DNA from: Planctomycetota bacterium
GTDB taxonomy: Bacteria; Planctomycetota; UBA11346
NCBI GenBank assembly: GCA_038213805.1
Contig: JBBQSO010000070.1
Span: forward strand, 1 to 27,854
Length of the DNA: 27,854 bases
Direction of reading: 5' to 3'
In this document: positions 1 to 27,854 of the stretch, one piece after another
Numbering within the stretch: position 1 is the first letter of the stretch
How the letters are laid out: every line of letters begins with the position of its first letter
Translations under genes and position numbers: made by a program
Notes under the pieces: model-generated
What the model was told of the DNA's origin: nothing
The model's database searches: none
What the model saw: only the letters and a program-made list of their open reading frames with translations

Positions 1-1
1 G

Positions 2-211
2 GACACTGCCGCGGCTGCGGCTGGTGCGCCAGCCAATCCGGCATCATACGCGCTGACCCTGACGACCTCGGCGCAGGGCCTGACGAGCGGCCTGCTGAGC
101 GGTGCGACCTCGGCCTATGCGCTCTACTTCCAGGCGCCGACGTCCATCAGCAGCGGCTCGGCCACTCAGCAGACCATCGTGATCAGCATCACCGCGGCGC
201 TCGCGCCGTGA
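2..211 (+). CDS. 3' end of a CDS running in from the left edge; Ser/Thr/Ala-rich beta-strand-like tail (possible secreted or pilin-like protein)
   Basis: Open frame from position 2 to TGA at 209-211 (DTAAAAAGAPANPASYALTLTTSAQGLTSGLLSGATSAYALYFQAPTSISSGSATQQTIVISITAALAP*) with high-GC3 codons; too short to assign a function. Confidence 0.6.
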   Translation, partial: DTAAAAAGAPANPASYALTLTTSAQGLTSGLLSGATSAYALYFQAPTSISSGSATQQTIVISITAALAP

Positions 212-484
212 GCGCGCCAACCCGTGTGTCCGCATTCCACGGCGGCCAGCTGGCAGCGTCACGCGCATCATGCGGATAGGACTCAGGACGTGGGCTCGCT
301 TGGTTGGACGGCCCCGCTGACACTGAAACGGACCACCGTGCAGGACAGGAATGACTGCCGACCGCGGTGGTCCGGCAGCCAGCCGGCGAACGCGGCGTCT
401 ACCCTGCGCTGAACGCCCTGCCATAGGGTGGGCGCTGCGCTGCCATGGACTTCCGACGCCGCTACGACCGCCTAGCATGCGCGC

Positions 485-2950
485 ATGATCCAACCTGGCA
501 CCGTTCTCGGCGGCATCCGCATCGACGCCCTGCTCGGCAAGGGCGCCATGGGCGAGGTCTACCGTGGACTGCAGCTGTCGCTCAAGCGTCCGGTGGCGGT
601 CAAGCGCGTCGCCGAGCACCTGCTTGGTGACGAGCAGGCGGTGGCGCGCTTTGCGCGCGAGGCGCAGTGCGTGGCGCGTGTGCAGAGCCCGTACGTGGTT
701 GGCGTCCACGATTTCGGCCGTTTCCGCGACGCGGCCGGCGACGAGCACCTGCTGCTGGTGATGGAGCTGGTCGACGACGGCGCCAGCCTGCGCGCGTTGC
801 TCGCCGGACGGCGGCGCGCGGCGCTCGATTGGCGCACCGGCACGGCGTTCATCCTACACGTCGCGGAAGGCCTGGCGGCGGCGGCGGAGTTCGGCGTGGT
901 GCACCGCGACATCAAGCCCGACAACATCATGATCACACGCAAGGGCGTGGCCAAGCTCGCCGACTTCGGTCTGGCACGCGCGGTCGATTCGTCGGCGATG
1001 ACCATGGAGGGCGCGGTGCTCGGCACGCCCCTCTACCTCTCGCCCGAGGCTTGCCGCGGCCAGCCCGTCGACGCGCGCGGGGACCTCTATTCGCTCGGCT
1101 GTACGTGGTTCCACCTGCTTGCCGGTGGGCCGCCTTTCCAAGCCTCGACCACCGTCGCCTTGCTGCGTGCACATCTCGACGATCCGCCGCCGCAGCTGCG
1201 CAGGCTCGCGCCCGAGGTGCCCGAGGCGGTCGCCGCGCTGGTCATGCGCCTGCTCGCCAAGGATCCTGGACGGCGTCTGGCCAGCGCGCAGGCGCTGGTC
1301 GAGGCCTTGCACGGCTTGGCCGCGCAGGGCCTGGTCATCCCGCGTACCGCGCCCGAGGTCTTCGGAGACGGGCCGGCCACCACGGCAACGCAACTTGTAC
1401 CTGCGCCCGGCGCCAGCACCGCGCAGACGCTTGCCAGCGGCGGCGTCGCGGCGCCCGGCAGCGGAGCCGCCACCGTGCCGACGGTGCTGGCGGCAAGCGT
1501 GCCGACGGCGGCAGCGCGCCCACGCACAGACGACGATCCGGTGACAGTACCACTGAGCCCGCCGCCTCGAGCACCGGAGACTGTCGCTGCTGAGGCCGTC
1601 ACCGCCGCGCAGGGACGTCCCGTTCGCTCACGTTGGCTGGTGCCGACGGCCGCCGTCATCGCCCTGGTGCTGGTGGCCGGCGCGGTGCTCGTGCTGCGTG
1701 CCGCCGGCCATGATCCGGTCGCCGAGGCGCTTGCGGCGCACGACTGGACACTCGCCCAGCAGCGCGCCGAGGCGCGCCTCGCCGCTCGCCCCGACGATGC
1801 CGCAGTGGTCGCGCAGTTCCGGCTGGCGGTGCATGGCGAGGCGCTTGAGCTGGCCGGCGCCGGCCACCATGACGACGCGCTGGCGCGCCTCGGCCGCCAG
1901 CGTAACGCGCGCCCGTGGCTGGACACCGCGACGTGGGAGCGCGAAGTACGCACCGCCAAGGCGGCCTACCTGGTCTCCCACCAGCATGCCGAGCAGGGCG
2001 CGGCTTTGTTCCAGGCCCTGCGCGAGGAAACCCCCGAAGACACGGCGATCTGCCGCGCCATGCTCGCCGCCTTCGCCGGGCGCGACGACGCCCCGCCCAG
2101 CCTGGTCGGAGCCGCGTTGGTAGTGGCACGCGAAGGCAGTGGCCCGCTCGCGCCCGACGTGCAGCAGGTGTTGATTGGAGCGCTGGGCCGCGATGCCCCC
2201 TTCGGCGAAGACATCGCGAACCTGCGCGACCTGCTGCTCGCGCGTGACCCGGGCATCACCGCGACTGTGCTGCCATGGTTCGACGGTGATGATTACGAGC
2301 GGCGCTTCAACGCCTTCGCCGTGCTTGAGAAGGCTGGCACGCTCGGCGATGGCGACCGTCTGCGCTTCCACCTGGTGACGCTGCTTTCCTATTCCTCTAG
2401 CTATACGGTGACCCGCGAAGCCGCCACCTGGCTGGAGACCGAGTCGGTCAAACCAAGCTGGGCCGAGCGCAAGCGCGCCGCGCGGCTGCCGGCGATCACC
2501 GGCGCGCAGTGCCTGCACAGCGGCAATGAGCTCGCCGATCGCGCGGTCGCGCTGCTCGCCGGTGCATTCGGCGACGAGTCGGCGAGCGCGGCGCTGGCGT
2601 GGTGCGCCGATCCAGACCAGGATCTGCGCTGGAACGGCTACCGTATCCTCGCGGCCGGCCACCGCCTCGACCGCCTCGACGTGCCCGCTTTCCACGCTGC
2701 GACCCTGACCAGTTTCGATCCGCTGTTCGCCACGCCTGCCTTCCTCGCCGCAGTGACCTTCTGCTCTGCCCAGCGCGGCACGCCAGGAGCGCCGGCAGCG
2801 CGCCAGGCGCTCGCTGCCGGCGCGCAGCACATCAGCAAGGAGGTCGATCTCTACGAGAAGTCGGAGGCGCCCTTCATGAAGCAGCGCGCCGCCGGCTGCC
2901 GCGAGCAACTCGTGCGGGTGGCGGCGGCGCAGGGGGAGTTGGGGCGGTGA
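485..2950 (+). CDS. Membrane-anchored Hanks-type Ser/Thr protein kinase with a helical (TPR/HEAT-like) C-terminal region
   Basis: LGKGAMGEVY Gly-loop, VAVK, HRDIKPDN, KLADFGLA, GTPLYLSPE and DLYSLG motifs; Thr/Ala/Pro linker; TM segment (WLVPTAAVIALVLVAGAVLVL). Confidence 0.95.
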   Translation: MIQPGTVLGGIRIDALLGKGAMGEVYRGLQLSLKRPVAVKRVAEHLLGDEQAVARFAREAQCVARVQSPYVVGVHDFGRFRDAAGDEHLLLVMELVDDGASLRALLAGRRRAALDWRTGTAFILHVAEGLAAAAEFGVVHRDIKPDNIMITRKGVAKLADFGLARAVDSSAMTMEGAVLGTPLYLSPEACRGQPVDARGDLYSLGCTWFHLLAGGPPFQASTTVALLRAHLDDPPPQLRRLAPEVPEAVAALVMRLLAKDPGRRLASAQALVEALHGLAAQGLVIPRTAPEVFGDGPATTATQLVPAPGASTAQTLASGGVAAPGSGAATVPTVLAASVPTAAARPRTDDDPVTVPLSPPPRAPETVAAEAVTAAQGRPVRSRWLVPTAAVIALVLVAGAVLVLRAAGHDPVAEALAAHDWTLAQQRAEARLAARPDDAAVVAQFRLAVHGEALELAGAGHHDDALARLGRQRNARPWLDTATWEREVRTAKAAYLVSHQHAEQGAALFQALREETPEDTAICRAMLAAFAGRDDAPPSLVGAALVVAREGSGPLAPDVQQVLIGALGRDAPFGEDIANLRDLLLARDPGITATVLPWFDGDDYERRFNAFAVLEKAGTLGDGDRLRFHLVTLLSYSSSYTVTREAATWLETESVKPSWAERKRAARLPAITGAQCLHSGNELADRAVALLAGAFGDESASAALAWCADPDQDLRWNGYRILAAGHRLDRLDVPAFHAATLTSFDPLFATPAFLAAVTFCSAQRGTPGAPAARQALAAGAQHISKEVDLYEKSEAPFMKQRAAGCREQLVRVAAAQGELGR

Positions 2951-3053
2951 CGGCGGGGAGCGGTTCGCCTCTGGTGACGCGGGGCTCAGTCCGTGAACCG
3001 AGCAGACCGGTCGGCTTGTTGGCCTGAGAGGGCGGTGCTCATAGTGTGGTCGT

Positions 3054-4001
3054 GTGACCAAAAACCCCGAGCGCGCACCACGTCGCCACCACGTCGCCAT
3101 CTCTGGCTCGACCATCGGCACTGGTGATCCGGGCCAAGCTCTGGTGGGCCAGTCCGCCGAGCCGGGTAAGAATGTCTCAACGGGATGTTCCGTCCCTGGG
3201 AGCGCCGAGCCCCAGCTCGGCTCTTCGGGACAGCCGGACCCGAGCCGAGCTGGGGCTCGGCGCTCCCAGGAAAGGCACGCGCGCCAGCGAGATTTTCAGG
3301 GGCCATGGTATTCGCGGGGATATTTGCCCCATTTTGATTCGAAAGGCGTGATTCAATCAATCACCTTTCGACTCGGCGATTCTCTACCACAAGAGAAACT
3401 CCGCCTGCTTGAGCAGGTGATCGCTCATCTTCCCCAGGATGAGCAGGGTATGGAACGTCGGAAGCAGATAGAGCACTGGCTTGATGCGGGCATGGGTTGC
3501 TGCGCTTTACGCCATACGTCCTGCGCTGAGATCATGCAGGACACCTTGCAGCGGTTCGATGGTGAGCGGTACCGTTTGCTGGCGTGGTGCATCATGCCGA
3601 ATCATGTCCATGTGCTGATCAAACCGACTTGGTCATTGGGGAAGATCGTCCAATCGTGGAAATCTTTCACTGGACGGTGGGCATTGGCGCACGCTGCCGA
3701 GCTGGGGCTTAGCGCTCCCAGGGGAGGTGATTCCAGGATTGGCTTCTGGATGCGGGAGTACTGGGACCGACTTATTCGCGATGAGCCGCACTATCTTCGT
3801 ACCATTGCATACATTCATCAAAACCCGGTGGCGGCTGGGCTGTGTCGGAATCCGCATGAGTGGCGCTGGTCGAGCGCCTTTCGTGGGGGCGCCCGTCCTG
3901 GGAGCGCCCGTCCTGGGAGCGCCGAGCCCCAGCTCGGCTCTCAATCAAAAAAGACTGCCGAGCTGGGGCTCGGCGCTCCCAGGGGGCACCAACCGAACTG
4001 A
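3054..4001 (+). CDS. REP-associated tyrosine transposase (RAYT/TnpA-REP, Y1 HUH endonuclease)
   Basis: [32 protein letters not shown] (HUH), [29 protein letters not shown] (catalytic Tyr), WRWSS; REP doublets at both ends; start codon uncertain. Confidence 0.92.
3195..3270. repeat. REP doublet (REPIN-like), 5' side of RAYT
   Basis: 29-bp perfect inverted pair CCTGGGAGCGCCGAGCCCCAGCTCGGCTC (3195-3223) and its reverse complement (3242-3270); each copy holds a GCCGAGC-CCCA-GCTCGGC hairpin preceded by GGAG. Confidence 0.92.
3696..3722 (-). repeat. Single REP copy inside the RAYT catalytic domain
   Basis: GCCGAGCTGGGGCTTAGCGCTCCCAGG, 2 mismatches to the consensus; translated as AELGLSAPR. Confidence 0.88.
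3885..3983. repeat. REP doublet at the RAYT 3' end, preceded by 15-bp tandem partial copies
   Basis: Copies at 3912-3940 and 3957-3983 (inverted); GGG(G/A)GCGCCCGTCCT twice at 3885-3914. Confidence 0.9.
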
Positions 4002-4139
4002 GGTCGCCATTCAGAGCATGAGCAAAAACCTCGAACAGATGCAGCTGAGCGTGAAACCAGTGGCTGCATCTCATAGCTGGCATGCAGTACCAGACAGCGG
4101 GTCATGAGCGATCCCTTAGGGACGTGAGTGCGAGCAGAG

Positions 4140-4210
4140 AGCCCCCGGGAGGCGTCGCACCTCCACCGCCGGTTTACAGGACTGGTGCTCTGCGCTTGAG
4201 CTCCAGGGGC
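4140..4210 (-). tRNA. Degenerate tRNA-Thr(TGT)-like
   Basis: GCCCCTG/CGGGGGC acceptor, GCTC/GAGC D stem, CCAGT-CC TGT AA-ACCGG, GGAGG-TGCGACG-CCTCC; C33, one anticodon-stem mismatch, no encoded CCA. Confidence 0.7.
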
Positions 4211-4305
4211 AAGGATCAAGGAATGGGGAACGTGTCCGCCCGGGCGCGCGCCGTGATGCGGCGCGCGTCCGGGCTCCAGGAAGGCCCGGCCGGAGCCGGG
4301 ATGGA

Positions 4306-4550
4306 CTATTCCCTGAAAGAAGTGGTGGCGGTTGGTGCCGTCGAAGCGGCCGCCTCTCAGGCAGCAGTCCCTGAACAGACGCTGCGAGCCACAGGGGCAC
4401 AGGTCCTTGCGGCCGAGCCGCTCGATCAGGTCCTTGTCGCCATGGACGGTGCGCAGCCCGCGTTTCACCTTGGTTTCCGACGGGAAACCGTGGCGGCGCT
4501 TGCTACTGGTGGTGAAAGGAGGGTTCGTCGGGGAAGTGATCGGTTGCCAT
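4306..4550 (-). CDS. Small SEC-C (CPCGS..F..CC) zinc-binding protein, apparently split by two +1 frameshifts
   Basis: Core frame reads [63 protein letters not shown]. The RBS (GGAGG 4555-4559) and ATG (4550) lie in another frame, and the nearest stop TAG (4306-4308) lies in a third frame. Confidence 0.75.
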
Positions 4551-4628
4551 ACGGCCTCCAGGTTTATGGGGAACGAGTCGCGAGGTGCGAGAGAGGACTC
4601 AGGGAGTCAACCGACGCCGAAAAAGGCG

Positions 4629-4707
4629 TGGTCCTCGCGGTGGGAGTCGAACCCACATGGGACCATTACGGTTTCGACCGTTTATAAGACGGAGCCGCTA
4701 CGCGAGG
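4629..4707 (-). tRNA. D-armless tRNA-Ile(TAT)-like with a long variable region
   Basis: Perfect acceptor CCTCGCG/CGCGAGG plus A-CCA; T arm GTGGG-TTCGACT-CCCAC; CCGT-CT TAT AA-ACGG; only TAGCGGC in place of the D arm; about 20-nt variable region. Confidence 0.75.
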
Positions 4708-4881
4708 TCAGGGGACCTGCGTAGCGGCTATTCGCCGGGCCTTGGCGCGGCGGGGGTGCCGCTTGGCGCCAGGGGCGGCGGGGCCGTGGCATGCCGCCTC
4801 GCGGAGGTACCAGTCGGCGTGCGCACGCAGCCGGGGGTAGTCCTTCAGCGGAAGGTCGTGGGTGATGGGGATGCGGATCAT
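4708..4881 (-). CDS. Small basic hypothetical protein (57 aa) inside the tRNA array
   Basis: AGGAG (4890-4894) upstream of ATG 4881; MIRIPITHDLPLKDYPRLRAHADWYLREAACHGPAAPGAKRHPRRAKARRIAATQVP*; the stop abuts the tRNA 5' end. Confidence 0.6.
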   Translation of the reverse strand: MIRIPITHDLPLKDYPRLRAHADWYLREAACHGPAAPGAKRHPRRAKARRIAATQVP

Positions 4882-4967
4882 GGTTGCTGCTCCTGGGATG
4901 GGTTGCTGATGACGTGGTGGATTCCATGCGGTCGAAACACTCGACCGTCGGTGACCCTGAGAACGAT

Positions 4968-5043
4968 TGGCATCAAGGGAGGGATTCGAACCCCCGGCCG
5001 CCGCGTTCGAAGCGCGGTGCTCTTCCGACTGAGCTACCTCGAT
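4968..5043 (-). tRNA. tRNA-Arg(TCG)
   Basis: ATCGAGG/CCTTGAT-G-CCA; D loop AGTCGGAA (A20); CCGCG-CT TCG AA-CGCGG; TTCGAAT T loop. Confidence 0.93.
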
Positions 5044-5046
5044 AGC

Positions 5047-5120
5047 TGGACCCCGAGCCGGGATTCGGACCCGGATCTGCACGCTGGCGGCGTGCCGTCC
5101 TGCCATTGAACGACACGGGG
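5047..5120 (-). tRNA. tRNA-Gly(GCC), atypical (C33, C55)
   Basis: CCCCGTG/CTCGGGG-T-CCA (U73); GCACG-CC GCC AG-CGTGC; CCGGG-TCCGAAT-CCCGG. Confidence 0.8.
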
Positions 5121-5139
5121 AACACAGACGTGGCGCGGG

Positions 5140-5211
5140 CACCACCGGGAGGAATCGAACCTCCGTCAGCGGATTTGGAATCCACGGCCCTGGCCATTGG
5201 ACGACAGTGGC
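5140..5211 (-). tRNA. tRNA-Trp(CCA)
   Basis: GCCACTG/CGGTGGT-G; GTGGA-TT CCA AA-TCCGC; GGAGG-TTCGATT-CCTCC; no encoded CCA end. Confidence 0.88.
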
Positions 5212-5320
5212 AAAAAAAAGACCTCTGCGATCGCGCTGTCAGTGCGCATGAGCGCCGGTCTGCCGGTCGCCGTGATCGCTGCTCTGGCATCTTCCGCCGA
5301 GGTCAAACGGGGAGGATTGA

Positions 5321-5392
5321 TGGGGTGCCCGGGAATCGAACCTGGTTCACTCGCTTAAAAGGCGAATGCATCGCCACCTATGCTTGCACCCC
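5321..5392 (-). tRNA. tRNA-Lys(TTT)
   Basis: GGGGTGC/GCACCCC-A; GCAT/ATGC D stem; TCGC-CT TTT AA-GCGA; CCAGG-TTCGATT-CCCGG. Confidence 0.87.
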
Positions 5393-5460
5393 GCAAGGCG
5401 AGGCCGGCGTGGAAGGGTCTGCCGCAGCACGTTGGCCGCTTCCGCATGGATCGAAGACGA

Positions 5461-5543
5461 TGGACACGTCGGGTGGAGTCCGACCACGAGCCGGCAGGGT
5501 TGCGGCCTGCCCCGTCCGCGGGACGGTCGATGGCTCCGACGTG
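5461..5543 (-). tRNA. Non-canonical tRNA-Cys(GCA)-like RNA (8-bp acceptor / 4-bp T stem)
   Basis: CACGTCGG/CCGACGTG-T-CCA; GGCAGG-CC GCA AC-CCTGCC; GTGG-TCGGACT-CCAC; 6-bp hairpin in the D position. Confidence 0.65.
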
Positions 5544-5546
5544 AGG

Positions 5547-5621
5547 TGGCGCCCCCAGCGGGAATCGCACCCGCGTTCCCAGATCGACAATCTGGTGTCC
5601 TGGCTGCTGGACGATGGAAGC
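5547..5621 (-). tRNA. tRNA-Asp(GTC)
   Basis: GCTTCCA/TGGGGGC-G-CCA; CCAGA-TT GTC GA-TCTGG; GCGGG-TGCGATT-CCCGC. Confidence 0.88.
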
Positions 5622-5627
5622 ATGGAG

Positions 5628-5700
5628 TAGCGGGTGTGGGACTTGCACCCACCTGCATGGCTTATGAGGCCAGACTGGAACTGTCTCCAGCGAACCCGCG
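5628..5700 (-). tRNA. tRNA-Met(CAT), initiator-like (C1 mismatched with position 72)
   Basis: CGCGGGT/ACCCGCT-A; TGGC-CT CAT AA-GCCA; GTGGG-TGCAAGT-CCCAC; lacks the canonical three consecutive G-C anticodon-stem pairs. Confidence 0.78.
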
Positions 5701-5911
5701 AGGTGAAACGTGGTGATCGCAACAAGCGATCACCGGAGAAAACGGCTGCTGGTCGGGGACTCCGACGACCTGGATTCAGTCAGTCGCGCTCATCAAAGAG
5801 GAGACTACCAGGCTTGAGACAGATCTGATCAGAACGCGTAACGTTCCTGCAGCAGCCGAAAAGAAGTGAACGCATCTGCCCGTCGGCGCAGCCGACCCAG
5901 CCAGTCCTGGC

Positions 5912-6021
5912 GTAGGGGGCAGCGCCGTAGGCGCGTTCGTTGGGGGAGGCCGCCTGATGCGACTCCCCCAACAAAAAGCTCGTTGGGGGAGGCCGCCTGA
6001 TGCGGCTCCCCCAACAAAAAG
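5912..6021. repeat. Tandem palindromic repeat (two 42-bp units, period 43) with a GTAG-headed leader; second repeat family
   Basis: TCGTTGGGGGAGGCCGCCTGATGCG(A/G)CTCCCCCAACAAAAAG at 5937-5978 and 5980-6021; 10-bp stem GTTGGGGGAG/CTCCCCCAAC; related copy at 7385-7450. Confidence 0.9.
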
Positions 6022-6091
6022 GACAAGGTCGGATTCGAACCGACGGCCTTCCGGGTGCAAACCGGGAGCTCTTCCGCTGAGCTACGTGCCC
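6021..6091 (-). tRNA. tRNA-Ala(TGC); 3' end abutted by the repeat
   Basis: GGGCACG/CTTGTCC with G3-U70; CCGG-TT TGC AC-CCGG; GTCGG-TTCGAAT-CCGAC; A73-CCA replaced by the repeat's T run. Confidence 0.88.
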
Positions 6092-6173
6092 ATGACCCGC
6101 CGCGCGAACGCGGCGGTGATGATGTCTGCTACGAGGACCGGTTGTCAAAAAACGGGAAGAAGAGGATGCCGGT

Positions 6174-6208
6174 AAAACGAAGAACCCCGGCGGGTTAGGC
6201 CGGGGTTC
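6174..6208 (-). terminator. Intrinsic terminator / attenuator of array unit 2
   Basis: 10-bp perfect stem GAACCCCGGC/GCCGGGGTTC, 7-nt loop, followed by TTCGTTTT on the minus strand. Confidence 0.8.
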
Positions 6209-6233
6209 AGGAATGCGCTGGCAGGACGTCGTC

Positions 6234-6473
6234 CTAGCGTGGCATTCGGGATTCCCCGGTGGTGGTAAGCTGATCGCACGCGTCATTCACAACGCTTCTG
6301 GCGGACTTTATGCGGACGTGCGCACAACCATCCGCTTCGACCACGGACCAGTCCCGCGACCGCGGCTGCGTCTGCAGTGCTGGCATCATCTTGGATTTGG
6401 TTGTGGCGGGACTGGACATGGACGGCGCAGCTCCTGAAAGGAAGGTGAACGGGATGGCGATGGTTTGGTTCAT
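6234..6473 (-). CDS. Putative leader ORF of unit 2 (79 aa; alternative RBS-linked start at 6419)
   Basis: ATG 40 nt downstream of TTGACA; stop about 25 nt before the terminator; no recognisable domain. Confidence 0.4.
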   Translation of the reverse strand: MNQTIAIPFTFLSGAAPSMSSPATTKSKMMPALQTQPRSRDWSVVEADGCAHVRIKSARSVVNDACDQLTTTGESRMPR

Positions 6474-6513
6474 CGCGGTGTGGAATACATAACCGGCATC
6501 AAATGAGTGTCAA
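6474..6513 (-). promoter_or_regulatory. Sigma70-like promoter P2 (internal to the array)
   Basis: Perfect TTGACA (6508-6513), then TATGTATT in the -10 region, in an AT-rich patch. Confidence 0.6.
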
Positions 6514-6600
6514 CAGGGAAAATGCCTGAAAAAACGGGATGCGGGCGACGTGAAGCATAGGAGATGTGATTCCTGGCGCGAGCTGCGCGCCGCAAGGTCC

Positions 6601-6672
6601 TGCTCCAACAGGGAATCGAACCCTGCTTCCCGGATTGAAATTCCGGAATCCTGGCCACTGGACGATTTGAGC
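6601..6672 (-). tRNA. tRNA-Glu(TTC)
   Basis: GCTCAAA/TTGGAGC-A (1 mismatch); CCGGA-AT TTC AA-TCCGG; CAGGG-TTCGATT-CCCTG. Confidence 0.87.
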
Positions 6673-6703
6673 GTGAACGCGGAACATGGATGAGAATGCA
6701 GAG

Positions 6704-6779
6704 TGGCTGGCAGGGCCGGATTCGAACCAGCATAATCCCGATTAACAATCGGGCGCTCGACCAGTTGAGCTACCTGCCA
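6704..6779 (-). tRNA. tRNA-Asn(GTT)
   Basis: TGGCAGG/CCTGCCA-G-CCA (U1-A72, G73); CCCGA-TT GTT AA-TCGGG; TTCGAAT. Confidence 0.93.
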
Positions 6780-6788
6780 ATGTGGACC

Positions 6789-6895
6789 TGGTGCCTGGCC
6801 GTGGAGTCGCGACGGGCCGCAGGCCCTAGTCCCTTGCGGAAACCAGGAGCCTTCCGGACCAGAACCGGACGTTCTACCGATTGAACTACCCGTGA
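6789..6895 (-). pseudogene. Interrupted, chimeric tRNA-Gln(CTG)
   Basis: Intact 5' part (TCACGGG, D arm, TCCGG-TT CTG GT-CCGGA, CCTGG-TT), then a 31-nt insert (6810-6840), then CGACT-CCACG-GCCAGGC-A-CCA, which does not pair with the Gln 5' strand. Confidence 0.75.
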
Positions 6896-6902
6896 GCGTG
6901 AA

Positions 6903-6976
6903 TGGTTGGAGGTATGGGAATCGCACCCATGTCTCGGGAATCACAGACCCGTATGCTGTTACTGCACCAACCTCCA
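6903..6976 (-). tRNA. tRNA with GTG (His) anticodon and atypical acceptor (A73, no G-1)
   Basis: TGGAGGT/ACCTCCA-A-CCA; CGGG-T CT GTG AT T-CCCG; ATGGG-TGCGATT-CCCAT. Confidence 0.82.
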
Positions 6977-6985
6977 AAGAAAATA

Positions 6986-7062
6986 TGGTCGGAACGGCGG
7001 GACTTGGACCCGCGACCTCTGCTGCCCAAGAGCAGCGCTCTGCTGGACTGAGCTACGTTCCG
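6986..7062 (-). tRNA. tRNA-Pro(TGG)
   Basis: CGGAACG/CGTTCCG-A-CCA (C1-G72, A73); CTGCT-CT TGG GC-AGCAG; T loop TCCAAGT. Confidence 0.9.
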
Positions 7063-7074
7063 GAATGGTGAGAC

Positions 7075-7149
7075 TGGTCCCCGACCGTGGGATCGGACCA
7101 CGGACCTTCCGCCTGTCGTGCGGACGCTCTGCCGCTGAGCTAGCCGGGG
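7075..7149 (-). tRNA. tRNA-Val(GAC), atypical (C33, C55)
   Basis: CCCCGGC/GTCGGGG-A-CCA; TCCGC-AC GAC AG-GCGGA; CGTGG-TCCGATC-CCACG. Confidence 0.85.
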
Positions 7150-7152
7150 AGA

Positions 7153-7224
7153 TGCGCGCGGATGGAGTCGAACCACCGGCCTTCCGCGTATCAGACGGAC
7201 GCTCCACCACTGAGCTACGCGCGC
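7153..7224 (-). tRNA. tRNA-Ile(GAT)
   Basis: GCGCGCG/CGCGCGC-A; TCCGT-CT GAT AC-GCGGA; GGTGG-TTCGACT-CCATC. Confidence 0.92.
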
Positions 7225-7236
7225 TGAAATCAAAAC

Positions 7237-7308
7237 CTGGCTCGGATGGATTCGAACCATCGACTTCCTCCTTCGCAGAGAGGTGCTCTTCCGCTGAACT
7301 ACGAGCCA
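7237..7308 (-). tRNA. tRNA-Arg(GCG)
   Basis: TGGCTCG/CGAGCCA-G; D loop AGCGGAA (A20); CCTCT-CT GCG AA-GGAGG; GATGG-TTCGAAT-CCATC. Confidence 0.9.
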
Positions 7309-7384
7309 TTATGAACAAGAATCCACGTGCCATCGAAACCCTGAGCCTTGACCCACCAAAAAAAGAGCTGTCCGTTGTCGCGAG

Positions 7385-7470
7385 GGGGGCAGCGCCGCAG
7401 GCGCGTTCGTTGGGGGCGCCGCCTGCTGCGGCTCCCCCAACAAAAAGCTCTTCCGCTGAACTACGAGCCA
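7385..7470. repeat. Third copy of the GTTGGGGG..CCCCCAAC element fused to a duplicated tRNA-Arg(GCG) 5' fragment
   Basis: 7385-7450 aligns with 5915-5981; 7447-7470 is an exact 24-bp copy of 7285-7308. Confidence 0.88.
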
Positions 7471-7522
7471 AAACGATCTGAGAAAACTCTAGAGTTGTCA
7501 AAGCGGCGAAGAGAGGCGTGAC

Positions 7523-7561
7523 GAAACGCAACGACCCCCGGGAGGATCTCCCGGGGGTCGC
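7523..7561 (-). terminator. Intrinsic terminator / attenuator upstream of array unit 1
   Basis: 13-bp perfect stem CGACCCCCGGGAG/CTCCCGGGGGTCG, 3-nt loop, TTGCGTTTC tail on the minus strand. Confidence 0.8.
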
Positions 7562-7593
7562 TTTGCGGCGTTAGGCGGTTGGAGTGCTGGACT

Positions 7594-7692
7594 CTATCCG
7601 CTCGTCACCTGGCAAGGCGTCCCCGGTCGACCGGGAAACTCCCGGTGATTCGGCTGACAGACGCTTGGACGGATGACGGAGGCGCAGCTCAT
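7594..7692 (-). CDS. Putative leaderless leader peptide (32 aa) of unit 1
   Basis: MSCASVIRPSVCQPNHREFPGRPGTPCQVTSG*; ATG lies exactly 35 nt after the first T of TTGACT; stops 33 nt before the terminator stem. Confidence 0.6.
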   Translation of the reverse strand: MSCASVIRPSVCQPNHREFPGRPGTPCQVTSG

Positions 7693-7727
7693 GGCGGTAG
7701 TGATACCTACTTGAAACATAGAGTCAA
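7693..7727 (-). promoter_or_regulatory. Sigma70-like promoter P1 of the tRNA array
   Basis: TTGACT (7722-7727), 16-17 nt spacer, TATCACT, in the AT-rich divergent intergenic region. Confidence 0.65.
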
Positions 7728-7812
7728 CAAAAAGATCATGCCGACGTGAAAATGCTGGTAAATAGCGGAACAATCTCTACGTTTTGCACCGCCAATCGAG
7801 GTCTTCGCCAGC

Positions 7813-8763
7813 ATGTCAACTGACCACCTCCCGCTGCCCGACATCCTCCGCGGCCTGATCCTTGCGGCTGGCCTCAGCCAGCAGGAGACGGCGCTGCGCT
7901 CCGGCATCAGCCCGGGTTCGGTTGCGGCGTTGTGCGTGCGCATCCCCAAGCCCTTGCTCACCTGGTTGCGCCTGGTCGCGGCGCTCGGCGGGCGCGTGGG
8001 CGTCGCCTGGCAGGATCGCACGTGGACGGTGCCGATGCCGAAGATCGCGGCGCCGGTGCTGGAACGCGAATGGGCGTCGTGGCGCACCCGGCGCATGGTC
8101 ACCACCATCAACCACCTGCGTTCCGCCGCGCCCAAGACCAAGCGCGCGCTGCTTGAGGAGCGCGCGCGCACCTATGCCGCCAACGAGGAGGCGCGCCTGC
8201 GTCAGCGGCTCGGCGAGCTCAAGAGCGCGACCAAGGCCTTTGCCGGTGCGCACCGCAGCCAGGGGCTGCGCGTCGCGCTGCGCCTGATCGCGACCAGGAT
8301 CGGCCTGCGCGCCGAAGAGCTCACCCTGCTCTCTGGCGCCAGTCTTTCCGCCTGTCAGCTCGCCCTGGGCGAGCTGCACGACGGCCGGCTCGCGACCATG
8401 CACCGGCTGTGCTCTGCGCTCGGCGCGCGCCTCGAGATCGCGCTGCCCGCCGGCAGCATCGCGATCGGCTTCTGCCCGCCCGGTGATTGGCGTCCGGGCA
8501 TGGCCGAAACGGCGGCCGAGGGCGAGGCCGACGCGCCGAGCGCGCGTACGCCCAAGGATAACCAGAACCGCAGCAGTCTAGGCAGCGCCGAGATGCTGGC
8601 GCTCTTCGACCAGGGCCTGTCCATCGGCGCCATCGCCCGCCAAGCCGGCGTCAGCCGCCAGCGCGTGCACAAGCTGGCAATGGACAACGGCCGCACGCAG
8701 CGCCGGCAGGCGGTACGCGAGCAGCGCGTCGCGAGCGGTCGGGAGCTGCTGGGCGTATCCTAG
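7813..8763 (+). CDS. Multi-HTH DNA-binding protein (two XRE-like units and a C-terminal HTH)
   Basis: AAGLSQQETALRSGISPGSV..LVAALGGRV; IGLRAEELTLLSGASLSA..TMHRLCSALGARLEI; DQGLSIGAIARQAGVSRQRVHKL. Confidence 0.8.
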   Translation: MSTDHLPLPDILRGLILAAGLSQQETALRSGISPGSVAALCVRIPKPLLTWLRLVAALGGRVGVAWQDRTWTVPMPKIAAPVLEREWASWRTRRMVTTINHLRSAAPKTKRALLEERARTYAANEEARLRQRLGELKSATKAFAGAHRSQGLRVALRLIATRIGLRAEELTLLSGASLSACQLALGELHDGRLATMHRLCSALGARLEIALPAGSIAIGFCPPGDWRPGMAETAAEGEADAPSARTPKDNQNRSSLGSAEMLALFDQGLSIGAIARQAGVSRQRVHKLAMDNGRTQRRQAVREQRVASGRELLGVS

Positions 8764-9096
8764 AGAAGGTAGCTGCCGCCTACGGACCTGGGCGAGCAGC
8801 CAGGGCCGACGGGAGATCAGCCAGAACGGATGCGTGCACATGGCGGAGCCACACGCGGTGTTGCGATGAATCCACCCTAGCCTGACCGCTTGCGGAGGCG
8901 TGGTCGATGGTTCCCTCCTCATTTCAGCTGCGCCCGTACCTGCGCCATTCCAAGGGCGGAAGGGATGGCCGGTGGGCGTGGATGAACGCGGACTTTCCCC
9001 GTCTGGTCCCGTCAGCTAGGGTGTTCCCTGCGTACCGCTGTCCGTGCCGATGCTGCACGGAGCGTGTCCGCAGACACCCGTTTCGCGAGCCCCCTG

Positions 9097-11328
9097 ATGC
9101 CACGTCCCGCCGCGCTCCGCACGCTTGCTCTCGCCCTGCTCGGGGCCTGTTCCGGGCTTGTTGCCGCCGACCTGCCGCTGAGCGGCGGCCATCTGCCAAC
9201 GCGCTGGGACAAGCAGGTCTCCGCGACCGCGCCGCTGCCGGAGTATCCGCGGCCAATCATGACGCGCAGCGCCTGGCAGAGCCTGAACGGCGTCTGGGAC
9301 TACGCCCTGACCGACGCCCAGGCGACGGTGGCACCCACGGCCTTCGCCGACGCCATCCGCGTACCTTTCCCCTATGAGGCGGCGCTGTCCGGCGCAGAGC
9401 GGAAGAGCATCACCGACAAGCGCCTGTGGTACCGGCGCAGCTTCACCGTGCCGGCGGCGTGGCGGGGCCAGCGCGTGCTGCTCAACTTCGGTGCGGTGAA
9501 TTGGGACAGCACGGTGGCGGTCAATGGCAAGGCCATCGGCGCCCACCGCGGCGGCTTCGACGCATTTCAATTCGACATCAGCGCGGCGCTGAAGGACGGC
9601 GACAACGAGCTGGTGGTCTCGGCGTGGAATCCGCTCAAGGTCGACGTCCCCGACGCCCAGGTGTTGGGCAAGCAGCGCCGCGAATCCGGCGGCATCTTCT
9701 ACACCGGCGCGACCGGCATCTGGCAGAGCGTGTGGCTGGAGCCGGTGCCGGCGGCTCACATAGCGGATCTCAGGATCGTGCCCGACCTCGCCGGCGGCAC
9801 GGTCGCGGTGACGGTGGCGGCCGAGGGCGGAGCCGCCGCAGCGGTCACGGTGACCGTGCTTGATGGCGCCAAGGAACTCGCCAAGGCGAGCGGCACGGCG
9901 GGGCAGCAGCTCAGCCTGAAGATCGCCGCCGCGCACGCCTGGAGCCCCGAGGATCCGCATCTCTACACGCTGGCGATCACGCTCGGCACTGATCAAGTCG
10001 GCAGTTATTTCGCGCTGCGCTCGCTCGCCCTGGGCAAGGACGACCAGGGCCGCACCACCATGCTGCTCAACGGCAAGCCCTACCTGCAGATTGGCGCGCT
10101 CGACCAGGGCTATTGGCCGGACGGCATCTATACGGCGCCGACCGACGACGCGTTGAAGTACGACATCGAGATCGCCAAGCAGCTCGGCCTGAACATGCTG
10201 CGCAAGCACGCCAAGGTCGAGCCCGACCGCTGGTATTACTGGACCGACAAGCTCGGTATGCTGGTGTGGCAGGATATGCCCCAGGCCTATGGCGACCTCA
10301 ACGAGGCTGCGCGGGCGCAGTGGGTGACGGAATGGCAGCGCGAGATCGCGACCCACTTCAACCACCCCAGCATCGTGGTGTGGACGACCTTCAATGAGGC
10401 GTGGGGCGAGAAGACTTTCGACGTGCCGGCGATGGTGGCGCTCACCAAGCAGCTTGATCCGACGCGTCTGGTCAACAACGCCAGCGGCTGGGACGACCAG
10501 CACTGCGGCGATATCGCCGACACCCACGCCTACCCCGGGCCGTGGTCGGGCAAGCCCGAGGCGGCGCGCGCCGCGGTGTGCGGTGAGTTCGGTGGTGTGA
10601 CCATGGCGGTCGCCGCCCATCGCTGGAACGAGACCACCGGCGTGATGGGCTATGGCGCCACGCTCAAGGACGGCGCGAAAGTCACGGCCAAATATCAGAA
10701 ATTGCTGATGACCGCCTGGAAGCTCAGCAAGGAGCAGGGCACCTGCGCTTTCGTCTACACCCAGATCACCGACGTCGAACAGGAACTGAACGGCCTGCTG
10801 ACCTACGACCGCGAGGTGATCAAGCCGCTCGCCGACATCGTCACCGCCGCGAATCGTGGCACCTTCCCGGCCCTGCCGCCGAGCACCGCGACGCCCGACC
10901 TGGTCCCGACCGCGGAAGAGGAGGCGGTTCTCTGGCGTTACACCCTCGTCAAGCCCGCCGACGGCTGGACCGACGCGGCCTTCGACGACGCGGCGTGGCA
11001 GACTGCGCCGGCGCCATTCGGGCACGGCATGGGGGGAGTGCGCACGGAGTGGACGAGCGGGGACATCTGGATCCGGCGCACGGTCATCCTGCCGGCGGCG
11101 ATCCCGGCGAAATTGGACGTGCTGCTCAAGCACGACGAGGACGCCGAGGTCTCCATCAATGGCGTTCTCGCCGCGACCCAGAGCGGATACAACGACGCCT
11201 ATGCCGCCGTGCCGCTGTCCGCCGCCGCCCGCGCCACGCTCAAGGCAGGGGCCAACGTGATCGCGGTGCACTGCCATCAGACGGCTGGCGGGCAGGGGAT
11301 CGATGTGGGGATCGTCGCGCACGAGTGA
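9097..11328 (+). CDS. Secreted glycoside hydrolase family 2 with a C-terminal galactose-binding-like domain
   Basis: [85 protein letters not shown]; signal peptide after ATG 9097. Confidence 0.93.
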
Positions 11329-11655
11329 CTCGTGTCCTGTCCGAGAAATTCACTGTCTTTGACGTGGCCGCGCCAGCCGTCTGCGGCGTTGCATCCTCCT
11401 GGCGATAGCGTTGCTATCGCCGCGTCGGAGACACCTTGCAGCCAGCCGACGGGGCCGGCGCCCTCGGCAGCGAATCCCCCGGACAGGACACGAGCGGCCT
11501 GGGCCCAGGGCGGGCTCCGGCCGCCGGTTTGTATTTCATCCGACTTTGGGCTATGATCAGGGGTGGGGGCGGATCCACCGCCACCAAACGGGACTCCGCG
11601 CCACGGCCGCAGGCGGCGTCGGCGTCGGCGTCCGATCCCATCCACCGGGAGCCGC

Positions 11656-13788
11656 ATGCCCCAGCCGCGCCAGCGTTCGACCCGCCCCCGCGGCCAGGGT
11701 TTCGCCAACCAGAGGCCTGCGGGCGACGACACCGAGCGCGTGCGGGTGCTGGCCACGTCACGCGGCACCCACGCGATCATGGCCGGCGCAGCAGCGCTGA
11801 TCGGCCTCGGCGCCCTGGGCATGTGGTTGCTGTGGGGTGGCCAGGTGCAGCCGCTCAAGAAGGCGGTCGCGTTGCCATCGCCGTTGGCGGCGCCGGCGCA
11901 AACCACGGCCATTGCGCCGGAGGCGCCGGCCCCGGCGGTAGCTGCGCTCCCCCCCGCAGCCACGCAGCCGCGCACCTTCGTGCGGGGCATCAACTTGGGC
12001 GGCGAGGGACTGACGGTCGACGGGCACCGCTGGCTGGCGCACGCGCAGGCGCTCGCCAACGGCTTGGAACTGGGCGCGGGCGCGGCGATTGCCGTGCCCG
12101 CGCCGATCACCGCGGCGCGCCTCGATTTCGAGACCAAGACCATGCTCGACAGCGGCCTGGCCGCGAGCGGACCGGTGATGCTCGGTCAGCGGCTGCCGAA
12201 CGGCGATTACGAGGTGTCGTTGTGGGTAGCGGGTGCACAGGGCATCGACCCCGCGTTGCTGGTGCTGCGCCTCGACGGCGTCGACGTCACCATCGGCAAG
12301 GCGGTGGGCACGGCGACCTGGAGTCGTCTCGGCCCATACCGCGTGACCGTCAATCAGCGCCGCCTCGACATCGCGATCAGCGGCCTCGGCGGGGCCCATC
12401 TCGCGGGGTTGGCCATCGCCGCGCTGGGCACGGGCCAAGCGACCGTGCCGCCGGTGGTCGCGCTGACCGCACCGGAGGTGGGTGCGCAGCTCTATGGCGA
12501 TGAGATCGTGCTGTTCGCCGACGTCATCCCGGCGAACGGGGACATCGCCCGCGTTGAATTCTTCGATGGCCGGCGCCGGCTCGGCGAGGTGCTGAAGCCG
12601 CCCTACGCCTATACGTGGCATGGTGCGGAGCTGGGTCCCCACGAGCTGTCCGCGGTGGTCAGCGACCATCGTGCGGTGCAGGCTGGCTCAGGCGCGGTGG
12701 CGATCACGGTCAAGCCCGAGAGCGACGCGCCGGAACGCGTCCTGGAGCGCGCGCGCAGCGCGATGCGCCGTCTCGGCATCGAGCCCACGCGCCTGGCGGC
12801 GGACGGCGCCGGCCTGGCCCTCGACCTCAACGGCAGCGACATCGACGACCTCTCCTGGGTCAAGGGCCTGCCGTTGACCGGGCTGTCGCTGGCGAAGACC
12901 AAGGTGACTGATCTCGGTGTGCTCGCGGGCATGCCGCTGCGCCGGCTCGACCTCGGTGAGACCCACCTGCGTGGCTACGCCTTCCTCAAGGGCCTGCCGC
13001 TGGTCGAGCTGCGCATGTGGGGCTGCGACATCTCAGACCTGTCCCCGCTTGCCGGCATGCCGCTGGAGTACCTGCTGCTCGGACACTGCGCGATGACCGA
13101 CCTGCGACCCCTCGCCGGGATGCCGCTGAAGCGCCTGTTCGCGCAGGAGAGCGCCATCGCCGACCTCGCACCGCTTGCGGGCATGGCGCTGGTCGAGCTC
13201 GATATCGGCGCCACCAAGGTGCACGATCTCGCGCCGCTCACGGGGATGCCGCTCACCTTTCTCAGCATCTGGAACTGCCCCGTCACTGACCTGCGCCCGC
13301 TCGCCGGCATGCCGCTCACGCACCTCGCCGTCGACGGCGTGAAGGCCGATTTCGCGCCACTGCACGGCATGCCGCTGGTCTACCTCTCGATCGTCGACAC
13401 CTCGATCGCGGACCTCGCGCCGCTCGTCGGAGCGCCGCTGCGGTGGCTGCGCATGTGGAAGACCAAGGTGTCGTCGCTCGCGCCGCTGGCGGGCATGCCG
13501 CTGGAGAGCCTGGTAATGGGCTACACGCCCGTCTCTGATCTGACGCCGCTGATCGGACTGCCGCTGATCGAACTCGACATCATAGGCTGCGAGCAGCTGC
13601 GCTCGCTCGTCCCGGTGGCGACCCTCGACAAGCTGCAGAAACTCGCCCTGCCGCGCCTCGTCCCCGGCGTCGAGAGCCTGCGCCACCTGCCGGAATGGGT
13701 GCGCGTCCGCGACGGCGCCCACGACCAGGCGGTCGCGCTGGTCGACTGGTTCAGGGACTACGACGCGGCGCAGCGCACCGGGAAGTGA
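11656..13788 (+). CDS. Membrane-anchored protein: beta-sandwich, bacterial Ig-like domain, about 13 internalin-like LRRs (paralogue 1)
   Basis: TM segment near the N-terminus; PPVVALTAP..IARVEFFDG..PPYAYTW; repeats of DLxPLAGMPLxxL; GGGAG before ATG 11656. Confidence 0.88.
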   Translation: MPQPRQRSTRPRGQGFANQRPAGDDTERVRVLATSRGTHAIMAGAAALIGLGALGMWLLWGGQVQPLKKAVALPSPLAAPAQTTAIAPEAPAPAVAALPPAATQPRTFVRGINLGGEGLTVDGHRWLAHAQALANGLELGAGAAIAVPAPITAARLDFETKTMLDSGLAASGPVMLGQRLPNGDYEVSLWVAGAQGIDPALLVLRLDGVDVTIGKAVGTATWSRLGPYRVTVNQRRLDIAISGLGGAHLAGLAIAALGTGQATVPPVVALTAPEVGAQLYGDEIVLFADVIPANGDIARVEFFDGRRRLGEVLKPPYAYTWHGAELGPHELSAVVSDHRAVQAGSGAVAITVKPESDAPERVLERARSAMRRLGIEPTRLAADGAGLALDLNGSDIDDLSWVKGLPLTGLSLAKTKVTDLGVLAGMPLRRLDLGETHLRGYAFLKGLPLVELRMWGCDISDLSPLAGMPLEYLLLGHCAMTDLRPLAGMPLKRLFAQESAIADLAPLAGMALVELDIGATKVHDLAPLTGMPLTFLSIWNCPVTDLRPLAGMPLTHLAVDGVKADFAPLHGMPLVYLSIVDTSIADLAPLVGAPLRWLRMWKTKVSSLAPLAGMPLESLVMGYTPVSDLTPLIGLPLIELDIIGCEQLRSLVPVATLDKLQKLALPRLVPGVESLRHLPEWVRVRDGAHDQAVALVDWFRDYDAAQRTGK

Positions 13789-13943
13789 GCCACGGGCGCC
13801 GCGAGCGCTCCAGGCGGATCCGTTCGCGCGTTGAGTTCACCCAAGGTCCGGGATATGATGAAGTTCGCCCATACCGGCAATCGACCGGCGCTGGGGTGCC
13901 TCTCACGTCGGCCAGGCGCGCGACTTCGTGCCCAGGACCACCT

Positions 13944-16043
13944 ATGCCCCAGCCACGCCGACCATCGGATCACCCGCACGCCCCGCGGCGGCGCGGACGC
14001 GGCCAGGGCGACGACACCGAGCGCGTGCGCATCCCGGCCGCGCGCGGCAACCAGGCGGTCACCGTTGGAGCGGTCGTGATCGCCGTGATCGGCGGCGTGC
14101 TCCTGTGGGTGATGTGGTCGCGGTCGACGCCGGTGGTGATGGTGCCGCCCGCCGCAGCCCCGGCCCCGGCCCCGGGGATCGCACCGGCGCCACCGACCCA
14201 CGGATCTCCGCCCGCGCCGGCCGTGGCGAAGACTTTCGCGCGCGGCATCGCCTTCGGCACCGCGGGGGTGACCATCGCCGGCCAGCGCTGGCTGGGACTG
14301 GCCCAGGCGCAGGCGAACGGCCTGGAGCTGGCCGCGGGCACGGCGGCTGCGCCGCCGGCGTCGATCGCTGCGTCGCGCCTCGACTTCGAGACCAAGACCA
14401 TGCTCGACGGCGGCCTCGCCGCGCGTGGGCCGGTCAAGCTCAGCCAGGCGCTGCCCAATGGCGACTACGAGGTGACCCTGTGGGTCGCGGGCGCCCAGGG
14501 GGTCGATGCGTCCCTGCTGGCGCTGCGCCTGGACGGCAGCGACGTGGCGGTCGGCGCGGTCACCGGCGCGGCGACGTGGCGCCGCCTCGGCCCGTATCCG
14601 GTCGGCGTGCGCCATCGTCTGCTGGCGATCTCGCTCGACGGCCTCGGCGCTGCGCACCTGGCCGGGCTCGCCCTGACGGCGCTGGGCAGCGGCGAGGCGA
14701 CCGTGCCGCCCGTGGTCGGCCTAACCAGCCCGGGTCCCGGTGCGCAGCTCTACAGCGGCGACATCCCGCTGATCGCGGACCCCATCCCCGGGACCGGACG
14801 CCTCGCCAAGGTCGAGTTCTTCGACGGCGCGACCAGGCTCGGCGAGGCGCTCGCGCCGCCGTGGACGTGGACCTGGAGCCACCCCGCGAGCGGCCGCCAC
14901 GAACTCTCCGCGGTGGCCAGCGACGTCGCGGCCGCGCGCGCGAGCAGCGCACCCGTGGCCATGACGATCAAGGCCGACGATGGCTCACCCGATCTGCGCA
15001 TCGAGCGCGCCAAGGACGCGCTGCGCGGACTCGGCCTGGAATCGTCGCTGCTGGTCCAGGACGCCGACGGCCTGCACCTCAGCCTGCGCGACACCACCAT
15101 CACCGACATCGCGTGGCTCACGGGCGTGCCGCTCACCGACCTCGACATCCGCGGCTCCAGGCTCACCGACCTCAGCGCGCTCGCCGGCATGCCGCTGCGC
15201 CGCCTGCTGATGAATGACGCCCGACCACGCGACTTCACCTTCCTCAAGGGCCTGCCGCTGACCGAGCTGCGCGTCTGGAACTGCGGCATGCCCGATTTCG
15301 CGCCGCTCGCCGGCATGCGCCTCGAGCTGCTTGAGGCCGGCAAGAACCCGGTGACCGACCTGCGCCCGCTCGCCGGCATGCCGCTGCGCTACCTCTATCT
15401 GCAGCACAACGCGATCGTCGACCTCGCCCCGCTCGCCGGGCTGGCGAAGCTGGAGGACCTCGACATCGGCGGCACCCGGGTGCGCGACCTCGCCCCGCTC
15501 GCCGGGCTGCCACTGCTGCAACTGCGGCTGTGGGGCTGCCCGCTGGCCAGCCTGGCCCCGCTCGCAGGGGTGCGGCTGAAGCTGCTCAACATCAGCGGCT
15601 GCAACCTCGATTGCACGCCGCTCAGGGGCATGCCGCTCGAGGAGCTGACCATCGGCGAGAGCACCCTGAGCGACCTCGCGCCGTTCGCCGGCATGCCGCT
15701 GCGTCGCCTCGACCTGTGGAATTCGCACGTGGTCTCGTTGGCGCCGCTCGCCGGCATGAAGCTGGAGATGCTGCGCATGGGCTACACCCCGGTCACCGAC
15801 CTGGCGCCGCTCGCCGGCATGCCGCTGGTGGAGCTCGACCTGCGCGGCAGCGAGATGCTGGGCTCGCTCGCGCCGGTCGCCACCCTCGCCAGCCTGCGCA
15901 GCCTGGGCCTGCCGGCGCACCGTCCCGATCTCGACCGACTGCGCAGCCTGGGCAACGTGCAGATCCACGAGATCGACCGCCCCGAATCGCGCGATGTGGG
16001 CGTGTTCTTCACGGCACTGGACGCGGCGAACGGGAAGCAGTGA
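13944..16043 (+). CDS. Membrane-anchored Ig-like/LRR protein (paralogue 2)
   Basis: Collinear with paralogue 1 (RLDFETKTMLD, LPNGDYEV.LWVAGAQG.D, RMGYTPV.DL); AGGA before ATG 13944. Confidence 0.88.
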   Translation: MPQPRRPSDHPHAPRRRGRGQGDDTERVRIPAARGNQAVTVGAVVIAVIGGVLLWVMWSRSTPVVMVPPAAAPAPAPGIAPAPPTHGSPPAPAVAKTFARGIAFGTAGVTIAGQRWLGLAQAQANGLELAAGTAAAPPASIAASRLDFETKTMLDGGLAARGPVKLSQALPNGDYEVTLWVAGAQGVDASLLALRLDGSDVAVGAVTGAATWRRLGPYPVGVRHRLLAISLDGLGAAHLAGLALTALGSGEATVPPVVGLTSPGPGAQLYSGDIPLIADPIPGTGRLAKVEFFDGATRLGEALAPPWTWTWSHPASGRHELSAVASDVAAARASSAPVAMTIKADDGSPDLRIERAKDALRGLGLESSLLVQDADGLHLSLRDTTITDIAWLTGVPLTDLDIRGSRLTDLSALAGMPLRRLLMNDARPRDFTFLKGLPLTELRVWNCGMPDFAPLAGMRLELLEAGKNPVTDLRPLAGMPLRYLYLQHNAIVDLAPLAGLAKLEDLDIGGTRVRDLAPLAGLPLLQLRLWGCPLASLAPLAGVRLKLLNISGCNLDCTPLRGMPLEELTIGESTLSDLAPFAGMPLRRLDLWNSHVVSLAPLAGMKLEMLRMGYTPVTDLAPLAGMPLVELDLRGSEMLGSLAPVATLASLRSLGLPAHRPDLDRLRSLGNVQIHEIDRPESRDVGVFFTALDAANGKQ

Positions 16044-16110
16044 GGGGGCGCCGCGCCACGACCCGCGCCGCGCGGGACGCTGCGCGCCCGGGGCACCCGG
16101 GCGACACCGC

Positions 16111-17064
16111 ATGATCCCCGACCCCGCACGCATCCGCGCCACCCGCCGCTGGGCGCTCGGTGAGGGCCTGATGGTCGGCGCGGTGGCGGCGGTGATCACG
16201 GTCGCGCTAGTGCCGACGTGGGCGGGTGGGGCGCTGGCGGCGGTGGTCGGCACCGCGCTGCTTGCCGGCATCCACCGTGGCGAGACGCGCATCGTGCGGC
16301 GGCGCCTCGCGGTGATGGCGCGGCCCTTCCCGGTGGCGTGGGAGGCGGTCCTGCGCGCGCGCATCCCGTATTACGCCTCGCTGGAACCGGCCGAGCGCAC
16401 GCGCTTCCAGCAGCTCGTCGCGCTGTTCCTCGATGAAAAGCCGATCCACGGCGTCGGCTGCGCCATCGACGACACCGCGCGCCTGCTGGTCGCGGCGAGC
16501 GCGATCATCCCGGTCTTCGCCTTCCCTGGTTGGGAATACACCACGCTGCGCAAGGTGCTGATCCGGCCCGAGGCCTTCGACGCCGAGTTCCGCGCCGAGG
16601 CCGCCTCGCCCGGCACGACGGGGGCCAGGGCGCTGGGCATGGTCGGCAACTCGGGCTGGTTCGACGGGGTGATGATCCTGTCGCTGCCCGACCTGCTCGC
16701 GGGTTTCGCGGAGGGCGCCGGCAAGCACCACGTCGGCATCCACGAGTTCGCTCATCTCATCGACCGTTCGGATGGGGCGATCGACGGCGTGCCGGCGACC
16801 CTGCCGCGCGCCTGCCTGCGCCCGTGGACCACGCTGGTGCACGAGCACCTCGCGCACCGCGCCGGCGCGGACTCGGGGCTGCCCGCCTACGGCTATACCA
16901 ATGAGGCGGAGTTCTTCGCGGTCGCCAGCGAGTACTTCTTCCAGTCGCCGGCCGAGTTGGCGCGCCGCGATCCGCCGCTCTACGCGCTGCTCGCGAGCGT
17001 CTTCCGCCAGGACATGCTGGCGCGGACGCGGCGGACGGACCCCGGGCACGAGCCGCCGCGGTGA
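16111..17064 (+). CDS. Zinc-dependent peptidase, M90 / MtfA-like, with N-terminal TM helices
   Basis: HEFAHLID..DGAIDGVP and YGYTNEAEFFAVASEYFFQSP..L...PPLYALL. Confidence 0.9.
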   Translation: MIPDPARIRATRRWALGEGLMVGAVAAVITVALVPTWAGGALAAVVGTALLAGIHRGETRIVRRRLAVMARPFPVAWEAVLRARIPYYASLEPAERTRFQQLVALFLDEKPIHGVGCAIDDTARLLVAASAIIPVFAFPGWEYTTLRKVLIRPEAFDAEFRAEAASPGTTGARALGMVGNSGWFDGVMILSLPDLLAGFAEGAGKHHVGIHEFAHLIDRSDGAIDGVPATLPRACLRPWTTLVHEHLAHRAGADSGLPAYGYTNEAEFFAVASEYFFQSPAELARRDPPLYALLASVFRQDMLARTRRTDPGHEPPR

Positions 17065-17116
17065 GTGCCGCGCGCCTGTTATCGTCAGACGGAGCAGGCG
17101 GCAGCGGCTGGCGACA

Positions 17117-17566
17117 TCACGGTAACGCCGCCTGCGCGTGGGCGGCCCAGGTATCCATGATGTACCACCAACCGCCGACGCGCACGCACGGGTAGCGCAC
17201 CGTTCTCGCCGTGCGCGTAAATGGATCGTAGAGCACGGCGACGACCACTGCTTCGGGCACGAAGCCGGGACGCGCGTAGTCCGCCAGGTCGCGGGTGTCG
17301 GGCGCGCGACTGGTCAACGCGATGATGCGGTACCCGTGACTCGGCAGCGCGCCGTGGTTGGCGACGCAGTTCTTGAAGTCGAACTGCCCGCGCACCGCCG
17401 TCGGGGCGGGCACGAACAGCTCAGCGATTTCCTGCTGGCCGGCGGTGCCGAGCGCACAGCGCACCACGCCGCGCGGCGAGAAATGGTGGCGGTGCATGTA
17501 GAGGAACCAGCCGCCGGCCGCGAGCAGGGCGGCGGCGAGCGCGAAGGCCAACGCCCGCGCCGTCAT
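17117..17566 (-). CDS. Hypothetical protein with an N-terminal signal or anchor
   Basis: Hydrophobic N-terminus (LAFALAAALLAAGGWFLY), high-GC3 codons, C-terminal VRVGGWWYI. Confidence 0.65.
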   Translation of the reverse strand: MTARALAFALAAALLAAGGWFLYMHRHHFSPRGVVRCALGTAGQQEIAELFVPAPTAVRGQFDFKNCVANHGALPSHGYRIIALTSRAPDTRDLADYARPGFVPEAVVVAVLYDPFTRTARTVRYPCVRVGGWWYIMDTWAAHAQAALP

Positions 17567-17701
17567 CACAGCGGATCGCGTGGGGCGGCGGGCATCGCGG
17601 CGACTGTCGGCGGACGCGGATGCGGTGCAATCTGCGAGGGCGGAGCAGGCGGCTGCGGCGCGCAGCTTCGCGGTGCCCAGACCATGCGGTGATGCTGATC
17701 G

Positions 17702-18835
17702 CTAGCAGCGCGGCGGCAGGCTGCCCGCTTCGAGCTCGACCAGCTGCGGCGGCACCGCGAGCAGCTGCGCGCCCTCCGGCAGCTGGCCGCGGATGCGCCC
17801 GAGCAGCAGTTCGACCACCGCCTGGCCGACGCGGTCGTTGCGTTTGTCGACGGTGGCCAGCGGGCCGATCGTGCTGAAGCGGCCGGAGGTGACCTCTGGC
17901 CACACGTGGTCGTAGCCGATCAGGTCGATGTCGCGGTTGGCCTGCTTGCCGAGGCGCGCCAGGCTGTGCACCAGCAGCGGGATCTCGAAGTCGTTGAGCG
18001 CGAGGATGGCGTCGATGCCGGCGAGCACGTGTGGCGCGAGCTGCTCGGCGGTGCGCTGTGCCCAGAAGGCCAGGCCGACCTCGTCGCCGAAGTCGGGGTG
18101 CTCCATGGTCAGCGGCGCCAGCGCCACGCCGCCGGTGTCGGCGATGGCGCGCTGGTAGCCGGCGAGGCGGTCGCGCTGCCACTGGTTGCGCAGCGGCAGC
18201 ATCGGCAGGATGCGCCGCCGTCCGCGTGCGCGCAGCCAGCGCGTCGCCGCCTCGGCGCCGGCGATGTGGTCGCTCCACACCCGGTCGAAGCCGGCCATGG
18301 CCGGTTCCTCGCCGACCGCGACCACCGGCACCGCCAGGCGGCGCAGGCTGGCGGCAAGGCTGGCGAGGTCGACCACGCCGCCATTCCAGCCCAGCACCAC
18401 GCCGACCAGGGCCCCGGGCGGGTGCGCGGGCAGGTCAAGCAGGTGGCGCGGGTGCACGCTCAGCACCGCGAAGCCGGCGCGGCGCAGCTCGAGCTGGGTG
18501 GCATGCAGCACGCGTTCGAGCCAGCCGGGCTGGTGCATGTACGTCGGATCGAGACCGGGCAGATCGTCGACGATCAGCACGGTCGAGCCAAACGATGGGG
18601 CGACCGCTGGCGGTACCGGACCGCCGCCAACGACGCGGTGTTCGCTATCGAGGGTATGCTCCCCGACCAGGGTGGCGAGCAGCCGGCGCACGGTGGTGCG
18701 GGCGACGCCGAGGTCGGTGGCCAGCTGGCGTTCGGACGGCAGTCCGCGGCCGGCGGGATAGCGGCCGTCACTCAGGCGCAGGCGCAGCTCGTCGAGGGCG
18801 CGGCGGTATTCGATGCGCGGTTTCCGGCCAACCAT
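17702..18835 (-). CDS. GntR-family HTH fused to a LacI-type sugar-binding domain (AraR-like architecture)
   Basis: GRYPAGRGLPSERQLATDLGVARTTVRRLL..LVGE; VWSDHIAGAEAATRWL..GRRRI; DAILALND; DIDLIGYD; LATVD. Confidence 0.92.
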   Translation of the reverse strand: MVGRKPRIEYRRALDELRLRLSDGRYPAGRGLPSERQLATDLGVARTTVRRLLATLVGEHTLDSEHRVVGGGPVPPAVAPSFGSTVLIVDDLPGLDPTYMHQPGWLERVLHATQLELRRAGFAVLSVHPRHLLDLPAHPPGALVGVVLGWNGGVVDLASLAASLRRLAVPVVAVGEEPAMAGFDRVWSDHIAGAEAATRWLRARGRRRILPMLPLRNQWQRDRLAGYQRAIADTGGVALAPLTMEHPDFGDEVGLAFWAQRTAEQLAPHVLAGIDAILALNDFEIPLLVHSLARLGKQANRDIDLIGYDHVWPEVTSGRFSTIGPLATVDKRNDRVGQAVVELLLGRIRGQLPEGAQLLAVPPQLVELEAGSLPPRC

Positions 18836-18914
18836 GTTGATAGTAAATAGACCAATGGATCACAAATCAATGACTAAAGACCAACAACAGGACCAGATGC
18901 CGGTACGTTGTGCC

Positions 18915-21900
18915 ATGCGCTGCCTGCTTCTCCTCGCGCTCGTCGGCCTCGTCGCCGCGAGCGAACCGCTCACCGTCACCTCGACCGCCTGGTCCTTCAG
19001 CGCCGCCGAGGGCTGGGGGGTGTGGTGGCCGGAAGACGCCAAGCCCAAGCCCTTCACGGTCGAGCAGCTCGCAGACGGCCTGCGCCTGACCCTCGCCCCG
19101 GGCAGCGACGAGCTGCGCCTGAACCTGTGGAGCGAGCGCTTCAAGTCCCGCGACCTGCTCGGCGACCCGCAGGCGGTGCTGGTTGATGTCGAGCAGGTCT
19201 CCGGCCAGGCGGTGATCGGACTCGATCTGTTCGACAGCCAGCAGGAGGGCCTGCACTTCGCCGATCGCCAGCTTGCCGTCGGCCGCCAGACCCTGACCTG
19301 GGCGATGAGCGAGGCGCCGCAGCACTCGTGGGGCGAGCACCGGAATATGCATCCCGACCCGCCGCTCGGCCTGTGGGGCCTGTCGATCGGACGTGGCGCT
19401 GCGACCACGCCGACGGTGCTGGTGCTGCACGCCGGCCAGCGCCGCGAGCAGCGTCACGCTGCCGAGCTGGTCACCGTCACCCTCGATACCGGCTCGCCCA
19501 TCCACCTGCTCGCGCCGGGCGGCGCGCCGGTGCTGGTGCTCACCAACCGCAGCCCGGTGGTGGCCCCGGTCGCGCTTACCGTCAGCGACGAGGACTGGGC
19601 CGGGACCATGCGCCACGCCCAGGCCGAAGTCACCGTGCCCGCCAATGGCCAGCTGCGCTGGACGCTGCCCGACGCGCCGACGACGCGCGGCATCCACTGG
19701 ATCGAATGCGCCATCGCCGATGTCGGCGATGCGACCGCGCGCGTTTCAGAGCGTCTGCCCTACGCGCGTATCGATGCGCCGGTGGTGCGCACCAAGGACG
19801 ACGGCTTCCTGTTCGGCGTGGTCGGCGGCATCCCCAATCCGGGTCCGGACAGCGCGGCCTATCTACGGGACGCAGTCGACACCGTGCGCTGGCTTGGCCT
19901 GCGCACCATCCGCACCGGCGTGAATTGGGAATACGTCGAGGACACGCCGGGCAAATGGAACGACGCGCACCTCGACTGGTTCTCCAAGGGCATCGACCGC
20001 TTCGCGGCGATCGGCACGCGCATCCAATTCCTGCTCTGCTACTGCACGCGCTACGCCGCGGCGCCGGAAAAGCAGAAGGCAGAGGACCACCTGCAATGGA
20101 TGTTCTCGCCGCCCGACCTCGAGGCGTGGCGGCGCTACGTCGCCAAGATGGTCGAGCGCTATGGCGACCGCGTGAAGATCTGGGAGGCGTGGAACGAGGC
20201 CGACATCGAGTTCTGGCGCGGCACCATCGAGCAGTACGAGCAGCTGCTGCATGTCACCCACGACGAGGTCAAGCGCGGTGACCCGACGCGGCTGGTGATG
20301 AACAGCGGCTTCGCCTTCGCGTGGCCGCGCAACGGCAACCACACCGCCGAGGTGCACTACCGCGTCGCCAAGGAGAGCCGCGCCGACTACGACATCCTTG
20401 CCTACCATCTGCACAACGCCTTCCCCGAGTACCGCTACATCCTCGAAGGCTGGCTCGCCGACGTGCGCAAGGGTGCTGGCGATCCGCCGCTGCTGTTCAA
20501 CGAGTGCGCGGTCAACCTCGACGTCTACGGCGAGCGCGGGCAGGCCGAGCAGCTGCCGAAGAAGCTGATGTTCGCCTGGACGCAGCGCGCGCTCGGCTAC
20601 TTCTGGTACGACCTTACCGGCGGCCTGCGCCGGCCGGTGCCCGGGCACGACGCCAACTGGGGCCTGATGACCGAGGACTTCCACCCGCGCGCGGTGTTCT
20701 GCTCGTACCACACGTTGATGGGCCTGCTCGCCGACGCCACCTGCGGCGGCCGCCTGCCGACCGCGCGCGAACGCTACGCGGTGCGCTTCGACACCCCGCA
20801 GGGCCAGGTGGTGGGCGCCTGGGACGAGGAGGAACGCAAGGCCAGCGAGCCGCTGGTGTTGGCGGTCGGGCCGCACGCGCGCTGCACCGCCGTCGACTTG
20901 ATGGGCGTGCGCCGTCCGCTGGCCAGCGACGGCGGCATCTGCCTGATGGAGGTCGGACATACCCCCGCCTACGTGCTGATCGCGGGCGCCGACGCGCAGG
21001 TGACGGTGCAGCCGCCGCTGGTGCACCTCGACGGCGGCATCACGGCCGTGCCCGGCCGCAGCGCCACGCTGCGCCTGGCGCTCGCCGACCCGCTCGCGCA
21101 GCCGGCGACGCTGCGCCTGGACTGGACGCTGCCCGCGGGCTTCGGGCCGGTCGCCGCGCAGAGCGTGGAGCTGGCCCCCGGACCCGCGCGCAACATCGAT
21201 GTGGCGTTGCCGGTCGCCGGCGGCCGGCCGGTGCGGATCGGCGAGATCGCCACCTGCACGCTGCGCGTCGCCATCGCCGGGACCGGCCACGCGGCTGCAC
21301 TGGCGGTGCCGGTGCAGCTCATCCCGGTGCTGCCCGCCGGCGCGTTCACACGCGCGGCGGACTTCGTCCTTGCCGAGCGCAGCGAGATCATCGACCTGCA
21401 CGCCAACGTGCCGCAGCGCGAGCAACGCAACTGGACCGGACCGGCGGATCTCTCAGCGCAGGTCTGGATCGGCCGCCAGGGCGACCGCCTGGCGCTGCGC
21501 GCCGTGGTGCGCGACGACAAGCACGTGCAGGGCCACGCCGCGGGCGAAGCCTGGCAGGGCGATTCCCTGCAGGTGGGGCTCGCGGTGCCGGGCAGCCGCG
21601 ACTTCTGGGAGTTCACCCTGGCGCGGGACGGCGTCAGCGGCGCCGCGCTGATCGCCAACACCGCGCACCCGCCCGGCGCCGCCGATGCGGCCGGGCAGAC
21701 CGCCTTGATCACCACGCGCGTGGGTGATCTCACCACTTACGAGGTGAGCTGGCCGCTCGCGGCCCTTGGTCTGAACGCCGAGCGCGTGCGCACGGGGCTC
21801 GCCGTCGACCTGCTGGTCAACGACGACGACGGCGAGGGGCGCGACGGTTGGATCGAGCTCGCGCCGGGCCTTGGTCACGAGAAGGAGCCGGGGCGCTTCC

Positions 21901-21920
21901 CGGTGCTCAGTCTGGAATAG
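18915..21920 (+). CDS. Secreted multidomain glycoside hydrolase (clan GH-A, GH39/GH5-like barrel) with a C-terminal CBM9-like domain
   Basis: Signal peptide MRCLLLLALVGLVAAS; WEAWNEAD (acid/base), DILAYHLH, LLFNECA (nucleophile), NWGLM; C-terminal VRDDKH..WQGDSLQ..YEVSWP..LLVNDDDG. Confidence 0.85.
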   Translation: MRCLLLLALVGLVAASEPLTVTSTAWSFSAAEGWGVWWPEDAKPKPFTVEQLADGLRLTLAPGSDELRLNLWSERFKSRDLLGDPQAVLVDVEQVSGQAVIGLDLFDSQQEGLHFADRQLAVGRQTLTWAMSEAPQHSWGEHRNMHPDPPLGLWGLSIGRGAATTPTVLVLHAGQRREQRHAAELVTVTLDTGSPIHLLAPGGAPVLVLTNRSPVVAPVALTVSDEDWAGTMRHAQAEVTVPANGQLRWTLPDAPTTRGIHWIECAIADVGDATARVSERLPYARIDAPVVRTKDDGFLFGVVGGIPNPGPDSAAYLRDAVDTVRWLGLRTIRTGVNWEYVEDTPGKWNDAHLDWFSKGIDRFAAIGTRIQFLLCYCTRYAAAPEKQKAEDHLQWMFSPPDLEAWRRYVAKMVERYGDRVKIWEAWNEADIEFWRGTIEQYEQLLHVTHDEVKRGDPTRLVMNSGFAFAWPRNGNHTAEVHYRVAKESRADYDILAYHLHNAFPEYRYILEGWLADVRKGAGDPPLLFNECAVNLDVYGERGQAEQLPKKLMFAWTQRALGYFWYDLTGGLRRPVPGHDANWGLMTEDFHPRAVFCSYHTLMGLLADATCGGRLPTARERYAVRFDTPQGQVVGAWDEEERKASEPLVLAVGPHARCTAVDLMGVRRPLASDGGICLMEVGHTPAYVLIAGADAQVTVQPPLVHLDGGITAVPGRSATLRLALADPLAQPATLRLDWTLPAGFGPVAAQSVELAPGPARNIDVALPVAGGRPVRIGEIATCTLRVAIAGTGHAAALAVPVQLIPVLPAGAFTRAADFVLAERSEIIDLHANVPQREQRNWTGPADLSAQVWIGRQGDRLALRAVVRDDKHVQGHAAGEAWQGDSLQVGLAVPGSRDFWEFTLARDGVSGAALIANTAHPPGAADAAGQTALITTRVGDLTTYEVSWPLAALGLNAERVRTGLAVDLLVNDDDGEGRDGWIELAPGLGHEKEPGRFPVLSLE

Positions 21921-22057
21921 GCGGGCGCGGATGGCTGCACGCGGAAACGTTGCATCCCGGCTCCATCAGTCAGCATCCGGGTGGTCGCACGGCGCTGCGG
22001 GGTGACCGTCCGGGGTGGGCGGCTCGTTACCGCTGGCGCGCCGGCCAGGAGTCCGTC

Positions 22058-22597
22058 ATGGCCATCACCCTGGGCATCATCGCCGGGCTCATCGTCCTGC
22101 TGCTGCTGATCGTGGCCGTGCGACCGGCCGCCTTCCGCGTTGCGCGCAGCGGCCTGGTGCGGGCGGCGCCGGATACGGCGTTCGCCATCATCAACGATTT
22201 CAGCCAATGGGCGGCGTGGTCGCCGTATGAAGCCCTCGATCCGGCCATGACCAGGACTATCTCGACCCCGTCCCAGGGTGCCGGGGCCAGCTATGCGTGG
22301 GATGGCAACGCCAAGGCCGGCCAGGGCACCATGACCATCCGCGAGTCCGCGCCGCCACGGCTGATCGCCATAACGCTGCAGTTCACCCGTCCCTTCGCCT
22401 GCACCAACCAGGTGCGCTTCGAGATTGAACCGTCCGGCGACGGCAGCCGGGTGAGCTGGATCATGGAGGGCCGTCACGGCTTCATGGGCAAGGCGATGTC
22501 GATGTTCTGCGACATGGACCGCATGATCGGCAAGGATTTCGAGCAGGGGTTGGCCAACCTGGACGTGGTGGCGCATGCGGCGGCCGATCCGTCGTGA
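22058..22597 (+). CDS. SRPBCC / polyketide cyclase-like protein
   Basis: AGGAG then ATG 22058; FRVARS..INDFSQWAAWSPYEALDP..GASYAWDGN..GQGTMTI..IGKDFEQGLANL. Confidence 0.92.
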   Translation: MAITLGIIAGLIVLLLLIVAVRPAAFRVARSGLVRAAPDTAFAIINDFSQWAAWSPYEALDPAMTRTISTPSQGAGASYAWDGNAKAGQGTMTIRESAPPRLIAITLQFTRPFACTNQVRFEIEPSGDGSRVSWIMEGRHGFMGKAMSMFCDMDRMIGKDFEQGLANLDVVAHAAADPS

Positions 22598-23137
22598 CGT
22601 GGGCACGAGCCGTTGCGGCTCTGCAGTCGCCTTCACCTCTTCATGGGGGTTTCCGGGTGATGGGACGCGCGTGTCACCGCTTCGCCCGCTCCACCGCCCC
22701 CACGGCCTTTTCCAGTACCGCCGCATCCGCTCCCAGCACGTTCAGGCGTTGGTCGTTGGACTCTATTCCGAGATCAGTGGGAAGTCCGCGCTCCAGCGGC
22801 AAACGGTGATGGCGCCCTGAGGTCGAGCTTTCCCGCAAGCAGGTAGGCGATGGGGATGACGGTGGATGGATCATTGCATTGCCTCTGATCTGACGCTTTG
22901 CAGGAGGCTGTTGTGTCCTTCCATGCGGGCATTGATCAGTCGCGAGGTTTACCAGCGCAAGCTGCCCTAGGCGCGGTTGCTGATGGGCTTTACCGACTTG
23001 ACCACCCGCTTGAGGGTCGAGGTCATTGCAATGGCCAGTCAGCCCTTGAGAAACCCCGTCGCAGAAAGGAGGTCCGGCTGGCGTCACAGTTCGCGCCACT
23101 CCCGTTATAAAACAGGCAATAACAGCACTGTTACCCG

Positions 23138-24172
23138 ATGACAACCGATTCAACCTCTGGCCCACGTCCTAACTCCTCGTCAGCGCGGGCGGTTGCAGCC
23201 CGGGCTGGGGTGTCGGCCGACACCGTCTGGCAGATCCTGGGCGGCCGTGGTCAGCGCTACAGCCTCGTGACCCAGGCGCGCGTGCGCGAGGCGGCCGAGG
23301 TGCTGGGCTATCGCCGCAACGCCGGCGCCCTGGCCATCAGTACCGGTCGCTTCCGCTGCCTGGCGATGGTCACCAGCACCTCGGGCGATCGCAGCCTGTG
23401 GAACGCCGAGCTGTTCGATGGCCTGGAACGCCGTCTGCGTGGCGAAGGCTACCACTTGGCGATGGCCTGCCTGGCCGACGACCAGATGCAGGACAGCTCC
23501 ATGGCGAAGTTCCTGACCGAACGTTCAGCCGATGGCCTGATCCTCAACTATGTCCACCAGGTGCCGCCCGAGGCCGAGGCCGCCATCGCTCGGCACCGTC
23601 TGCCCGCGGTGTGGATCAATCGCAAGCTGCCATCAGCGTGCTGCTATCCCGACGACCTCGCCGCCGGTCATGACGCGACTCTGGCATTGATCGCTCTTGG
23701 CCATCGCCGCATCGCCTACCTGTCCTCGCACCCCACCCCCCACACCAGTGATGCGGATCGCGCCTGCGGATATGCGCGTGCGATGACGGCAGCCGGGTTG
23801 CCGGTCCGCACCGAGATGAGCCCGGATAGCGCCGATAAACGCGATGCCTGGATGCGGCGGCTGCGCGCCCTGTTGAGTAGTAAGAATCGACCGACCGCGC
23901 TGGTCGCCTATGGACCGTTCGCCGCCTATCCGGTGCTGCGCGTCGCCCAGGAGCTTGGCCTGCGCATCCCTGAGGACCTGTCGCTGGCCACCTTCGCCAC
24001 CGGCGTGGCCTGCGAGTGCGGACCACTGCTGACGACATGGCTGATCCCGATCGAGGCGCTCGGTGCGACCATCGCCGAGCTGGCCCTGGCCGCAGTCGCC
24101 GGTGCGGCGACGCCCGCACGCATCCTGCCCTTCGCCGGGGTGGTTGGCGCCACCCACGCACCTCCTCCGTGA
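23138..24172 (+). CDS. LacI-family transcriptional regulator
   Basis: AVAARAGVSADTVWQIL..RVREAAEVLGYRRN; ADGLIL; LIALGHRRIAY; RPTALV; GLRIPEDLSL. Confidence 0.93.
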   Translation: MTTDSTSGPRPNSSSARAVAARAGVSADTVWQILGGRGQRYSLVTQARVREAAEVLGYRRNAGALAISTGRFRCLAMVTSTSGDRSLWNAELFDGLERRLRGEGYHLAMACLADDQMQDSSMAKFLTERSADGLILNYVHQVPPEAEAAIARHRLPAVWINRKLPSACCYPDDLAAGHDATLALIALGHRRIAYLSSHPTPHTSDADRACGYARAMTAAGLPVRTEMSPDSADKRDAWMRRLRALLSSKNRPTALVAYGPFAAYPVLRVAQELGLRIPEDLSLATFATGVACECGPLLTTWLIPIEALGATIAELALAAVAGAATPARILPFAGVVGATHAPPP

Positions 24173-24213
24173 CCGCTGCCGTTCACGTTCACCTGATCGC
24201 AAGGATTCCTGCC

Positions 24214-26235
24214 ATGCGCACCTCCCTCGCCTCACTCTCCACTCTCGCCTCGCGCTGCTCTTTCTCATCGGTACGGCTCGCCGGCGCCCTGCTCGCCTGC
24301 GCGCTGGGAACCGGCCACGCCGCCAGCGCCGCCAGTGCCGTCACCACACCGCTGCCGCCACTGTTGGTCGATCCCGAGGAACCGATCGTCTTCCCCGCCG
24401 ATGCCGGGGTGATCGACGTGACCAAGGCGCCGTATAATGCCAAGGGCGACGGCAAGACGGATGACAGCGATGCGATCCAGAAGGCGCTGGACGATTATCC
24501 ATCAAACAACCGCATCATCTACCTGCCCAATGGCACCTACCTGGTGTCGCACCAGATCGAGTTCGGCATCTCCCGACGCTTCCATCCTGATAAGAAGATC
24601 GACGGTAAGGATGGTCAGCACCAGCGGCTGACCATTCTGCAAGGTCAGACGCGCGATAAGGCGATCATCAAGCTCGTCGACAACTGCCCGGAATTCCAGA
24701 CCAGCGGCATCAACGAGAAGGAGAAGGACATCGGCCGGCCGCTGGTGCGCGGCGTGGTGTGGACCGGCGAGAACGTCGCCCAGCACTTCCGCAACGCGAT
24801 CCGCAACCTGACCGTCGACACCGGCAAGGGCAATCCGGGCGCAGCTGGCGTGCAGTTCAATGCCAGCAACCAAGGCTGCATGCATGCGGTGAAGATCGTC
24901 AGTGGCGACGGCCAGGGCGGCATCGGCCTGGACATCGGATTCACCGGCGATTCCGGCCCGGCCGAGGTGCGCCACCTGGAGGTGATCGGTTTTGACTACG
25001 GTGTCTGGGCGTCGAATCTCAACTCGTTCACGGTGTGGGACGTGAAGTTGAAAGGCCAGAAGAAAGCCGGCATCCGCTCGCCCTTCGAGGTGCTGATGCT
25101 GCACCGCGTGCGCAGCGAAAACTCCGTGCCGGCGTTGTCGATCGGCAACCGTTGGGGTTCCTTCGTCACGCTGATCGATGCCGAACTGGTCGGCGGCGCC
25201 GCTGACCAGCCCGCCATCCTGGTCGACGGCAAGCCCAGCGAAAAGCACCTGTTCGCCCGCAATATCAAGGTCGCCGGCTACGGACTGGCGGTGAAATCCA
25301 CGGCCGATGAGAAACTCAACGTCAAGGGCGACATCGACGAATATTCATACGGTCCGATCATCAAGGCCTTCCCCGACTGCGTGTCGCGCACGTTGCGCCT
25401 GCCGGTGAAGGATGCGCCGGCGGTGGCGTGGGGCGATCCAGCCAAGGATTGGGCCAACGTCATCACCAACGGCGCGATCGGCGACGGCAAGAACGACGAC
25501 ACGGTGGCGGTGCAGAAGGCCATCGACAGCGGCGCCAAGGTGGTCTACTTCCCGGGCGGCAAGCAGTACCGCTGCACGCAGCTGATCCTGCGCGCCAACA
25601 TCCAGCGCCTGATCGCCTGCGAAGCCTACCTCAATGCCGAGATCCTGGTCCAGGACGGCAAGGCCCCGGCAGTGGTGATCGAACGCTTCATGCCGATGTG
25701 GGGCAGCAAGGAGGACGCCATGACCATCCGCCAGCAGAGCACGCGCGCGCTGGTGGTGCGCGACATCAACGGCTGGATCTACCAGGAAAACACCGGTGAC
25801 GTCTTCATCGACGACGTGGTCGGCGGCCTTTATCTGAACAAACCCGGTGCCAGCGCCTGGTGCCGCTACTTCAATTACGAGGTCTCGCCCATGCTTGGCC
25901 TGGTCAATCACGGCGCCAATCTGTGGATCATGGGCAGCAAGGTCGAACATCCCAACCCGCAGGTCGAGTTGCTGGACGGCAGCCGCACCGAGATTCTTGG
26001 CGCGATGTGGTACGCCGGGTTCGGCGAGGTGGTGGTCAAACCGGGCATGCACATCGTCGATTCCGCAGTCACCCTGGTCGGCCACCGTCAGCACAGCTTC
26101 GGCTCGGGAAAGTGGCTGAACTGGATCAAGGCAGAACGTGGCGGCGAGACGTTCATATGGAAGGACTGGGCGATCGACTTCCTGAGCACCGCGACGCAGA
26201 AGGATCTCGACGCGGTGAAGGCGATGAAGAAGTAG
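24214..26235 (+). CDS. Secreted beta-helix carbohydrate-active enzyme (pectate lyase 3 / GH55-like fold)
   Basis: Two copies of the motif: DVTKAPYNAKGDGKTDDSDAIQKAL..IYLPNGTYLVS and NVITNGAIGDGKNDDTVAVQKAID..VYFPGG; signal peptide after ATG 24214. Confidence 0.88.
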   Translation: MRTSLASLSTLASRCSFSSVRLAGALLACALGTGHAASAASAVTTPLPPLLVDPEEPIVFPADAGVIDVTKAPYNAKGDGKTDDSDAIQKALDDYPSNNRIIYLPNGTYLVSHQIEFGISRRFHPDKKIDGKDGQHQRLTILQGQTRDKAIIKLVDNCPEFQTSGINEKEKDIGRPLVRGVVWTGENVAQHFRNAIRNLTVDTGKGNPGAAGVQFNASNQGCMHAVKIVSGDGQGGIGLDIGFTGDSGPAEVRHLEVIGFDYGVWASNLNSFTVWDVKLKGQKKAGIRSPFEVLMLHRVRSENSVPALSIGNRWGSFVTLIDAELVGGAADQPAILVDGKPSEKHLFARNIKVAGYGLAVKSTADEKLNVKGDIDEYSYGPIIKAFPDCVSRTLRLPVKDAPAVAWGDPAKDWANVITNGAIGDGKNDDTVAVQKAIDSGAKVVYFPGGKQYRCTQLILRANIQRLIACEAYLNAEILVQDGKAPAVVIERFMPMWGSKEDAMTIRQQSTRALVVRDINGWIYQENTGDVFIDDVVGGLYLNKPGASAWCRYFNYEVSPMLGLVNHGANLWIMGSKVEHPNPQVELLDGSRTEILGAMWYAGFGEVVVKPGMHIVDSAVTLVGHRQHSFGSGKWLNWIKAERGGETFIWKDWAIDFLSTATQKDLDAVKAMKK

Positions 26236-26270
26236 TCCGCACCGCCGATCCCAGCTGTGGGCACCTGCGC

Positions 26271-26305
26271 AGCCCAGCCCAGCCCAGCCCAGCCCAGCTT
26301 AGCTT
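26271..26305. repeat. Pentanucleotide microsatellite (AGCCC)5(AGCTT)2
   Basis: Read directly from the sequence. Confidence 0.9.
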
Positions 26306-26566
26306 AGCTGAGATGCGCCGACTATGCGCAGGCACCGCCCACACGAGTCCGGACGCCACGGTCGCGGCGCACCATGCGACCTTCAGGCCGCGCCGCGGAC
26401 GCCGGTTCTGCACCGGCGCCGAGACCTGCAGCAGCAAGGGATGCACGGCGACCGGCTCGCCGCGCCTGGCGGGCATGGTGTGCGGGGTGACTCGCGCGCA
26501 CCAGCACCGCGCGCTGATTGGGATTTGCAGGACAAGGAACTGGAGTCGAGTCCGCAGGATGCGTGA

Positions 26567-27316
26567 TCAGGCGATCCGCCCCGCCCGCATCGCCAACGGC
26601 CATGCGATCGCGCGCGCCTCTTCAGGCTTCCCCCACGCCCGGCGCAGATCGTCGGCGATCGCCGCGAGCGGATCCTTGCGGGTGCGGCGCTGGTGCGCCT
26701 TCACGCCCGACCAGGTGGCGAGGTAGCCGGTCAGGTGCGCCAGCGTCCAGCGCTCCTCGATCTGCAGCGTGGGCGCCGTGAGCTCGGTCAGCGGGAAGGG
26801 CAGGGAGCGGTAGCCCTGCTCGACGTGGACGCGTTCCGGCGGCCAGTCCTTGCCGAGCAGGTCGTGGTAGAGGTGGTCGATGACGCGGTCGACGCCCGCA
26901 TCGACGCGGCATAGGCCATAGCCGATGGCGGCGAAGGCGCCGCCAGGGCGGGCGAGGCGGCGCAGCTCCGGGAAGAAGCGTGCGTGGTCGAACCAGTGGA
27001 AGGCCTGCGCGGCGATGATCAGGTCGGCGCACTGCGCGGGCAGGCCAGTGGCCTCTGCTGGGGCGACGCCATAGGTCACGCGGGCATGCGGAGTGGCCTG
27101 CGCGATCTGCTCGGCGCTGGGATCGAGCGCCTGCACCGTGGCGAAGTAGCCGGCCAGCCCGGCGCTCGCCTGACCGTTGCCGCAGCCCAGATCGAGCGCT
27201 GCGCCGTGCCGCTGCACCAGCGTCGAAAGCCACGCGAACAGCGCTGGCGGATAGCCGGGACGGCAGGCGCGGTAGTCCTGGGCGTGGGCGGAGAAGTGGT
27301 CTTTGAAGCCGGCCAT
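26567..27316 (-). CDS. Class I SAM-dependent methyltransferase
   Basis: AGGAGG then ATG 27316; FKDHFS..Y...RPGYP; ALDLGCGNGQAS; LDPSAEQI; AQAFHWFD. Confidence 0.94.
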   Translation of the reverse strand: MAGFKDHFSAHAQDYRACRPGYPPALFAWLSTLVQRHGAALDLGCGNGQASAGLAGYFATVQALDPSAEQIAQATPHARVTYGVAPAEATGLPAQCADLIIAAQAFHWFDHARFFPELRRLARPGGAFAAIGYGLCRVDAGVDRVIDHLYHDLLGKDWPPERVHVEQGYRSLPFPLTELTAPTLQIEERWTLAHLTGYLATWSGVKAHQRRTRKDPLAAIADDLRRAWGKPEEARAIAWPLAMRAGRIA

Positions 27317-27444
27317 GGGCGCCTCCTGCGGGGAGGAGCGTAGCACGGCGGCTGAGAGTGGCGATCCATCTGCGCGTGCAGGTGCGGCACCTGCACCCGG
27401 TCGCGGATCGCGCCCTCAACGCCCCCGCCCCCCACGACCTCGCT

Positions 27445-27491
27445 CTCGCGCCTCGCGCCTCGCGCCTCGCGCCTCGCGCCTCGCGCCTCGC
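27445..27491. repeat. Heptanucleotide tandem repeat (CTCGCGC), about 6.7 copies
   Basis: Read directly from the sequence; intergenic. Confidence 0.9.
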
Positions 27492-27543
27492 CTGCTCGCG
27501 GCTCGCGGCGCCAGTTCATGCACGCGCTCGCCCGATTGTTTCG

Positions 27544-27852
27544 TCAGTCCCCCGTCCCTGGGTCAACGTCGCGCGTGGTCGGTTCTGTCTTGTCGCTCAC
27601 GTCGAGCGCGACCTCCAGGGTCTTCCCCACCACCTTGTTGCCCAGGCGGATCGCACCGTAGATCCCCGAGAGCCACAGATCGTGCACGGCGTGTACTGCT
27701 TTGGCGGGCTTGGCGATCGGCGGGATCGCCTCCAGCACCGTGAAGGTGCGCGCGGCGGTGGCCTTGTGCACGTCCTCCACCGCCTTGGAGCCGTGCTCCA
27801 CCGCCTCCTCGACCAGCGCACGCAGACCGCGCAGGCGCTTCCGGCTACTCAT
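27544..27852 (-). CDS. Small helical hypothetical protein (102 aa)
   Basis: Clean high-GC3 ORF (LRGLRALVEEAVEHGSKAVEDVH..IYGAIR); start lies at the window edge. Confidence 0.75.
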   Translation of the reverse strand: MSSRKRLRGLRALVEEAVEHGSKAVEDVHKATAARTFTVLEAIPPIAKPAKAVHAVHDLWLSGIYGAIRLGNKVVGKTLEVALDVSDKTEPTTRDVDPGTGD

Positions 27853-27854
27853 GC

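Follow-up and report, generated by a model that had tools for sequence, protein, structure and literature searches.

The minus strand of a contig from an uncultured planctomycete bacterium (JBBQSO010000070.1, the 27,854 nucleotides of which were analysed as a whole and are referred to here as the window) carries at 7308-4140 a tandem set of 15 tRNA genes above the Rfam cut-off and three degenerate tRNA-like units, arranged as two units, together with a small SEC-C zinc-motif gene (fsSEC-C) that needs two +1 shifts to be read through. The region belongs to a known kind, the L-type tRNA array, here in reduced form. It is probably best read, on sequence comparison, as a vertically kept, partly eroded array that would act as a tRNA-backup module and carry a frameshift-dependent sentinel protein; the array would then represent a second, fast-evolving chromosomal tRNA set beside the housekeeping set.

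Content, conservation and erosion of the array

ARAGORN identifies 13 tRNAs in one orientation on the minus strand (7308-4968), to which Rfam adds Thr-TGT (4210-4140; 42 bits). Searching the whole genome with Infernal brings in one more, an Ile-TAT-like tRNA whose variable arm is long (hit at 4707-4632; 31.8 bits, cut-off 29). Unit 1 (6601-7308; Rfam 45-69 bits apart from the remnant) comprises Arg-GCG (7308-7237), Ile-GAT (7224-7153), Val-GAC (7149-7075), Pro-TGG (7062-6986), His-GTG (6976-6903), a degenerate Gln-like remnant below the cut-off (6895-6842; 24.5 bits), Asn-GTT (6779-6704) and Glu-TTC (6672-6601). Unit 2 (4140-6091), put together from the ARAGORN, Rfam and Infernal hits, begins with Ala-TGC (6091-6020) and two REP-like hairpins (~6019-5915), and continues with a Met-CAT-like unit (5700-5627), Asp-GTC (5621-5547), a Cys-GCA-like unit (5543-5461), Lys-TTT (5392-5321), Trp-CCA (5212-5137), Gly-GCC (5120-5047), Arg-TCG (5043-4968), the Ile-TAT-like tRNA (4713-4630), fsSEC-C (4306-4550) and Thr-TGT. 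The Met- and Cys-like units are degenerate and are matched by ARAGORN at relaxed thresholds only, the former being also conserved in the relative G003. The original prediction of about 18 co-oriented tRNA-like genes is thus confirmed as 15 above the cut-off (32-69 bits) and three degenerate, and its list of anticodons agrees with those found by the tRNA searches. These 3.2 kb hold 15 of the 57 Infernal tRNAs of the whole 5.5 Mb assembly, a clustering that exceeds chance. The label "non-canonical" is partly right, as the array tRNAs share 53-77% identity with the housekeeping isoacceptors of the same genome, 7 of the 15 have no encoded CCA, and the tRNA-His has no G-1:C73.

In planctomycete relatives of the same family the genes stand in an unchanged order, their tRNAs numbering as many as 31 (31 in G005, 23 in G014, 29 across two contigs in G024, and 19 within the array in G007), and the same divergent multi-HTH gene and an HNH endonuclease are present. 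This order is shared by relatives from up to five genera, as are the multi-HTH gene, the two leader cassettes and the SEC-C gene. Among orthologous array tRNA stems, 143 of 292 pairs have compensatory changes and 65 of 1978 cells (3%) are unpaired. Unconserved cassettes and neighbours with randomly decaying tRNAs would have pointed to debris; instead, order, cassettes and neighbours are conserved and the stems co-vary, which supports the view of the array as a conserved, regulated-looking unit. Its sequence is identical in a second sample, and the flanking genes (kinase and GH2) are shared by G000, G003 and G010, indicating vertical inheritance within that group.

The copy in the window is nevertheless eroded, with a truncated HNH gene, three degenerate tRNAs, REP insertions and many of its relatives' tRNAs missing. 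Intact HNH genes (PF14279, PF01844) are embedded in the arrays of G003, G005, G007, G014 and G024, whereas only the first ~12 codons are left here (4070-4105, minus strand; read from the sequence), with an N-terminus matching those intact genes. The rest is replaced by a Y1 (IS200-like) transposase ORF (3054-4001, plus strand; Pfam Y1_Tnp, E 4e-7) and a REP-like hairpin (3905-3988). No rRNA, phage or integrase gene lies close by, as had been predicted, yet this transposase ORF does, and REP-like hairpins adjoin and break up the array. The hairpin at 3905-3988 also yields spurious miRNA-family matches in Rfam. At 7395-7470 (minus strand; read from the sequence), a duplicated 5' half of tRNA-Arg-GCG (7470-7447) is followed by a REP-like hairpin insertion, which is shared with G010 and missing from 7 other arrays; its repeat is present on other contigs as well. 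The tRNAs found in relatives and absent here are Tyr, Phe, both Gln, Lys-CTT, most Arg, and all Leu and Ser.

These losses, together with the transposase and REP replacement, the duplicated half tRNA and the missing CCA ends and G-1, would suit an L-array that was acquired horizontally, no longer has a role and is decaying as a relic, its cassettes and small ORF being inherited baggage; L-arrays are described as borne by horizontal transfer and mostly silent (PMC8421152). Such a relic is nonetheless quite unlikely, given that 15 tRNAs still score well, that stems co-vary in relatives with few unpaired cells, that the multi-HTH gene, the two cassettes and fsSEC-C retain conserved features in the window, and that the second sample is identical and the flanks point to vertical descent. 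As the array of the window is eroded and has no tRNA-Phe, the local system may be decaying all the same.

Leader cassettes and the divergent multi-HTH protein

The vertically kept backup module would consist of two transcription units, each placed behind a conserved promoter, a short ORF, a terminator and then a second promoter-like box (all on the minus strand). In the first cassette, promoter-like P1 (7699-7727; TTGACT, ~16 nt, TATCAC; hexamers read from the sequence) has a TTGAC invariant in 9/9 aligned array heads and is not flagged by a consensus promoter scan. Leader ORF 1 (7594-7692; 32 codons and a stop) has an invariant ATG in the aligned heads, located about where transcription from P1 would be expected to start, and contains the dyad CACCGGGA-TTTCCCGG and an in-frame TTT_C; its peptide motif Y-Q-x-N-H-R-E-F-P-G, translated by eye from the alignments, is kept in 8/9 arrays with synonymous changes. 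Intrinsic terminator 1 (7522-7561), a GC-rich hairpin with a T-rich tail that a terminator scan detects in part, keeps its stem in 9/9 arrays, with compensatory changes at several pairs (RNAalifold). It is followed by a TTGACA box (7497-7502), seen downstream of the unit 1 terminator in G000, G003, G004, G005, G007, G010 and G024. The second cassette contains a TTGACA -35 box (6508-6513; invariant in 7/7 aligned arrays), leader ORF 2 (6234-6419; 61 codons from the conserved CCATGTCC, ATG context invariant in 7/7 arrays), whose peptide, translated by eye, is weakly conserved, and intrinsic terminator 2 (6182-6208; 10 pairs, 8 of them G-C, and a T tail by scan), conserved and co-varying in 7/7 arrays. 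Promoter-like P2 (6119-6148; TTGACA, 18 nt, CATCAT) is the top promoter-like site of the region (10/12 positions by scan), and its box is also present in G010 and G024.

Both predicted promoter/ORF/terminator cassettes therefore exist, conserved in 9/9 array heads and 7/7 arrays, respectively. The "boxA-like" motif (TTGACAAC) fared differently, as it resembles the TTGAC -35 boxes located 41-54 nt upstream of 12 of the 42 housekeeping tRNAs in the same genome and, in unit 2, is part of the best promoter-like site of the whole region; a role as the -35 box of a further promoter is the likelier one. Each terminator thus precedes an apparent promoter, leaving the proposed attenuator gating unproven. 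Classical leader-peptide attenuators, in which ribosome speed on the leader ORFs sets terminator read-through as the main control, would explain why promoter, leaderless-looking ORF, dyad and strong terminator are kept in all aligned arrays, why TTT_C is retained in leader ORF 1, and why CCGGGGG of leader 1 could pair with the terminator arm CCCCCGG (by eye). However, a TTGACA box that resembles housekeeping tRNA promoters follows each terminator after 25-35 nt and is spaced from the first tRNA as a promoter would be, RNAalifold recovers no conserved antiterminator and the ORF 2 peptide is poorly conserved, so that main control of this kind appears unlikely.

Divergent to the array head lies a gene (7813-8763, plus strand) for a 316-aa multi-HTH protein, which, like the SEC-C ORF, proves to be a real gene as predicted. 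It contains HTH_3 (residues 16-41) and a resolvase-type HTH (255-287) by Pfam, and its AF2 model (pLDDT 88.5) comprises two HTH-plus-beta-hairpin modules, a long helical hairpin and a C-terminal HTH, with no PDB chain matching at E <= 0.001. A divergent homolog (37-93% identical) is located at 8/8 relatives' array heads, while only 36 homologs occur in 5.8 billion proteins, the two with an organism name both being planctomycete. This lineage-specific candidate regulator probably controls the array. It is unrelated to TrcR of Anabaena, a ribbon-helix-helix protein (PMC10272220). Arrays that combine an HNH gene with a regulator of the XRE type are already on record from mycobacteria (PMC5966550), and the HNH association of L-arrays is also described in PMC8421152. 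Of the earlier interpretation, the conserved, regulated-looking array stands, and the boxA-like reading gives way to a probable promoter box.

The fsSEC-C gene and its proposed +1 frameshifts

The fsSEC-C gene (4306-4550, minus strand; Pfam SEC-C, E 2e-6) has a conserved SD-ATG (ATG 4550-4548), the frame of which stops early, and the coding signal resumes in the +1 frame after each of two sites, UCC_UUU_C at codon 12 (4520-4514; UCC_UUU_CAC) and UUC_UUU_C at codon 78 (4321-4315; UUC_UUU_CAG). If TTTC is read as one step, the conceptual product is 80 aa and ends at the conserved stop (TAG, 4308-4306). The sequence is identical in contigs of the second sample, and the gene is free of indels in a ~88% relative that comes from a different study. 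The three frame-dependent segments show coding features: variation falls on third positions, and indels keep to multiples of 3. Bacterial ribosomes are known to be prone to +1 shifts at UUU_Ynn (PMC5009743), and the influenza PA-X site is UCC_UUU_CGU (PMC3498833).

The frame structure is conserved in planctomycete relatives and in other phyla, with 83 copies reconstructed from at least 8 phyla, including the isolates Chthoniobacter flavus Ellin428, Massilia pinisoli and Pelomonas cellulosilytica; a literature search found no description of such a frameshift-gated SEC-C gene. Copies need 1-4 shifts, exactly 3 in 60 of the 83. Codon-position entropies over the 83 copies are 0.71, 0.62 and 1.44 bits, and position 3 is highest in all five alignment blocks, though by a small margin in the N-terminal one, which precedes site 1 (1.33, 1.27, 1.42). 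Shifts are confined to UUU_Y, as 225 of 233 sites are on TTT with C or T as the next base in 223 of the 225, counts that are conditional on a path search allowing shifts at TTT or AAA_A only and preferring paths that end in F-(R/K)-(E/D)-stop. A control for codon choice answers this in part: +1 at TTT only solves 77 of 102 copies, against 16 for the next best codon (CAA), 1 with no shift and 1 with -1 at TTT. An SD-start-to-stop path with +1 at TTT or AAA_A is found in 21/23 planctomycete and 63/80 other-lineage copies; causes of the 2/23 and 17/80 without a path include start-codon detection and contig ends, and the G022 copy has an extra base at a non-slippery place. In some copies, an in-frame TTT_CCA at the GFPSET motif must not shift, while TTT_CCG is a required site elsewhere. 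The 0-frame A-site codon is a stop, CGA, CAA or CAG at 191 of the 233 sites (CGA 53, CAA 46, TGA 42, CAG 22, TAG 19, CCG 13, TAA 9) and a stop at 70.

The frame thus appears deliberately broken, and translation would begin at the SD-ATG, with peptidyl-tRNA-Phe slipping +1 from UUU to UUC at codons 12 and 78, since body and stop would be reachable no other way. RNA polymerase slippage, a four-base-decoding tRNA or coupled, re-initiating small ORFs could in principle read the frame changes instead, as some sites have runs of 6-7 T (G115, G346, L131), a 0-frame stop directly follows TTT at the 70 sites above, array-encoded tRNA-Phe is unusual (G37 in 9/12), and an ATG lies 2-3 codons past site 1 in 4 of 11 family copies (G024, G059, G060 and G061), so that coupling or re-initiation might stand in for the first shift there. 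These routes are very unlikely, however: most sites have only three T, a run too short for transcriptional slippage; later segments in the window, G024 and G060 have no start codon in the new frame; every array tRNA-Phe seen has a 7-nt anticodon loop and the array of the window has none; and most copies are in genomes without a nearby array. Under ribosomal slippage, each slip would be in competition with the reading of the 0-frame codon that follows, and full-length protein would therefore arise chiefly under poor A-site supply or with a shift-prone tRNA-Phe. Because 2-4 sites act in series, output would climb very steeply with slip rate. We infer that slippage actually occurs, that it depends on stress and that the protein functions accordingly.

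Genomic associations and possible role

Among 79 other-lineage fsSEC-C loci, 12 have 3-22 tRNAs within 4 kb and an HNH homolog is present at 9. Homologs of Pnkp1, Rnl, Hen1 or Thg1 occur at 6 of the loci, and RtcB and/or Ro60 at 2; ~70% of the copies in other phyla have neighbours without a visible link to tRNA. In G115, the order is NIF, DUF7638/9, DUF6193, fsSEC-C, RNA ligase, HD+AAA_33 and Hen1, and one copy adjoins genes for Barstar and MazF, which form a pair. In vitro, tRNA cut by ribotoxins is repaired by Pnkp1-Rnl-Hen1 (PMC4411300).

These loci of tRNA repair and the toxin-related pair, along with the distance of array tRNAs from housekeeping ones and the description of mycobacterial arrays as a putative anti-defence system (PMC12803027), suggest that divergent and perhaps cleavage-resistant isodecoders may guard mainly against tRNA-cleaving toxins of competitors, phages or defence systems, and not against general stress. 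This main role is possible but rather doubtful, as Pfam detects no toxin or nuclease gene within the window; it is also compatible with the backup-module reading, not exclusive of it. For that reading, translation stress plausibly bears on the array, since the SEC-C gene inside it can be read only with +1 slippage of the ribosome and elsewhere adjoins tRNA-repair genes. The fsSEC-C protein would then be a sentinel or effector of translation state, travelling with tRNA-backup arrays and tRNA-repair modules.

tRNA content and conservation of the array

The window is the entire 27.9-kb contig of a draft genome of 5.5 Mb (69% GC, 180 contigs), and 15 of the 57 tRNAs of this genome are packed into 3.2 kb of it, the 42 others being spread over 33 contigs. 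ARAGORN identifies 13 tRNAs on the minus strand of the stretch 7308–4140, to which Rfam adds Thr-TGT (4210–4140) and a whole-genome Infernal search an Ile-TAT-like tRNA (4707–4632; 31.8 bits). Three further units are degenerate, namely a Gln-like remnant of 24.5 bits, which is under the cut-off, and Met-CAT-like and Cys-GCA-like units detected at relaxed ARAGORN settings only. With 15 tRNAs over the cut-off plus three degenerate units, the three programs bear out the original prediction of about 18 tRNAs as well as its list of anticodons. Several other candidates are rejected. ARAGORN predictions elsewhere in the genome (Arg-gcg on contig C20, Ala-ggc on C7, C98 and others, Tyr on C9) are treated as false, as they have no Infernal confirmation, and Rfam matches to miRNA families, YrlA, ar9 and Tymo_tRNA-like lie far under the cut-offs, on hairpins or tRNAs. 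orf81 (4927–4682) and the long plus-strand ORFs over the array are regarded as spurious high-GC ORFs, with no Pfam match and only DNA-level conservation in the closest relative (G010).

The array tRNAs are a lineage separate from the housekeeping set. Nine of their anticodons also occur in the housekeeping set, at 53–77% tRNA identity, while Arg-GCG, Arg-TCG, Lys-TTT, Ile-GAT, Ala-TGC and Ile-TAT are found in the array only, in a genome that is 90% complete and whose rRNA-operon tRNA contig (Ile-GAT, Ala-TGC) was not found. CCA is encoded in 8 of the 15 array tRNAs versus all 13 housekeeping tRNAs compared. The array tRNA-Ala keeps G3:U70. The array tRNA-His (6903–6976) is devoid of the usual bacterial HisRS identity pair, as it has no G-1 and carries A73 in place of C73, the housekeeping tRNA-His having both G-1 and C73.

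A DNA search of 41 related genomes identifies syntenic arrays in five members of the window genome's own genus and in three further genera of its family; the array order, the divergent HTH gene and the SEC-C gene recur among these relatives. The order in the relatives is Arg-GCG, Ile, (Tyr), Val, Pro, Pro, His, Gln, Glu, Gln, Phe and Asn, followed by Ala, Met, Asp, Cys, Lys, Lys, Trp, Gly, Gly and several each of Arg, Thr, Leu and Ser, with 31 tRNAs in G005, 23 in G014 and 17 plus 12 on two contigs in G024. As the relatives possess the same order in a fuller form, the window array is a reduced version, and it is locally eroding. Tran et al. define an L-array by a minimum of 20 genes and a density of 2 or more per kb; the window array has 4.7 tRNAs per kb (15 in 3.2 kb), which exceeds this density, and its 15 genes are under the 20-gene mark, which is reached in the same lineage by G005 and G014. 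Across 14 anticodon families (5–9 orthologs each), compensatory change occurs in 143 of 292 stem pairs and 65 of 1978 cells are unpaired, although the mean identities are just 60–81%, which argues that the array tRNAs are under structural selection; the term "fast-evolving" refers to these low identities, in a comparison of array tRNAs only.

REP-like hairpins (TTGGGGGAG...CTCCCCCAA) lie both beside and within the array, at 3905–3988, ~7395–7446 and ~5915–6019, and the same repeat is also present on contigs C68, C31, C92, C10 and C3. A Y1 transposase ORF (3054–4001, plus strand), which is IS200-like and possibly a RAYT, adjoins these hairpins. The 5′ half of tRNA-Arg-GCG is duplicated (7447–7470) directly beside the REP insertion, a duplication also found in G010 and absent from seven other arrays. 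Another hairpin (CCGCCGCG...CGCGGCGG; ~6094–6113) lies directly 5′ of tRNA-Ala; G024, G014 and G007 retain it with altered sequence, and it could serve in processing or as a leader structure. The region 11563–16043, which is unrelated to the array, encodes a tandem pair of large paralogs containing Big_7 and leucine-rich repeats; the genes next to them encode a GH2 glycosidase and an M90 peptidase.

Cassettes, regulator gene and HNH endonuclease

The second tRNA set is conserved together with its own putative regulator gene and promoters. The two promoter–leader–terminator cassettes described in the original prediction are present, and upstream of unit 1 the same five features occur in the same order in 9 of 9 arrays: a TTGAC −35 box; an invariant ATG about at the expected transcription start; an ORF of 32–40 codons, whose conserved core Y-Q-x-N-H-R-E-F-P-G overlaps a dyad (CACCGGGA-TTTCCCGG); a strong terminator with a co-varying stem; and the motif GCTTTGACAAC, 25–35 nt past the terminator. 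The same design recurs upstream of unit 2 in 7 of 7 arrays, with a poorly conserved peptide. Both cassettes have the leader ORF and the subsequent intrinsic terminator of a leader-peptide attenuator; RNAalifold predicts no conserved antiterminator, and a promoter-like TTGACA box lies behind each terminator.

The motif GCTTTGACAAC was initially regarded as boxA-like. It resembles E. coli boxA only loosely, whereas a −35 box would agree with both the TTGAC core and the spacing to the tRNA. As TTGAC also occurs 41–54 nt upstream of 12 of the 42 housekeeping tRNAs in the window genome, and the box of unit 2 (TTGACA-18-CATCAT) is the best sigma-70-like site of the region, the box is read as a probable second promoter, which leaves several readings for what the promoter/ORF/terminator element does. 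Possible roles are attenuation, with read-through contributing to P2 (the promoter-like site behind terminator 2), an independent small gene or sRNA, or a site on which the HTH protein acts as on a platform. Within leader ORF 1 (~7630–7650), an in-frame TTT_C is located inside the dyad, its TTT being kept in 8 of 9 arrays; as judged by eye, a +1 slip at this position would run into a conserved TGA located six codons ahead of the 0-frame TAG.

The predicted divergent multi-HTH regulator corresponds to a real gene, which encodes a protein of 316 aa and is divergent from the array head in 8 of 8 relatives with the head on a contig. Its family comprises 36 members in 5.8 billion proteins, and both members with an organism name are planctomycete; the source name of the nearest homolog assigns the window genome to the Planctomycetota. 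The protein matches Pfam HTH_3 and HTH_7, and its predicted model (pLDDT 88.5) contains three HTH units, with two HTH-plus-beta-hairpin modules, a long helical hairpin between them, a disordered linker and a resolvase-like HTH. Foldseek finds no whole-fold match to this model in the PDB at E ≤ 0.001, where only single HTH motifs are aligned.

An HNH endonuclease (PF14279, PF01844), whose association is a trait of L-arrays, is encoded intact within the arrays of five relatives (G003, G005, G007, G014 and G024), while in the window a remnant of the gene is reduced to the first 12 codons (4105–4070, minus strand), followed by a REP-like hairpin and the Y1 transposase ORF. An intact, solitary paralog (~65% identical) of the array-type HNH is located elsewhere in the window genome (contig C105, 15023–15604), on a contig with no Infernal tRNA.

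According to the available parts of PMC8421152 and PMC10272220, Planctomycetes are among the phyla listed with L-arrays, and Anabaena sp. PCC 7120 carries an L-type tRNA array, the trn operon, under the repressor TrcR, a ribbon-helix-helix (RHH) protein (PMC10272220). The window array has in common with the operon so described the long, non-periodic and co-oriented supernumerary tRNAs, an HNH gene and a dedicated transcription factor. However, the array neighbour in the window is a multi-HTH protein instead of an RHH repressor, and it is unrelated to TrcR, as TrcR belongs to the RHH proteins. The Anabaena regulator is encoded elsewhere, whereas the 316-aa protein is encoded divergently at the array head, and the window array differs further in its two internal promoter/ORF/terminator cassettes and its frameshift-dependent SEC-C gene. 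The trn operon is described as silent normally and induced by translational stress.

HNH genes are found beside arrays in Anabaena (PMC8421152) as well as in mycobacteria (PMC5966550), as far as the accessible sections of these papers extend. In the latter, array, XRE regulator and HNH are the commonest gene content of the Mycobacterium array units (~87% of G2 arrays), which parallels the array, HTH-type regulator and HNH of the window's lineage. The Mycobacterium arrays include translation-related CDSs and are described there on plasmids and phages, whereas the window array is chromosomal with flanks common to close relatives; a SEC-C gene or a frameshift has 0 occurrences as a term in the text of PMC5966550. 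tRNA arrays with HNH and HTH regulators are already known, while the regulator and cassettes of this lineage are a new form of this known kind.

The SEC-C gene and its predicted frameshifts

The small SEC-C gene within the array (fsSEC-C; 4550–4306, minus strand) encodes a conserved protein that is makeable only via serial +1 events at UUU_Y. All copies of its planctomycete family contain GGAGG-N5-ATG, and the frame opened there ends after 13–18 codons, while downstream of this early stop the indels are multiples of three and the variation is mainly third-position in the +1 frame. The switch of frame is located at a conserved C-TTT-C (site 1 of the window, UCC_UUU_C, 4520–4514), and the new frame has no conserved start codon; two relatives have GTC or GTA in place of the GTG at 4468. 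A second TTT_C close to the 3′ end (site 2, UUC_UUU_C, 4321–4315) is followed in the +1 frame by (R/K)(E/D)-stop, an ending which is kept though the stop is TAG, TGA or TAA. The 0-frame tails of the family copies are long and unrelated, and that of the window would cross tRNA-Thr. When TTTC is read as one step, an 80-residue product ending at the conserved stop is obtained, with an expected mass of ~9 kDa. An extra +1 at AAA_AGA is needed in 6 of 11 family copies, AGA being the rarest Arg codon in the window genome (0.54 per 1000). The product contains the zinc motif CxCx8-9C(C/H) (Pfam PF02810, E 2e-6, 28 bits versus a cut-off of 20.4); NCBIfam has no dedicated family for the gene, with only sub-threshold motif matches to YchJ-like models.

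An assembly error is excluded as the source of the interrupted frame, since contigs from a second sample have zero differences from the window sequence and a ~88% relative from another study has no indel within the gene. In four family copies, an ATG behind site 1 permits re-initiation in place of the shift, and some in-frame TTT_C codons must not shift. A quadruplet-decoding tRNA is rejected, as relaxed ARAGORN settings gave only poor odd-loop candidates, a candidate with a 6-nt loop in G007 was judged spurious, and all array tRNA-Phe have 7-nt loops.

A degenerate pattern of two motifs of the protein (GFPSET and CPCGS) matches 15 of 401 Planctomycetota genomes versus 0 for the reversed control, and at least 120 loci in a species-representative collection. 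Among the matches listed are Acidobacteriota, Verrucomicrobiota, Pseudomonadota, Chloroflexota, Bacteroidota, Armatimonadota, Methylomirabilota and Thermoleophilia, including the isolates Chthoniobacter flavus Ellin428, Massilia pinisoli and Pelomonas cellulosilytica. Cultured carriers include P. cellulosilytica P8, in which the gene is embedded in an array of 6 tRNAs with HNH, M. pinisoli JCM 31316, and a Gimesia strain that has the repair operon. A path from an SD-preceded start to a stop, with all motifs included and +1 permitted at TTT or AAA_A only, is found for 21 of 23 planctomycete copies and 63 of 80 other loci, while 19 copies give no path; the 83 copies analysed are those with a path minus one duplicate. 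Three shifts are needed in 60 of these copies, two in 18, four in 4 and one in 1. These counts, and those of the sites and next codons that follow, are conditional on this path model and on the preference for a path ending at the conserved stop. TTT occupies 225 of 233 shift sites and is followed by C or T in 223 of the 225, the other 8 sites being AAA_A. The next codons in the 0 frame are CGA (53), CAA (46), TGA (42), CAG (22), TAG (19), CCG (13), TAA (9) and CAC (8), so that a stop occupies the 0-frame A site at 70 of the 233 sites, and AGA follows AAA at 6 sites.

In a single-codon control with 102 copies, +1 at TTT solves 77 and the next best codon 16, while no shift and −1 at TTT solve 1 copy each. 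The 83 threaded codon alignments have entropies of 0.71, 0.62 and 1.44 bits at codon positions 1, 2 and 3, with position 3 highest in all five alignment blocks, marginally so in the N-terminal block before site 1 (1.33, 1.27 and 1.42). The shift sites fall at five conserved positions, four of which are Phe: PxF ahead of the basic segment, AAA_AGA at a Lys codon, RRF ahead of KKCC, GxF ahead of DG, and F ahead of RE-stop. Different lineages use different subsets of these positions, and G170 uses UUU_UGA, UUU_UAA and UUU_UAG. Three sequence traits of programmed +1 frameshifting are present, namely a conserved ORF interruption with a +1-frame coding signal, a slippery P-site codon able to re-pair in the +1 frame and, across the family, a slow or stop codon in the 0-frame A site; the 0-frame codons after the window's own shift sites, CAC and CAG, are common codons. 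Site 1 of L073 (G346) and of L131 is a seven-T run, which needs +2 in all, or −1; either real variation or a homopolymer error may account for it.

In the portion of PMC5009743 available, the +1 frameshifting of prfB and antizyme, which acts as sensor and effector, likewise involves a short 0-frame ORF and then a required +1 shift, with a P-site tRNA that can re-pair and a 0-frame A-site codon that is slow or a stop. These genes are described with one site, whereas fsSEC-C has 2–4 serial sites in a gene of ~80 codons, and their slippery codon is CUU or UCC, whereas that of fsSEC-C is UUU. Unlike in prfB, an upstream SD-like stimulator is not evident at the fsSEC-C sites on non-systematic inspection. 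The same portion lists UUU_Ynn as a recognised +1-prone sequence in bacteria, as well as the Yersinia YopN-TyeA site, and UCC_UUU_CGU is given as the influenza A PA-X shift site in the accessible part of PMC3498833. The tetranucleotide logic of fsSEC-C is the same, as site 1 of the window is UCC_UUU_CAC and many family members have xxC_UUU_CGA. However, the sites in UUU_Ynn genes, YopN-TyeA and PA-X are presented as single low-efficiency sites giving an extra product (PMC5009743, PMC3498833), whereas the full-length product of fsSEC-C needs every shift and its positions are conserved across phyla.

Genomic neighbours and proposed working of fsSEC-C

The frameshift gene is repeatedly linked in genomes to tRNA arrays and tRNA repair. 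Within ±4 kb at 79 loci from other lineages, 3–22 tRNAs surround the gene at 12 loci (Burkholderiales, Xanthomonadales, Verrucomicrobiota and Methylomirabilota), an HNH homolog is present at 9, and homologs of RNA ligase, Pnkp1-like HD+kinase, Hen1 or Thg1 at 6, all planctomycete. In family f4, Pnkp1-Rnl-Hen1 gene homologs adjoin the frameshift gene at L069, L070, L109, L114, L131 and L137, while L098 and L102 (one Schlesneria and one Blastopirellula genome) have Hen1 only. In G115, the genes on one strand are NIF phosphatase, DUF7638/9, DUF6193, frameshift gene, RNA ligase, HD+AAA_33 and Hen1, an order which is that of the Pnkp1-Rnl-Hen1 system. This system repairs ribotoxin-cleaved tRNA in vitro, according to the available part of PMC4411300. 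The partner module in the window is the tRNA array, and tblastn detects no Pnkp1-Rnl-Hen1 RNA-repair genes in the window's own genome. The nearest neighbours at the remaining loci include RtcB plus Ro60 (L078), a second Ro60-like gene (L096), YqeY (three times), a class II aminoacyl-tRNA synthetase fragment and a YbaK-type editing domain, while most are unrelated enzymes, and most copies in other phyla are without a tRNA-related neighbour.

A phage origin of the gene is rejected, with 0 matches in 50,697 phage records and 1 in IMG/VR; the gene is essentially absent from phage collections. In all PLSDB plasmids, tblastn finds it nowhere beyond two plasmids of Candidatus Manganitrophus (L197, CP114562.1 90090–90233, and CP114554.1), in which it occupies an unannotated gap between a tyrosine recombinase and SIR2/ATPase genes resembling a defence island. 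Among array-borne tRNA-Phe(GAA), 9 of 12 have G37 in place of the bacterial A37 (array tRNA-Phe loci L011, L012, L013, L014, L018, L097, L101, L135 and L136), which precludes i6A-type modification; the housekeeping tRNA-Phe of the window genome has A37, and the window's array is without a tRNA-Phe.

In the most likely working of the gene, peptidyl-tRNA-Phe, G·U-paired on UUU, would re-pair on UUC or UUU if decoding of the next 0-frame codon in the A site lags. With 2–4 sites, the yield would be a power of the slip rate, and the protein would thereby report poor A-site supply or a shift-prone tRNA-Phe. The protein would act on ribosomes or RNA via its basic segment and zinc knuckle. We further propose, tentatively and as a possibility that is rather less probable than its failure, that this gene serves many bacteria as an ultrasensitive sentinel encoded through translation itself, which engages backup tRNAs and tRNA repair. 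In such a sentinel, the protein would appear only upon +1 slips at two to four successive UUU_Y sites. Slips would occur when the A site stays empty, with tRNAs cleaved, uncharged or exhausted, or release factors limiting, and might also occur if a shift-prone tRNA-Phe takes over, for example the array-borne G37 form. By its action on ribosomes or RNA, the protein would then engage the co-encoded backup tRNAs and tRNA-repair enzymes.

Programmed +1 frameshifting as a sensor is of a known kind (RF2, antizyme); to our knowledge, bacteria offer no precedent for a phylum-spanning short gene that has as many as four obligatory sites and is linked to tRNA backup and repair. Literature searches found no SEC-C gene in tRNA arrays and no serial UUU frameshifts, nor did the same terms in the text of PMC4758250, PMC5966550, PMC3711429 and bioRxiv 2025.10.02.679949, while the supplementary tables of array surveys could list such an ORF.

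tRNA arrays are widespread and poorly understood, with one functional case worked out (Anabaena), and the present lineage offers a compact conserved architecture for study, comprising a regulator, two cassettes and an HNH gene. The small gene is missed by standard gene callers and is unannotated in two plasmid records. Its conservation extends from Planctomycetota to Acidobacteriota, Verrucomicrobiota and Pseudomonadota, and it co-occurs with tRNA arrays and RNA-repair enzymes. Cultured strains are among the carriers in several cases, which opens the question to bench work. Should the slips prove real and condition-dependent, the gene would parallel the RF2 and antizyme sensors, with several sites in place of one, and would be a direct genetic link among tRNA supply, tRNA repair and reading-frame maintenance. 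If the sentinel proposal is true, bacteria would possess a widespread regulatory device based on serial frameshifting, and tRNA arrays would gain a built-in read-out of translation health.

Follow-up and report, generated by a model that had tools for sequence, protein, structure and literature searches.

On the sequence evidence, the short gene at 4306..4559 on the minus strand of the window (the whole 27,854-nucleotide stretch of DNA that we analysed) is intact and belongs to a widespread family of mini-genes. Each has about 80 codons and encodes a SEC-C zinc knuckle preceded by a basic N-terminal segment. The pieces of this coding sequence lie in different frames, and the reading that we consider best, with a probability of roughly three in four, is that they are joined by programmed +1 slippage of tRNA-Phe at UUU_Y, at one to three sites per gene.

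Layout of the mini-gene in the window

All features of the gene lie on the minus strand, and those of its start were read directly from the sequence. A Shine-Dalgarno (SD) word, GGAGG (4555..4559), stands 4 nt ahead of an ATG (4550-4548), with the spacer CCGT (4554-4551) between them. This ATG starts frame 0 and, with 11 further codons, forms an acidic, His-rich leader that ends in a Phe codon, TTT (4515..4550). Here lies the first shift site, site A, TCC_TTT_C (4514..4520), where tRNA-Phe would move from UUU to UUC and leave ACC as the next codon; unshifted ribosomes would terminate after 15 codons at the frame-0 stop TAG (4503..4505). The +1-frame body (4316..4513) begins with a basic N-terminal part (SKRR..GFPSE..VKRG), continues with the zinc knuckle, and closes with a conserved stretch up to Phe-Phe; the SEC-C metal-binding motif (CPCGS...CC; Pfam PF02810) lies at 4355..4411. 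A second +1 site, site E, TTC_TTT_C (4315..4321), leads to a second +1-frame tail, AGG GAA TAG (Arg-Glu-stop; 4306..4314). The SEC-C frame is open from upstream, and its earliest ATG, GTG or TTG is a GTG at 4468, which lies 3' of a coding-like stretch. At the other end, the unshifted frame at site E continues to 3941 (ORF 3941..4468), through the tRNA at 4210-4140. In its coordinates, frames, SD word and both TTT_C sites, the original prediction was base-for-base correct.

If TTTC is taken as a single step at each site, the gene yields an 80-residue product (P0002) with steps at F12 and F78. The product carries the SEC-C pattern CxCxS(x6-8)CC, and the PF02810 match in the body lies above the Pfam gathering threshold (26.4 bits vs a cut-off of 20.4, E 6e-6, residues 57-75 of P0001). 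Against the full-length NCBIfam models of YchJ and YecA, the best score was 18.2 bits, with cut-offs of 140-158, and the match was confined to the terminal motif. A search of the window's genome for further copies returned none, the matches being weak SEC-C motifs only, for example in SecA-type proteins. We defined the family by two features, and the window has both: an SD word, ATG and short acidic leader ending in Phe TTT_Y, and a body and tail that follow the consensus SKRR.GFPSE..VKRG...LGR.D.CPCGS, then [FY]-F followed by R-[ED]-stop. Its body aligns with that of the uninterrupted reference locus L034 over positions 1-70 with a score of 247. AlphaFold2, run on an uninterrupted relative (P0004) with 84 aligned sequences, gave a model with a mean pLDDT of 62 and a pTM of 0.40, too weak for a fold search.

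Relatives of the mini-gene

A search of 41 related genomes with the body frame gave six strong matches, found in four of the 10 other genomes of the same genus and in two genomes of the same family; four of the six matched as two pieces in different frames. When the window and these six loci were aligned as DNA, all seven had an SD word and an ATG that opens a short acidic leader; the last residues of this leader are Pro-(Ser/Cys)-Phe, and its end reads TTT_C except for one TTT_T GA. Differences in the middle segment fell mostly at third codon positions. The +1-frame tail Arg-Glu/Asp-stop followed the final Phe-Phe in 7/7 loci, ending in TAG in five and TGA in two, and four of the seven took one extra +1 step at AAA_A or AAG_G, where the window is in frame. 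The predicted need for two +1 shifts, both at UUU_C, is thus borne out, with the same breaks in all six close relatives and in the wider family. It had also been asked whether homologues might be uniformly uninterrupted single-frame ORFs; we found the opposite, with breaks that recur at TTT_Y.

A wider pattern search, with one genome per species, returned at least 600 stretches, of which at least 542 were confirmed as loci by tblastn, and the best 80 of these at least 542 loci show the same architecture as the window. The matches listed come mostly from Planctomycetota, the phylum to which the closest public relatives of the window also belong, and include Acidobacteriota, Verrucomicrobiota, Cyanobacteria, Gemmatimonadota, several classes of Proteobacteria, and others. 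Five loci of the set come from isolate genomes: Stieleria magnilauensis TBK1r (L061), Acidobacteriaceae KBS 96 (L050), Caulobacter vibrioides OR37 (L079), Massilia pinisoli JCM 31316 (L069), and Andreprevotia chitinilytica DSM 18519 (L098). Within Planctomycetota the distribution is patchy, with matches at E 1e-8 or better in 20 of 301 sampled genomes and in 13 of 190 high-quality genomes. We found no match among 50,697 phage records; among 72,556 plasmid records there were two, both megaplasmids of Ca. Manganitrophus, in which the gene is unannotated. In databases the family is present as fragments only, often as a 55-residue piece named YecA or SEC-C protein, or is absent.

Shift sites and their codon rule

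The analysed set held 87 loci, including the best 80 of the at least 542. We aligned them to L034, whose body is uninterrupted, by frameshift-aware dynamic programming in which +1, +2, and -1 steps were allowed. Eight loci lacked the anchor motif and one aligned poorly; the other 78 scored 200 or more, and the removal of two identical duplicates left 76 distinct loci. Because the loci are related to one another, the family counts given below exaggerate the number of independent events.

Frame breaks fell at five recurrent places, the leader junction A and four internal sites B to E, and nearly all were +1; throughout the body the direction was +1 except for a single -1 step in L068. Site A read TTT_Y in 71 of the 76 distinct loci, and in 65/76 an ATG leader of at most 30 codons ended in F at TTT_Y, one +1 step from the body. 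Most relatives had an SD-like word ahead of the leader ATG. Where site A held a run of T6-T8, two +1 steps were needed, for which a single -1 slip is an equivalent reading. The junction was TTT_CGA in 49 of the 71 cases, CGA being an Arg codon. When the nine set-aside loci were re-run from their match coordinates, TTT_Y stood at the leader junction in 9/9, and eight, all except L028, required one or more further +1 steps inside the body, at T runs.

Among the 78 scored loci, site B, after VKRG..G.K, was used in four loci and read AAA_A or AAG_G. Site C, at R-F/K before the second Cys pair, accounted for 14 events, all at TTT_Y; site D, at G-x-F/D-G, for 51 events, 43 of them at TTT_Y; and site E, at F/R-E-stop, for 62 events, again all at TTT_Y (duplicates included). 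Seven of the eight site-D events that lacked TTT had CTT_T or CTT_C at hand. At these seven CTT_Y sites and at site B the same tRNA could re-pair in the +1 frame, except at AAG_G (one locus, L010). The sites follow a P-site +1 rule: UUU to UUY, CUU to UUY (as in prfB), and AAA to AAA or AAG. Counting the leader junction, eight loci have one TTT_Y site, 24 have two, and 44 have three, for a total of 188.

We also counted how in-frame Phe codons are used in the 76 distinct bodies, after moving each event to the nearest TTT_Y within its stop-free window. TTT followed by C or T was a shift site 115 times and was read normally eight times, whereas TTT followed by A or G was read normally in all 34 cases, and TTC in all 195; another 13 shifts stayed at non-TTT codons. 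The eight in-frame TTT_Y codons, which lie mostly in G-F-P and need normal reading, count against the slippage reading.

In 59 of 60 loci, the +1 frame past site E reached its stop within 1-4 codons; the 0 frame met an immediate stop in 27 loci and otherwise ran on, up to more than 45 codons. The choice of the extra base depended on the 0-frame codon that a T would create after UUU: it was T at two of 16 sites where TAA would arise, at 47 of 105 where TGA would arise, and at 26 of 39 where TAG would arise. The scarcity of TAA after UUU fits competition between slippage and termination, with the reservation that the loci do not count as independent cases. Words resembling an SD were rare ahead of the sites: 5-mers of this kind stood in 1/71 contexts of A, 3/43 of D, and 0/60 of E, which gives no convincing stimulator. 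SD-like 4-mers occurred at site D in 22 of 43 shifted vs five of 23 unshifted contexts, and these are mostly forced by the coding sequence.

Conservation across the frames

In the 76 distinct loci, every segment showed excess entropy at third codon positions, each in its own frame. Mean entropies at codon positions 1/2/3 were 0.50/0.44/1.51 up to site C, 0.82/0.71/1.42 from site C to site D, 0.77/0.64/1.39 from site D to site E, and 0.43/0.12/1.71 in the two-codon tail. Purifying selection at the protein level on both sides of the shifts and conservation of the shift sites among diverged homologues, both marks of a programmed frameshift, are therefore found together in this family. Every junction is also in frame somewhere: the whole body in L034, the leader in P0005, where it is fused, and sites E, D, and C in 15, 23, and 62 loci.

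Independent sequence data agree with the window. Contigs of two runs from one study, which is probably the source of the window, are identical to it, and a contig from a second study that covers 4250-4562 differs by 25 substitutions and no gaps, with both shift sites kept. Decay of the gene into a pseudogene, or an assembly or homopolymer error, is a highly improbable account of these patterns. In its favor, gene callers split the mini-gene, database entries are pieces of it, and the plasmid copy is unannotated; but the breaks are position-specific, almost all +1, and almost all at TTT_Y, each frame segment is under selection, and the isolate genomes and the contigs of two studies agree. Taken together, the break positions, the TTT_Y rule, the selection in each segment, the in-frame members, and the second-study contig exclude decay and sequencing error, and the earlier view of the gene as a conserved, selected design and not damage holds.

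Alternative explanations for the broken frame

If the frames are under selection, the segments might still be expressed without being joined, a possibility that we consider unlikely. The leader would then be a regulatory upstream ORF, the body would start alone or by termination-reinitiation, and the truncated forms would be functional, among them a 55-residue form ending in G-R-F, with the UUU_Y-stop sites serving as early-termination brakes or as sources of minor isoforms. About half of the members do have an in-frame ATG just past site A (consensus ..MSKRR), several place the leader stop TGA a few bases ahead of it, many database ORFs are exactly 55 aa long, and the zinc knuckle is already complete ahead of site D. 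However, the window and its kin have no ATG, GTG or TTG before SKRR..GFPSE and yet show third-position variation there, and conservation in the body frame extends upstream of the ATG, to the F-E codons. Separate expression of the segments also sits poorly with the in-frame fusion of the leader in P0005, and with the protein-level selection on the D-to-E segment and the R-E/D-stop tail, which are in frame in other members. Correction of the frame at the RNA level, with RNA polymerase slipping on the T run or with editing that removes one U, followed by standard translation, seems to us quite improbable. All TTT_Y sites do sit in T runs, and 42 of the 188 have 6-8 T. Polymerase slippage needs long homopolymer runs, however, and is unlikely as a general cause because 143 of the 188 sites have only 3 or 4 T; the runs in the window are T3, with no long homopolymer at either site. 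On run length, the relevant passages of PMC5009743 present a U6 viral slippage sequence and set no threshold. The AAG_G site of L010 and the CTT_C sites also lie outside any homopolymer run of the skipped base, and the avoidance of TAA beside UUU is to be expected only where the 0-frame codon is presented to the ribosome.

Another idea is that UUUC or UUUU is read as a four-base Phe codon by a dedicated tRNA in which the anticodon loop is enlarged. Several odd tRNA-like genes in the window's array, and the clean product that results when TTTC is taken as one step, lend this idea some appeal, but we give it very little credence. In the window's genome, which is 90% complete, ARAGORN called 59 tRNAs; each has a three-base anticodon, and one of them is a normal tRNA-Phe(GAA). 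By the same program, 10 distinct loci lie in tRNA arrays, and most of the 87 have no tRNA within about 3 kb. A four-base Phe tRNA would moreover have to spare the eight in-frame TTT_Y codons, which are read as triplets, and would leave the Leu CTT_Y and Lys AAA_A sites unexplained. Programmed slippage of the ordinary tRNA-Phe is the reading that we prefer to all of these.

Downstream RNA structure and tRNA genes

From the last base of the stop codon, the minus strand of the window can fold into a structured RNA of two hairpins closed by a GUCC/GGAC helix (4234..4306; RNAalifold). In an RNAalifold alignment of five array-type loci (the window and its four nearest array relatives), eight of the 24 pairs show compensatory changes. 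The two hairpins that the original prediction placed past the stop are thus real and covarying, well beyond chance. In the family as a whole, the 60 nt from the stop codon (the stop and 57 nt) folded with a z below -2 relative to shuffled sequences in 45 of 70 loci. In 65/70 there was a hairpin of -12 kcal/mol or stronger, which started within 12 nt of the stop in 49 of these 65. A T-rich stretch (at least 4 T in the next 8 nt) followed in 16 of the 65; a plain intrinsic terminator does not describe most of these hairpins.

The mini-gene of the window lies in a tRNA array, close to its 3' end. Its immediate upstream neighbor is a degenerate tRNA-like element (4631..4709, minus strand; a sub-threshold tRNA-Sec match of 21 bits, E 0.8), and just downstream comes an atypical tRNA-Thr(UGU) that closes the array (4140..4210, minus strand; Rfam RF00005, 42.3 bits). 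ARAGORN missed this tRNA-Thr and called the homologous gene in L006-L009. At the position of the degenerate element, L008, L009, and L011 have a tRNA-Thr(CGU). The 13 upstream genes of the array, found with ARAGORN and Rfam, lie on the same strand (4968..7308), with a sub-threshold tRNA remnant at 6842-6895. A tRNA array unit has been defined as at least 20 tRNA genes at 2 or more per kb (Tran et al., PMC4758250); with 14 tRNA genes in about 3.2 kb, the window's array has this density and fewer genes. A link between the frameshifts and the lack of an intact tRNA-Phe in the array had been hinted at, and our results do not support it: a normal tRNA-Phe(GAA) lies on another contig of the genome (C13), the arrays of L010 and L026 contain tRNA-Phe, and most members are found outside arrays.

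RNA-repair neighbors and a proposed mechanism

To describe the surroundings of the 69 non-array loci, we compared their nearest neighbors and further same-strand ORFs with Pfam. RNA-repair families were present within about 3 kb in 16 of the 69, and in most of these the mini-gene came first on the strand. RtcB was followed by an RF-1-domain (PrfH-type) gene in L031 and occurred also in L098. Hen1 was found in four loci (L051, L065, L081, L099), RNA ligase PF09414 in five (L040, L060, L066, L082, L085), and a Thg1-like gene in four (L038, L053, L056, L082). AAA_33 kinase-type genes were found in six (L040, L056, L057, L066, L082, L085), with HD in L040, L057, and L066. RlaP and NIF phosphatase occurred in L051, and Ro60 in L090. 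In Anabaena, translational stress has been reported to co-induce long tRNA arrays and rtcB (PMC8421152).

In the slippage reading, a peptidyl-tRNA-Phe that is wobble-paired on UUU would re-pair one base downstream, on UUC or UUU, and translation would continue in the new frame. In the window, the ribosome would slip at TCC_UUU_C after the 12-codon leader and again at UUC_UUU_C, two codons before the end. Failure at the first site would lead to the stop after 15 codons, and failure at the second would carry the ribosome on through the downstream hairpins and tRNA. Background slippage at UUU_Y in E. coli is only a few percent, and two or three serial sites at such a rate would give a very small yield unless some stimulator acts. 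UUU_Ynn is itself an established +1-prone site in bacteria, as described in PMC5009743.

The output of such a gene would be the product of one to three slip probabilities, and would respond steeply to anything that promotes slippage. Ribosomes might be made to slip by under-modified tRNA-Phe, by a shortage of release factor, or by A sites left empty when tRNAs are damaged. The hairpin a few bases past the true stop could relay the signal to downstream tRNA or repair genes, since a ribosome that terminates at this stop would melt the hairpin, much as happens in ribosome-dependent attenuators. Given the repair-gene and array context and the hairpin at the stop codon, our preferred model is that the frequency of slippage would gate two things: whether the protein is completed and, by way of the hairpin, the genes downstream. 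The mini-gene might in this way act as a sensor of translational fidelity, and its link with RNA-repair genes makes a sensor of translation damage plausible. A more specific version is tentative, and we think it more doubtful than probable: the gene would count frameshifts, so that two or three consecutive UUU_Y slips bring the ribosome to the true stop, melt the hairpin, complete a ribosome- or RNA-binding knuckle, and switch on repair genes or an array of spare tRNAs.

Novelty and significance

To our knowledge, few bacterial cellular genes need programmed +1 frameshifting, the classic case being prfB. If the slippage reading is true, the family is a new and unusually extreme case: it reaches across many phyla, and its genes of 80 codons contain as many as three UUU_Y shifts, all of them obligatory. 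It would also offer a natural test bed for the determinants of UUU_Y +1 slippage rates. We found no description of this SEC-C mini-gene family or of its frameshifts in the literature, and the main text of the GeneTack survey (PMC3711429) has no match to SEC-C, YecA, UUU or zinc. The mechanism is of a known kind; as far as we have seen, the multi-site obligatory design, the cross-phylum spread, and the gene company are new. The association with RtcB, Hen1, RNA ligase, Thg1-like and PrfH-type genes and with tRNA arrays suggests a route by which damaged tRNAs or ribosomes may be detected, and if the sensor reading is true, errors of reading frame would be a regulatory input in bacteria. The analysis also corrects the annotation of genes whose database entries are fragments or missing.

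Comparison with known systems

The closest familiar case of a frameshift that acts as a sensor is prfB, where a P-site tRNA on CUU_UGA_C slips +1 to an overlapping cognate or near-cognate codon beside a weak 0-frame stop. In many members of the family sites A and D read UUU_UGA_C/U, and CUU_U occurs in a few. Conversely, UUU_U is found in a minority of prfB genes (PMC5009743). The window differs from prfB in that its sites precede the sense codons CAC and CAG and use Phe UUU, not Leu CUU; it has neither CUU_U with a 0-frame UGA nor an SD-like stimulator about 3 nt upstream. The family also differs in having up to three sites per gene and a product unrelated to release factors.

The likeness to the influenza A PA-X site, already pointed out in the original prediction, is apt. 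UCC_UUU_CGU appears as the +1 site in the title of PMC3498833, site A of the window is TCC_TTT_C, and in both tRNA-Phe would move from UUU to UUC. The 0-frame codon after site A is CAC, at the place of the slowly read codon in PA-X-type sites. PA-X is, however, a eukaryotic virus gene with a single site that gives a minor extra product, whereas here the shift would be obligatory for the sole full-length product. Among bacteria, the error-prone UUU_Y sites of argI and of the Yersinia YopN-TyeA fusion (PMC5009743, PMC4914553) follow the same tetranucleotide rule and do not need a stop codon. These are incidental or low-level single-site events, in contrast to the conserved, multiple, and required sites of the family.

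Several +1 sites in one gene have a parallel in the frameshifting of Euplotes, which occurs genome-wide at AAA_UAA/UAG. In Euplotes and in the mini-gene family alike, one gene can have several +1 sites, which often stand beside a stop and are gained and lost among homologues; in Euplotes, however, this is an organism-wide trait of the termination system, whereas here it belongs to one small gene family across many bacterial phyla. As a protein, the product resembles the C-terminal metal-binding domain of SecA, and YecA and YchJ, in its CxCxS...CC zinc or iron knuckle, but it is a stand-alone protein of some 80 residues whose only other part is a conserved basic N-terminal segment of its own. 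At the level of regulation, the nearest analogues are the pyrBI and trp leaders, which are ribosome-dependent attenuators. These leaders and the mini-genes both have a stable hairpin ahead of the downstream genes, and a short ORF that stops only a few bases short of this hairpin; in the mini-genes, however, the gate would be frameshifting instead of amino-acid or nucleotide supply, and the ORF encodes a conserved folded protein.

tRNA genes and remnants around the mini-gene

The tRNA-Thr(UGU) gene that lies 3' of the SEC-C mini-gene (window 4140-4210, minus strand) is atypical: it is recognized by the Rfam tRNA model at 42.3 bits and is not called by ARAGORN. Position 33 in its anticodon loop (CCUGUAA) is C instead of U, its T loop is UGCGACG where the usual type is UUCGA, and the anticodon stem of the window copy holds an A-C mismatch. 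The odd loops are common to the homologous genes at the related loci L006-L009. As a separate observation, the locus alignment shows that the tRNA-Thr(CGU) upstream of the mini-gene at L008 carries a ~20-nt insertion in its T-arm region, which is absent from that tRNA at L009, the closest homologue of L008. At two Alcanivoracaceae loci (L029:628-715 and L033:987-1060), ARAGORN reports tRNA-like genes with a two-base anticodon and a six-base loop, each lying a few kb upstream of the respective mini-gene.

Within the window's tRNA array, a sub-threshold tRNA match (6842-6895, minus strand; 24.5 bits, threshold 29) is flanked by tRNA-His and tRNA-Asn. The related arrays L010 and L026 hold tRNA-Phe(GAA) in this place, and the remnant probably represents a tRNA-Phe gene that has been truncated. 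The degenerate tRNA-like element at 4631-4709 (minus strand) has a long variable arm and gives a weak tRNA-Sec-like match of 21 bits. It is preceded by a 58-codon ORF (4708-4882, minus strand), for which no Pfam or NCBIfam match was found and which is followed by a hairpin. Another small ORF of 79 codons occupies an array gap (6234-6473, minus strand), and may be what the original prediction termed the unit-1 leader.

At one end, the array adjoins a REP-associated tyrosine transposase (3054-4001, plus strand; NCBIfam, 83.6 bits), whose 3' end carries REP-like inverted repeats (about 3900-4000). Directly upstream of the array's first tRNA is a divergent helix-turn-helix protein gene (7813-8763, plus strand), whose product could be a regulator of the array.

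Related mini-genes and their neighbours

The only -1 event in the studied locus set is found in L068, where a +1 step is needed at TTT_C, followed by a -1 step about ten codons on; the latter may reflect a compensated indel.

Some copies of the mini-gene are adjoined by genes of the defence-island type, namely SIR2 in L105 (CP114562.1) and L038, and TIR together with a Schlafen AlbA_2 domain in L076; the plasmid copy has no annotated feature. At L031:2525-4284, genes for RtcB and an RF-1-domain protein come after the mini-gene, in this order, which is the same gene layout as in the RtcB2-PrfH ribosome rescue and repair module (PMC9304027).
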